From NCBI RefSeq assembly GCF_003334315.1, contig NZ_QOWR01000024.1: a stretch of DNA of 64,000 nucleotides; one strand, 5' to 3'. The stretch comes from Escherichia coli (lineage in GTDB: Bacteria; Pseudomonadota; Gammaproteobacteria; Enterobacterales; Enterobacteriaceae). A program made the translations under genes and the position numbers. Below the pieces are notes generated by a model, which saw only the letters and a program-made list of their open reading frames with translations, was not told where the DNA came from and did not search any database. Below are positions 1-64,000 of this stretch, piece by piece. The first letter of the stretch is position 1. Each line of letters starts with the position of its first letter.

Positions 1-110
1 CCGTTGATCTGGAACGCGTCATGACCGCGCGCAAGAAATATTTTACAACATCGGCGGAGAAGCAAAGTGCTAAAGCCGCCAGGGAGAAAAAGCAGGAGGC
101 TGCTGAATGA
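1..110 (+). CDS. casA: CasA/Cse1 (Cascade large subunit), C-terminal fragment truncated by window start
   Basis: Open frame from position 3 to TGA at 108-110 with no internal stop; stop overlaps casB ATG (ATGA); position upstream of cse2 in type I-E operon. Confidence 0.55.
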   Translation, partial: VDLERVMTARKKYFTTSAEKQSAKAAREKKQEAAE

Positions 111-643
111 GTATTGTAAAAGAGGAGCACAAAGCCACGCTGCGCAAATGGCACGAGGAATTGCAGGAGAAACGTGGCGAACGTGCCAGTCTGCGGCGTA
201 GTACGACGGTTAATGATGTTTGTCTGACGGATGGATTTCGCCTGTTTCTGAAGAACAGACAAATAAAGTGGCAGGATGAACCTGAGTGGCGTATCACCGC
301 ACTGGCGCTGATAGCCGCAGTTAGCGCCAATGTTAAAGCTATTGATGAACGGCAGCCTTTTGCCGCGCAGCTGGCGGCGGTAATGTCAAAGGGGCGTTTT
401 ACTCGTCTGTCGGCAGTAAAAACACCGGATGAATTACTGCGCCAGTTACGCCGCGCAGTCAGATTATTAAACGGTTCCGTCAATCTTGACTCTCTGGCAG
501 AGGGGGTCTTCCGTTGGTGCCAGGAGAGCGACGACCTGCTCAATCATCACCGCCGCCAGCAGCGGCCAACCGAATTTATCCGTATCCGCTGGGCGCTGGA
601 ATATTACCAGGCTGGCGACGCCGATAACGAACAAAATCAATAA
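107..643 (+). CDS. casB: CasB/Cse2 (Cascade small subunit), 178 aa
   Basis: ORF immediately upstream of cas7e/cas5e/cas6e/cas1/cas2; size typical of Cse2; synteny-based call. Confidence 0.75.
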   Translation: MSIVKEEHKATLRKWHEELQEKRGERASLRRSTTVNDVCLTDGFRLFLKNRQIKWQDEPEWRITALALIAAVSANVKAIDERQPFAAQLAAVMSKGRFTRLSAVKTPDELLRQLRRAVRLLNGSVNLDSLAEGVFRWCQESDDLLNHHRRQQRPTEFIRIRWALEYYQAGDADNEQNQ

Positions 644-654
644 AGGACTATCTC

Positions 655-1710
655 ATGACAACATTTATTCAGCTTCATTTGTTAACCGCTTACCCTGCTG
701 CCAACCTTAACCGTGATGATACCGGTGCGCCAAAAACTGTGGTGCTGGGTGGAGCAACGCGTCTGCGCGTTTCCTCGCAAAGTCTGAAATGTGCGTGGCG
801 CACTTCTGCACTTTTTGAACAGGCACTGGCGGGCCATATTGGTATTCGCAGTGGGCGTATTGCGCGTGAGGCGGCAACTATCCTGATTGAGAAAGGAATC
901 GAAGAGAAAAAAGCCATCGAATGGGCGGCAAAAATTGCAGATTATCTTGGGAAAGCTAAAAACGACAAAAAACCAAAAGATCCGCTCACTAACGCCGAAA
1001 CTGAACAGTTAGTCCATATCAGCCCGGCAGAATTTGACGCCGTAAAAGTGCTGGCCCATCAGCTTGCAGAAGAAAAGCGCGCGCCAAAAGAGGAAGATCT
1101 CGCGTTGTTACGCAAAGACCGTATGGCGGTAGATATTGCCATGTTTGGTCGTATGCTGGCGAATAAACCCGAGTTTAATGTTGAAGCCGCCTGCCAGGTA
1201 GCGCACGCATTTGGTGTCAGTGAAATGATTGTCGAAGATGATTTTTTCACCGCCGTTGATGATTTGCGCCAGGCTTCTGAAGATGCCGGTGCCGGGCATC
1301 TTGGTGAAACCGGATTCGGTTCTGCACTGTTCTACACCTATATCTGCATTGATAAAGATCTGCTGGTCGAAAACCTTGGCGGTGACGAAGCGTTAGCTAA
1401 TCAGACCATACGTGCCTTTACGGAAGCCGCACTTAAAGTCTCCCCAACCGGCAAACAGAACAGCTTTGCCAGCCGTGCCTACGCCTCCTGGGCGCTGGCA
1501 GAAAAAGGCACCGATCAACCGCGTTCTCTGGCGGCAGCTTTCTATGAACCCATTAATGGCACCCGTCAGTTAGAGGTGGCGGTGCAGCGTATTACAACTC
1601 TTCGCGAAAATATGAATACGGTCTACGAACAGAAGACCGATTACGCAAGTTTTGACGTGATGAACAAACAGGGAAGCATGAAGGACGTGCTGGACTTTAT
1701 CTGCGCGTAA
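655..1710 (+). CDS. casC: CasC/Cas7e (Cascade backbone subunit), 351 aa
   Basis: N-terminus MTTFIQLHLLTAYPAANLNRDD typical of Cas7e; operon position. Confidence 0.85.
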   Translation: MTTFIQLHLLTAYPAANLNRDDTGAPKTVVLGGATRLRVSSQSLKCAWRTSALFEQALAGHIGIRSGRIAREAATILIEKGIEEKKAIEWAAKIADYLGKAKNDKKPKDPLTNAETEQLVHISPAEFDAVKVLAHQLAEEKRAPKEEDLALLRKDRMAVDIAMFGRMLANKPEFNVEAACQVAHAFGVSEMIVEDDFFTAVDDLRQASEDAGAGHLGETGFGSALFYTYICIDKDLLVENLGGDEALANQTIRAFTEAALKVSPTGKQNSFASRAYASWALAEKGTDQPRSLAAAFYEPINGTRQLEVAVQRITTLRENMNTVYEQKTDYASFDVMNKQGSMKDVLDFICA

Positions 1711-1720
1711 GGGGCGGCTT

Positions 1721-2467
1721 ATGAGCCAATATCTGATTTTTCAGCTTCATGGGCCGATGGCGTCCTGGGGTGTCGATGCTCCAGGTGAAGTTCGTCATAC
1801 CCATGAACTTCCTTCGCGCTCAGCATTGCTGGGGCTACTGGCTGCCGGGGTAGGGATTCGGCGTGATGATACCGAACGCTTAAACGCGTTTAATCGCCAC
1901 TATTCACTGGTGGTTTGCGCCAGCCGTAACCCGCGCTGGGCACGGGATTATCACACGGTCCAGATGCCAAAAGAGGTGCGTAAAGCACGTTATTTCAGCC
2001 GTCGCGAAGAGTTGAGCGACCCTGAGCTTTTGAGCGCGATTATCTCCCGGCGCGACTACTACACCGATGCCTGGTGGATGGTGGCGGTGGCAACAACCCC
2101 CGATGCGCCTTACAGCCTCGAACAGTTGCAGGACGGTTTACGCCATCCGGTTTTTCCGCTTTATCTGGGGCGAAAAAGTCATCCGCTGGCGTTACCACTT
2201 GCGCCGTTACTGCTCGAAGGCAACGCGTCTGATGTCTTACGTAACGCATACCAACAGTATCAGGATCGTTTCCGCGAACTGAAAGTCTCACTCCCGAAAC
2301 TTCAGGATGAATGCTGGTGGGAAGGGGAGCACGATGGTTTGGTCGCAAGCAAAATATTACGCCGCCGGGATGTTCCTTTAAATCGTCAGCAGTGGCTGTT
2401 TGGGGAACGCACCATCAATCAGGGGCCGTGGCTCAGCAAGGAGGAACCATGTACCTCTCAAGAATAA
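1721..2467 (+). CDS. casD: CasD/Cas5e, 248 aa
   Basis: N-terminus MSQYLIFQLHGPMASWG resembles Cas5e (K-12 CasD MRSYLILRLAGPMQAWG); operon position. Confidence 0.85.
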   Translation: MSQYLIFQLHGPMASWGVDAPGEVRHTHELPSRSALLGLLAAGVGIRRDDTERLNAFNRHYSLVVCASRNPRWARDYHTVQMPKEVRKARYFSRREELSDPELLSAIISRRDYYTDAWWMVAVATTPDAPYSLEQLQDGLRHPVFPLYLGRKSHPLALPLAPLLLEGNASDVLRNAYQQYQDRFRELKVSLPKLQDECWWEGEHDGLVASKILRRRDVPLNRQQWLFGERTINQGPWLSKEEPCTSQE

Positions 2468-3095
2468 CCTTACATACCGGCCAGCTTTCGCCTGCGCAGT
2501 TGCTGCATCTGGTGGATCGCGGTGAATATGTGATGCATCAGTGGTTGTGGGATCTCTTCCCTGGCGGCAAAGAAAGGCAATTTCTTTATCGTCGGGAAGA
2601 ACTCCAGGGCGCGTTTCGCTTTTTTGTCCTCTCGCAGGAACGCCCGGCAGAAAGTGAAACTTTCACCATCGAATGCCGGTCATTTACGCCCGAGCTGAGT
2701 ACCGGACAACAACTTTGTTTCAACCTGCGGGCGAATCCAACAATCTGTAAAGCGGGCAAGCGCCACGATCTGCTGATGGAGGCGAAACGGCAGGTGAGGG
2801 GACAGGCGGAAGGAAGTGATGTCTGGTTGCATCAACAACAGGCGGCGCTGGACTGGCTGGCAGCGCAGGGGGAAAGAAGTGGTTTTACACTACTGGATAC
2901 CTCGGTTGATGCCTACCGACAACAACAACTCCGGCGGGAAAACTCCTGGCAACTGATCCAGTTCAGTAGTGTGGATTATACGGGGATGCTTACGGTCACC
3001 GATCCTGGGTTATTTCTGCAACGTCTCAGTCAGGGGTATGGCAAAAGCCGGGCGTTCGGTTGTGGTCTGATGCTGATCAAACCTGGAGCAGAGGC

Positions 3096-3099
<4 letters not shown>
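2449..3099 (+). CDS. casE: CasE/Cas6e crRNA endoribonuclease, 216 aa
   Basis: Start moved to internal ATG 2449 (MYLSRITLHTG, matches Cas6e N-terminus MYLS...) preceded by AGGAGG at 2438-2443; overlaps casD 3' end. Confidence 0.85.
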
Positions 3100-4309
<1,210 letters not shown>

Positions 4310-4404
4310 GTTATCCGTTCTTTAAAAATAAGGAAATGTTTTAATTTAGTTGGTAGATTGTTGATGCGGAATAAATTTGTTTAAAACAGTTATGTATGCT
4401 TAGT
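4310..4404 (+). promoter_or_regulatory. CRISPR leader (AT-rich, between cas2 stop and first repeat)
   Basis: 95-bp AT-rich segment directly upstream of first repeat, downstream of cas2; standard leader position for I-E arrays. Confidence 0.6.
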
Positions 4405-4921
4405 GTGTTCCCCGCGCCAGCGGGGATAAACCGGAGCGTAGAGATTCTCGAAACCGATCCGGACGGTGTTCCCCGCGCCAGCGGGGATAAACCGAATAAA
4501 TAATAATCCAGTAGCCCCATGTATTAGTGTTCCCCGCGCCAGCGGGTATAAACCGGTAATAAAAAATATTCTATTTCTGCTGAATCAGTGTTCCCCGCGC
4601 CAGCGGGGATAAACCGCTTGCGAGCAAAAGATCCAGGCCGAGAAAGACGTGTTCCCCGCGCCAGCGGGGATAAACCGCGATAACCGCGTCAGTATTGGAC
4701 AGGATATCAGTGTTCCCCGCGCCAGCGGGGATAAACCGAATCTATTGTGAATTTGAAATGGTCCAGCACTGTGTTCCCCGCGCCAGCGGGGATAAACCGG
4801 GTAAAAACACGGTCTGAACCGACATTCATGTGTGTTCCCCGCGTCAGCGGGGATAAACCGGGCGCACTGGATGCGATGATGGATATCACTTGGAGTTCCC
4901 CGCCCCTGCGGTAGAACTCCC
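4405..4921 (+). CRISPR. Type I-E CRISPR array, 9 repeats (29 bp) and 8 spacers (32 bp each)
   Basis: Repeat GTGTTCCCCGCGCCAGCGGGGATAAACCG starting at 4405, 4466, 4527, 4588, 4649, 4710, 4771, 4832, plus degenerate terminal copy GAGTTCCCCGCCCCTGCGGTAGAACTCCC at 4893; period 61 bp; single-base variants in repeat 3 (GGGTATAAA) and repeat 8 (GCGTCAG). Confidence 0.97.
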
Positions 4922-4941
4922 AACTCCCATTTTCATACCCA

Positions 4942-5979
4942 TCAAGACGCCTTCGCCAGCTCCTTCACCAGCGGTAGCATTATCCGCATAACATCACGGC
5001 AGCGACGTTCTATTCTTCCTGGAAGTGCCTTATCAATATGTTGTTGATTATCCAGTCTTACGTCATGCCAGCTATTTCCCGCAGGGAATGCAGCTGTTTT
5101 TGCGCGTTGCTGATAACCATCCTTATTCCCAAGATTCCAATTTGTTGCTTCTACCGAAAGTACGGCAATACCGGCTTTGTCGAAAACTTCGGCGTCATTA
5201 CAACAGCCAGTACCCTTCGGATAATTTTTATTCAAACCCGGATTGGTCGTTGCGGCAATTCCATGACTACGCGCAATTGCCAGTGCCCTGTCGCGCGTTA
5301 ATTTCCTTACTGCTTCAGGGGTTTTTACACCACTGTTGAAATACAATTTATCGCCAACAATTAAGTTATCGAGATTAATCACCAGCAGCGTATTTTTCTT
5401 TTCGGTGTCACTCATCCGCTTGAGTAAATTCTCAGCGCCTAATTTCCCTTCCTCTTCACCGCTGGTCGCTACAAATCGAATACCATACTCGGTAGGCGTA
5501 TTTTTCAGGCGTTCTGCCAATTCCAGCATGACACCTAAACCTGCGGCGTTATCATCCATTCCTTGTAACGTCAGCCCGCCGAGATTGGCATCGGCGTCAG
5601 CATCGCTCAGCGGGGCGTAAGTATCCAGATGCGCCATAATGATGATCTGCTGCGGCGCTTTGCCTTCATGAGCGGCAATCACCGTACTTCCCGTCACGTT
5701 ATGCCAGCTCTTACGATTATCGCGGGCGGTATAAATATACCGACTATTAAATGTCCGAATATCACTGCGATAACCCATTTGCTGAAACTGTTGGCGAATA
5801 TAATCGGCAGATAACATTTCTGCAGGAGTTCCGGTCATGCGTCCCGGAAAGAAAGTAGCAATATGTCGTGCCTGAGTATTAGCAAAATCGCCAGGTTTAG
5901 GTGACGAGGCGTGTACGGGGAGAATAAAGCATACGCCGAGCGCCAGGGCAGCGGTACGGTGGCGCAATGCGGAAAACAT
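4942..5979 (-). CDS. iap: Alkaline phosphatase isozyme conversion aminopeptidase, 345 aa
   Basis: Protein MFSALRHRTAALALGVCF... and length match Iap; position between CRISPR array and cysD. Confidence 0.9.
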   Translation of the reverse strand: MFSALRHRTAALALGVCFILPVHASSPKPGDFANTQARHIATFFPGRMTGTPAEMLSADYIRQQFQQMGYRSDIRTFNSRYIYTARDNRKSWHNVTGSTVIAAHEGKAPQQIIIMAHLDTYAPLSDADADANLGGLTLQGMDDNAAGLGVMLELAERLKNTPTEYGIRFVATSGEEEGKLGAENLLKRMSDTEKKNTLLVINLDNLIVGDKLYFNSGVKTPEAVRKLTRDRALAIARSHGIAATTNPGLNKNYPKGTGCCNDAEVFDKAGIAVLSVEATNWNLGNKDGYQQRAKTAAFPAGNSWHDVRLDNQQHIDKALPGRIERRCRDVMRIMLPLVKELAKAS

Positions 5980-6230
5980 AGTGAGTCCTTAAATACCATG
6001 CAAATTTTTTTACCGCCATAGTATGAAACTGCCGCTGCGCTAAAACAATTTCAAATCTTCCTAAACGCCCGAAATCCGGTGCCTTAAGCACTTTTTGATA
6101 TTAGCTTTGCCAAATCGTTATTCCGTTAAGGAACTACTCATTCTAATTGGTAATTTCATTCGTTCTCTTACGCTCCCTATAGTCGAAACATCTGATGGCA
6201 AGAAAATAGCGGTATTGCAAAGGAACGGTT

Positions 6231-7139
6231 ATGGATCAAATACGACTTACTCACCTGCGGCAACTGGAGGCGGAAAGCATCCACATTATTCGCGAGGTGG
6301 CGGCAGAATTCTCAAATCCGGTGATGCTCTACTCTATCGGTAAAGATTCCAGCGTCATGCTGCATCTGGCGCGCAAGGCGTTTTATCCAGGTACGCTGCC
6401 TTTCCCGTTGCTGCATGTCGATACCGGCTGGAAATTCCGCGAGATGTATGAGTTCCGCGATCGTACGGCGAAAGCCTACGGCTGCGAGCTGCTGGTGCAT
6501 AAAAACCCGGAAGGCGTGGCGATGGGGATTAATCCATTCGTGCACGGCAGCGCGAAACATACCGATATTATGAAAACTGAAGGCCTGAAACAGGCGCTGA
6601 ACAAATACGGTTTTGATGCCGCCTTCGGTGGTGCGCGCCGTGACGAAGAGAAATCCCGCGCTAAAGAGCGAATCTACTCTTTCCGTGACCGCTTCCATCG
6701 CTGGGATCCGAAAAATCAGCGCCCAGAGCTGTGGCACAACTACAACGGGCAAATTAACAAAGGCGAAAGCATCCGCGTCTTCCCGCTCTCTAACTGGACC
6801 GAGCAGGATATCTGGCAATACATCTGGCTGGAAAATATCGACATTGTGCCGCTGTATCTCGCTGCGGAACGTCCGGTTCTGGAACGCGACGGTATGTTGA
6901 TGATGATTGATGACAACCGTATCGACCTGCAACCGGGCGAAGTGATTAAAAAACGGATGGTGCGTTTCCGTACGCTGGGCTGCTGGCCGCTGACCGGTGC
7001 GGTGGAGTCAAATGCACAAACACTACCGGAGATCATCGAAGAGATGCTGGTTTCTACCACCAGTGAACGTCAGGGCCGCGTGATTGACCGCGACCAGGCG
7101 GGGTCTATGGAGCTGAAAAAACGTCAGGGGTATTTTTAA
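6231..7139 (+). CDS. cysD: Sulfate adenylyltransferase subunit 2, 302 aa
   Basis: [27 protein letters not shown]... PAPS-reductase-like fold; length and sequence match CysD. Confidence 0.95.
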
Positions 7140-7140
7140 G

Positions 7141-8568
7141 ATGAACACCGCACTTGCACAACAAATCGCCAATGAAGGCGGCGTCGAAGCCTGGATGATT
7201 GCGCAACAACATAAAAGCCTGCTGCGTTTTCTGACCTGTGGTAGCGTCGATGACGGCAAAAGTACCCTGATTGGTCGCCTGCTGCACGATACCCGCCAAA
7301 TCTACGAAGATCAGCTCTCATCGCTGCATAACGACAGTAAACGTCACGGCACCCAGGGCGAAAAGCTGGATCTGGCACTGCTGGTGGACGGCCTGCAAGC
7401 TGAGCGCGAACAGGGCATCACCATTGACGTGGCTTACCGCTATTTCTCTACCGAGAAGCGTAAATTTATTATCGCCGACACCCCAGGGCACGAGCAGTAC
7501 ACCCGCAATATGGCGACTGGCGCATCGACATGTGAACTGGCGATCTTACTGATCGATGCCCGTAAAGGCGTGCTCGATCAAACCCGTCGTCACAGTTTTA
7601 TCTCCACACTGTTGGGGATCAAACATCTGGTCGTGGCGATCAACAAAATGGATCTGGTGGATTACAGTGAAAAGACGTTCACCCGTATTCGTGAAGATTA
7701 TCTGACCTTTGCCGGGCAGCTGCCGGGTAATCTGGATATCCGCTTTGTGCCGCTCTCTGCACTGGAAGGCGACAACGTGGCTTCGCAAAGTGAAAGTATG
7801 GCGTGGTACAGCGGTCCAACACTGCTCGAAGTGCTGGAAACCGTGGAGATCCAGCGAGTGGTGGATGCTCAGCCAATGCGCTTCCCGGTGCAGTACGTTA
7901 ATCGCCCGAATCTCGATTTTCGTGGTTACGCCGGAACGCTGGCATCCGGTCGCGTAGAAGTCGGGCAACGAGTCAAAGTGCTGCCCTCTGGTGTGGAATC
8001 AAACGTCGCCCGGATCGTGACTTTTGATGGCGATCGCGAAGAAGCCTTTGCCGGAGAAGCGATCACCCTGGTGCTGACGGATGAGATCGACATCAGCCGT
8101 GGCGATCTGCTGCTGGCGGCAGACGAAGCGTTACCAGCTGTGCAGAGCGCGTCGGTGGATGTGGTATGGATGGCGGAACAGCCGCTTTCCCCGGGCCAGA
8201 GTTATGACATCAAAATTGCCGGTAAGAAGACGCGTGCTCGTGTTGATGGCATTCGTTATCAGGTTGATATTAATAACCTTACCCAACGCGAAGTTGAAAA
8301 CCTGCCGCTGAACGGCATCGGCCTGGTGGATCTCACTTTTGACGAGCCACTGGTGTTAGATCGTTATCAGCAAAACCCGGTTACCGGTGGGCTGATTTTT
8401 ATCGATCGCCTGAGCAATGTGACCGTAGGTGCCGGTATGGTGCATGAGCCAGTTAGCCAGGCAACTGCTGCGCCATCTGAATTTAGTGCATTCGAACTGG
8501 AATTGAATGCCCTGGTTCGCCGCCACTTTCCACACTGGGGCGCGCGCGATTTGCTGGGGGATAAATAA
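7141..8568 (+). CDS. cysN: Sulfate adenylyltransferase subunit 1 (GTPase), 475 aa
   Basis: GTP-binding motifs [18 protein letters not shown]; matches CysN. Confidence 0.95.
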
Positions 8569-9173
8569 TGGCGCTGCATGACGAAAACGTCGTCTGGCAT
8601 AGCCATCCGGTCACTGTGCAACAACGCGAGCTACACCACGGTCATCGTGGTGTAGTGCTGTGGTTTACCGGCCTCTCCGGGTCCGGTAAATCAACGGTCG
8701 CCGGGGCGCTGGAGGAGGCGTTACATAAACTCGGCGTCAGTACGTATCTGCTGGATGGCGATAATGTTCGCCACGGATTATGCAGCGATCTCGGTTTTAG
8801 CGATGCCGATCGTAAAGAGAATATCCGTCGCGTCGGTGAAGTGGCGAATTTGATGGTTGAAGCCGGACTGGTGGTGCTGACCGCATTTATCTCGCCACAC
8901 CGCGCCGAACGCCAGATGGTTCGTGAACGCGTAGGAGAAGGGCGCTTTATCGAAGTGTTTGTCGATACGCCGCTGGCGATTTGCGAAGCCCGCGATCCAA
9001 AAGGCTTATATAAGAAAGCGCGTGCCGGTGAACTGCGCTACTTTACGGGAATAGATTCCGTTTACGAAGCGCCTGAATCGGCAGAAATTCATCTCAATGG
9101 TGAACAATTAGTAACAAATTTGGTACAGCAATTATTAGATCTGTTGAGACAGAACGATATTATCAGATCCTGA
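8568..9173 (+). CDS. cysC: Adenylylsulfate (APS) kinase, 201 aa
   Basis: P-loop GLSGSGKST; overlaps cysN stop; matches CysC. Confidence 0.95.
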
Positions 9174-9222
9174 GACACCACCGGGTTTCCATGCCCGGTT
9201 CGTCAAAGTAACAGGATCAAAT

Positions 9223-9546
9223 ATGCGTAATAGCCATAACATTACACTAACAAATAACGACAGCCTTACTGAGGATGAAGAAACCACATGGTCACTGCCT
9301 GGTGCCGTGGTCGGTTTTATCTCCTGGTTATTTGCGCTGGCGATGCCGATGTTGATTTATGGCTCTAACACGCTGTTCTTCTTTATCTACACCTGGCCTT
9401 TCTTTCTTGCGCTGATGCCCGTCGCGGTAGTGGTGGGGATTGCGCTGCATTCATTGATGGACGGAAAGCTACGCTACAGTATTGTTTTCACCCTGGTGAC
9501 AGTAGGCATTATGTTTGGCGCACTGTTTATGTGGCTACTGGGCTAA
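9223..9546 (+). CDS. ygbE: Small inner-membrane protein YgbE, 107 aa
   Basis: Hydrophobic 107-aa ORF in conserved position between cysC and ftsB. Confidence 0.8.
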   Translation: MRNSHNITLTNNDSLTEDEETTWSLPGAVVGFISWLFALAMPMLIYGSNTLFFFIYTWPFFLALMPVAVVVGIALHSLMDGKLRYSIVFTLVTVGIMFGALFMWLLG

Positions 9547-9739
9547 TTTGTACTTTCCCGTCTCCTCTGTTCATAATTCAAACCGTAACTAATAATGAGA
9601 TTATGTTCTGCACGCCCTGGGTATACGTAACAATGGACAAATGTGGTACATTTGCCCGCGTTGTCGCGGTATCCCCAACAGAGGATGTAGAGTCGTCTTC
9701 GGATGCATGGGATGATGATGCCGTTTTTCAGGGGGCAGG

Positions 9740-10051
9740 ATGGGTAAACTAACGCTGCTGTTGCTGGCTATTCTGGTCTGGCTACAGTATTCGCTGTGGT
9801 TCGGTAAGAACGGTATACATGACTATACCCGCGTCAATGATGATGTGGCGGCACAGCAAGCTACAAACGCGAAACTTAAAGCGCGAAACGATCAACTTTT
9901 TGCCGAAATTGACGATCTCAATGGCGGCCAGGAGGCGCTCGAAGAGCGTGCGCGTAATGAACTCAGCATGACCAGGCCGGGCGAAACTTTTTATCGTCTG
10001 GTGCCTGACGCGTCGAAGCGCGCACAGTCTGCGGGGCAAAACAATCGATAA
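9740..10051 (+). CDS. ftsB: Cell division protein FtsB, 103 aa
   Basis: [29 protein letters not shown]... matches FtsB. Confidence 0.92.
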
Positions 10052-10069
10052 ATCAGCCCGGGAATTAAC

Positions 10070-10780
10070 ATGGCAACCACTCATTTGGATGTTTGCGCCG
10101 TGGTTCCGGCGGCCGGATTTGGCCGTCGAATGCAAACGGAATGTCCTAAGCAATATCTCTCAATCGGTAATCAAACCATTCTTGAACACTCGGTGCATGC
10201 GCTGCTGGCGCATCCCCGGGTGAAACGAGTCGTCATTGCCATAAGTCCTGGCGATAGCCGTTTTGCACAACTTCCTCTGGCGAATCATCCGCAAATCACC
10301 GTTGTAGATGGCGGTGATGAGCGTGCCGATTCCGTGCTGGCAGGTCTGAAAGCCGCTGGCGACGCGCAGTGGGTATTGGTGCATGACGCCGCTCGTCCTT
10401 GTTTGCATCAGGATGACCTCGCGCGATTGTTGGCGTTGAGCGAAACCAGCCGCACGGGGGGGATCCTCGCCGCACCAGTGCGCGATACTATGAAACGTGC
10501 CGAACCGGGCAAAAATGCCATTGCTCATACCGTTGATCGCAACGGCTTATGGCACGCGCTGACGCCGCAATTTTTCCCTCGTGAGCTGTTACATGACTGT
10601 CTGACGCGCGCTCTAAATGAAGGCGCGACTATTACCGACGAAGCCTCGGCGCTGGAATATTGCGGATTCCATCCTCAGTTGGTCGAAGGCCGTGCGGATA
10701 ACATTAAAGTCACGCGCCCGGAAGATTTGGCACTGGCCGAGTTTTACCTCACCCGAACCATCCATCAGGAGAATACATAA
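10070..10780 (+). CDS. ispD: 2-C-methyl-D-erythritol 4-phosphate cytidylyltransferase, 236 aa
   Basis: Sequence and length match IspD; followed by overlapping ispF. Confidence 0.95.
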
Positions 10781-11259
10781 TGCGAATTGGACACGGTTTT
10801 GACGTACATGCCTTTGGCGGTGAAGGCCCAATTATCATTGGTGGCGTACGCATTCCTTACGAAAAAGGATTGCTGGCGCATTCTGATGGCGACGTGGCGC
10901 TCCATGCGTTGACCGATGCATTGCTTGGCGCGGCGGCGCTGGGGGATATCGGCAAGCTGTTCCCGGATACCGATCCGGCATTTAAAGGTGCCGATAGCCG
11001 CGAGCTGCTACGCGAAGCCTGGCGTCGTATTCAGGCGAAGGGTTATACCCTTGGCAACGTCGATGTCACTATCATCGCTCAGGCACCGAAGATGTTGCCG
11101 CACATTCCACAAATGCGCGTGTTTATTGCCGAAGATCTCGGCTGCCATATGGATGATGTTAACGTGAAAGCCACTACTACGGAAAAACTGGGATTTACCG
11201 GACGTGGGGAAGGGATTGCCTGTGAAGCGGTGGCGCTACTCATTAAGGCAACAAAATGA
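10780..11259 (+). CDS. ispF: 2-C-methyl-D-erythritol 2,4-cyclodiphosphate synthase, 159 aa
   Basis: [39 protein letters not shown]... matches IspF. Confidence 0.95.
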
Positions 11260-12285
11260 TTGAGTTTGATAATCTCACTTACCTCCACGGTAAACCGCAA
11301 GGCACCGGGCTGCTGAAAGCCAATCCGGAAGACTTTGTGGTGGTGGAAGATTTGGGCTTTGAGCCTGATGGTGAAGGTGAGCATATTCTGGTTAGAATCC
11401 TCAAAAACGGCTGCAATACCCGTTTTGTGGCGGATGCACTGGCGAAATTCCTGAAAATTCATGCCCGTGAAGTCAGCTTCGCTGGGCAAAAAGACAAACA
11501 TGCTGTTACGGAACAGTGGTTATGCGCTCGCGTGCCGGGCAAGGAAATGCCCGATCTGAGCGCCTTTCAACTGGAAGGCTGCCAGGTGCTGGAGTATGCG
11601 CGGCACAAGCGCAAGCTGCGTTTAGGCGCGCTGAAAGGTAACGCCTTTACCCTGGTTCTGCGCGAAGTGAGCAATCGCGATGACGTTGAACAACGTCTGA
11701 TCGATATTTGCGTAAAAGGTGTACCGAACTACTTCGGTGCCCAACGTTTTGGGATTGGCGGTAGCAACTTGCAGGGGGCGCAGCGCTGGGCGCAAACCAA
11801 TACTCCGGTGCGCGATCGCAATAAACGGAGTTTTTGGTTGTCGGCAGCCCGCAGTGCGTTGTTTAATCAGATTGTTGCTGAGCGCCTCAAAAAAGCAGAC
11901 GTTAATCAAGTTGTTGACGGCGATGCGCTACAATTAGCCGGACGTGGTAGCTGGTTTGTAGCAACCACCGAAGAACTGGCGGAATTACAGCGTCGCGTCA
12001 ACGATAAAGAGTTGATGATAACCGCCGCATTGCCAGGCAGTGGCGAATGGGGAACTCAGCGTGAAGCGCTGGCATTCGAACAAGCAGCTGTCGCCGCAGA
12101 AACTGAATTACAAGCTTTACTGGTGCGCGAAAAAGTTGAAGCCGCGCGCAGAGCGATGCTGCTGTATCCGCAACAATTAAGCTGGAATTGGTGGGATGAC
12201 GTCACCGTAGAGATCCGTTTCTGGCTTCCGGCGGGTAGTTTTGCAACCAGCGTTGTCAGGGAACTTATCAACACAACAGGTGATT

Positions 12286-12305
<20 letters not shown>
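11256..12305 (+). CDS. truD: tRNA pseudouridine(13) synthase, 349 aa
   Basis: Length and sequence match TruD; operon position. Confidence 0.92.
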
Positions 12306-13667
<1,362 letters not shown>

Positions 13668-13805
13668 AACGTGAGGAAATACCTGGATTTTTCCTGGTTA
13701 TTTTGCCGCAGGTCAGCGTATCGTGAACATCTTTTCCAGTGTTCAGTAGGGTGCCTTGCACGGTAATTATGTCACTGGTTATTAACCAATTTTCCTGGGG
13801 GATAA

Positions 13806-14945
13806 ATGAGCGCGGGAAGCCCAAAATTCACCGTTCGCCGCATTGCGGCTTTGTCACTGGTTTCGCTATGGCTGGCAGGCTGTTCTGACACTTCAAATCC
13901 ACCGGCACCGGTCAGCTCCGTTAATGGCAATGCGCCTGCAAATACCAATTCTGGTATGTTGATTACGCCGCCGCCGAAAATGGGGACGACGTCTACAGCC
14001 CAGCAACCGCAAATTCAGCCGGTACAGCAGCCACAAATTCAGGCTACTCAACAACCGCAAATCCAGCCAGTGCAGCCAGTAGCTCAGCAGCCGGTACAGA
14101 TGGAAAACGGACGCATCGTCTATAACCGTCAGTATGGGAACATTCCGAAAGGCAGTTATAGCGGCAGTACCTATACCGTGAAAAAAGGCGACACACTTTT
14201 CTATATCGCCTGGATTACTGGTAACGATTTCCGTGACCTTGCTCAGCGCAACAATATTCAGGCACCATACGCGCTGAACGTTGGTCAGACCTTGCAGGTG
14301 GGTAATGCTTCCGGTACGCCAATCACTGGCGGAAATGCCATTACCCAGGCCGACGCAGCAGAGCAAGGAGTTGTGATCAAGCCTGCACAAAATTCCACCG
14401 TTGCTGTTGCGTCGCAACCGACAATTACGTATTCTGAATCTTCGGGTGAACAGAGTGCTAACAAAATGTTGCCGAACAACAAGCCAGCTGCGACCACGGT
14501 CACAGCGCCTGTAACGGTACCAACAGCAAGCACAACCGAGCCAACTGTCAGCAGTACATCAACCAGTACGCCTATCTCCACCTGGCGCTGGCCGACTGAG
14601 GGCAAAGTGATCGAAACCTTTGGCGCTTCTGAGGGGGGCAACAAGGGGATTGATATCGCAGGCAGCAAAGGACAGGCAATTATCGCGACCGCAGATGGCC
14701 GCGTTGTTTATGCTGGTAACGCGCTGCGCGGCTACGGTAATCTGATTATCATCAAACATAATGATGATTACCTGAGTGCCTACGCCCATAACGACACAAT
14801 GCTGGTCCGGGAACAACAAGAAGTGAAGGCGGGGCAAAAAATAGCAACCATGGGTAGCACCGGAACCAGTTCAACACGCTTGCATTTTGAAATTCGTTAC
14901 AAGGGGAAATCCGTAAACCCGCTGCGTTATTTGCCGCAGCGATAA
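13806..14945 (+). CDS. nlpD: Murein hydrolase activator lipoprotein NlpD (LysM + M23 domains), 379 aa
   Basis: Lipobox LAGC, Q/P-rich repeats, C-terminal M23 peptidase-like domain; rpoS promoter is known to lie inside this gene. Confidence 0.92.
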
Positions 14946-15007
14946 ATCGGCGGAACCAGGCTTTTGCTTGAATGTTCCGTCAAGGGATCACGGGTAGGAG
15001 CCACCTT

Positions 15008-15646
15008 ATGAGTCAGAATACGCTGAAAGTTCATGATTTAAATGAAGATGCGGAATTTGATGAGAACGGAGTTGAGGTTTTTGACGAAAAGGCCTTAGTA
15101 GAAGAGGAACCCAGTGATAACGATTTGGCCGAAGAGGAACTGTTATCGCAGGGAGCCACACAGCGTGTGTTGGACGCGACTCAGCTTTACCTTGGTGAGA
15201 TTGGTTATTCACCACTGTTAACGGCCGAAGAAGAAGTTTATTTTGCGCGTCGCGCACTGCGTGGAGATGTCGCCTCTCGCCGCCGGATGATCGAGAGTAA
15301 CTTGCGTCTGGTGGTAAAAATTGCCCGCCGTTATGGCAATCGTGGTCTGGCGTTGCTGGACATCCTGGCCGATGAAAAAGAGAACGGTCCGGAAGATACC
15401 ACGCAAGATGACGATATGAAGCAGAGCATCGTCAAATGGCTGTTCGAGCTGAACGCCAAACAGCGTGAAGTGCTGGCACGTCGATTCGGTTTGCTGGGGT
15501 ACGAAGCGGCAACACTGGAAGATGTAGGTCGTGAAATTGGCCTCACCCGTGAACGTGTTCGCCAGATTCAGGTTGAAGGCCTGCGCCGTTTGCGCGAAAT
15601 CCTGCAAACGCAGGGGCTGAATATCGAAGCGCTGTTCCGCGAGTAA
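15008..15646 (+). CDS. rpoS: RNA polymerase sigma S (RpoS) allele with in-frame internal deletion; 212 aa instead of 330 aa, predicted non-functional
   Basis: N-terminal 118 aa ([21 protein letters not shown]...[11 protein letters not shown]) and C-terminal 94 aa ([14 protein letters not shown]...[10 protein letters not shown]) match RpoS; regions 2.2-3 (e.g. YATWWIRQ) absent. Confidence 0.9.
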
Positions 15647-15661
15647 GTAAGCATCTGTCAG

Positions 15662-15694
15662 AAAGGCCAGTCTCAAGCGAGGCTGGCCTTTTCT
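15662..15694 (+). terminator. rpoS rho-independent terminator
   Basis: 12-bp stem AAGGCCAGTCTC / GAGGCTGGCCTT (one G-U), 4-nt loop, followed by TTTCT, 16 bp after rpoS stop. Confidence 0.65.
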
Positions 15695-15703
15695 GTGCAC
15701 AAT

Positions 15704-15735
15704 AAAAGGTCCGATGCCCATCGGACCTTTTTATT
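15704..15735. terminator. Bidirectional hairpin terminator between convergent rpoS and ygbN
   Basis: Stem AGGTCCGAT / ATCGGACCT with T-run on + strand and A-run upstream (T-run on - strand). Confidence 0.5.
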
Positions 15736-15739
15736 AAGG

Positions 15740-17104
15740 TCAAATTACCGCCCATACGCACCAGGTAATTAAGAATCCGGTAAAACCGAGAATGGTCGTT
15801 AACACTGTCCAGGTTTTCAGACCGTCTGCTACCGACAACCCCAGATATTTGGTCACAATCCAGAACCCTGAGTCATTAATATGTGACGCACCAAGCCCAC
15901 CAAAGCAGGCTGCCAGCGTCACCAATACGCACTGAATCGGATTCAATCCCATCACCGCTTCTGAGAGTAACCCGCCGGTTGTCAGTATTGCTACGGTTGC
16001 TGACCCCTGCGATGCACGCAGCGCCAGTGAAATAATAAATGCGGCTGGTAACAGAGGCAGGTCAATCATTTGTAGCATGTTGGCAAGGGCTTTGCCGACG
16101 CCCGATTCCACCAGCACTTTGCCAAATACCCCTCCAGCACCAGTAACCAAAATCACTACCGCCGCAGTGGGAAGGGCTGAGCCCATAATGTCGCTGGTGT
16201 GTTGTAAGCTCCAGCCGCGACGTAAAGCCAATAACCAGAATGCCAGCACCAGCGCAATCATTAGAGCTACCATTGGTGAGCCGATCAGCTGTAGCGTACC
16301 AAGCAGGGGATGCGAAGGCGGCATCAGTGTTGCGGAAACCGTACCCGCCATGATAATCGCGATAGGAATAACAATTAGCGAGGTGACCAGCGCGACGCCC
16401 GGTGGATTTATTTTATCGCTTAATTTTGTCGCGCCTTCCTCACTGGCCGGAGCCAGTTGCATCTGTTCCAGTACTTCCACCGACATCGCATATTGGTGCT
16501 TATTGATTATTTTCGCTGCAAAGTAGCCAACAATCCCTACGGGAATAGAAATCGCAATACCGATGATGGTTAGCCAGCCGATGTCTGCGTGGAGTAACCC
16601 CGCTGCGGCGACAGGGCCTGGATGCGGCGGTACCGCCACATGTACAGTTAGCATGATCCCAGCGACAGGCAGGCCAAATTTGAGTGGCGATATTTTGGCA
16701 ACCTTGGCAAAACCGTAAATGATTGGCGCAAGAATAATAAAGCCGACATCAAAGAAGACGGGAATACCGAGGAAGAACGCTGCCAGAGTCAGCGCAGCGA
16801 TAGTTCGTTTGTCACCTAACTTGCGACTGAAATAATTAGCCAGTGACTCTGCACCACCAGAGTGTTCGATCATACGCCCCAGCATAGCGCCCAGACCAAT
16901 AATAATAGTGACGGAACCAAGCACACCGCCCATCCCGGCGATCATCACTTTACCCACTTCGCCCGCCGGTATACCCGCCGCAAGTGCGACTAACAGGCTG
17001 ACGAGGAGCAGAGCAACGAATGGTTGTACCTTTGCCTTGATGACCAGCAGCAACAGCATGATTACGCCAGCTAACGCAATGCATAACAATGTAATTGTGG
17101 ACAT
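15740..17104 (-). CDS. ygbN: GntP-family transporter, 454 aa
   Basis: Highly hydrophobic, GntP-like N-terminus; K-12 position adjacent to rpoS. Confidence 0.85.
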   Translation of the reverse strand: MSTITLLCIALAGVIMLLLLVIKAKVQPFVALLLVSLLVALAAGIPAGEVGKVMIAGMGGVLGSVTIIIGLGAMLGRMIEHSGGAESLANYFSRKLGDKRTIAALTLAAFFLGIPVFFDVGFIILAPIIYGFAKVAKISPLKFGLPVAGIMLTVHVAVPPHPGPVAAAGLLHADIGWLTIIGIAISIPVGIVGYFAAKIINKHQYAMSVEVLEQMQLAPASEEGATKLSDKINPPGVALVTSLIVIPIAIIMAGTVSATLMPPSHPLLGTLQLIGSPMVALMIALVLAFWLLALRRGWSLQHTSDIMGSALPTAAVVILVTGAGGVFGKVLVESGVGKALANMLQMIDLPLLPAAFIISLALRASQGSATVAILTTGGLLSEAVMGLNPIQCVLVTLAACFGGLGASHINDSGFWIVTKYLGLSVADGLKTWTVLTTILGFTGFLITWCVWAVI

Positions 17105-17192
17105 GGGAAACCCTGTCTGAAAGTTATAGTTAACCTACCCCATCCGTAGATGGGGGGATGTATGGGTACGTTGTAATTAGGGATTTAACGAA

Positions 17193-17969
17193 TTAGCGCC
17201 AGGCGTCAAACCAGCCAAGCCCTTCTTCGGTGAGGCCACGAGGTTTATATTCACAACCGATCCAGCCCTGATATCCCACCTCATCGAACAGGCGGAACAG
17301 CCACGGATAGTTGATTTCTCCATCGTCCGGTTCATGTCGATCAGGTAGTCCGGCAATTTGTACGTGCGCATATTTCCCGGCGTAGTCGCGGATTAAATGC
17401 GTCAGGTTGCCATCTACTTTTTGCGCATGAAAAGTATCTAGTTGAATAAACACGTTATCTCGCGCAACCTCTTCAACAATAGCCAGTGCCTGATACTGGC
17501 TGGAGAAGAGATAATGAGGCTTAACGTCGGGGCTGAGTGCTTCAACTAATATTCGCTTGCCGTGTAGCGCAAAGCGGTCGGCAGCGTAGCGGAGATTATC
17601 GATAAATACTGCCCGGTACCGTTCAGCGTCTTCGCCAGCGGGCACGACGCCTGCCATCACATGGACTTGTTCACAATTGAGCGCCAATGCATATTCCAGT
17701 GCCAGGTCGATGTCTGCGTGTGCTTCGTGCTCACGTCCGGGAAGGGCGGATAATCCCCATTCCCCCGCATTAATATCTCCGGGAGCGGTATTGAACAGCG
17801 CCAGTGTCAGATGGTTTTGCTCCAGTTGCTTTTGGATTTGCAGGGTGGAGTAGTCATAGGGAAACAGAAATTCCACAGCATCGAACCCGGCTTTTCGCGC
17901 TGCGGCGAAGCGTTCAATAAAAGGCACTTCGGTGAACATCATGGATAAATTAGCTGCAAAACGAGGCAT
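17193..17969 (-). CDS. ygbM: Hydroxypyruvate-isomerase-like protein (2-oxo-tetronate isomerase), 258 aa
   Basis: TIM-barrel xylose-isomerase-like sequence; synteny. Confidence 0.85.
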
Positions 17970-17973
17970 TGCA

Positions 17974-18612
17974 TTAACTCCTTAATTCCGCAATTTCACC
18001 TGCGGTCAGATAACGGATCGGGCGGTCACCGAGAATAAAAATCAGCTTTGCCGTTTCCTCCAGCTCTTCCATATTGTTGGCGGCTTCTTGCAGGCTTTCA
18101 CCGCAAACCACTGGGCCATGATTTGCCAGTAAAAAAGCCTGATTGTCTGCTGCCAGTTCCGCCAGATCCTGTGCGATGCGTTTATCGCCCGGTCGGTAAT
18201 AAGGCACCAGCGGGACATTTCCCATCCGCATCACCACGTATGGTGTGAACGGACGAATAACGTTGCTGCTGTCCAGCCCTTGCAGGCAGGAAAGCGCCGT
18301 CGACCATGTGCTGTGCAAATGCACCACCGCTTTACAACGCGGATTGTTGCGATACAGCGCCAGATGAAAGAGCACCTCTTTCGAGGGTTTGTCACCACTT
18401 AACCATTCGCCATCCGCGGCGACTTTGGAAAGCCGCTGCGGATCGAGATTGCCCAGGCATGAACCTGTCGGTGTCGCCAGTAAATTCCCGTCAGGTAAAA
18501 GCAGCGACAGATTGCCAGCCGAACCGGTTGCATAGCCGCGCTGAAAGAATGAACTGGCAATCCGCGTCATCTCCTCTCGCAAAGACTGCTCTACTTTTGC
18601 GAAATCGCTCAT
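17974..18612 (-). CDS. ygbL: Class II aldolase/adducin-family protein (3-oxo-tetronate 4-phosphate decarboxylase), 212 aa
   Basis: Class II aldolase-like sequence; synteny. Confidence 0.85.
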
Positions 18613-19871
18613 GATAAAAACTCTCTTTGGGCTCGTGAAAAAAAGGCGTCATCACCGAAGTTGCCAGATTTAAGGGCGAGTGAGACAGGCTTATCCAGTG
18701 CGTTTACCCACGGCACGCCGGGGGAAATGGTTGGGCCAATATGAAACCCTTTTATGCCCAGGCTCTGTGTGACTACGCCGGAGGTCTCACCGCCTGCGAC
18801 AATAAAGCGTGCCACGCCTTCCGCCGCTAACCGCGCCGCTAGTTGAGAAAACAGTGTTTCTACTGCCTGACTGGCTTTTTGTGCACCGTATTGCTGTTGA
18901 ATTGCTGCCAATGCGTCAGTGCTGGCGGTGGCAAAAACCAGTGGAGCAAGTACACTTTCCTGGCCCAGAACCCACTCTGCCAGTTCGTGTGCATAAGTGG
19001 CCAGAGTTTCAGTTGAGAGGCAGCGTGCCACATCAACTTCACGGGCTGGTGCAATTTGACGGTAATGTGCTACCTGGCGGTTGGTCATTTGAGAGCATGA
19101 ACCGGAGAGCACTACGCCGCGCCCAGCGAGCGGATGCCCTGCTTCGCGAGCCTGGTTACCGTTTTCTTGCGTCCACTGCCGGGCCAGGCCAATCGCCAGA
19201 CCAGAACCGCCCGTTACCAGTGGGGCATCGCGCAAGGCTTCTCCCTGAATTTCCAGATGGTGTTCGGTCAGCGCATCAAGCACCGCGTAGCGGTAGCCCT
19301 CTTGCTGTAAGCGAGCCAGCTCTTGACGAACGGCATCCACACCTTGTTCGAAAACATGTGCCGAAACGACGCCGCAGCGCCCTGTGGATTGCGCTTCAAC
19401 CAGACGGGGAAGATAGCTGTCGGTCATGGGATTTACCGGGTGATGGCGCATCCCGGATTCGGCCAGCAGTTGATTCATTACGAACAAATACCCCTGATAA
19501 ACCGTACGTCCGTTGACCGGCAGGGCCGGAGAGAAGACCGTAAACGGCGTGTCGAGAGCATCCATTAATGCATCGGTAACCGGGCCGATATTACCTTTAG
19601 CCGTACTGTCGAAAGTAGAGCAGTATTTGAAATAGATCTGTTTGCAACCTTGCTGTTGCAACCAGCTCAGAGCCGCCAGCGATTGCTGTGTGGCTTCAAC
19701 CACCGGACAGGAACGCGTTTTCAGGCTGATCACCAGTGCGTCGATTGCTTCCGGCATTTTACCTGTTGGAACACCGTTAATTTGTACCGTTGGTAGACCG
19801 TTTTCCACCAGAAAACTGGCGATATCCGTTGCGCCGGTAAAATCATCGGCGATAACGCCAATCTTGATCAT
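18609..19871 (-). CDS. ygbK: Four-carbon acid sugar kinase family protein (3-oxo-tetronate kinase), 420 aa as longest ORF
   Basis: N-terminus MIKIGVIADDFTGATD typical of this kinase family; 4-bp overlaps with ygbJ and ygbL. Confidence 0.8.
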   Translation of the reverse strand: MIKIGVIADDFTGATDIASFLVENGLPTVQINGVPTGKMPEAIDALVISLKTRSCPVVEATQQSLAALSWLQQQGCKQIYFKYCSTFDSTAKGNIGPVTDALMDALDTPFTVFSPALPVNGRTVYQGYLFVMNQLLAESGMRHHPVNPMTDSYLPRLVEAQSTGRCGVVSAHVFEQGVDAVRQELARLQQEGYRYAVLDALTEHHLEIQGEALRDAPLVTGGSGLAIGLARQWTQENGNQAREAGHPLAGRGVVLSGSCSQMTNRQVAHYRQIAPAREVDVARCLSTETLATYAHELAEWVLGQESVLAPLVFATASTDALAAIQQQYGAQKASQAVETLFSQLAARLAAEGVARFIVAGGETSGVVTQSLGIKGFHIGPTISPGVPWVNALDKPVSLALKSGNFGDDAFFSRAQREFLS

Positions 19872-20776
19872 GATTTCGCTCCCGGTAGAGTGATGCCAGA
19901 GAAAATCTTGATAACTGCGCTATCGTCTTCTTTCCCGTAACCCGCGTTACTGGCGCTGGTGAACATATTCAATGCTGTTGAGGCCAATGGCAGCGGGAAG
20001 TGCAGGGCTTTGGCTGTATCGGCAACCAGGCCAAGATCCTTAACAAAAATATCGACGGCTGAATGCGGGGTGTAATCGCCATCCACCACATGACGCATCC
20101 GGTTTTCGAACATCCAGGAATTTCCGGCGGCATTGGTCACGACGTCATACATCACATCCAGCGGGATCCCCGCACGGGCTGCAAGTGCCATCGCTTCGGC
20201 TCCGGCAGCAATATGTACGCCCGCTAACAACTGGTGAATAATTTTTACGGTCGAACCTAGTCCCGGTTCTGCACCTATGCGATAAACTTTTCCGGCAACG
20301 GCTTCCAGCACGGGTGCCAGTCGTTCAAAGGCAATATCGCTACCGGAGGCCATGACAGTCATTTCACCGTTAGCGGCTTTTACTGCACCACCAGAAACTG
20401 GCGCATCCAGCATTTCCAGATCGAATCCAGCCAGAGCGGTAGCAATTTCTTGCGCATCAGCACTAGCGATAGTGGAAGAAACCATTACTGCCGTACCGGG
20501 TTTCAGATGTTGTGCAACGCCTGTTTCACCAAACAGCACCTGTTTAACCTGGGCCGCATTGACCACCAGCACCAGCAGAGCGTCCAGTTTTTCGGCAAAC
20601 GTCGCGGCGTTATCAGAAACCCCGCAAGCACCTGCCTCTTTCAACGTAGCGCAGGCATTGCTGTTCAGGTCTGCGCCCCAGGTAGAAAGACCTGCGCGGA
20701 CACATGACAGTGCTGCTCCCATTCCCATTGACCCTAAGCCAACGATACCGACATGAAACTCAGATCCCGTTTTCAT
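19868..20776 (-). CDS. ygbJ: NAD-dependent 3-hydroxyisobutyrate-dehydrogenase-like enzyme (L-threonate dehydrogenase), 302 aa
   Basis: Rossmann motif GIVGLGSMGMGAA; synteny. Confidence 0.85.
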   Translation of the reverse strand: MKTGSEFHVGIVGLGSMGMGAALSCVRAGLSTWGADLNSNACATLKEAGACGVSDNAATFAEKLDALLVLVVNAAQVKQVLFGETGVAQHLKPGTAVMVSSTIASADAQEIATALAGFDLEMLDAPVSGGAVKAANGEMTVMASGSDIAFERLAPVLEAVAGKVYRIGAEPGLGSTVKIIHQLLAGVHIAAGAEAMALAARAGIPLDVMYDVVTNAAGNSWMFENRMRHVVDGDYTPHSAVDIFVKDLGLVADTAKALHFPLPLASTALNMFTSASNAGYGKEDDSAVIKIFSGITLPGAKS

Positions 20777-20971
20777 CTGCTCTCCTTGTTAATTTAAGTG
20801 ATATTTTGTTTGATATTGTGAATATAAGCGCTGGAAGATAACGATATGGTGAGCTGATTCACATAAATTAACATTGTGTGTTATTTTATGTGAACTAAGC
20901 GTTAGTTGCGCCGCGCACGTTTCGCAGGCAAATAGCGTAGAATGTCAGCAGGACAAAGGAAGGAGCAAAAG

Positions 20972-21739
20972 TTGATACCCGTAGAGCGTCGCCAAATCAT
21001 CCTTGAGATGGTAGCTGAAAAAGGCATTGTCAGTATTGCTGAACTAACGGACAGAATGAATGTGTCACATATGACCATTCGTCGGGATTTACAAAAACTG
21101 GAGCAGCAGGGAGCCGTTGTGCTGGTGTCCGGAGGCGTCCAGTCTCCGGGACGCGTGGCGCATGAACCTTCTCATCAGGTAAAAACTGCGCTGGCAATGA
21201 CGCAAAAAGCGGCTATTGGCAAGCTGGCGGCAAATCTTGTTCAGCCGGGAAGTTGTATCTATCTGGATGCGGGAACGACCACGTTAGCGATAGCACAGCA
21301 TCTGATTCACATGGAGTCACTGACTGTGGTCACAAACGATTTCGTTATTGCAGACTACTTGCTCGACAACAGTAATTGCACAATTATTCACACTGGCGGT
21401 GCAGTGTGTCGGGAAAACCGTTCCTGTGTCGGGGAAGCCGCTGCGACCATGCTGCGCAGCCTGATGATTGATCAGGCTTTTATTTCTGCATCGTCATGGA
21501 GTGTGCGGGGGATTTCTACGCCAGCGGAAGATAAAGTCACGGTGAAACGGGCGATTGCCAGTGCCAGCCGCCAGCGAGTTTTGGTCTGTGATGCGACGAA
21601 ATATGGTCAGGTGGCGACATGGCTGGCGTTACCATTAAGCGAGTTTGATCAGATTATCACAGACGACGGTTTGCCGGAGAGTGCCAGTCGCGCGCTGGCG
21701 AAGCAGGATCTCTCTTTGCTGGTAGCGAAAAATGAATAA
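20972..21739 (+). CDS. ygbI: DeoR-family transcriptional regulator, 255 aa (TTG start)
   Basis: HTH MNVSHMTIRRDLQKLE; TTG at 20972 (MIPVERRQ...) preceded by AAGGAAGGAG; alternative ATG at 20942. Confidence 0.8.
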   Translation: MIPVERRQIILEMVAEKGIVSIAELTDRMNVSHMTIRRDLQKLEQQGAVVLVSGGVQSPGRVAHEPSHQVKTALAMTQKAAIGKLAANLVQPGSCIYLDAGTTTLAIAQHLIHMESLTVVTNDFVIADYLLDNSNCTIIHTGGAVCRENRSCVGEAAATMLRSLMIDQAFISASSWSVRGISTPAEDKVTVKRAIASASRQRVLVCDATKYGQVATWLALPLSEFDQIITDDGLPESASRALAKQDLSLLVAKNE

Positions 21740-21789
21740 TGGCCTGCAATAACATTTGGTTACTCATGCTTCACAGAAGAAGCATGAGA

Positions 21790-22446
21790 CTACTTTATTT
21801 TATAAAATGACAGCCGCCCGCTTTTCGGCGTGCCGGTATCAATATAAATCTGGTTAGCGAACGTCTGAATGTTATCAAACATCATATGTCCAAATATAAA
21901 ATAATCAGCGCCGTTTATTTGTTGTAACTCGCCATTAAGCGATTTCTGCACACGATCAACAGGCCAGAGTAATTCGCTTTCTGCTATTTCTTTACCAAAC
22001 TGATATTCATCACCCGGATAATCTGCATGTGCGATGGCATATTTTATGTTGTCATTAATGATTTCAATAATATGTGGAAGGTGATGGAATTTCAGCAACA
22101 GATCTATTGCCTCTTGTTGCTCTGAATCATTTAAATCGAAAAACCAGTCACCACCGCTGGCAAGCCACATATTTCCATCGCCAGTTTCGAATGCATCCAA
22201 CGCCATCGCTTCGTGGTTGCCTTTAACCGACGTAAACCAGGGTTGGTTTAGCAGGCGCAGCACGTTAAGACTCTTCGGCCCACGATCAATATTATCGCCG
22301 ACAGAAATAAGTAAGTCGATTTCGGGGAAAAAAGAGAGTTGATGTAAGCGGGATTGTAATAACTGATATTCACCATGAATATCACCAACGACCCATATAT
22401 GGCGATAGTGATGGGCATTGATTTTTTGATAGCGTGTAGATGGCAT
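21790..22446 (-). CDS. pphB: Serine/threonine protein phosphatase 2, 218 aa
   Basis: Metallophosphatase motifs GDIHG, GDNIDRG, GNHE; matches PphB. Confidence 0.9.
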   Translation of the reverse strand: MPSTRYQKINAHHYRHIWVVGDIHGEYQLLQSRLHQLSFFPEIDLLISVGDNIDRGPKSLNVLRLLNQPWFTSVKGNHEAMALDAFETGDGNMWLASGGDWFFDLNDSEQQEAIDLLLKFHHLPHIIEIINDNIKYAIAHADYPGDEYQFGKEIAESELLWPVDRVQKSLNGELQQINGADYFIFGHMMFDNIQTFANQIYIDTGTPKSGRLSFYKIK

Positions 22447-22551
22447 GGTTTTACCCTGTAAAATAAGCTTTCCTATTATACAGGGTGTTTTTATTTTATT
22501 CGTCAGTTGTCGTTAATATTCCCGATAGCAAAAGACTATCGGGAATTGTTA

Positions 22552-25113
22552 TTACACCAGGCTCTTCAAGCGATAAATCCACTCCAGCGCCTGACGCGGG
22601 GTGAGTGAATCCGGATCAAGATTTTCCAGAGCTTCGACCGCAGGCGAAGTTTCTTCTGGTACTGACAGCAAAGACATTTGCGTACCATCCACTTGCGTAG
22701 CGGCGGCGTTCGGCGAAATGCTTTCCAGCTCACGCAGCTTTTGCCGTGCGCGCTTAATAACCTCTTTTGGCACGCCTGCCAGAGCTGCAACCGCCAGGCC
22801 GTAGCTTTTGCTCGCCGCGCCATCCTGCACGCTGTGCATAAAGGCAATGGTGTCGCCGTGCTCCAGTGCATCGAGATGCACGTTAGCGACGCCTTCCATT
22901 TTCTCCGGTAACTGGGTCAGCTCGAAATAGTGGGTAGCAAACAGCGTCAATGCCTTAATCTTATTCGCCAGATTTTCTGCGCACGCCCACGCCAGCGACA
23001 GACCATCGTAAGTGGACGTTCCACGCCCGATCTCATCCATCAATACCAGACTGTACTCGGTGGCGTTATGTAAAATATTGGCGGTTTCGGTCATCTCCAC
23101 CATAAAGGTTGAGCGCCCGGACGCCAGGTCATCTGCCGCGCCTACGCGGGTAAAGATGCGATCGATAGGTCCAATCTCGACTTTTTGTGCCGGTACATAG
23201 CTGCCGATGTAGGCCATCAGCGCAATCAGTGCGGTCTGGCGCATATAGGTACTTTTACCGCCCATGTTCGGACCGGTGATGATCAACATGCGGCGCTGCG
23301 GCGACAGATTCAGCGGGTTGGCGATAAATGGCTCATTCAGTACTTGTTCAACTACCGGATGGCGACCTTCGGTAATGCGAATGCCCGGTTTATCAATGAA
23401 GGTCGGGCAGGTGTAGTTCAGGGTATAGGCGCGTTCCGCCAGGTTCACCAGCACGTCGAGTTCCGCCAGCGCGCTCGCGCTCTGTTGCAACGCTTCCAGA
23501 TGCGGCAACAGCAGGTCGAACAACTCTTCATAAAGCTGTTTTTCCAGTGCCAGTGCTTTGCCTTTTGAGGTGAGAACTTTATCTTCGTACTCTTTTAGCT
23601 CTGGAATGATGTAGCGCTCGGCGTTTTTCAGCGTCTGGCGACGCATGTAGTTGATGGGTGCCAGATGGCTTTGCCCACGGCTGATTTGAATGTAGTAGCC
23701 GTGCACCGCATTAAAGCCAACTTTCAGCGTGTCCAGGCCGGTACGTTCACGCTCGCGGACTTCCAGACGCTCCAGATAATCGGTCGCGCCGTCAGCCAGC
23801 GCGCGCCACTCATCCAGCTCTTCGTTATAGCCCGATGCGATAACACCACCGTCGCGTACCAGCACCGGCGGTGTGTCGATGATTGCTCGCTCCAGCAGAT
23901 CGCGCAGCTCGGCAAACTCGCCCATCTTCTCACGTAGCGCCTGTACCGGTGCACTATCGACAGTTTCTAACTGCGCACGCAGCTCCGGCAGTTGCTGGAA
24001 AGCGTGGCGCATACGGGCCAGATCGCGTGGGCGAGCAGTTCGTAAAGCCAGACGTGCCAGAATACGTTCCAGGTCGCCGACCTGACGCAGTACCGGCTGT
24101 AGCCCGGCGGTGAAATCCTGCAATGCGCCAATAGTTTGCTGGCGCTCAAGCAACACGCGGGTATCGCGCACTGGCATATGCAGCCAGCGTTTCAGCATAC
24201 GGCTGCCCATCGGCGTGACGGTGCAGTCGAGCACAGAAGCCAGCGTATTTTCCGCACCACCCGCCAGGTTCTGGGTGATTTCCAGATTACGACGCGTCGC
24301 GGCATCCATAATGATGCTGTCCTGCTCACGTTCCATGGTGATGGAACGAATATGCGGCAGAGTCGTACGTTGGGTATCTTTCGCATACTGCAACAGACAA
24401 CCGGCAGCACAAAGTCCGCGCGGCGCGTTCTCGACGCCAAAACCGACCAGATCGCGGGTCCCAAATTGCAGATTCAACTGCTGGCGCGCGGTGTCGATTT
24501 CAAACTCCCACAGCGGGCGACGGCGCAGGCCGCGACGGCCTTCAATTAACGACATTTCAGCAAAATCTTCTGCATACAGCAGTTCCGCAGGATTAGTGCG
24601 TTGCAGTTCTGCCGCCATCGTTTCGCGGTCAGCCGGTTCGCTCAGGCGAAAACGCCCGGAACTGATATCCAGCGTCGCGTAGCCGAAACCTTTGCTGTCC
24701 TGCCAGATAGCCGCCAGCAGGTTGTCCTGACGCTCCTGCAACAGGGCTTCATCGCTGATGGTGCCTGGCGTAACGATACGCACAACTTTGCGCTCAACCG
24801 GACCTTTGCTGGTCGCCGGATCGCCAATTTGTTCGCAGATGGCAACGGACTCTCCCTGATTCACCAGTTTGGCGAGATAGTTTTCCACCGCATGGTAGGG
24901 AATCCCCGCCATCGGGATCGGCTCTCCCGCCGAAGCACCGCGTTTGGTCAGTGAAATATCCAGCAGTTGCGACGCGCGTTTTGCGTCGTCATAAAACAGT
25001 TCATAAAAATCACCCATCCGGTAAAACAGCAGGATCTCGGGATGCTGGGCTTTCAGCCTGAGATACTGCTGCATCATGGGCGTATGGGCGTCGAAATTTT
25101 CTATTGCACTCAT
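22552..25113 (-). CDS. mutS: DNA mismatch repair protein MutS, 853 aa
   Basis: [40 protein letters not shown]...; Walker [10 protein letters not shown]; full length. Confidence 0.97.
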
Positions 25114-25359
25114 GGGGTTATGTCCGGTTCCCTGATATTAAATGGGGTGTGATGGTTTTTATTTTCGTTGTAATCACATAAGGCGCACATGATACCGGAG
25201 TTAATCATTTCAGGGGAAGAAGCGAACGGCGAGTTCTTGATGCTGGTTCCGGGAAAGATGCTGTTTTGCAGCTTTTGCGTGATGCTTATGAAGCAAGTAC
25301 GCAAAATTGTATCGGTTGGCGAACCCTTCTTCTTTGGAGTCATAGTGCCCTTTAAGATT

Positions 25360-25382
25360 AAGATGTAATATAAATACATCTT
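25360..25382. promoter_or_regulatory. NsrR-type operator (11-1-11 inverted repeat) upstream of ygbA
   Basis: AAGATGTAATATAAATACATCTT, inverted repeat AAGATG...CATCTT 18 bp upstream of the ygbA start; ygbA is a known NsrR-regulon gene. Confidence 0.5.
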
Positions 25383-25399
25383 AATGAGGTGGAGGCAGC

Positions 25400-25753
25400 A
25401 TGTCCGGCAAGCGTATCTCTCGTGAAAAACTGACGATTAAAAAAATGATCGATCTTTATCAAGCGAAATGCCCGCAGGCGTCAGCGGAGCCGGAGCATTA
25501 CGAGGCGTTGTTTGTTTACGCGCAAAAGCGGCTGGATAAATGTGTGTTCGGCGAAGAGAAACCAGCCTGTAAGCAGTGTCCGGTGCACTGTTACCAGCCT
25601 GCAAAGCGTGAAGAGATGAAACAGATTATGCGTTGGGCCGGGCCGAGAATGCTGTGGCGTCATCCGATCTTAACCGTGCGTCATCTCATCGATGACAAGC
25701 GTCCGGTGCCAGAACTGCCGGAAAAATATCGTCCGAAAAAACCTCATGAATAG
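25400..25753 (+). CDS. ygbA: Nitrosative-stress-induced protein YgbA, 117 aa
   Basis: Cys-rich 117-aa ORF in K-12 position between mutS and fhlA. Confidence 0.85.
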   Translation: MSGKRISREKLTIKKMIDLYQAKCPQASAEPEHYEALFVYAQKRLDKCVFGEEKPACKQCPVHCYQPAKREEMKQIMRWAGPRMLWRHPILTVRHLIDDKRPVPELPEKYRPKKPHE

Positions 25754-25789
25754 TATGCCGGACAGGCAGATCTGTCCGGCAATTTGCAG

Positions 25790-27868
25790 TTAAATCAATG
25801 CCGATTTATCAATTCCCAGCCGCTTCATCCGTGACAGCAGGGTCGTGCGTTTCAGCCCCAGACGTTGCGCAGCGCCTTTAGGCCCGGCAACCACGCCGTT
25901 GGTTTCTTTCAGCACGCGCACAATCAACTGATATTCATCTTCGCCCTCCAGGGCGACAACCGTTGCGGCAGGCGGCGTTTCAGGTTCCGGTAAAACAATA
26001 TCTGGCAATGACAGCTGCAGCACGTTACCGCGTGTTAGCAATACCGCGCGCTCAATGACGTTTTCCAGTTCGCGTACGTTACCCGGCCACTCCATGTTGC
26101 TCAAGGTGCGCAGCGTCTCGGCAGGAATGCTGTCGATATTGCGCCCCAGACGACGGGCAATTTTGAAGGTAAAGGCTTTCGCCAGCAGCGGAATATCTTC
26201 CGGACGCTCGCGTAGTGGCGGCAGGTGAATCGGGAATACGTTCAGGCGGTAATAGAGATCGCTACGGAACTCACGGTCGGCGACCATTTTTTTCAGATCG
26301 CGGTTAGTCGCGGCGATTAGACGCACGTCCGTCTGAATGATTTTGTTGCTGCCGAGACGTTCAAACTCCTGTTCCTGCAATACACGCAGCAACTTCGGCT
26401 GTAACTCCAGTGGCATATCGCCCACTTCGTCGAGGAACAGGGAGCTTTTATCCGCCAGTTCAAAACGACCGATACGCTGGGCGCTGGCACCGGTAAAAGC
26501 CCCACGCTCATGACCAAACAGATCGCTTTCCAGCAATCCGGCAGGCATCGCCGCGCAGTTCATTTTGACCATGCGGCGATTATTACGCCCACTGAGATTA
26601 TGGATCGCACGGGCAATCAGCTCTTTACCCGTGCCAGTTTCACCGAGGATCAGCACGGTACTGTCACTTTGCGCCACCATTTCAACTTGTTTAAGCACGC
26701 TGTACATGGCTTCGCTGCGGCCAATAATCTCGCCAAATTCACTATCAACATTGTTGAGCTGCTCGGTCAGGGCGAGGTTTTCATCAACCAGCCGTTCTTT
26801 CAGACGATGGATTTCCTGATAGGCGAGGGCGTTATCGACAGCGATTGCCACACGTTCGGCAATCTGGCGCAGTAAATTCAGATTGGTAGTGGTAAACACT
26901 TTCTCTTCGCATTGCGCCAGTTTCAGCACGCCCAGCATGGTGTCGCCAGACATCAGCGGTAACAGGCACAAGGTTTGAATCTGGTTGCCCCAGGTGTCGA
27001 ACAACATGCGTTCATAGGGGGCTAAATCGTCCCGCTCGTGGAGATTGATCAGCAGCATCTCTTTACTTTTGAACACGCGTTCGGTGAGGGTTCCGGCTTC
27101 ATCGACTTCGCTCTGTTCGTGGGCGGGATGCTGTTTATCAAGATAGTGAGTGGAGTAGATGTTGAGTTTGTTTTTACGGTGGCTGCGTAAGACGATACTG
27201 ATATCGTCAATGTCGAAATAGTAATGGATTTCTTTGGCGACTTCGCTGACCAGTTCGTCCATATCCAGGCGGGAAAGCACCGCGTTGGTGATGGCGACCA
27301 GGATGCGGAAGTTATCGCGTTCCCGGCATAACAACTCATAGTCGACATTGTTAACGACGCGGCTCTGGATTTGTTCGGTGACGACAGAAACGATCTGCGT
27401 AAATGTTTGCAGACGATTGAACTCTTTTTCGCTCCAGGGGCGATCGTCATAACGAATAAATTCACAGCCACCAAAAATATGCCCTTCCGCCGCCAGTGGC
27501 ATCAGGCAATAGTGACCAAATTTTGGGTATAGCCCACCTGCGTCCAGCTGCGGCCAGGTTTCACAAAATTCTTCGTAACTGCAATGCAGCGTATCAGGGC
27601 GCGACAAAATGCTGCGTACCGGACCGTGTGCCAGAACAGTTTCGTCTTCATATTTAATGGGGGTGTCTTTTTCACGCGACGCGTAATAAGACGCACGTTG
27701 AGTCTGCGCTTGCCACAACACAATAGCCGCGTTGTCGGCGAGCGCAGAACGCTTTACCAGTTGCGAAAGAGCCTCACACAGCGAGGCCAGATCGGGCTGC
27801 TGCAATAGTGTCCGAGTGATGTCGAACAACCCTTGTTGTCCGAGATCACTCATCGGTGTATATGACAT
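25790..27868 (-). CDS. fhlA: Formate hydrogenlyase transcriptional activator (sigma54 enhancer-binding protein), 692 aa
   Basis: Start set at MSYTPMSDLGQQGLF; AAA+ motifs GETGTGKE and GAFTGA; C-terminal HTH. Confidence 0.95.
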   Translation of the reverse strand: MSYTPMSDLGQQGLFDITRTLLQQPDLASLCEALSQLVKRSALADNAAIVLWQAQTQRASYYASREKDTPIKYEDETVLAHGPVRSILSRPDTLHCSYEEFCETWPQLDAGGLYPKFGHYCLMPLAAEGHIFGGCEFIRYDDRPWSEKEFNRLQTFTQIVSVVTEQIQSRVVNNVDYELLCRERDNFRILVAITNAVLSRLDMDELVSEVAKEIHYYFDIDDISIVLRSHRKNKLNIYSTHYLDKQHPAHEQSEVDEAGTLTERVFKSKEMLLINLHERDDLAPYERMLFDTWGNQIQTLCLLPLMSGDTMLGVLKLAQCEEKVFTTTNLNLLRQIAERVAIAVDNALAYQEIHRLKERLVDENLALTEQLNNVDSEFGEIIGRSEAMYSVLKQVEMVAQSDSTVLILGETGTGKELIARAIHNLSGRNNRRMVKMNCAAMPAGLLESDLFGHERGAFTGASAQRIGRFELADKSSLFLDEVGDMPLELQPKLLRVLQEQEFERLGSNKIIQTDVRLIAATNRDLKKMVADREFRSDLYYRLNVFPIHLPPLRERPEDIPLLAKAFTFKIARRLGRNIDSIPAETLRTLSNMEWPGNVRELENVIERAVLLTRGNVLQLSLPDIVLPEPETPPAATVVALEGEDEYQLIVRVLKETNGVVAGPKGAAQRLGLKRTTLLSRMKRLGIDKSALI

Positions 27869-27941
27869 TTTGTTCTTCCAGGAAAGCACCGCAAAGCGGT
27901 GCAAAAGGTCATTGACTAACTATAGGAGATTTAGAATTTTA

Positions 27942-28952
27942 TTAGCATATACGCGGAAGCGGTTCGGCGTGTGGTAAATCGAGGGTTCGTTTCACGCCAT
28001 ACAGACCGGCAAGACGAACACCTTTACGTTCCACCACTTCACCAATCAGCGCCGCGTCTTTCCCCAGTGGATGGGAATGTAACGCTGCCAGCACTTGCTC
28101 TGCCGCGTTGCGTTCAACAGCTATTACTAGTTTGCCTTCGTTGGCAAAGTTCAGGGCGTCCAGTCCCAGCAATTCGCAAACGCCACGCACGGCAGGTTTA
28201 ACAGGCAGTGCCGCTTCTGAAAGTTCAATACCACAACCGCAGGCTGCCGCGAACTCATGAACCACCGCGTTTACACCACCACGGGTGGCATCACGCAGCG
28301 CTTTCACGCCGGGAATGTCACGCAGCGTCTGAATAAGCGGCGTCAGCACCGCGCAGTCGCTGACCAGTTCGCCATCCAGCCCCAGCTGCTCACGCAGGTT
28401 AAGGATAGTCGCCCCGTGGTCGCCGAGTGTACCGCTCACCAGCAATACATCGCCTGCGGTTAGCGTCTGTGCGCCCCAGTGAATATTCGCCGGAATTGCG
28501 CCCATGCCAGCGGTGTTGATAAACAGTTTATCTACCGCGCCGCGCTGCACCACTTTAGTATCGCCAGTAACGATGGCAATGCCTGCCGCGCGGGCGGTTT
28601 CTGCCATGCTGGTCACTACGGCTTTCAGTGTCTCCATCGGCAATCCTTCTTCGAGGATAAAGCCACAGGAGAGATAGCGCGGAATAGCGCCACTGACCGC
28701 AACGTCATTGGCTGTGCCGCAAATCGCCAGCTTGCCGATATTACCACCAGGGAAGAACAGCGGGTCAATAACGTAACTGTCGGTGGAGAACGCCAGACGG
28801 TCGCCTTCCGCTACCAGCTGCGCCAGATCAAGACGTGCCTGATCTTCCTGCTCTGCCAGCCACGGGTTGGCAAAGGCTTCCATAAACAGGCTGTTGATTA
28901 ATTGCTGCATCGCCTGGCCGCCGCTACCGTGGGCGAGTTGGATATTATTCAC
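27942..28952 (-). CDS. hypE: Hydrogenase maturation carbamoyl dehydratase HypE, 336 aa
   Basis: MNNIQLAHGSGG ... C-terminal PRIC; matches HypE. Confidence 0.95.
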   Translation of the reverse strand: MNNIQLAHGSGGQAMQQLINSLFMEAFANPWLAEQEDQARLDLAQLVAEGDRLAFSTDSYVIDPLFFPGGNIGKLAICGTANDVAVSGAIPRYLSCGFILEEGLPMETLKAVVTSMAETARAAGIAIVTGDTKVVQRGAVDKLFINTAGMGAIPANIHWGAQTLTAGDVLLVSGTLGDHGATILNLREQLGLDGELVSDCAVLTPLIQTLRDIPGVKALRDATRGGVNAVVHEFAAACGCGIELSEAALPVKPAVRGVCELLGLDALNFANEGKLVIAVERNAAEQVLAALHSHPLGKDAALIGEVVERKGVRLAGLYGVKRTLDLPHAEPLPRIC

Positions 28953-30070
28953 GCTTCACTCTCCTGCTGACGATACTGATACCACGCGGCGCACGCTCCT
29001 TCGGAGGAAACCATCAGCGCACCAAACGCGGTTTGAGGATTACAGGTGTTACCAAACAGCGGGCATTGATGCGGCTTACATTTGCCCGTTAATACCTCAC
29101 CACAACGCGCGCGCGGGTCATCGCAGACCTGCTGCGGTGCCGGGCGGAAATGTGCTTCGGCATCGAATCGTTGATAATCCGGCGTCAGGTGCACGCCAGA
29201 AGATTCAATCACGCCTAAGCCGCGCCATTCGCTGTCGCCGTTGACACAGAACACATCGGCAATCGCCTGTTGCGCCAGCAGGTTACCGGCATCCGGTACC
29301 ACTCGACGATACTGATTCTCTACCTTGCTGTGGGCCGCTATTTTCTGCTCCACCAGCATCACCACGCCTTGCAGTAGATCAAGGGGTTCGAAACCAGCGA
29401 CCACCAGCGGACGATGAAAATCGCTGGCGATAAAATTATAGGCATCAGTGCCGATAACCATACTAACGTGGCCCGGCGCGAGGAACGCGTCGATACCGTT
29501 ATCCGGCTGTTCCAGCAAACTGCGCAGCGTCGGGATAAGCGTAATGTGCTGGCAGAAGAAGTAAAAATTCTGCACATCACGCGCTTTCGCCTGTTGCAGA
29601 GTGATAGCGGTGGTCGGCATAGTGGTTTCAAAACCTAAGCCGAAGAACACCACTTTGCGGGTTGGATTCTCCTGCGCCAGTTTCAACGCATCCATCGGCG
29701 AGTAAACGATGCGCACATCGGCACCGCGTGCTTTTGCCTGCAACAGCGATCCCTGTTTCCCCGGCACGCGCATGGCGTCGCCAAAGGTACAGAAGATGAC
29801 TTCCGGATGGCTGGCAATCTCCACGCAGGTGTCGATTCTACCCATCGGCAGTACGCACACCGGGCACCCCGGACCGTGGATAAACTCAACGTTTTCCGGC
29901 AGTAACTGGTCGAGGCCGAATTTAAAGATAGCGTGGGTATGACCGCCACACACTTCCATAATCCGCAGAGGGCGTTCGGCGGTGTAAGAGAGATGTGAAG
30001 CACGTTCGCGCAGATGCTCAATTAACTGCATCACCTGTTCCGGCGCGCGATATTCATCAACAAAACGCAT
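28949..30070 (-). CDS. hypD: Hydrogenase maturation factor HypD, 373 aa
   Basis: Sequence, length and Cys motifs match HypD; overlaps hypE. Confidence 0.95.
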   Translation of the reverse strand: MRFVDEYRAPEQVMQLIEHLRERASHLSYTAERPLRIMEVCGGHTHAIFKFGLDQLLPENVEFIHGPGCPVCVLPMGRIDTCVEIASHPEVIFCTFGDAMRVPGKQGSLLQAKARGADVRIVYSPMDALKLAQENPTRKVVFFGLGFETTMPTTAITLQQAKARDVQNFYFFCQHITLIPTLRSLLEQPDNGIDAFLAPGHVSMVIGTDAYNFIASDFHRPLVVAGFEPLDLLQGVVMLVEQKIAAHSKVENQYRRVVPDAGNLLAQQAIADVFCVNGDSEWRGLGVIESSGVHLTPDYQRFDAEAHFRPAPQQVCDDPRARCGEVLTGKCKPHQCPLFGNTCNPQTAFGALMVSSEGACAAWYQYRQQESEA

Positions 30071-30342
30071 TATTTTTCCTCGCCATACAACAGCGCGCCG
30101 ACATCCGGCTCAACGTCAAACATGTTTTGTAAGGCGTCGAGAGTGTCGCGTGCTTCGGCTTCATTAATTACGCTCATGGCAAAGCCAACGTGTACCAGTA
30201 CCCACTGGCCCACGCGCGGCTGACCGTTTTCATCGCAGCTGCCGACTAACGTTAAATCGACATCGCGCTGAATGCCGCAGACGTCGACTTTCGCCTGGTT
30301 GCCGTCAATGGTGCGGATCTGGCCGGGAACGCCTATGCACAT
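30070..30342 (-). CDS. hypC: Hydrogenase maturation chaperone HypC, 90 aa
   Basis: Start set at conserved MCIGVPGQ (essential N-terminal Cys). Confidence 0.93.
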
Positions 30343-31205
30343 CGCTGTGTCTCCAGCCAGTTCAGCCACTGGTCCATCCCTTCGCCGCTGGTGGCGGAAA
30401 TAAGGATGATTTCAATTTCTGGATTGACTTCGCGGGCGCAGGCGATGCACTTTTCAACGTCAAAGTTGAGATACGGCAACAGGTCAACTTTGTTGAGCAG
30501 CATCAGCGAGGCGGCGGCAAACATATGCGGATATTTCAGCGGTTTGTCTTCACCTTCGGTAACGGAAAGCACCGCCACTTTGTGTTTTTCACCGAGATCG
30601 AAGCTGGCCGGGCATACGAGGTTGCCAACGTTTTCGATAAACAGAATACCGTTATCGTCCAGTGGCAGACGCGGTGCGGCGTCGGCAATCATCTGTGCGT
30701 CAAGATGGCAGCCTTTACCGGTGTTCACCTGAATCGCTGGTGTGCCGGTAGCGCGAATGCGTGCGGCATCGTTCACGGTTTGCTGGTCGCCTTCAATAAC
30801 TGCGCACGGAACGCTGTCTTTCAGGCGCATTAGGGTTTCCGTCAGCAGGGTGGTTTTACCGGAACCAGGGCTGGAAACCAGGTTGAGCACCAGTTGCTTG
30901 CGGGCAGCAAAGCGCGCGCGGTTGCGTTCAGCCAGACGGTTATTTTTGTCCAGCACGTCAATTTCGACTTCCAGCATCCGACGCTGGCTCATGCCCGGTG
31001 CGTGAGTACCCGCTTCGCCATGACCGTAATGCAGGTCGCCTTCTTCAGTCTGGCTGGGGGTAAATTCAGGCGCTTTAATGCCGGTGATTTTCATCTTCGG
31101 GCGTGCCGCCGGGGCAAATGGCGCGCTACGAAACGCGGAATGAGGGTTATGTTCATCACCCTCGATATACAGGTTGCCTTCACCGCAACCGCATGTTGTA
31201 CACAT
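30333..31205 (-). CDS. hypB: Hydrogenase nickel-incorporation GTPase HypB, 290 aa
   Basis: N-terminal [10 protein letters not shown] metal-binding motif and GTPase P-loop GSGKTT. Confidence 0.95.
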
Positions 31206-31208
31206 CGC

Positions 31209-31559
31209 TCACTCCTGGTCTATTTCTATCCGCCGAATCTGTAAACCGTCGTCTGCCACAATCTGCAGCATGTCACCATGACACTGTGGACAGCGGCGGA
31301 CGCGCTGGGTCAGTAGCGTCACATACTGTTGGCATGTTTCACACCAGCATTCGGCCTCTTGTTCTTCGAGGTGCAGTTTACAACCTTCCGCCACGCTGCC
31401 GCGGCAAACCAGATCAAAACAAAAGGCAAGAGAGCTGGTTTCGACACAAGAAAATGCGCCAATTTTGAGCCAGACCCCAGTTACGCGTTTTGCGCCGTGT
31501 TTTGCGGCCTGCTGTTCGATCAATTCCAGTGCCCGTTGGCAGAGGGTTATTTCGTGCAT
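31209..31559 (-). CDS. hypA: Hydrogenase nickel-insertion protein HypA, 116 aa
   Basis: Start set at MHEITLCQRALE; zinc motif CxxC...CPxC. Confidence 0.93.
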   Translation of the reverse strand: MHEITLCQRALELIEQQAAKHGAKRVTGVWLKIGAFSCVETSSLAFCFDLVCRGSVAEGCKLHLEEQEAECWCETCQQYVTLLTQRVRRCPQCHGDMLQIVADDGLQIRRIEIDQE

Positions 31560-31590
31560 ATCGCCTCCCATTAACTATTGCCAGCTACAA

Positions 31591-31606
31591 GCAATAATTG
31601 TGCCAG
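31591..31606 (-). promoter_or_regulatory. Candidate sigma54 (-24/-12) promoter for the hyp operon
   Basis: Minus-strand TGGCAC-N5-TTGC (reverse complement of GCAATAATTGTGCCA), GG-N10-GC spacing, about 35 bp upstream of hypA. Confidence 0.5.
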
Positions 31607-31630
31607 TGTTGATTATCCCTGCGGTGAATA

Positions 31631-31678
31631 ATGTCGATGATGTCGAAATGACACGTCGACACGGCGACGAAATTCATC
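31631..31678. promoter_or_regulatory. Putative FhlA upstream activating sequence in hyp-hyc divergent region
   Basis: TGTCGAAATGACA and CGACGAAATTCA motifs; related motifs recur at 32283-32337 and 43955-43995. Confidence 0.4.
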
Positions 31679-31718
31679 TTTAGCTTAAAAATCTCTTTAA
31701 TAACAATAAATTAAAAGT

Positions 31719-31735
31719 TGGCACAAAAAATGCTT
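31719..31735 (+). promoter_or_regulatory. Candidate sigma54 (-24/-12) promoter for hycA operon
   Basis: TGGCACAAAAAATGCTT with GG-N10-GC spacing, about 35 bp upstream of hycA. Confidence 0.5.
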
Positions 31736-31770
31736 AAAGCTGGCATCTCTGTTAAACGGGTAACCTGACA

Positions 31771-32232
31771 ATGACTATTTGGGAAATAAGCGAGAAAGCC
31801 GATTACATCGCACAGCGGCATCGTCGCCTACAGGACCAGTGGCACATCTACTGCAATTCGCTGGTTCAGGGGATCACGTTATCGAAAGCGCGCCTGCATC
31901 ACGCCATGAGCTGCGCGCCGGACAAAGAACTCTGTTTCGTCCTTTTTGAACATTTTCGCATTTACGTCACCCTGGCGGATGGCTTTAACAGCCACACCAT
32001 CGAGTATTACGTCGAAACAAAAGATGGCGAAGACAAACAGCGGATTGCGCAGGCGCAACTGAGCATTGACGGCATGATTGATGGCAAGGTCAACATCCGC
32101 GATCGCGAACAGGTTCTGGAACACTATCTCGAAAAAATCGCTGGCGTTTACGACAGCTTATACACCGCTATTGAAAACAATGTGCCGGTGAATTTAAGCC
32201 AACTGGTAAAGGGACAAAGCCCGGCAGCATGA
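31771..32232 (+). CDS. hycA: Formate hydrogenlyase regulatory protein HycA, 153 aa
   Basis: MTIWEISEKADYIAQRHRRLQDQWHIY...; matches HycA. Confidence 0.93.
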   Translation: MTIWEISEKADYIAQRHRRLQDQWHIYCNSLVQGITLSKARLHHAMSCAPDKELCFVLFEHFRIYVTLADGFNSHTIEYYVETKDGEDKQRIAQAQLSIDGMIDGKVNIRDREQVLEHYLEKIAGVYDSLYTAIENNVPVNLSQLVKGQSPAA

Positions 32233-32356
32233 GCTGAGGCTTTGCCCGTTTTGCAGGCGTTACGCCTGTTTGGGGATGGGCGTGTCGATGAGTGTCGAAA
32301 ATGACATTTCATCGGCATGTTTTCGTCAAAAATGACAATCACCTGAGGAATGCCTG

Positions 32357-32968
32357 GTGAATCGTTTTGTAATTGCTGACTCCACGCTCTGTATCGGCTG
32401 CCACACTTGTGAGGCCGCCTGTTCAGAGACGCATCGCCAGCACGGCCTGCAATCAATGCCGCGCCTGAGAGTGATGCTGAATGAAAAAGAATCTGCGCCG
32501 CAGCTCTGTCACCACTGTGAAGATGCACCCTGCGCGGTGGTCTGCCCGGTTAACGCCATCACCCGCGTTGATGGGGCCGTGCAGTTGAATGAAAGCCTGT
32601 GCGTAAGCTGCAAGCTGTGCGGCATCGCCTGCCCGTTTGGCGCAATTGAATTTTCCGGCAGCCGTCCGCTGGATATTCCGGCAAACGCCAATACCCCGAA
32701 AGCGCCACCGGCACCGCCTGCTCCGGCGCGTGTCAGCACATTGCTTGACTGGGTGCCAGGTATTCGCGCGATCGCCGTCAAATGTGACCTTTGTAGCTTT
32801 GATGAACAAGGTCCGGCCTGCGTGCGGATGTGCCCGACTAAAGCCCTGCATCTGGTGGATAACACTGATATCGCCCGCGTCAGCAAACGTAAGCGTGAGC
32901 TGACTTTTAACACGGACTTTGGCGATCTCACCTTGTTTCAGCAGGCTCAAAGTGGAGAGGCTAAATGA
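32357..32968 (+). CDS. hycB: FHL complex iron-sulfur subunit HycB, 203 aa
   Basis: Multiple CxxCxxCxxxCP ferredoxin motifs. Confidence 0.95.
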   Translation: MNRFVIADSTLCIGCHTCEAACSETHRQHGLQSMPRLRVMLNEKESAPQLCHHCEDAPCAVVCPVNAITRVDGAVQLNESLCVSCKLCGIACPFGAIEFSGSRPLDIPANANTPKAPPAPPAPARVSTLLDWVPGIRAIAVKCDLCSFDEQGPACVRMCPTKALHLVDNTDIARVSKRKRELTFNTDFGDLTLFQQAQSGEAK

Positions 32969-34791
32969 GCGCAATTTCCCTGATCAATAGCGGCGTGGCG
33001 TGGTTTGTCGCCGCCGCTGTTCTGGCATTTCTCTTTTCTTTTCAAAAAGCGTTAAGTGGCTGGATAGCTGGAATTGGCGGCGCGGTTGGTAGTCTGTATA
33101 CGGCAGCCGCGGGCTTCACTGTACTGACTGGCGCGGTTGGCGTGAGCGGTGCGCTGTCGCTGGTAAGCTACGATGTGCAAATTTCTCCGCTTAACGCGAT
33201 TTGGCTGATTACGCTCGGTCTGTGCGGTCTGTTTGTCAGCCTCTACAACATTGACTGGCATCGCCACGCGCAGGTGAAGTGCAACGGCTTGCAGATCAAT
33301 ATGTTGATGGCTGCCGCCGTCTGCGCCGTCATTGCCAGCAACCTCGGCATGTTCGTGGTAATGGCCGAAATCATGGCCCTGTGCGCGGTGTTCCTCACCA
33401 GCAACAGCAAAGAGGGCAAACTGTGGTTTGCGCTGGGGCGTCTTGGCACTCTGCTGCTGGCGATTGCTTGCTGGCTGCTGTGGCAGCGTTATGGCACGCT
33501 GGATCTGCGCCTGCTGGATATGCGTATGCAACAGCTGCCGCTCGGTTCCGATATCTGGCTGCTCGGTGTGATTGGCTTTGGCCTGCTGGCCGGGATTATT
33601 CCGCTGCACGGCTGGGTGCCGCAGGCACATGCTAACGCCTCTGCGCCAGCTGCCGCGTTGTTTTCTACGGTAGTCATGAAAATTGGCCTGCTGGGCATTT
33701 TAACCCTGTCACTGCTGGGCGGTAATGCACCGCTGTGGTGGGGGATCGCGCTGCTGGTGCTCGGCATGATCACCGCGTTCGTCGGTGGTCTGTATGCGTT
33801 GATGGAACACAACATCCAGCGCCTGCTGGCTTACCACACCCTGGAAAATATCGGCATTATCCTGCTGGGGCTGGGCGCTGGCGTAACGGGTATCGCGCTC
33901 GAACAACCGGCACTGATTGCTCTTGGCCTGGTCGGTGGTCTGTACCATCTGCTTAACCATAGCCTGTTCAAAAGCGTACTGTTCCTCGGAGCGGGGAGCA
34001 TCTGGTTCCGTACCGGTCATCGCGATATCGAAAAACTCGGTGGTATTGGCAAGAAAATGCCGGTTATCTCCATCGCCATGTTAGTCGGGCTGATGGCAAT
34101 GGCTGCGCTGCCGCCGCTGAATGGTTTTGCCGGGGAATGGGTTATCTATCAATCCTTCTTCAAACTGAGCAATAGTGGCGCGTTTGTTGCCCGTCTGCTG
34201 GGGCCGCTGCTCGCCGTGGGTCTGGCAATTACCGGTGCGCTGGCGGTGATGTGTATGGCGAAAGTCTATGGCGTCACGTTCCTCGGCGCGCCGCGTACCA
34301 AAGAAGCCGAAAACGCCACCTGTGCACCGCTCCTGATGAGCGTAAGCGTAGTGGCACTGGCGATTTGCTGCGTAATTGGCGGTGTTGCTGCGCCGTGGCT
34401 GCTGCCGATGCTGTCTGCTGCTGTACCTCTGCCGCTGGAGCCTGCTAACACCACCGTTTCTCAACCGATGATCACGTTGCTGCTGATTGCCTGCCCGCTG
34501 CTGCCATTCATCATTATGGCGATTTGCAAAGGCGATCGTTTGCCATCGCGTTCCCGCGGCGCGGCCTGGGTGTGCGGCTACGACCACGAAAAATCAATGG
34601 TGATTACCGCTCACGGTTTTGCCATGCCGGTGAAACAGGCGTTTGCGCCAGTGCTGAAACTGCGCAAATGGCTGAATCCGGTGTCGCTGGTGCCGGGCTG
34701 GCAGTGCGAAGGTAGTGCGTTGCTGTTCCGCCGGATGGCGCTGGTTGAACTGGCGGTACTGGTGGTGATTATTGTTTCACGAGGAGCCTGA
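32965..34791 (+). CDS. hycC: FHL membrane subunit HycC (NuoL-like), 608 aa
   Basis: Polytopic membrane protein; synteny. Confidence 0.95.
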   Translation: MSAISLINSGVAWFVAAAVLAFLFSFQKALSGWIAGIGGAVGSLYTAAAGFTVLTGAVGVSGALSLVSYDVQISPLNAIWLITLGLCGLFVSLYNIDWHRHAQVKCNGLQINMLMAAAVCAVIASNLGMFVVMAEIMALCAVFLTSNSKEGKLWFALGRLGTLLLAIACWLLWQRYGTLDLRLLDMRMQQLPLGSDIWLLGVIGFGLLAGIIPLHGWVPQAHANASAPAAALFSTVVMKIGLLGILTLSLLGGNAPLWWGIALLVLGMITAFVGGLYALMEHNIQRLLAYHTLENIGIILLGLGAGVTGIALEQPALIALGLVGGLYHLLNHSLFKSVLFLGAGSIWFRTGHRDIEKLGGIGKKMPVISIAMLVGLMAMAALPPLNGFAGEWVIYQSFFKLSNSGAFVARLLGPLLAVGLAITGALAVMCMAKVYGVTFLGAPRTKEAENATCAPLLMSVSVVALAICCVIGGVAAPWLLPMLSAAVPLPLEPANTTVSQPMITLLLIACPLLPFIIMAICKGDRLPSRSRGAAWVCGYDHEKSMVITAHGFAMPVKQAFAPVLKLRKWLNPVSLVPGWQCEGSALLFRRMALVELAVLVVIIVSRGA

Positions 34792-34793
34792 GA

Positions 34794-35717
34794 ATGAGTG
34801 TTTTATATCCGTTAATTCAGGCGCTGGTGTTATTTGCCGTTGCGCCGCTGCTCTCCGGTATTACCCGCGTGGCGCGCGCCCGTCTGCATAACCGTCGTGG
34901 GCCGGGTGTGTTGCAGGAGTATCGTGACATTTTCAAACTGCTGGGCCGCCAGAGCGTTGGCCCGGATGCCTCCGGCTGGGTGTTCCGCCTGACGCCGTAT
35001 GTGATGGTGGGCGTCATGCTGACTATCGCTACTGCGCTGCCGGTGGTGACCGTCGGTTCTCCGCTGCCGCAACTGGGTGATTTGATCACCTTACTGTATC
35101 TCTTTGCCATCGCGCGTTTCTTCTTTGCCATTTCTGGTCTGGATACCGGTAGCCCGTTTACCGCTATCGGCGCGAGCCGTGAAGCGATGCTTGGCGTGCT
35201 GGTCGAACCGATGCTGCTGCTTGGTCTGTGGGTTGCCGCACAGGTTGCCGGTTCCACCAACATCAGCAACATCACCGACACCGTTTATCACTGGCCGCTG
35301 AGCCAGAGCATCCCGCTGGTACTGGCGCTTTGTGCCTGTGCGTTCGCCACCTTTATCGAAATGGGCAAACTGCCGTTCGACCTGGCGGAAGCCGAGCAGG
35401 AGCTGCAGGAAGGCCCGCTCTCTGAATACAGCGGCAGCGGCTTTGGCGTCATGAAATGGGGTATCAGCCTGAAACAGCTGGTGGTGTTGCAGATGTTCGT
35501 CGGGGTGTTTATTCCGTGGGGACAAATGGAAACCTTCACCGCCGGTGGACTGCTGCTGGCGCTGGTGATTGCCATCGTAAAACTGGTGGTCGGCGTCCTG
35601 GTTATCGCGCTGTTCGAAAACAGCATGGCCCGTCTGCGTCTTGATATTACTCCGCGCATTACCTGGGCTGGGTTTGGCTTTGCATTTTTAGCGTTCGTCT
35701 CCTTGCTGGCGGCGTGA
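34794..35717 (+). CDS. hycD: FHL membrane subunit HycD (NuoH-like), 307 aa
   Basis: Polytopic membrane protein; synteny. Confidence 0.95.
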   Translation: MSVLYPLIQALVLFAVAPLLSGITRVARARLHNRRGPGVLQEYRDIFKLLGRQSVGPDASGWVFRLTPYVMVGVMLTIATALPVVTVGSPLPQLGDLITLLYLFAIARFFFAISGLDTGSPFTAIGASREAMLGVLVEPMLLLGLWVAAQVAGSTNISNITDTVYHWPLSQSIPLVLALCACAFATFIEMGKLPFDLAEAEQELQEGPLSEYSGSGFGVMKWGISLKQLVVLQMFVGVFIPWGQMETFTAGGLLLALVIAIVKLVVGVLVIALFENSMARLRLDITPRITWAGFGFAFLAFVSLLAA

Positions 35718-35734
35718 TTAAAGAGAGTTTGAGC

Positions 35735-37444
35735 ATGTCTGAAGAAAAATTAGGTCAACATTATCTCGCCGCGCTGAATGAGGCATTTCCGGGCGTCGTG
35801 CTGGACCACGCCTGGCAGACCAAAGATCAGCTGACTGTCACCGTAAAGGTGAACTACCTGCCGGAAGTGGTGGAGTTTCTTTACTACAAACAGGGTGGCT
35901 GGCTGTCGGTGCTGTTTGGTAACGACGAACGCAAACTGAATGGTCATTACGCCGTTTACTACGTACTGTCGATGGAGAAGGGCACTAAGTGTTGGATTAC
36001 GGTTCGCGTCGAAGTTGACGCCAACAAACCGGAATATCCGTCCGTGACGCCGCGCGTTCCGGCGGCGGTGTGGGGCGAGCGTGAAGTGCGCGATATGTAC
36101 GGTTTGATTCCGGTTGGTCTGCCGGATGAACGTCGTCTGGTGCTGCCGGATGACTGGCCGGATGAACTTTATCCGCTGCGTAAAGACAGCATGGATTATC
36201 GTCAGCGTCCGGCACCGACCACCGATGCTGAAACCTACGAGTTCATCAACGAACTGGGCGACAAGAAAAACAACGTCGTGCCGATTGGTCCGCTGCACGT
36301 CACTTCTGATGAACCGGGCCACTTCCGTCTGTTCGTCGATGGCGAAAACATTATCGACGCCGACTACCGTCTGTTCTACGTCCATCGCGGCATGGAAAAA
36401 CTGGCGGAAACCCGTATGGGTTATAACGAAGTGACCTTCCTCTCTGACCGTGTGTGCGGGATCTGCGGCTTTGCCCACAGCACCGCCTACACCACGTCGG
36501 TGGAAAACGCGATGGGGATTCAGGTGCCAGAACGTGCGCAGATGATCCGCGCCATTCTGCTGGAGGTAGAACGCTTGCACTCGCATCTGCTCAACCTTGG
36601 CCTGGCCTGTCACTTTACCGGCTTCGACTCCGGCTTTATGCAGTTCTTCCGCGTGCGTGAAACCTCCATGAAAATGGCAGAGATCCTTACCGGTGCGCGT
36701 AAAACCTACGGCCTGAACTTGATCGGCGGGATTCGTCGCGATCTGCTGAAAGACGACATGATCCAGACCCGCCAGCTGGCACAACAGATGCGTCGTGAAG
36801 TGCAGGAGCTGGTGGATGTGCTGCTGAGCACTCCGAACATGGAACAGCGCACTGTCGGCATTGGTCGTCTGGACCCGGAAATCGCTCGCGACTTCAGTAA
36901 CGTCGGCCCGATGGTCCGTGCCAGCGGTCACGCCCGTGATACCCGCGCCGATCACCCGTTTGTCGGCTATGGCCTGCTGCCAATGGAAGTCCACAGCGAG
37001 CAGGGCTGCGACGTTATTTCCCGTCTGAAAGTGCGTATCAACGAAGTCTATACCGCGCTGAACATGATCGACTACGGTCTGGATAACCTGCCGGGTGGCC
37101 CACTGATGGTGGAAGGCTTTACCTACATTCCGCACCGCTTTGCGCTGGGCTTTGCCGAAGCGCCGCGCGGCGATGATATCCACTGGAGCATGACCGGCGA
37201 CAACCAGAAGCTGTACCGCTGGCGCTGCCGTGCCGCGACCTACGCGAACTGGCCGACCCTGCGCTACATGCTGCGCGGCAACACCGTTTCCGATGCGCCG
37301 CTGATTATCGGTAGCCTCGACCCTTGCTACTCCTGTACCGACCGCATGACCGTGGTCGATGTGCGTAAGAAGAAGAGCAAAGTGGTGCCGTACAAAGAAC
37401 TCGAGCGTTACAGCATTGAGCGTAAAAACTCGCCGCTGAAATAA
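35735..37444 (+). CDS. hycE: Hydrogenase 3 large subunit HycE, 569 aa
   Basis: Start set at MSEEKLGQHY; NiFe ligands RVCGICGFAH and C-terminal DPCYSCTDR. Confidence 0.95.
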   Translation: MSEEKLGQHYLAALNEAFPGVVLDHAWQTKDQLTVTVKVNYLPEVVEFLYYKQGGWLSVLFGNDERKLNGHYAVYYVLSMEKGTKCWITVRVEVDANKPEYPSVTPRVPAAVWGEREVRDMYGLIPVGLPDERRLVLPDDWPDELYPLRKDSMDYRQRPAPTTDAETYEFINELGDKKNNVVPIGPLHVTSDEPGHFRLFVDGENIIDADYRLFYVHRGMEKLAETRMGYNEVTFLSDRVCGICGFAHSTAYTTSVENAMGIQVPERAQMIRAILLEVERLHSHLLNLGLACHFTGFDSGFMQFFRVRETSMKMAEILTGARKTYGLNLIGGIRRDLLKDDMIQTRQLAQQMRREVQELVDVLLSTPNMEQRTVGIGRLDPEIARDFSNVGPMVRASGHARDTRADHPFVGYGLLPMEVHSEQGCDVISRLKVRINEVYTALNMIDYGLDNLPGGPLMVEGFTYIPHRFALGFAEAPRGDDIHWSMTGDNQKLYRWRCRAATYANWPTLRYMLRGNTVSDAPLIIGSLDPCYSCTDRMTVVDVRKKKSKVVPYKELERYSIERKNSPLK

Positions 37445-37453
37445 GGAATCGCC

Positions 37454-37996
37454 ATGTTTACCTTTATCAAAAAAGTCATCAAAACCGGCACGGCGACCTC
37501 GTCTTATCCGCTGGAGCCGATTGCGGTTGATAAAAACTTCCGTGGTAAGCCAGAGCAGAACCCGCAGCAGTGCATCGGCTGCGCGGCCTGCGTCAATGCC
37601 TGCCCGTCAAACGCCTTAACGGTTGAAACTGACCTCGCCACAGGAGAGCTTGCCTGGGAGTTTAATCTTGGGCGCTGCATCTTCTGTGGACGCTGCGAAG
37701 AAGTCTGCCCGACGGCGGCGATCAAACTGTCGCAAGAGTACGAACTGGCGGTGTGGAAGAAAGAAGACTTCCTGCAACAGTCCCGCTTCGCGCTGTGCAA
37801 CTGCCGCGTCTGCAATCGTCCTTTCGCCGTCCAGAAAGAGATCGACTACGCCATTGCGCTGCTTAAGCACAACGGCGACAGCCGCGCGGAAAACCACCGC
37901 GAAAGCTTTGAGACTTGCCCGGAATGTAAGCGCCAGAAATGCCTGGTGCCGTCCGACCGTATTGAACTGACTCGCCATATGAAAGAGGCCATCTGA
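37454..37996 (+). CDS. hycF: FHL iron-sulfur subunit HycF, 180 aa
   Basis: Two 4Fe-4S ferredoxin motifs. Confidence 0.95.
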
Positions 37997-38763
37997 TGAG
38001 CAATTTATTAGGCCCCCGTGACGCCAACGGCATTCCGGTCCCCATGACGGTGGATGAATCCATCGCCAGCATGAAGGCGTCGTTACTGAAAAAAATCAAA
38101 CGTTCTGCCTATGTTTACCGCGTGGACTGCGGCGGCTGCAACGGTTGCGAAATCGAAATTTTCGCCACTTTATCGCCGCTGTTTGATGCAGAACGCTTCG
38201 GCATTAAAGTCGTTCCTTCACCGCGTCATGCGGATATTTTACTGTTTACCGGCGCGGTCACCCGTGCAATGCGATCCCCTGCGCTGCGTGCGTGGCAGTC
38301 CGCGCCGGACCCGAAAATTTGTATCTCCTACGGTGCCTGCGGTAACAGCGGCGGGATCTTCCACGATCTCTACTGCGTGTGGGGCGGTACGGATAAAATT
38401 GTCCCTGTGGATGTTTATATCCCTGGCTGCCCGCCAACGCCTGCCGCCACGCTGTACGGCTTTGCAATGGCGCTCGGCCTGCTGGAGCAGAAAATTCACG
38501 CCCGTGGGCCGGGTGAACTGGATGAACAACCGGCGGAGATCCTGCATGGCGATATGGTGCAGCCGCTGCGCGTGAAAGTGGATCGCGAAGCACGTCGCCT
38601 GGCGGGTTATCGTTACGGTCGTCAGATTGCCGATGATTACCTTACACAGTTAGGGCAGGGCGAAGAACAGGTTGCACGCTGGCTGGAAGCGGAAAACGAT
38701 CCGCGTCTGAACGAGATTGTCAGCCATCTGAATCATGTTGTTGAAGAGGCGCGTATCCGATGA
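37996..38763 (+). CDS. hycG: Hydrogenase 3 small subunit HycG, 255 aa
   Basis: NuoB-like Cys motifs; synteny. Confidence 0.95.
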
Positions 38764-39170
38764 GTGAAAAGGTGGTGTTCAGTCAACTGAGCCGTAAATT
38801 TATTGATGAGAACGATGCCACGCCCGCCGAGGCGCAGCAGGTGGTCTATTACAGCCTGGCGATTGGTCACCACCTTGGGGTTATCGATTGCCTGGAAGCG
38901 GCGCTCACCTGCCCGTGGGATGAATATCTGGCATGGATTGCCACTCTGGAGGCAGGCAGTGAAGCCCGCCGCAAAATGGAAGGCGTGCCGAAATATGGTG
39001 AGATCGTCATCGACATTAACCATGTGCCGATGCTGGCCAACGCATTCGATAAAGCCCGGGCAGCGCAAACTTCGCAGCAGCAGGAATGGAGTACAATGCT
39101 GTTAAGTATGCTGCATGATATTCATCAGGAAAACGCCATCTATTTGATGGTGAGGAGACTGCGTGACTGA
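38760..39170 (+). CDS. hycH: FHL maturation protein HycH, 136 aa
   Basis: Synteny and length. Confidence 0.9.
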
Positions 39171-39633
39171 CGTTTTACTCTGTGTTGGCAATAGCATGAT
39201 GGGCGATGATGGCGCAGGTCCGCTGCTGGCGGAAAAGTGCGCCGCCGCGCCGAAAGGTAACTGGGTGGTGATTGACGGCGGTAGCGCACCGGAAAACGAC
39301 ATCGTCGCTATCCGTGAACTGCGCCCGACACGACTGCTGATTGTCGACGCCACGGATATGGGGCTAAACCCCGGCGAGATCCGCATCATCGACCCGGATG
39401 ATATCGCCGAGATGTTTATGATGACTACCCATAACATGCCGTTGAATTACCTTATCGACCAGTTGAAAGAAGATATTGGCGAAGTGATTTTCCTCGGCAT
39501 TCAGCCGGATATCGTCGGCTTTTACTACCCGATGACCCAGCCGATTAAAGATGCGGTAGAAACCGTTTATCAACGACTGGAAGGCTGGGAAGGAAATGGC
39601 GGCTTCGCGCAGTTAGCGGTGGAAGAAGAGTAG
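39163..39633 (+). CDS. hycI: Hydrogenase 3 maturation endopeptidase HycI, 156 aa
   Basis: [25 protein letters not shown]...; matches HycI. Confidence 0.95.
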   Translation: MTDVLLCVGNSMMGDDGAGPLLAEKCAAAPKGNWVVIDGGSAPENDIVAIRELRPTRLLIVDATDMGLNPGEIRIIDPDDIAEMFMMTTHNMPLNYLIDQLKEDIGEVIFLGIQPDIVGFYYPMTQPIKDAVETVYQRLEGWEGNGGFAQLAVEEE

Positions 39634-39704
39634 TTTTTCATTAAGGAATCAGGACAGGGATGTTCTTGATGGGGTGAACCAGCTCTGATGCCAAATGCTA
39701 AATT

Positions 39705-39783
39705 GCCCGATGCGCTGCGCTTATCGGGCCTTCATGGTTCGTGCGACATGTAGGCCGGATAAGGCGTTCACGCCGCATCCGGC
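39705..39783. repeat. REP/BIME palindromic units (two) between hycI and ascB
   Basis: GCCCGATGCGCTGCGCTTATCGGGC and GCCGGATAAGGCGTTCACGCCGCATCCGGC inverted-repeat units. Confidence 0.65.
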
Positions 39784-39791
39784 ACTGTTAC

Positions 39792-42682
<2,891 letters not shown>

Positions 42683-42767
42683 CGGATTTTATCCTGTTAT
42701 CAGTAGGGTAGATGTAGTTGTTATCAGTCGACGTGACGGAAAAATGCCGATGCTGAAACGGAATTAA

Positions 42768-42854
42768 GAAACCGGTTTCACAAAATCATGAATAGTTGTC
42801 ACTAAATAAGCAAGAGAGTGAATTGTTCATTTTTTATATTTGTGAAACCGGTCA
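42768..42854. promoter_or_regulatory. asc promoter region with two AscG-type (GalR/LacI family) operator palindromes
   Basis: Perfect palindrome GAAACCGGTTTC at 42768-42779 and related TGAAACCGGTCA at 42843-42854 in the ascF-ascG divergent region. Confidence 0.45.
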
Positions 42855-42941
42855 CCTGAATATTTTTCCCGCCGATTGTGCAAGGACAATCGGCAAACGG
42901 TGCAGTACACTGCGTTGATTGCGTGTAAAGGGATGAAAATG

Positions 42942-43952
42942 ATGACGACGATGCTGGAAGTGGCGAAGCGCGCCGGGGTTTCAAAAGCGACCGTTTCCCG
43001 CGTGCTTTCAGGTAATGGCTACGTCAGCCAGGAGACTAAAGATCGCGTGTTTCAGGCGGTAGAAGAGAGCGGTTACCGTCCAAACTTGCTGGCGCGCAAT
43101 CTGTCGGCGAAGAGTACTCAGACGCTGGGGCTGGTAGTGACCAACACGCTTTACCACGGCATTTATTTTAGTGAATTACTCTTTCATGCCGCGCGAATGG
43201 CGGAAGAGAAAGGGCGGCAGTTGCTATTGGCAGATGGTAAACACAGCGCAGAAGAAGAGCGCCAGGCGATTCAGTATCTGCTGGATCTGCGCTGCGACGC
43301 GATCATGATTTACCCGCGTTTTTTAAGCGTGGATGAGATCGATGACATCATTGACGCGCACAGTCAGCCGATAATGGTGCTTAATCGCCGCCTGCGCAAA
43401 AACAGCAGCCATAGCGTCTGGTGCGATCATAAACAGACCAGTTTTAACGCCGTGGCAGAGTTGATAAACGCCGGGCATCAGGAGATTGCTTTCCTTACCG
43501 GCTCGATGGATTCCCCCACCAGCATTGAACGTCTTGCCGGGTATAAAGACGCGCTGGCGCAGCATGGTATTGCGCTCAATGAAAAACTTATCGCTAACGG
43601 TAAATGGACGCCTGCCAGCGGGGCCGAAGGGGTAGAAATGTTGCTCGAACGTGGGGCTAAATTTAGCGCGTTAGTTGCCAGTAACGACGATATGGCGATA
43701 GGTGCGATGAAAGCGTTACACGAGCGCGGCGTAGCGGTGCCAGAGCAGGTGTCAGTTATCGGATTCGATGATATCGCTATTGCCCCCTACACCGTTCCGG
43801 CGCTCTCCAGCGTAAAAATTCCGGTGACTGAGATGATTCAGGAAATTATTGGACGGCTGATTTTTATGCTCGATGGCGGGGATTTCTCACCGCCGAAAAC
43901 CTTCAGCGGAAAACTGATCCGCCGCGACTCACTCATTGCTCCTTCGCGATAA
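42942..43952 (+). CDS. ascG: LacI/GalR-family repressor of asc operon, 336 aa
   Basis: Start set at MTTMLEVAKRAGVSKATVSRV (HTH); periplasmic-binding-protein-like core. Confidence 0.9.
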   Translation: MTTMLEVAKRAGVSKATVSRVLSGNGYVSQETKDRVFQAVEESGYRPNLLARNLSAKSTQTLGLVVTNTLYHGIYFSELLFHAARMAEEKGRQLLLADGKHSAEEERQAIQYLLDLRCDAIMIYPRFLSVDEIDDIIDAHSQPIMVLNRRLRKNSSHSVWCDHKQTSFNAVAELINAGHQEIAFLTGSMDSPTSIERLAGYKDALAQHGIALNEKLIANGKWTPASGAEGVEMLLERGAKFSALVASNDDMAIGAMKALHERGVAVPEQVSVIGFDDIAIAPYTVPALSSVKIPVTEMIQEIIGRLIFMLDGGDFSPPKTFSGKLIRRDSLIAPSR

Positions 43953-44100
43953 ACATTGTCATCACATGTCATCGTCACTAGTGTCGATGACATCGTTTTT
44001 CCTGCATTACAGAAATTAATTTCCTTAAATAACAGTAAATTAAAAACTGGCATGATTTGTGAATGTATCGGCGCATTAACTGTCATTGCTGGAGAATTTG

Positions 44101-44628
44101 ATGAACCGTTTCATCATTGCTGACGCGAGTAAATGTATTGGTTGCCGTACCTGTGAAGTAGCGTGCGTGGTTTCTCATCAGGAAAATCAGGATTGTGCAT
44201 CGCTGACCCCGGAAACTTTTTTACCGCGTATCCATGTCATTAAAGGTGTGAACATTTCCACGGCGACAGTTTGCCGTCAGTGTGAAGATGCACCGTGCGC
44301 TAACGTCTGCCCGAATGGTGCTATCAGCCGTGATAAAGGGTTTGTTCATGTGATGCAGGAACGTTGCATTGGTTGCAAAACCTGCGTTGTGGCTTGCCCG
44401 TATGGTGCGATGGAAGTGGTGGTACGTCCGGTGATCCGCAACAGCGGCGCGGGTCTGAATGTACGGGCTGACAAAGCCGAAGCCAATAAATGCGACCTGT
44501 GCAACCATCGTGAAGACGGCCCGGCGTGTATGGCGGCTTGCCCGACTCATGCGCTGATTTGTGTCGATCGTAATAAACTTGAACAACTGAGCGCAGAAAA
44601 ACGCCGCCGTACGGCGCTGATGTTCTAA
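44101..44628 (+). CDS. hydN: Electron-transport iron-sulfur protein HydN, 175 aa
   Basis: Start set at [22 protein letters not shown]; four ferredoxin Cys clusters. Confidence 0.93.
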
Positions 44629-44780
44629 AAATCTTACAGAACTGTTCTGGCATCAAAGGAATTCCCGGAAATATTCGTAGAATACGGAGCGGGCGGTATC
44701 GCCGACCTGTGACTGCCGGATGCGACGCTGTCGTGTCCGGCAGGGCGGGTTACGCAATTCATGATGGCGGGAATAACTCA

Positions 44781-47033
44781 ATGGCAAAAAACACATCTTG
44801 CGGTGTCCAACTGCGTATTCGTGGCAAAGTGCAGGGCGTCGGTTTTCGTCCGTTTGTCTGGCAGCTGGCACAGCAATTAAATCTTCACGGCGATGTCTGT
44901 AATGACGGCGATGGCGTAGAAGTCCGGCTGCGGGAAGACCCGGAAACGTTTCTTGTTCAATTGTATCAGCACTGCCCGCCGCTGGCGCGTATTGATAGCG
45001 TCGAGCGTGAGCCGTTTATCTGGTCACAACTGCCCACCGAGTTCACTATACGCCAGAGCACAGGCGGCACCATGAATACGCAAATTGTTCCCGATGCCGC
45101 TACTTGCCCTGCTTGCCTTGCCGAAATGAATACCCCAGGCGAACGGCGTTATCGTTATCCGTTTATCAACTGTACCCACTGCGGCCCGCGTTTCACCATT
45201 ATTCGCGCCATGCCTTACGACCGCCCGTTTACCGTGATGGCGGCGTTTCCGCTATGTCCGGCCTGTGACAAAGAGTACCGTGACCCGCTCGATCGTCGCT
45301 TCCACGCCCAGCCGGTGGCCTGCCCGGAGTGTGGCCCGCATCTTGAATGGGTAAGTCATGGTGAACATGCGGAACAAGAGGCGGCATTACAGGCAGCTAT
45401 CGCACAGTTAAAAATGGGCAAAATTGTCGCCATCAAAGGGATTGGCGGATTTCATCTTGCCTGCGATGCACGTAACAGTAACGCGGTGGCGACACTTCGG
45501 GCGCGCAAACATCGCCCGGCGAAACCGCTGGCGGTCATGTTGCCAGTGGCTGACGGTTTACCAGACGCTGCGCGCCAGTTGCTTACCACGCCCGCCGCGC
45601 CGATTGTGCTGGTGGATAAAAAATACGTTCCTGAGCTTTGTGATGATATCGCCCCTGACCTTAACGAAGTCGGGGTAATGTTGCCTGCGAACCCGCTCCA
45701 GCATTTGCTGTTACAGGAACTGCAATGCCCGCTGGTGATGACCTCCGGCAACCTGAGCGGTAAACCACCAGCTATCAGCAACGAACAGGCGCTGGCGGAT
45801 TTGCAGGGCATTGCCGACGGATTTTTGATACATAACCGCGACATCGTGCAGCGGATGGATGATTCGGTGGTGCGCGAAAGCGGCGAAATGCTGCGCCGTT
45901 CGCGGGGGTATGTGCCGGATGCGCTGGCTTTGCCTCCGGGCTTTAAAAATGTTCCGCCTGTGCTGTGTCTCGGCGCGGATCTGAAAAATACCTTCTGCCT
46001 GGTGCGCGGTGAACAAGCGGTGTTGAGTCAGCATCTGGGCGATTTAAGTGACGATGGCATCCAGATGCAGTGGCGCGAAGCGTTACGCCTGATGCAAAAC
46101 ATCTACGATTTCACCCCGCAATACGTTGTGCATGACGCACATCCGGGCTATGTCTCCAGCCAGTGGGCGCGCGAAATGAATCTGCCGACGCAAACGGTGC
46201 TGCATCATCATGCCCACGCAGCGGCGTGTCTGGCAGAGCATCAGTGGCCGCTGGATGGCGGTGATGTCATTGCTTTGACGCTCGACGGTATCGGTATGGG
46301 GGAGAATGGCGCTTTGTGGGGCGGCGAGTGCCTGCGGGTGAACTATCGCGAATGTGAGCACCTGGGCGGCTTGCCTGCAGTGGCGCTTGCTGGTGGCGAT
46401 TTGGCGGCGAAGCAGCCGTGGCGAAACCTGCTGGCGCAGTGCCTGCGCTTTGTGCCGGAGTGGCAGAATTATCCCGAAACAGCGAGTGTGCAACAGCAAA
46501 ACTGGAGCGTGCTGGCGCGGGCCATTGAGCGTGGAATTAACGCGCCGCTGGCGTCATCGTGTGGGCGTTTTTTCGATGCAGTGGCGGCGGCACTGGGCTG
46601 TGCGCCAGCCACGTTAAGTTATGAAGGTGAAGCGGCTTGTGCTCTGGAGGCGCTCGCAGCCTCATGCCACGGAGTGACGCATCCGGTGACAATGCCGCGG
46701 GTGGACAATCAACTGGATCTCGCCACTTTCTGGCAGCAGTGGCTGAACTGGCAGGCACCGGTTAATCAACGCGCGTGGGCGTTTCATGATGCGCTGGCGC
46801 AGGGTTTTGCCGCGTTGATGCGTGAGCAGGCCACGATGCGTGGTATCACTACGCTGGTATTTAGCGGCGGGGTTATTCATAACCGTTTGCTGCGTGCACG
46901 TCTGGCGCATTATCTCGCTGATTTCACATTGCTCTTTCCACAGAGTTTACCGGCGGGTGATGGCGGTTTGTCTCTGGGGCAGGGGGTTATTGCTGCGGCG
47001 CGTTGGTTAGCGGGTGAAGTCCAGAACGGATAA
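44781..47033 (+). CDS. hypF: Carbamoyltransferase HypF, 750 aa
   Basis: Start set at [27 protein letters not shown] (acylphosphatase domain); two zinc-finger CxxC pairs; YrdC and Kae1-like domains. Confidence 0.95.
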
Positions 47034-47057
47034 AACGTGTTGCATTTGGACACCATT

Positions 47058-47140
<83 letters not shown>

Positions 47141-47160
47141 TTTTAGGCACAGTAGCCCAC

Positions 47161-48294
47161 CTACATCGGCAATGTTTTCAACAATCCAAATGCCTCTTTC
47201 ATCCGATCCTCACTGACCACAAAGGCGCGAAGCTGGTCAGCATCGTCAACGCCGCGCGCCACCATTCCCTGGCGTTCGGTATTAATTTGCCAGCGTAAAT
47301 CCTGACGCTGGGTTTCGCCTGCCAGATGCAGCGGTAATTCCGGCGTTTTGATTTTCACCAGCATCGCCGGGAGTTTCAGCGGCGTGTTATTGCCGAGAAG
47401 ATTTTTTGCCAGCACCATCGCGCTAAGTTGAATCGGCTGGAGGAACGGCAATACCTGACCGTTAATTTCCGCGCAATCGCCCAGCGCGTAAATATCGGTA
47501 TTACTGGTTTGCAGATAACTATCGACGCAAACGCCGCGATTAATCGTCAGCCCGGCGCGTCGTGCCAGGGCGGTTTCCGGGCGCAGTCCGGTGGCGGCAA
47601 TTACCGCATCCACTTCGATATTGCGCTGGCGGTCCAGCGTTGCCTGAATGCCAGAATCCGTTTTTTCCAGCCCCTGTAACTGAGATTTCAACAGCAGATG
47701 AACGCCCATCTCCGTCAACCGATGCTGCAAGCGGCTGCTTACTTCCGGTGGCATTAACGACGCCAGAATACTGGCAGCGTTGTCGATTAGCGTGACCGCT
47801 TTGCCTGCACGACAAAAATCCATCGCCAGTTCGCTACCAATCAAACCACCGCCAACAATCAACACGCGTCGGGCATCCCGCAGTTGCGTTTCACAGGCGC
47901 GATACTCTTGCTGACTATTTAACGTCAGCATTAACTCACGCCCAGGCACAGGCGGGACAAAGGCACTGGCACCGGTTGCCAGTACTAGCTTGTCGTATTG
48001 CCACTGATTATTCTGGCTTTTCACCACACGGGCTTCGGCATCGATATCCGTCACCCAGGTTTGTGGAAACAGGTGCAGATTAAACTGCTCGGCAAATTCA
48101 CCCGCCGTCTGGCGGGTAAGGTCATCGGCACGTTGCCCCTGACTGATAACATGGCTGATGTCAGGTTTGTTGTACTCATCCATGCTGTCGGCGGCAATCA
48201 AGGTTAATGGAATAGTGGCGTCCTGTTTGCGAATATTTTTCACCAGTTGTCGGGCGGCGAAGCCCGAACCAATGATCACAATGCCGTTGCTCAT
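47161..48294 (-). CDS. norW: NADH:flavorubredoxin reductase, 377 aa
   Basis: FAD/NAD Rossmann motifs GSGFAA and GGGLIG; overlaps norV stop. Confidence 0.95.
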
Positions 48295-49730
48295 TTTGCC
48301 TCCGATGCCAGTTCGTCAAAGACGTCTTTGCCGAGGGAGCATTCCGGGCAGAGGAAGTTATCCGGAACTTCACTCCACGGCGTTCCTGGCGCAACGTCCT
48401 GCATTGGCTCGCCTTTTGCCGGATCGTAAATCCACTGGCAGACGCTGCACTGCATCCGTGGGCCGAGGTCAGCCGTCGTGGTGGCAGAGGTTTCTTCTTT
48501 AACCACCGAATTCACCGTGCTCTGCGGCAGCGGCGCGAGCGCCCACTGACGGGCGATTTCGCGACCGTGTTCACGGCATAACTCCAGAGCGTCCTGGTCT
48601 GGTCGCCATTTGGCTTTCAGGCTGAGCGACATTTCGAAACCCGCATCCTGCAGGCGCGTGGAAAGACGATCCACCGCACCGCCGCTCCAGCCGTGAGATC
48701 CGAAAGCACTGGCGCGTTTGTTACGGAAGCGTAATCCGGTCATCTCCTCCACCAGCCCGGCGATTTTCGGCATCATCACGTTATTCATCGTCGAAGTGCC
48801 GACCAGCACGCCTTTTGAGCGGAAGACATTGGTCAGGATTTCGTTTTTATCGCTTCGGGCGACGTTGAAAATTTTCACCGCCACGCGTGGGTCGGTTTCC
48901 GCAATTCCCTGGGCGATAGCGTCAGCCATCATGCGGGTGTTATTCGACATGGTGTCGTAGAAAATGGTGATTCTGTCTTCCTGATAATCAGCCGCCCATT
49001 TCAGGTACAGCTCGACAATTTGCGTCGGGTTATCGCGCCATACCACGCCGTGGGAAGTGGCTATCATATCGACTGGTAAGTTAAAGCCCAGGATCTCGGT
49101 AATTTTCGGCGTTACCAGGCGGCTGAACGGCGTCAGGATATTGGCGTAGTAACGTTGGCACTGCTCGAAAAGCTCCGTCTGATCCACTTCATCGTTGAAC
49201 AGATGCTCGTCGCAGTAGTGCTGACCGAAAGCATCGTTACTGAACAGCACCGCGTCGCCTGTCAGGTAAGTCATCATGCTGTCCGGCCAGTGCAGCATTG
49301 GTGTTTCGACAAAAATGAGCTGTTTGCCGTTGCCGATATCCAGCGTGTCGCCAGTTTTCACCACATTAAAATTCCACTCCGGATGATGGTGATGACCATT
49401 TATCGAGTCGATAGCGTTGGCAGTACAGTAGATCGGCGTATCGGGAATTTGTGCCATCAGTTCGGTCAGCGCCCCAGCGTGGTCCTCTTCTGCATGGTTA
49501 ATCACGATGTAATCGATATCCGCCAGATCGATTTCATTACGCAGGTTCTGCACAAATTCGCGGCTGAATTTATGGTCGACGGTGTCGATCAGCACGTTTT
49601 TTTCTTCGCGGATGAGGTAGCTATTGTAGCTGCTGCCGCGCAGCGTTTTATATTCCGTGCCGTGAAAATCACGCACTTCCCAGTCACGTTGACCAACCCA
49701 ATGAATGTTATTTTTCACCACAATAGACAT
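48291..49730 (-). CDS. norV: Anaerobic nitric oxide reductase flavorubredoxin, 479 aa
   Basis: Metallo-beta-lactamase, flavodoxin and C-terminal rubredoxin (CSVCQW...CPEC) domains. Confidence 0.95.
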
Positions 49731-49777
49731 AGCAACCTCAATTTATTCAGCGTGTTCTAAAAAGATGTCTTGCTAAT

Positions 49778-49794
49778 TGCAGATTGCGTGCCAG
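49778..49794 (-). promoter_or_regulatory. Candidate sigma54 (-24/-12) promoter for norVW
   Basis: Minus-strand TGGCACGCAATCTGCA (GG-N10-GC), about 50 bp upstream of norV. Confidence 0.55.
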
Positions 49795-49848
49795 TTTTTT
49801 ATCTGATTGTTTTTACTCTATAAATAAAATTATGCCCATTAATGAGTA

Positions 49849-49904
49849 GTCAAAATGACTATCAATCAAATGGTCGATATGACAATATCTATAGTCAAAT
49901 TGAC
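49849..49904. promoter_or_regulatory. Three NorR binding sites (GT-N7-AC)
   Basis: GTCAAAATGAC (49849-49859), GTCGATATGAC (49873-49883), GTCAAATTGAC (49894-49904) in norR-norV divergent region. Confidence 0.65.
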
Positions 49905-49916
49905 AGTGAGGCAAAG

Positions 49917-51431
49917 ATGAGTTTTTCCGTTGATGTGCTGGCGAATATCGCCATCGAATTGCAGCGTGGGATTGGTCATCAGGATCGTTTTCAGCGCCTG
50001 ATCACCACGCTACGTCAGGTGCTGGAGTGCGATGCGTCTGCGTTGCTACGTTACGATTCGCGGCAGTTTATTCCGCTTGCCATCGACGGTCTGGCAAAGG
50101 ATGTACTCGGTAGACGCTTTGCGCTGGAAGGGCATCCACGGCTGGAAGCGATTGCCCGCGCCGGGGATGTGGTGCGCTTTCCCGCAGACAGCGAATTGCC
50201 CGATCCCTATGACGGTTTGATTCCTGGGCAGGAGAGTCTGAAGGTTCACGCCTGCGTTGGTCTGCCATTGTTTGCCGGGCAAAACCTGATCGGCGCACTG
50301 ACGCTCGACGGGATGCAGCCCGATCAGTTCGATGTTTTCAGCGACGAAGAGCTACGGCTGATTGCTGCGCTGGCGGCGGGAGCGTTAAGCAATGCGTTGC
50401 TGATTGAACAACTGGAAAGCCAGAATATGCTGCCAGGCGATGCCACGCCGTTTGAAGCGGTGAAACAGACGCAGATGATTGGCTTGTCCCCTGGCATGAC
50501 GCAACTGAAAAAAGAGATTGAGATTGTGGCGGCGTCCGATCTCAACGTCCTGATCAGCGGTGAGACTGGAACCGGTAAGGAGCTAGTGGCGAAAGCGATT
50601 CATGAAGCCTCGCCACGGGCGGTGAATCCGCTGGTCTATCTCAACTGTGCTGCACTGCCGGAAAGTGTGGCGGAAAGTGAGTTGTTCGGGCATGTGAAAG
50701 GAGCGTTTACTGGCGCTATCAGTAATCGCAGCGGGAAGTTTGAAATGGCGGATAACGGCACGCTGTTTCTGGATGAGATCGGCGAGTTGTCGTTGGCATT
50801 GCAGGCCAAGCTGCTGAGGGTGTTGCAGTATGGCGATATTCAGCGCGTTGGCGATGACCGTTGTTTGCGGGTCGATGTGCGCGTGCTGGCGGCGACTAAC
50901 CGCGATTTACGCGAAGAGGTGCTGGCAGGGCGATTCCGCGCCGATTTGTTTCATCGCCTGAGCGTGTTTCCACTTTCGGTGCCGCCGCTGCGTGAGCGGG
51001 GCGATGATGTCATTCTGCTGGCGGGGTATTTCTGCGAGCAGTGTCGTTTGCGGCAGGGGCTCTCCCGCGTGGTATTAAGTGCCGGAGCGCGAAATTTACT
51101 GCAACACTACAGTTTTCCGGGAAACGTGCGCGAACTGGAACATGCTATTCATCGGGCGGTAGTTCTGGCGAGAGCCACCCGCAGCGGCGATGAAGTGATT
51201 CTTGAGGCGCAACATTTTGCTTTTCCTGAGGTGACGTTGCCGCCGCCAGAAGTGGCGGCGGTGCCCGTTGTTAAGCAAAACCTGCGTGAAGCGACAGAAG
51301 CGTTCCAGCGTGAAACTATTCGTCAGGCACTGGCACAAAATCATCACAACTGGGCTGCCTGCGCGCGGATGCTGGAAACCGACGTCGCCAACCTGCATCG
51401 GCTGGCGAAACGTCTGGGATTGAAGGATTAA
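49917..51431 (+). CDS. norR: NO-responsive sigma54-dependent activator NorR, 504 aa
   Basis: Start set at [18 protein letters not shown]; GAF domain, AAA+ GETGTGKE and GAFTGA motifs. Confidence 0.95.
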
Positions 51432-52393
51432 ATAATCCCGGCCTGATAGAAATCCTGCAGGTTTATTGCGCCGGTGAGTTTGCCGTTTTCATCCACCACC
51501 GGTGCGGCAGTGATTTTGCGCTTCATCAGGATCTCTTTGGCGTCGATGGCGCGACTTTGCGATTGCAACGTGGTGCCGCCGACCGTCATCGCTTCATTGA
51601 CTGGCGTGGTGAGTGCGCCGCCGCCAACCAGCCAGCGACGTAAATCGCCGTCGGTAAAGACGCCTTGTACCTGTTGTTGAGCGTCACATACCGCCACCAG
51701 CCCCAGACCGGTGCGGCTGAGTTCCAGCATCGCATCCATCACGCTGGCGGTTAACGCCACCTGTGGGATGGCATCGTCACGGCGCATCAGATGATGCACT
51801 TTATTCAGCAAGCGAGCGCCCAGTGCCCCGGCTGGGTGGGAGCGGGCAAAATCTTCTTCATTAAATCCGCGCGCCTGCATGACCGCCATCGCCAGCGCGT
51901 CACCCATCATCAGGGTATTGACGGTGCTGGAGGTCGGCGCAAGGTGCATCGGGCAGGCTTCGCGTTCTACGGAGATATCCAGCACCGCTTTTGCCGCCAG
52001 GCCCAGCGGTGACGTCGGTTTGCCGGTCATCGCCAGCAGCGCGATAGATTTATCTTCCAGACGCGGAATAATCAGATCCAGTTCCTTCGCGCCACCGGAG
52101 TAAGAGATAAACAGCATCACATCGCGGCTTTCGATCATCCCCAGATCGCCGTGCAGCGCTTCTGCCGGATGGACAAAAAAAGCCGGAGTGCCGGTACTGG
52201 CAAGCGTTGCGGCGATTTTCTTACCAATGTGGCCCGATTTGCCAATTCCCGAAACCACCACTTTGCCTTCACAGTGCAGGATGATATTGGCGGCGCGAAC
52301 AAAATCATCGCCCAGACGTTCCGGTAAACGGCTTGCTTCCTGCAACTCCAGCATTAACGTCTGACGTCCCGCGTTCAGTAGTGCTTCACTCAT
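51428..52393 (-). CDS. gutQ: D-arabinose 5-phosphate isomerase (SIS + CBS), 321 aa
   Basis: SIS-domain motif [11 protein letters not shown]; matches GutQ. Confidence 0.93.
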
Positions 52394-53159
52394 TGCTCTC
52401 TCCGGTTATGATCACATCGATCCCTTTCTCTTCCAGCGCCTGACGAAACGCCGGATCGATACCTGCGTCGGTAATCAGCTTATCGACGCTTTCAAGACTG
52501 CAAACTACGTTGGGGCTTTTACGGCCAAACTTTGATGAGTCCGCCATCAAAATCACTTCGCGCGCGGCATTGCACATTGCCTTACTGACGGTATAAACCT
52601 CGTTAAAGGTGGTTACGCCCGCATTGAGATCGATGCCGTCGGTGCCCATAAACAATTTATCGAAGGTGAAATGCTCGAAGGCATTCTCTGCCAGTTGCCC
52701 GTGAAATGAGGCCGATTTTTTGCGAAACGTTCCGCCTGGCATCAGGATAGTTTGTTCGTTATCCAGTTCGGATAGCGCATTGACGATATGCAGGCTGTTG
52801 GTCATCACCGTGATGTTATTAAAGCGCGAGAGCAGGGGAACCATCTGCAAAACGGTACTGCCAGCATCAAGAATGATCGAATCGCCATCATGGATAAAAC
52901 TAACGGCAGCTTCTGCAATCAGCTCTTTCTTGTGGGTGTTGATGAGTGTTTTATGATCGATAGGCGGATCGGATTCCTCTTTATTCAACACCACTCCGCC
53001 ATAAGTACGAATGACGGTTCCTGCATGTTCCAGAATGACCAGATCTTTGCGAATGGTTGTGCCTGTGGTGTCAAAGTATTGCGCCAATTCTTCAACCGAG
53101 CATTTACCCTGCTTTTGCAGATACTCCAGAATGGCGGCCTGACGCTGACGAGGTTTCAT
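52386..53159 (-). CDS. srlR: DeoR-family glucitol operon repressor, 257 aa
   Basis: [29 protein letters not shown]... Confidence 0.93.
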
Positions 53160-53225
53160 GGGCGTGATTACCTGATTTAGGTTTCAAAATGATAACTTCG
53201 CAAGCAAGTAACATTCACAACGAAA

Positions 53226-53585
53226 TTATCCACGTTTCAGTTTAAGCGCCAATGATAGAGCATTCTGTGATAGTGGATCATGGGGAAAGATCACATCGGG
53301 TTGTAAATCACCCGCATGCATGCCGGTAATTGCGGGAATTTTTTGCGGTCGGGCGAAGATGGTCAGTCCTTTCATAAACAAGGTGTCGACGATGCGCTGC
53401 TGATCGTCCAGCGCGATGGCGACCACGACCCGCGGTTTAAAGCGCCCGCTGGAACGGCCCACGCCAACCCGACCTTGCTGGCATAGTGTGTCGAAGGCAC
53501 GGTTAAAACGAGAAATTTGCCAGCCGCCTAAGGCCAGTTGCGCACACCAGGCGATAACGGCGACAGTGATGAGTGCGGATACCAT
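53226..53585 (-). CDS. gutM: Glucitol operon activator GutM, 119 aa
   Basis: Sequence, length and synteny. Confidence 0.9.
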   Translation of the reverse strand: MVSALITVAVIAWCAQLALGGWQISRFNRAFDTLCQQGRVGVGRSSGRFKPRVVVAIALDDQQRIVDTLFMKGLTIFARPQKIPAITGMHAGDLQPDVIFPHDPLSQNALSLALKLKRG

Positions 53586-53616
53586 AACTTTTCCTTAATG
53601 TAGTGGCGGAAGTCCT

Positions 53617-53683
53617 GTAGGCCTGATGAGCGTAGCGCATCAGGCATTCTATTAGTCTCACGGAGATCCTTAACGGATCTCCG
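53617..53683. repeat. REP-like palindrome plus hairpin between srlD and gutM
   Basis: GCCTGATGAGCGTAGCGCATCAGGC inverted repeat and CGGAGATCC-TTAAC-GGATCTCCG hairpin. Confidence 0.4.
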
Positions 53684-53690
53684 CTGTTGA

Positions 53691-54845
<1,155 letters not shown>

Positions 54846-54855
54846 GTTTCAGCCT

Positions 54856-56393
<1,538 letters not shown>

Positions 56394-56630
56394 TTATTGT
56401 TTTATTACCAAACGGCAACCTAATCTAATCAGATCGAAAGATTTAAAAGTGTTATTTTGATCGCAAAATGAAAGATAAATATTTTAATTTAAAAGTTTGA
56501 ATGAAAGGATAGCGAGGAGAATGAGTTGAGTTATGTAAAGTCCGTATCGGGCAGTGACTACCGCTTCCTTGTGCGGGGCGTGATGCTTTACCATACTTGC
56601 CCCTGGTTGAATCTGTTAAATGGACTCCTC

Positions 56631-57716
56631 ATGTTCAAGCGTCGTTATGTAACATTGCTTCCCCTTTTTGTGTTGCTTGCCGCCTGTAGCAGCAAGCCAA
56701 AACCTACTGAGACTGAAACGACCACCGGAACGCCGTCTGGCGGCTTCCTGCTTGAGCCGCAGCACAATGTGATGCAGATGGGCGGCGATTTCGCTAATAA
56801 CCCGAATGCCCAGCAGTTCATCGACAAAATGGTGAACAAACACGGTTTCGATCGTCAGCAGTTGCAGGAAATTCTCTCCCAGGCGAAGCGTCTGGATTCG
56901 GTACTGCGGCTGATGGATAACCAGGCACCAACCACATCGGTGAAACCGCCATCAGGTCCGAACGGCGCATGGCTGCGTTATCGCAAAAAATTTATTACGC
57001 CGGACAACGTGCAGAACGGTGTGGTTTTCTGGAATCAGTATGAAGATGCGTTGAATCGCGCGTGGCAGGTGTATGGTGTACCGCCGGAAATTATCGTCGG
57101 GATTATCGGCGTTGAAACCCGCTGGGGGCGCGTGATGGGGAAAACTCGCATCCTCGATGCGCTGGCAACGCTGTCATTTAACTACCCACGCCGCGCGGAG
57201 TATTTCTCTGGCGAGCTGGAAACCTTCCTGTTGATGGCGCGCGACGAGCAGGACGATCCGCTCAATCTGAAAGGTTCCTTTGCCGGGGCGATGGGCTACG
57301 GACAGTTTATGCCGTCGTCTTACAAACAATATGCGGTAGATTTCAGCGGCGACGGGCATATCAACCTGTGGGATCCGGTTGATGCGATCGGTAGCGTGGC
57401 GAACTATTTCAAAGCACACGGCTGGGTGAAAGGCGATCAGGTCGCGGTAATGGCAAACGGTCAGGCTCCAGGCTTGCCAAATGGCTTCAAAACCAGGTAC
57501 AGCATTTCGCAGCTTGCCGCGGCAGGTTTAACGCCACAGCAGCCGCTGGGCAACCATCAACAAGCCAGCCTGCTGCGTCTGGATGTCGGTACCGGTTACC
57601 AGTACTGGTACGGTCTGCCGAACTTCTACACCATCACCCGTTATAACCACAGCACCCATTACGCAATGGCGGTCTGGCAGTTAGGACAAGCCGTGGCGCT
57701 GGCGCGCGTACAGTAA
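56631..57716 (+). CDS. mltB: Membrane-bound lytic murein transglycosylase B (lipoprotein), 361 aa
   Basis: Start set at MFKRRYVTLLPLFVLLAACSS (lipobox LAAC); longest ORF extends 35 codons upstream. Confidence 0.92.
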   Translation: MFKRRYVTLLPLFVLLAACSSKPKPTETETTTGTPSGGFLLEPQHNVMQMGGDFANNPNAQQFIDKMVNKHGFDRQQLQEILSQAKRLDSVLRLMDNQAPTTSVKPPSGPNGAWLRYRKKFITPDNVQNGVVFWNQYEDALNRAWQVYGVPPEIIVGIIGVETRWGRVMGKTRILDALATLSFNYPRRAEYFSGELETFLLMARDEQDDPLNLKGSFAGAMGYGQFMPSSYKQYAVDFSGDGHINLWDPVDAIGSVANYFKAHGWVKGDQVAVMANGQAPGLPNGFKTRYSISQLAAAGLTPQQPLGNHQQASLLRLDVGTGYQYWYGLPNFYTITRYNHSTHYAMAVWQLGQAVALARVQ

Positions 57717-57860
57717 CTATTTGCAAGAGGGGGGCGTGAGCTTCCCTCTGGCTAATCAGCTTTTTTCTGAATCCTCCTCGTAAAATTGCAACGCCAACAC
57801 CATCTTCCTGACGAAAGTGTTATCTTGTCCGGCATAAATTTTTGACTGACAGAGGTTGTG

Positions 57861-58354
57861 ATGACTGACAGTGAACTGATGCAGTTAAGCGAACAGGTTG
57901 GGCAGGCGCTGAAAGCCCGTGGCGCAACCGTAACAACTGCTGAGTCTTGTACCGGCGGTTGGGTAGCGAAAGTGATTACCGATATTGCCGGTAGCTCCGC
58001 CTGGTTTGAACGCGGATTTGTCACCTACAGTAACGAAGCCAAAGCGCAGATGATCGGCGTACGTGAAGAGACGCTGGCGCAGCATGGCGCGGTGAGTGAA
58101 CCCGTCGTGGTGGAAATGGCGATAGGTGCACTGAAAGCGGCTCGTGCTGATTATGCCGTGTCTATTAGTGGTATCGCCGGGCCGGATGGCGGCAGTGAAG
58201 AGAAGCCTGTCGGCACCGTCTGGTTTGCTTTTGCCACTGCCCGCGGTGAAGGCATTACCCGGCGGGAATGCTTCAGCGGCGACCGTGATGCGGTGCGTCG
58301 TCAGGCTACTGCGTATGCATTGCAGACCTTGTGGCAACAATTTCTACAAAACAC

Positions 58355-58358
<4 letters not shown>
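57861..58358 (+). CDS. pncC: NMN amidohydrolase PncC (CinA-like C-terminal domain), 165 aa
   Basis: MTDSELMQLSEQVGQALKARGATVTTAESCTGGW... Confidence 0.9.
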
Positions 58359-59499
<1,141 letters not shown>

Positions 59500-59517
59500 T
59501 CGTCTTGTTTGATACAC

Positions 59518-59549
59518 AAGGGTCGCATCTGCGGCCCTTTTGCTTTTTT
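59518..59549 (+). terminator. recA rho-independent terminator (partial read-through into recX)
   Basis: Stem AAGGGTCGC / GCGGCCCTT, loop ATCT, followed by TTGCTTTTTT. Confidence 0.65.
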
Positions 59550-59567
59550 AAGTTGTAAGGATATGCC

Positions 59568-60068
59568 ATGACAGAATCAACATCCCGTCGCCCGGCATAT
59601 GCTCGCCTGTTGGATCGTGCGGTACGCATTCTGGCGGTGCGCGATCACAGTGAGCAAGAACTGCGACGTAAACTCGCGGCACCGATTATGGGCAAAAATG
59701 GCCCAGAAGAGATTGATGCTACGGCAGAAGATTACGAGCGCGTTATTGCCTGGTGCCATGAACATGGCTATCTCGATGACAGCCGATTTGTTGCGCGCTT
59801 TATCGCCAGCCGTAGCCGCAAAGGTTATGGACCTGCGCGTATTCGCCAGGAACTGAATCAGAAAGGTATTTCCCGCGAAGCGACAGAAAAAGCGATGCGT
59901 GAATGTGACATCGACTGGTGCGCACTGGCGCGCGATCAGGCGACGCGAAAATATGGCGAACCTTTGCCAACTGTCTTTTCAGAAAAAGTTAAGATCCAGC
60001 GTTTTCTGCTCTATCGTGGCTATCTGATGGAAGATATCCAGGAGATTTGGCGAAATTTTGCCGACTGA
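59568..60068 (+). CDS. recX: RecA regulator RecX, 166 aa
   Basis: Sequence, length and synteny. Confidence 0.93.
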
Positions 60069-60195
60069 ACGCATACGGTATTTTACTTCCCAGTCAAGAA
60101 AACTTATCTTATTCCCACTTTTCAGTTACCAGCCCGGCGGTTAAGACACGCTGGAGCTGGTGGCGATATTTCGTTAGCTTGATTTCAGGATAATT

Positions 60196-62826
60196 ATGAG
60201 CAAGAGCACCGCTGAGATCCGTCAGGCGTTTCTCGACTTTTTCCATAGTAAGGGACATCAGGTAGTTGCCAGCAGCTCCCTGGTACCCCATAACGACCCA
60301 ACTTTGTTGTTTACCAACGCCGGGATGAACCAGTTCAAGGATGTGTTCCTTGGGCTCGACAAGCGTAATTATTCCCGCGCTACCACTTCCCAACGCTGCG
60401 TGCGTGCGGGTGGTAAACACAACGACCTGGAAAACGTCGGTTACACCGCGCGTCACCATACCTTCTTCGAAATGCTGGGCAACTTCAGCTTCGGCGACTA
60501 TTTCAAACACGATGCCATTCAGTTTGCATGGGAACTGCTGACCAGCGAAAAATGGTTTGCCCTGCCGAAAGAGCGTCTGTGGGTTACCGTCTATGAAAGC
60601 GACGACGAAGCCTACGAAATCTGGGAAAAAGAAGTAGGGATCCCGCGCGAACGTATTATTCGCATCGGCGATAACAAAGGTGCGCCATACGCATCTGACA
60701 ACTTCTGGCAGATGGGTGACACTGGTCCGTGCGGCCCGTGCACCGAAATCTTCTACGATCACGGCGACCACATTTGGGGGGGCCCTCCGGGAAGCCCGGA
60801 AGAAGACGGCGACCGCTACATTGAGATCTGGAACATCGTCTTCATGCAGTTCAACCGCCAGGCCGATGGCACGATGGAACCGCTGCCGAAGCCGTCTGTA
60901 GATACCGGTATGGGTCTGGAGCGTATTGCTGCGGTGCTGCAACACGTTAACTCTAACTATGACATCGACCTGTTCCGCACGCTGATCCAGGCGGTAGCGA
61001 AAGTCACTGGCGCAACCGATCTGAGCAATAAATCGCTGCGCGTAATCGCTGACCACATTCGTTCTTGTGCGTTCCTGATCGCGGATGGCGTAATGCCGTC
61101 CAATGAAAACCGTGGTTATGTACTGCGTCGTATCATTCGTCGCGCAGTGCGTCACGGTAATATGCTCGGCGCGAAAGAAACCTTCTTCTACAAACTGGTT
61201 GGTCCGCTGATCGACGTTATGGGCTCTGCGGGTGAAGACCTGAAACGCCAGCAGGCGCAGGTTGAGCAGGTGCTGAAGACTGAAGAAGAGCAGTTTGCTC
61301 GTACTCTGGAGCGCGGTCTGGCGTTGCTGGATGAAGAGCTGGCAAAACTTTCTGGTGATACGCTGGATGGTGAAACTGCTTTCCGTCTGTACGACACCTA
61401 TGGCTTCCCGGTTGACCTGACGGCTGATGTTTGTCGTGAGCGCAACATCAAAGTTGACGAAGCTGGTTTTGAAGCTGCAATGGAAGAGCAGCGTCGTCGC
61501 GCGCGCGAAGCCAGCGGCTTTGGTGCCGATTACAACGCAATGATCCGTGTTGACAGTGCATCTGAATTTAAAGGCTATGACCATCTGGAACTGAACGGCA
61601 AAGTGACTGCGCTGTTTGTTGATGGTAAAGCGGTTGATGCCATCAATGCAGGCCAGGAAGCTGTGGTCGTGCTGGATCAAACGCCATTCTATGCGGAATC
61701 CGGCGGTCAGGTTGGCGATAAAGGCGAACTGAAAGGCGCTAACTTCTCCTTTGCGGTGGAAGATACGCAGAAATACGGCCAGGCGATTGGTCACATCGGT
61801 AAACTTGCTGCGGGTTCTCTGAAAGTGGGCGACGCGGTGCAGGCTGATGTTGATGAGGCTCGTCGCGCCCGTATTCGTCTGAATCACTCCGCAACGCACC
61901 TGATGCACGCTGCGCTGCGCCAGGTTCTGGGTACTCATGTATCGCAGAAAGGTTCACTGGTTAACGACAAGGTGCTGCGCTTCGACTTCTCACACAACGA
62001 AGCGATGAAACCAGAAGAGATTCGTGCGGTCGAAGACCTGGTGAACACACAGATTCGTCGCAATTTGCCGATCGAAACCAACATCATGGATCTCGAAGCG
62101 GCGAAAGCGAAAGGTGCGATGGCGCTGTTCGGCGAGAAGTATGATGAGCGCGTACGCGTGCTGAGCATGGGCGATTTCTCTACCGAGTTGTGTGGCGGTA
62201 CTCACGCCAGCCGCACTGGTGATATTGGTCTGTTCCGCATCATCTCTGAATCGGGTACTGCTGCAGGCGTTCGTCGTATCGAAGCGGTAACCGGAGAAGG
62301 TGCTATCGCCACCGTTCATGCAGACAGCGATCGCTTAAGCGAAGTCGCGCATCTGCTGAAAGGCGATAGCAATAATCTGGCTGATAAAGTGCGCTCAGTA
62401 CTGGAACGTACGCGTCAGCTGGAAAAAGAGTTACAACAGCTTAAAGAACAAGCTGCCGCACAGGAGAGCGCAAATCTTTCCAGTAAGGCAATTGATGTTA
62501 ATGGTGTTAAGCTGTTGGTTAGCGAGCTTAGCGGTGTTGAGCCGAAAATGTTGCGTACCATGGTTGACGATTTAAAAAATCAGCTGGGGTCGACAATTAT
62601 CGTGCTGGCAACGGTAGTCGAAGGTAAGGTTTCTCTGATTGCAGGCGTATCTAAGGACGTCACAGATCGTGTGAAAGCAGGGGAACTGATTGGTATGGTC
62701 GCTCAGCAGGTGGGCGGCAAGGGTGGTGGACGTCCTGACATGGCGCAAGCCGGTGGTACGGATGCTGCGGCCTTACCTGCAGCGTTAGCCAGTGTGAAAG
62801 GCTGGGTCAGCGCGAAATTGCAATAA
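60196..62826 (+). CDS. alaS: Alanine--tRNA ligase, 876 aa
   Basis: [24 protein letters not shown]...; full length. Confidence 0.98.
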
Positions 62827-62840
62827 TATAAGCGTCAGGC

Positions 62841-62867
62841 AATGCCGTGGACTCGCTTCACGGCATT
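62841..62867 (+). terminator. Hairpin downstream of alaS (possible terminator; no clear U-tract)
   Basis: Stem AATGCCGTG / CACGGCATT, 9-nt loop, 15 bp after alaS stop. Confidence 0.3.
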
Positions 62868-63060
62868 CGCATTAACGCTATCGACAACGATAAAGTCAGG
62901 TTGAAGTTGTGTATATCGGCTAAACTTAGGTTTAACAGAATGTAATGCCATGACTGCTTAGATGTAATGTGTTTGTCATTGCTTACTTTTTGGCGTTATA
63001 TGATGGATAATGCCGGGATACAGAGAGACCCGACTCTTTTAATCTTTCAAGGAGCAAAGA

Positions 63061-63246
63061 ATGCTGATTCTGACTCGTCGAGTTGGTGAGACCCTCATGA
63101 TTGGGGATGAGGTCACCGTGACAGTTTTAGGGGTAAAGGGCAACCAGGTACGTATTGGCGTAAATGCCCCGAAGGAAGTTTCTGTTCACCGTGAAGAGAT
63201 CTACCAGCGTATCCAGGCTGAAAAATCCCAGCAGTCCAGTTACTAA
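63061..63246 (+). CDS. csrA: Carbon storage regulator CsrA, 61 aa
   Basis: [61 protein letters not shown], exact CsrA sequence. Confidence 0.98.
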
Positions 63247-63471
63247 TCTTTCCGCGTCTCATCTTTATCGGTGAGACGCACCCTCAAAATTTCTCCTTCA
63301 CTCTATAGTCTTTTCGCTTTACTCCCGTTCATTCAACTTAAGTCTCCATTTTTTTGCATTACTACTATCTGTTAGACCTCCATTCTTCTGTTGATAAAAC
63401 ACTCTTTTTGACGTTTTTACAGACTAATTGAACGTGAAGTGTGCAAACGATAAAAGTGTAGGAAAAATTGT

Positions 63472-63499
63472 TTGACTTATAAGTCTCAGAAAGTAATAT
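63472..63499 (+). promoter_or_regulatory. Candidate sigma70 promoter for serV-argV tRNA operon
   Basis: TTGACT (63472-63477), 16-bp spacer, TAATAT (63494-63499), followed by GC-rich discriminator GCGCCACGC. Confidence 0.45.
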
Positions 63500-63561
63500 G
63501 TGCGCCACGCAGCGACGATGAGCGATAAACAAGTTCTTCGAAGCACTCGTAAGAGGCGTGT

Positions 63562-63654
63562 GGTGAGGTGGCCGAGAGGCTGAAGGCGCTCCCCTGCTAA
63601 GGGAGTATGCGGTCAAAAGCTGCATCCGGGGTTCGAATCCCCGCCTCACCGCCA
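63562..63654 (+). tRNA. serV: tRNA-Ser (anticodon GCU), 93 nt with long variable arm
   Basis: GGTGAGGTGGCCGAGAGGCTGAAGGCGCTCCCCTGCTAAGGGAG...CGCCTCACCGCCA; anticodon loop CT-GCT-AA; encoded CCA. Confidence 0.95.
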
Positions 63655-63657
63655 TTT

Positions 63658-63734
63658 GCATCCGTAGCTCAGCTGGATAGAGTACTCGGCTACGAACCGA
63701 GCGGTCGGAGGTTCGAATCCTCCCGGATGCACCA
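63658..63734 (+). tRNA. argV: tRNA-Arg (anticodon ACG), 77 nt
   Basis: GCATCCGTAGCTCAGCTGGATAGAGTACTCGGCTACGAACCGAGCGGTCGGAGGTTCGAATCCTCCCGGATGCACCA. Confidence 0.95.
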
Positions 63735-63849
63735 TATTCTACGTACTTTCAGCGATGAAGGTATGGAAGAGGTGGCGGTAATAACCGCAGGCACCAGGGA
63801 GGATAACGTTGCTTTAGCAACGGCCCGAAGGGCGAGCCGCAAGGCGAGT

Positions 63850-63868
63850 AATCCTCCCGGATGCACCA
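63850..63868 (+). other. 19-nt exact copy of tRNA-Arg 3' end in inter-tRNA spacer
   Basis: AATCCTCCCGGATGCACCA identical to the 3' end of argV (63716-63734). Confidence 0.8.
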
Positions 63869-63932
63869 TCTCTTACTTGATACGGCTTTAGTAGCGGTAT
63901 CAAAAAATCTGCAGTAAAGTAAGTTTCCCGAT

Positions 63933-64000
63933 GCATCCGTAGCTCAGCTGGATAGAGTACTCGGCTACGAACCGAGCGGTCGGAGGTTCGAATCCTCCCG
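63933..64000 (+). tRNA. argY: Second tRNA-Arg (ACG) copy, truncated by window end
   Basis: Identical to the first 68 nt of argV; window ends inside the T-arm. Confidence 0.9.

Follow-up and report, generated by a model that had tools for sequence, protein, structure and literature searches.

A copied tRNA-Arg 3' end in the argV-argY spacer of Escherichia coli read as the terminus of the tRNA-linked repeat raV

The spacer between the tRNA genes argV and argY of Escherichia coli carries an exact copy of the last 19 nucleotides of argV, and the locus raises the question of whether such a copy is the scar of a mobile element, a relic of recombination within a tandem tRNA array, or part of an element in its own right. 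An earlier note on this DNA had pointed to integrase-mediated insertion or excision at a tRNA gene and, as an alternative, to unequal recombination among the tRNA copies. We consider it very probable that the second 19-mer is the 3' end of raV, a tRNA-linked repeat (TLR) that would be released by RNase E as an RNA of approximately 134 nt and that is precisely lost or duplicated through a 20-bp direct repeat. The window, which is the whole 64-kb stretch of DNA analysed here, ends within the operon, and its relevant features are as follows.

Upstream of serV, near the window end: csrA
63562-63654, + strand: serV, tRNA-Ser(GCU), the first gene of the operon (ARAGORN; Rfam tRNA, 56.8 bits)
63658-63734, + strand: argV, tRNA-Arg(ACG) (ARAGORN; Rfam tRNA, 67.1 bits)
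63735-63932: argV-argY spacer, 198 nt, consisting of a 134-nt unit and a 64-nt basal spacer
63735-63868, + strand: the 134-nt tRNA-linked repeat (TLR raV), starting one base past the argV CCA and closing with the CCA of the copied 3' end
63869-63932, + strand: basal spacer, 64 nt, which directly follows the tRNA in strains without the unit
63933-64000, + strand: argY, a second tRNA-Arg(ACG), cut by the window end (Rfam tRNA, 50.8 bits, 3'-truncated)

The 19-mer AATCCTCCCGGATGCACCA is present exactly twice in the window, as the last 19 nt of argV (63716-63734) and at 63850-63868, and the two copies are identical at 19/19 positions, just as the earlier note had reported. No further match was found in the 64 kb at up to two mismatches, and 100 dinucleotide shuffles yielded none. 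Identity continues for 0 nt on the 5' side and for one nt (T) on the 3' side, making the direct repeat 20 nt long, and 115 bp separate its copies. No other copy of the unit was found in the window. The string comprising tRNA, unit and spacer occurs verbatim in E. coli K-12, and the argV and argY labels therefore fit.

Several smaller observations concern the same region. The lone sigma-70-like match in the region lies at 63472-63499 (+ strand; TTGACT-16-TAATAT), about 60 nt upstream of serV, a position that agrees with the long serV leader described in PMC7049720; Mohanty & Kushner 2020 treat only the serV leader. No terminator-like site was detected in 63250-64000, and a terminator or attenuator reading of the spacer was dropped on that ground. 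Antisense calls at 63678-63749 and 63658-63732 (both - strand), comprising a tRNA-Arg(tcg) over argV from ARAGORN and sub-threshold Rfam matches to Plastid-ycf2 and psbI-rps4 opposite the tRNAs, are artefacts of tRNA self-complementarity. A literature search by the gene names argV/Y/Z/Q returned nothing about the spacers.

The element, which the earlier note did not recognize as a member of a catalogued family, is already known, and it is raV as catalogued for K-12. Stenum et al. 2021 (PMC8144298) trace the discovery of TLRs to Egan & Landy 1978 and the catalogue to Rudd 1999; they place 22 TLRs at ten loci in K-12, all sharing a 3'-terminal stretch of 18-19 bp that exactly repeats the 3' end of whichever tRNA or rRNA gene lies upstream. 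The supplement to that paper lists raQ/Z/V alongside argY/Z/Q and includes a strain (TSS107) deleted for all 22 TLRs, with the entry "argY/Z/Q, raQ/Z/V". Since this description fits and the string is identical to that of K-12, we identify the window unit with raV. The unit begins at 63735, one base past the argV CCA (63734), on the same strand and ahead of argY, and thus sits in a tRNA operon directly downstream of a stable-RNA gene; its 3'-terminal 19 bp are the 3' end of that gene; and both its string identity to K-12 and the supplement listing match it to one of the 22 K-12 TLRs. Compared without the 19-mer, the unit shows 90% identity to Lys and Pro units (48-49 nt), 91% to the tyrT RtT (33 nt) and 93% to 5S units (27 nt); its 3' domain matches the Lys, Pro, Tyr and 5S units, along with the free-standing repeats described below, at 87-93% identity.

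The unit is predicted to fold strongly, with a minimum free energy of -60.3 kcal/mol (z=-5.4 against shuffled controls; -79.8 kcal/mol and z=-5.9 for the whole spacer), and its parts can be laid out as follows.

63742-63765, + strand: 5' hairpin 1 (MFE fold; alignment of 31 Arg units)
63775-63788, + strand: 5' hairpin 2, GCGG-TAATAA-CCGC (MFE fold)
63791-63804, + strand: 5' arm GCACCAGGGAGGAT (MFE fold; RNAalifold consensus)
63807-63833, + strand: family core, CGTTGC-TTTA-GCAACG and then GCCC-GAA-GGGC, invariant in 31 Arg units
63836-63845, + strand: small hairpin GCC-GCAA-GGC, with the clearest compensatory changes
63850-63868, + strand: copied argV 3' end, from T loop A58 through CCA, forming the 3' strand of the closing helix

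In the predicted fold, the 3' domain is closed by a helix between the 5' arm GCACCAGGGAGGAT and the copied ATCCTCCCGG.TGCACC, and this helix encloses three small hairpins, including both core hairpins. RNAalifold recovered the closing helix and all three hairpins from 31 Arg(ACG) units, with compensatory changes chiefly in the last hairpin, where 11 sequences carry a double change at one base pair (columns 107-109 with 116-118 of the alignment). Across the same 31 units the sequence of 5' hairpin 1 differs among genera and the hairpin is retained, while 5' hairpin 2 takes the form GCGA-AATTA-TCGC in Klebsiella.

Under permissive Rfam settings the unit aligned over its full length to RF00391, the RtT RNA of the tyrT-tyrV operon (Bosl & Kersten 1991), at 29-35 bits (29.2-34.7; E=1.8e-5 for a search on the spacer alone). 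The gathering score of that model is 45 bits, and the unit, falling below it, is classed here as a TLR rather than as an RtT member. It has the outer helix (GGGAGGAT:ATCCTCCC) and the central CGNNGC hairpin (CGTTGC/GCAACG) of RtT; the segment that builds the inner helices (CUUCG..AGGUUCGA) is missing from 31/31 Arg(ACG) units, and the cmscan alignment passes over model positions 1-45. The low score is thus explained by the absence from the Arg unit of the inner, T-arm-like RtT segment of about 40 nt. Genuine RtT units of K-12 tyrT score 134-137 bits, each ending in the tRNA-Tyr 3' end AATCCTTCCCCCACCACCA with an upstream GGGGAAGGAT that pairs with that end. The threshold is also passed by long Pro, Lys and Arg(CCG) units (73-101 bits), and no RtT match at the gathering score was obtained for Arg(ACG) units, including those of Enterobacter, or for 5S units. 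As a side observation, a short Lys unit (L012 6791-6960, - strand) reaches 56.6 bits only through a 5' part aligned to the upstream tRNA-Lys, which shows the tRNA-likeness of the 5' half of the RtT model.

The relationship between each unit and its own gene extends well beyond tRNA-Arg. Species-representative genomes were scanned for the core CGTTGC N3-7 GCAACG R CCC NN AGGG, which returned at least 167 core sites at at least 120 loci. Among the matches listed, genomes of Enterobacterales and a number of other gammaproteobacterial genomes carry the core behind tRNA-Lys(UUU), Arg(ACG), Arg(CCG), Tyr(GUA), Pro(UGG), Pro(CGG) and Pro(GGG), and each such core is followed by the 3' end of that same upstream tRNA. 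Within this set, 90/114 units are identical to their own upstream tRNA at 18/18 positions; mean mismatches in the well-sampled classes are 0.25-0.72 to the own tRNA versus 5.7-6.8 to other classes, with the exception of the Arg(CCG) units (n=4), which average 4.75. Where, again among the matches listed, a tRNA 3' end departs from its class consensus, the adjacent unit mirrors the departure in 14/14 cases. In one genome (L098, - strand), two tRNA-Lys alleles differ by a compensated change in the acceptor stem (GGGTCGT..ACGACCC in one, GGGGCGT..ACGCCCC in the other), and the Lys unit behind each reproduces that allele's 3' end; the short Lys 5' arm falls short of that position. At least 14 further sites follow 5S rRNA and end in AACTGCCAGGCAT, the 5S 3' end, with a complementary arm GGCAGTT; some of these lie between 5S and thrV or aspT and others between terminators T1 and T2. 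The same architecture also follows solitary genes such as proK-type tRNA-Pro and 5S rRNA. In effect, the survey independently rediscovered the defining rule of the TLR family.

The 5' arm varies along with the tRNA class and with species variants, as in the following pairs.

Tyr: 5' arm GGGGAAGGAT, 3' arm ATCCTTCCCC
Arg: 5' arm GGGAGGAT, 3' arm ATCCTCCC
Arg with CCTCCT in the tRNA: 5' arm AGGAGGAT, 3' arm ATCCTCCT
Arg, Hafnia: 5' arm GGAAGAT, 3' arm ATCTTCC
Lys, long form: 5' arm GCAGGATGA, 3' arm TCATCCTGC
Lys, Amphritea: 5' arm CGTATAGGAT, 3' arm ATCCTATACG
Pro: 5' arm AGAGGATGA, 3' arm TCATCCTCT

Perfect helices reach a mean maximum of 7.2 bp when a unit's arm is paired with its own copy, as against 5.6 bp with the copies of other classes, over data points that are non-independent. 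Covariation of the outer helix is strong in Tyr and Arg, weak in Pro and nearly absent in short Lys units (about 5 bp, only AGGAT:ATCCT), and a structural requirement common to all classes is for that reason not proven. A universal helix between 5' arm and 3' copy was accordingly upheld in part only, with the short Lys units as the exception.

The earlier note had suggested comparing this region across genomes for presence or absence of the fragment. We inspected 11 arrays (7 E. coli, 2 Salmonella, 2 Klebsiella), all of which (11/11) share the flanks alaS-csrA-serV and yqaB-yqaA; the only other annotated flanking genes were gshA and, in the two Klebsiella arrays, a BON-domain/osmY-like gene. 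The E. coli spacers, in nt and in array order, are these.

K-12: 198 / 62 / 198, plus a diverged unit after argQ
O157 180-PT54: 64 / 62 / 102
EC13: 332 / 197 / 198
NCCP15648: 197 / 198 / 198
19KM1776: 198 / 62 / 102
ST131: 64 / 62 / 63
AST85: 199 / 102, with three tRNA-Arg genes only

Individual spacers therefore hold 0, 1 or 2 units among E. coli strains. EC13 reads exactly as tRNA, unit, unit and basal spacer, an exact tandem duplication at the 20-nt repeat, and O157 reads exactly as tRNA, 64-nt basal spacer and next tRNA, a precise loss; the argY-argZ spacer of K-12 is a 62-nt homologue of the basal spacer. Of 5,426 complete E. coli genomes, 5,157 contain the 115-nt unique part of the unit, in 1-6 places each (median 2); no more than 3,252 genomes have a copy at least 99% identical to the one here, and 1,302 have a distant one (80-90%) only. 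All of these places (10,559/10,559) are chromosomal and none is on a plasmid. Salmonella and Klebsiella carry the unit at the same csrA-serV-arg-yqaB locus, in other spacers. No integrase or other mobile gene was seen between or next to the repeats in the 11 arrays from the three genera, and the search for integrase genes near arg tRNA loci of related strains that the earlier note had called for thus came back empty.

Some variants of the array stand apart from this pattern. A 102-nt spacer (L002 2116-2217, the O157 argZ-argQ spacer; also L131 and L132) keeps TATTCTCCGTAA and a hairpin, is without the core and the 19-mer, and passes directly into the basal spacer, which amounts to an internal deletion away from the 20-bp repeat. 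The first arg spacer of Klebsiella, 150 nt long (L006 1592-1741, L009 1464-1613), contains a diverged core, GCGCTG-TGAAA-GCAGCG-GCCCGCAGTGCGAG..GAGTCACTCTACCGATTAGGCCATCA, and no longer ends in a match to the tRNA-Arg 3' end, which suggests a unit in decay. Copies of tRNA-Arg(ACG) also vary in number, with three instead of four in E. coli AST85 (L132) and S. enterica houtenae (L007). A BLAST search of the unit against phages and plasmids returned mostly chromosomal records that had been misfiled. Partial matches to the TLR core, covering 41-66% of the unit, occur in three short records, namely H14 (OR850888.1, a 7.4-kb "Salmonella phage"), H23 (NZ_CP093469.1, a 14-kb Klebsiella "plasmid") and H27 (a 121-kb plasmid), all three of which may be assembly fragments of chromosomal tRNA operons.

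We propose that raV is a short structured module, transcribed with the tRNA operon directly after a stable-RNA gene, in which the copied 3' end and the U-rich trailer behind it would recreate the context found after a real tRNA. Because this tRNA 3' context is recreated, RNase E would be expected to cut the precursor after both CCA ends, and such cleavage would free the tRNA, an RNA of about 134 nt with a tRNA-like 3' end, and a normal argY 5' leader. Excision of raV and the normal argY leader are extrapolated from two relatives. The ends of RrB have been mapped to 3 nt after the 5S end (5') and 3 nt after the copy (3'), which supports RNase E cleavage behind gene and copy alike, and the authors of that work propose that the repeat is recognized by RNase E (PMC8144298); the 171-nt rttR annotated in K-12 stops exactly at the CCA of its tRNA copy. 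The 20-bp direct repeat, in turn, permits precise loss or tandem duplication without harm to the tRNA genes, which accounts for the 0, 1 or 2 units found in a spacer from strain to strain. Any function of raV is non-essential, given the strain deleted for all 22 TLRs and the many natural strains without the unit.

The two readings of the earlier note are best weighed against this evidence jointly. If the 19-mers were attL and attR, they would record a site-specific integration at the T loop and 3' end of argV, and what lies between them would be an element that is miniature or has decayed. The segment from T loop to CCA is the target of many tRNA-targeting integrases, and the tandem accumulation of units in EC13 is formally like accretion at an att site. 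The repeats, however, are merely 115 bp apart; no mobile gene lies between csrA and yqaB in the 11 arrays, every E. coli copy is chromosomal, and the phage and plasmid matches, the short records H14, H23 and H27 apart, are mostly misfiled chromosomes. Furthermore, the sequence enclosed by the repeats forms a conserved RNA structure with co-variation, and the integrase reading would demand a different enzyme for each of at least five tRNA classes, all copied with their own 3' ends, and another for 5S rRNA. An integrase footprint is therefore extremely unlikely. Unequal crossing-over fares differently according to what it is asked to explain. The number of units, and even of tRNA-Arg genes (3 or 4), differs by strain, and exact duplications and precise deletions fall at the repeat, such as those in EC13 and O157; as a description of copy-number dynamics, it stands. 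As an account of origin, in which the fragment would be a plain truncated tRNA 3' end with no identity of its own, it is refuted by homology across classes: the sequence 5' of the 19-mer is neither tRNA nor ordinary spacer but a module common to Lys, Pro, Tyr and 5S units, the architecture recurs at solitary proK-type and 5S genes, and the module is conserved at this locus in Escherichia, Salmonella and Klebsiella. We judge that the plain relic is very unlikely.

Two further explanations concern what the unit may have been or may encode. It could descend from a tRNA-Arg pseudogene that lost its D and anticodon arms and gained a hairpin insert in the T loop, leaving the 19-mer as its 3' remnant. 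The 5' arm, GCACCAG+GGAGG, agrees in register at 10/12 positions with the acceptor 5' strand plus T-stem 5' strand of tRNA-Arg (GCATCCG+GGAGG), long units of other classes keep NNAGGTTCGA (the T-stem 5' strand and half of the T loop) upstream of the core, and 5S units keep a 5S-like piece, GAGAGTGGGAC. Against this, neither ARAGORN (+ strand) nor the Rfam tRNA model (E<=10) detects a tRNA in the spacer, and the continued identity of the copy to the neighbouring gene is left unexplained. Such descent is a possibility that we hold doubtful; it bears on origin only and is compatible with the TLR explanation. A small-protein gene analogous to tpr, the "protamine-like protein" inside the tyrT repeat, has next to no probability. 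The annotation of tpr within rttR in K-12 offers a precedent, and the window unit does contain short ATG ORFs, MKVWKRWR and a 42-codon frame, but no ORF is conserved in Salmonella or Klebsiella, or even between arg units within a single E. coli genome (MKVWKRWR versus MKVSKR), and conservation follows the RNA stems rather than codons.

The core also occurs apart from stable-RNA genes. Outside Enterobacterales, the TLR core is found in a free-standing intergenic repeat of approximately 75 nt with three hairpins, laid out as AAAAAA-TCGCCGGGAGCGA-TTTTT-AACGTTGCnnnnGCAACG-GCCCGnAGGG-TGGCCGCCAGGGATGGCGGCCA-TAAAAA (L121 10598-10830, - strand; L065 6387-6520; L122 4016-4180; also L058, L059, L061-L064, L035/L042, L106 and L108). 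It occurs singly or in 2-3 tandem copies, not beside tRNA or 5S genes, has no Rfam match at the gathering score, and is present in intergenic DNA of Alcanivorax, Marinobacter, Pseudomonas and Stenotrophomonas; the rrnB-type 5S TLR has the same three hairpins. Since the copy tracks the allele of its neighbour (14/14) and the core occurs free-standing, we leave room for the idea that TLRs are made or kept current by a cis-acting process at the level of DNA and are not passive relics, although we regard it as unlikely. One possible form of such a process is a dispersed hairpin repeat that inserts at stable-RNA 3' ends with a target duplication of about 20 bp, and another is that gene and copy exchange short tracts by conversion; set against both stands selection acting only on the RNA.

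As a discovery, the second 19-mer matters little, for it is the defining feature of a catalogued family. TLRs have no known function, and the one phenotype reported for a tRNA-operon TLR, that of rtT, was retracted (PMC8144298). The chief value of these observations lies in annotation. Arg(ACG) and 5S members escape both the RefSeq records examined and the Rfam RtT threshold: the RefSeq/PGAP records (L001-L004, L130-L133) have no feature for the arg-spacer TLRs, and NC_000913.3 annotates rttR and tpr alone, at tyrT. As long as these TLRs go unannotated, tRNA 3' fragments at such loci will keep being misread as integration scars. The cis concordance of gene and copy, the class-specific 5' arms and the copy-number polymorphism among 5,426 E. 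coli genomes may also help in the design of experiments.

Finally, raV can be set beside known systems. It shares with the attL/attR sites of tRNA-integrating elements the direct repetition of the 3' part of a tRNA gene, but it has neither integrase nor cargo, the repeats enclose a conserved RNA module of 115 bp, and 5S rRNA is followed by elements built the same way. The resemblance to 3'ETS-leuZ and other spacer-derived RNAs of tRNA operons lies in the proposed release, such RNA being freed from a tRNA precursor by tRNA-processing nucleases (PMC8144298); 3'ETS-leuZ acts by base-pairing with RyhB and RybB, has no copy of a tRNA 3' end and is not a repeat family. RrA, RrB and RrF, the sRNAs between the dual terminators of rrnA, rrnB and rrnD (PMC8144298), belong to the same TLR family, with the central hairpin and GCCCGNAGGG as in raV and an ending copied from the 3' end of the upstream gene, but they follow 5S rRNA, carry the copy AACTGCCAGGCAT and are reached only by read-through of terminator T1. 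These three bind Hfq and CsrA in vitro, and the 19 tRNA-operon TLRs score below 0.01 in a CsrA-binding predictor (PMC8144298). RtT/rttR has the same core as the Arg unit (AACGTTGC..GCAACG-GCCCGAAGGGCGA..CGAGTAATCC), the same closing helix between 5' arm and copied T-stem 3' strand, and the same ending in the CCA of the host tRNA; its inner segment, GAGAA-CTTCG..AGGTTCGA-CTCGAGCG..GCGAGAG, is missing in the Arg unit, which carries the tRNA-Arg end where RtT carries that of tRNA-Tyr and has no tpr-like ORF. The latest version of the CoCoNuT preprint has no text on RtT. With the K-12 TLRs raV, raZ and raQ, the window unit agrees in all tested features, and it is the same element.
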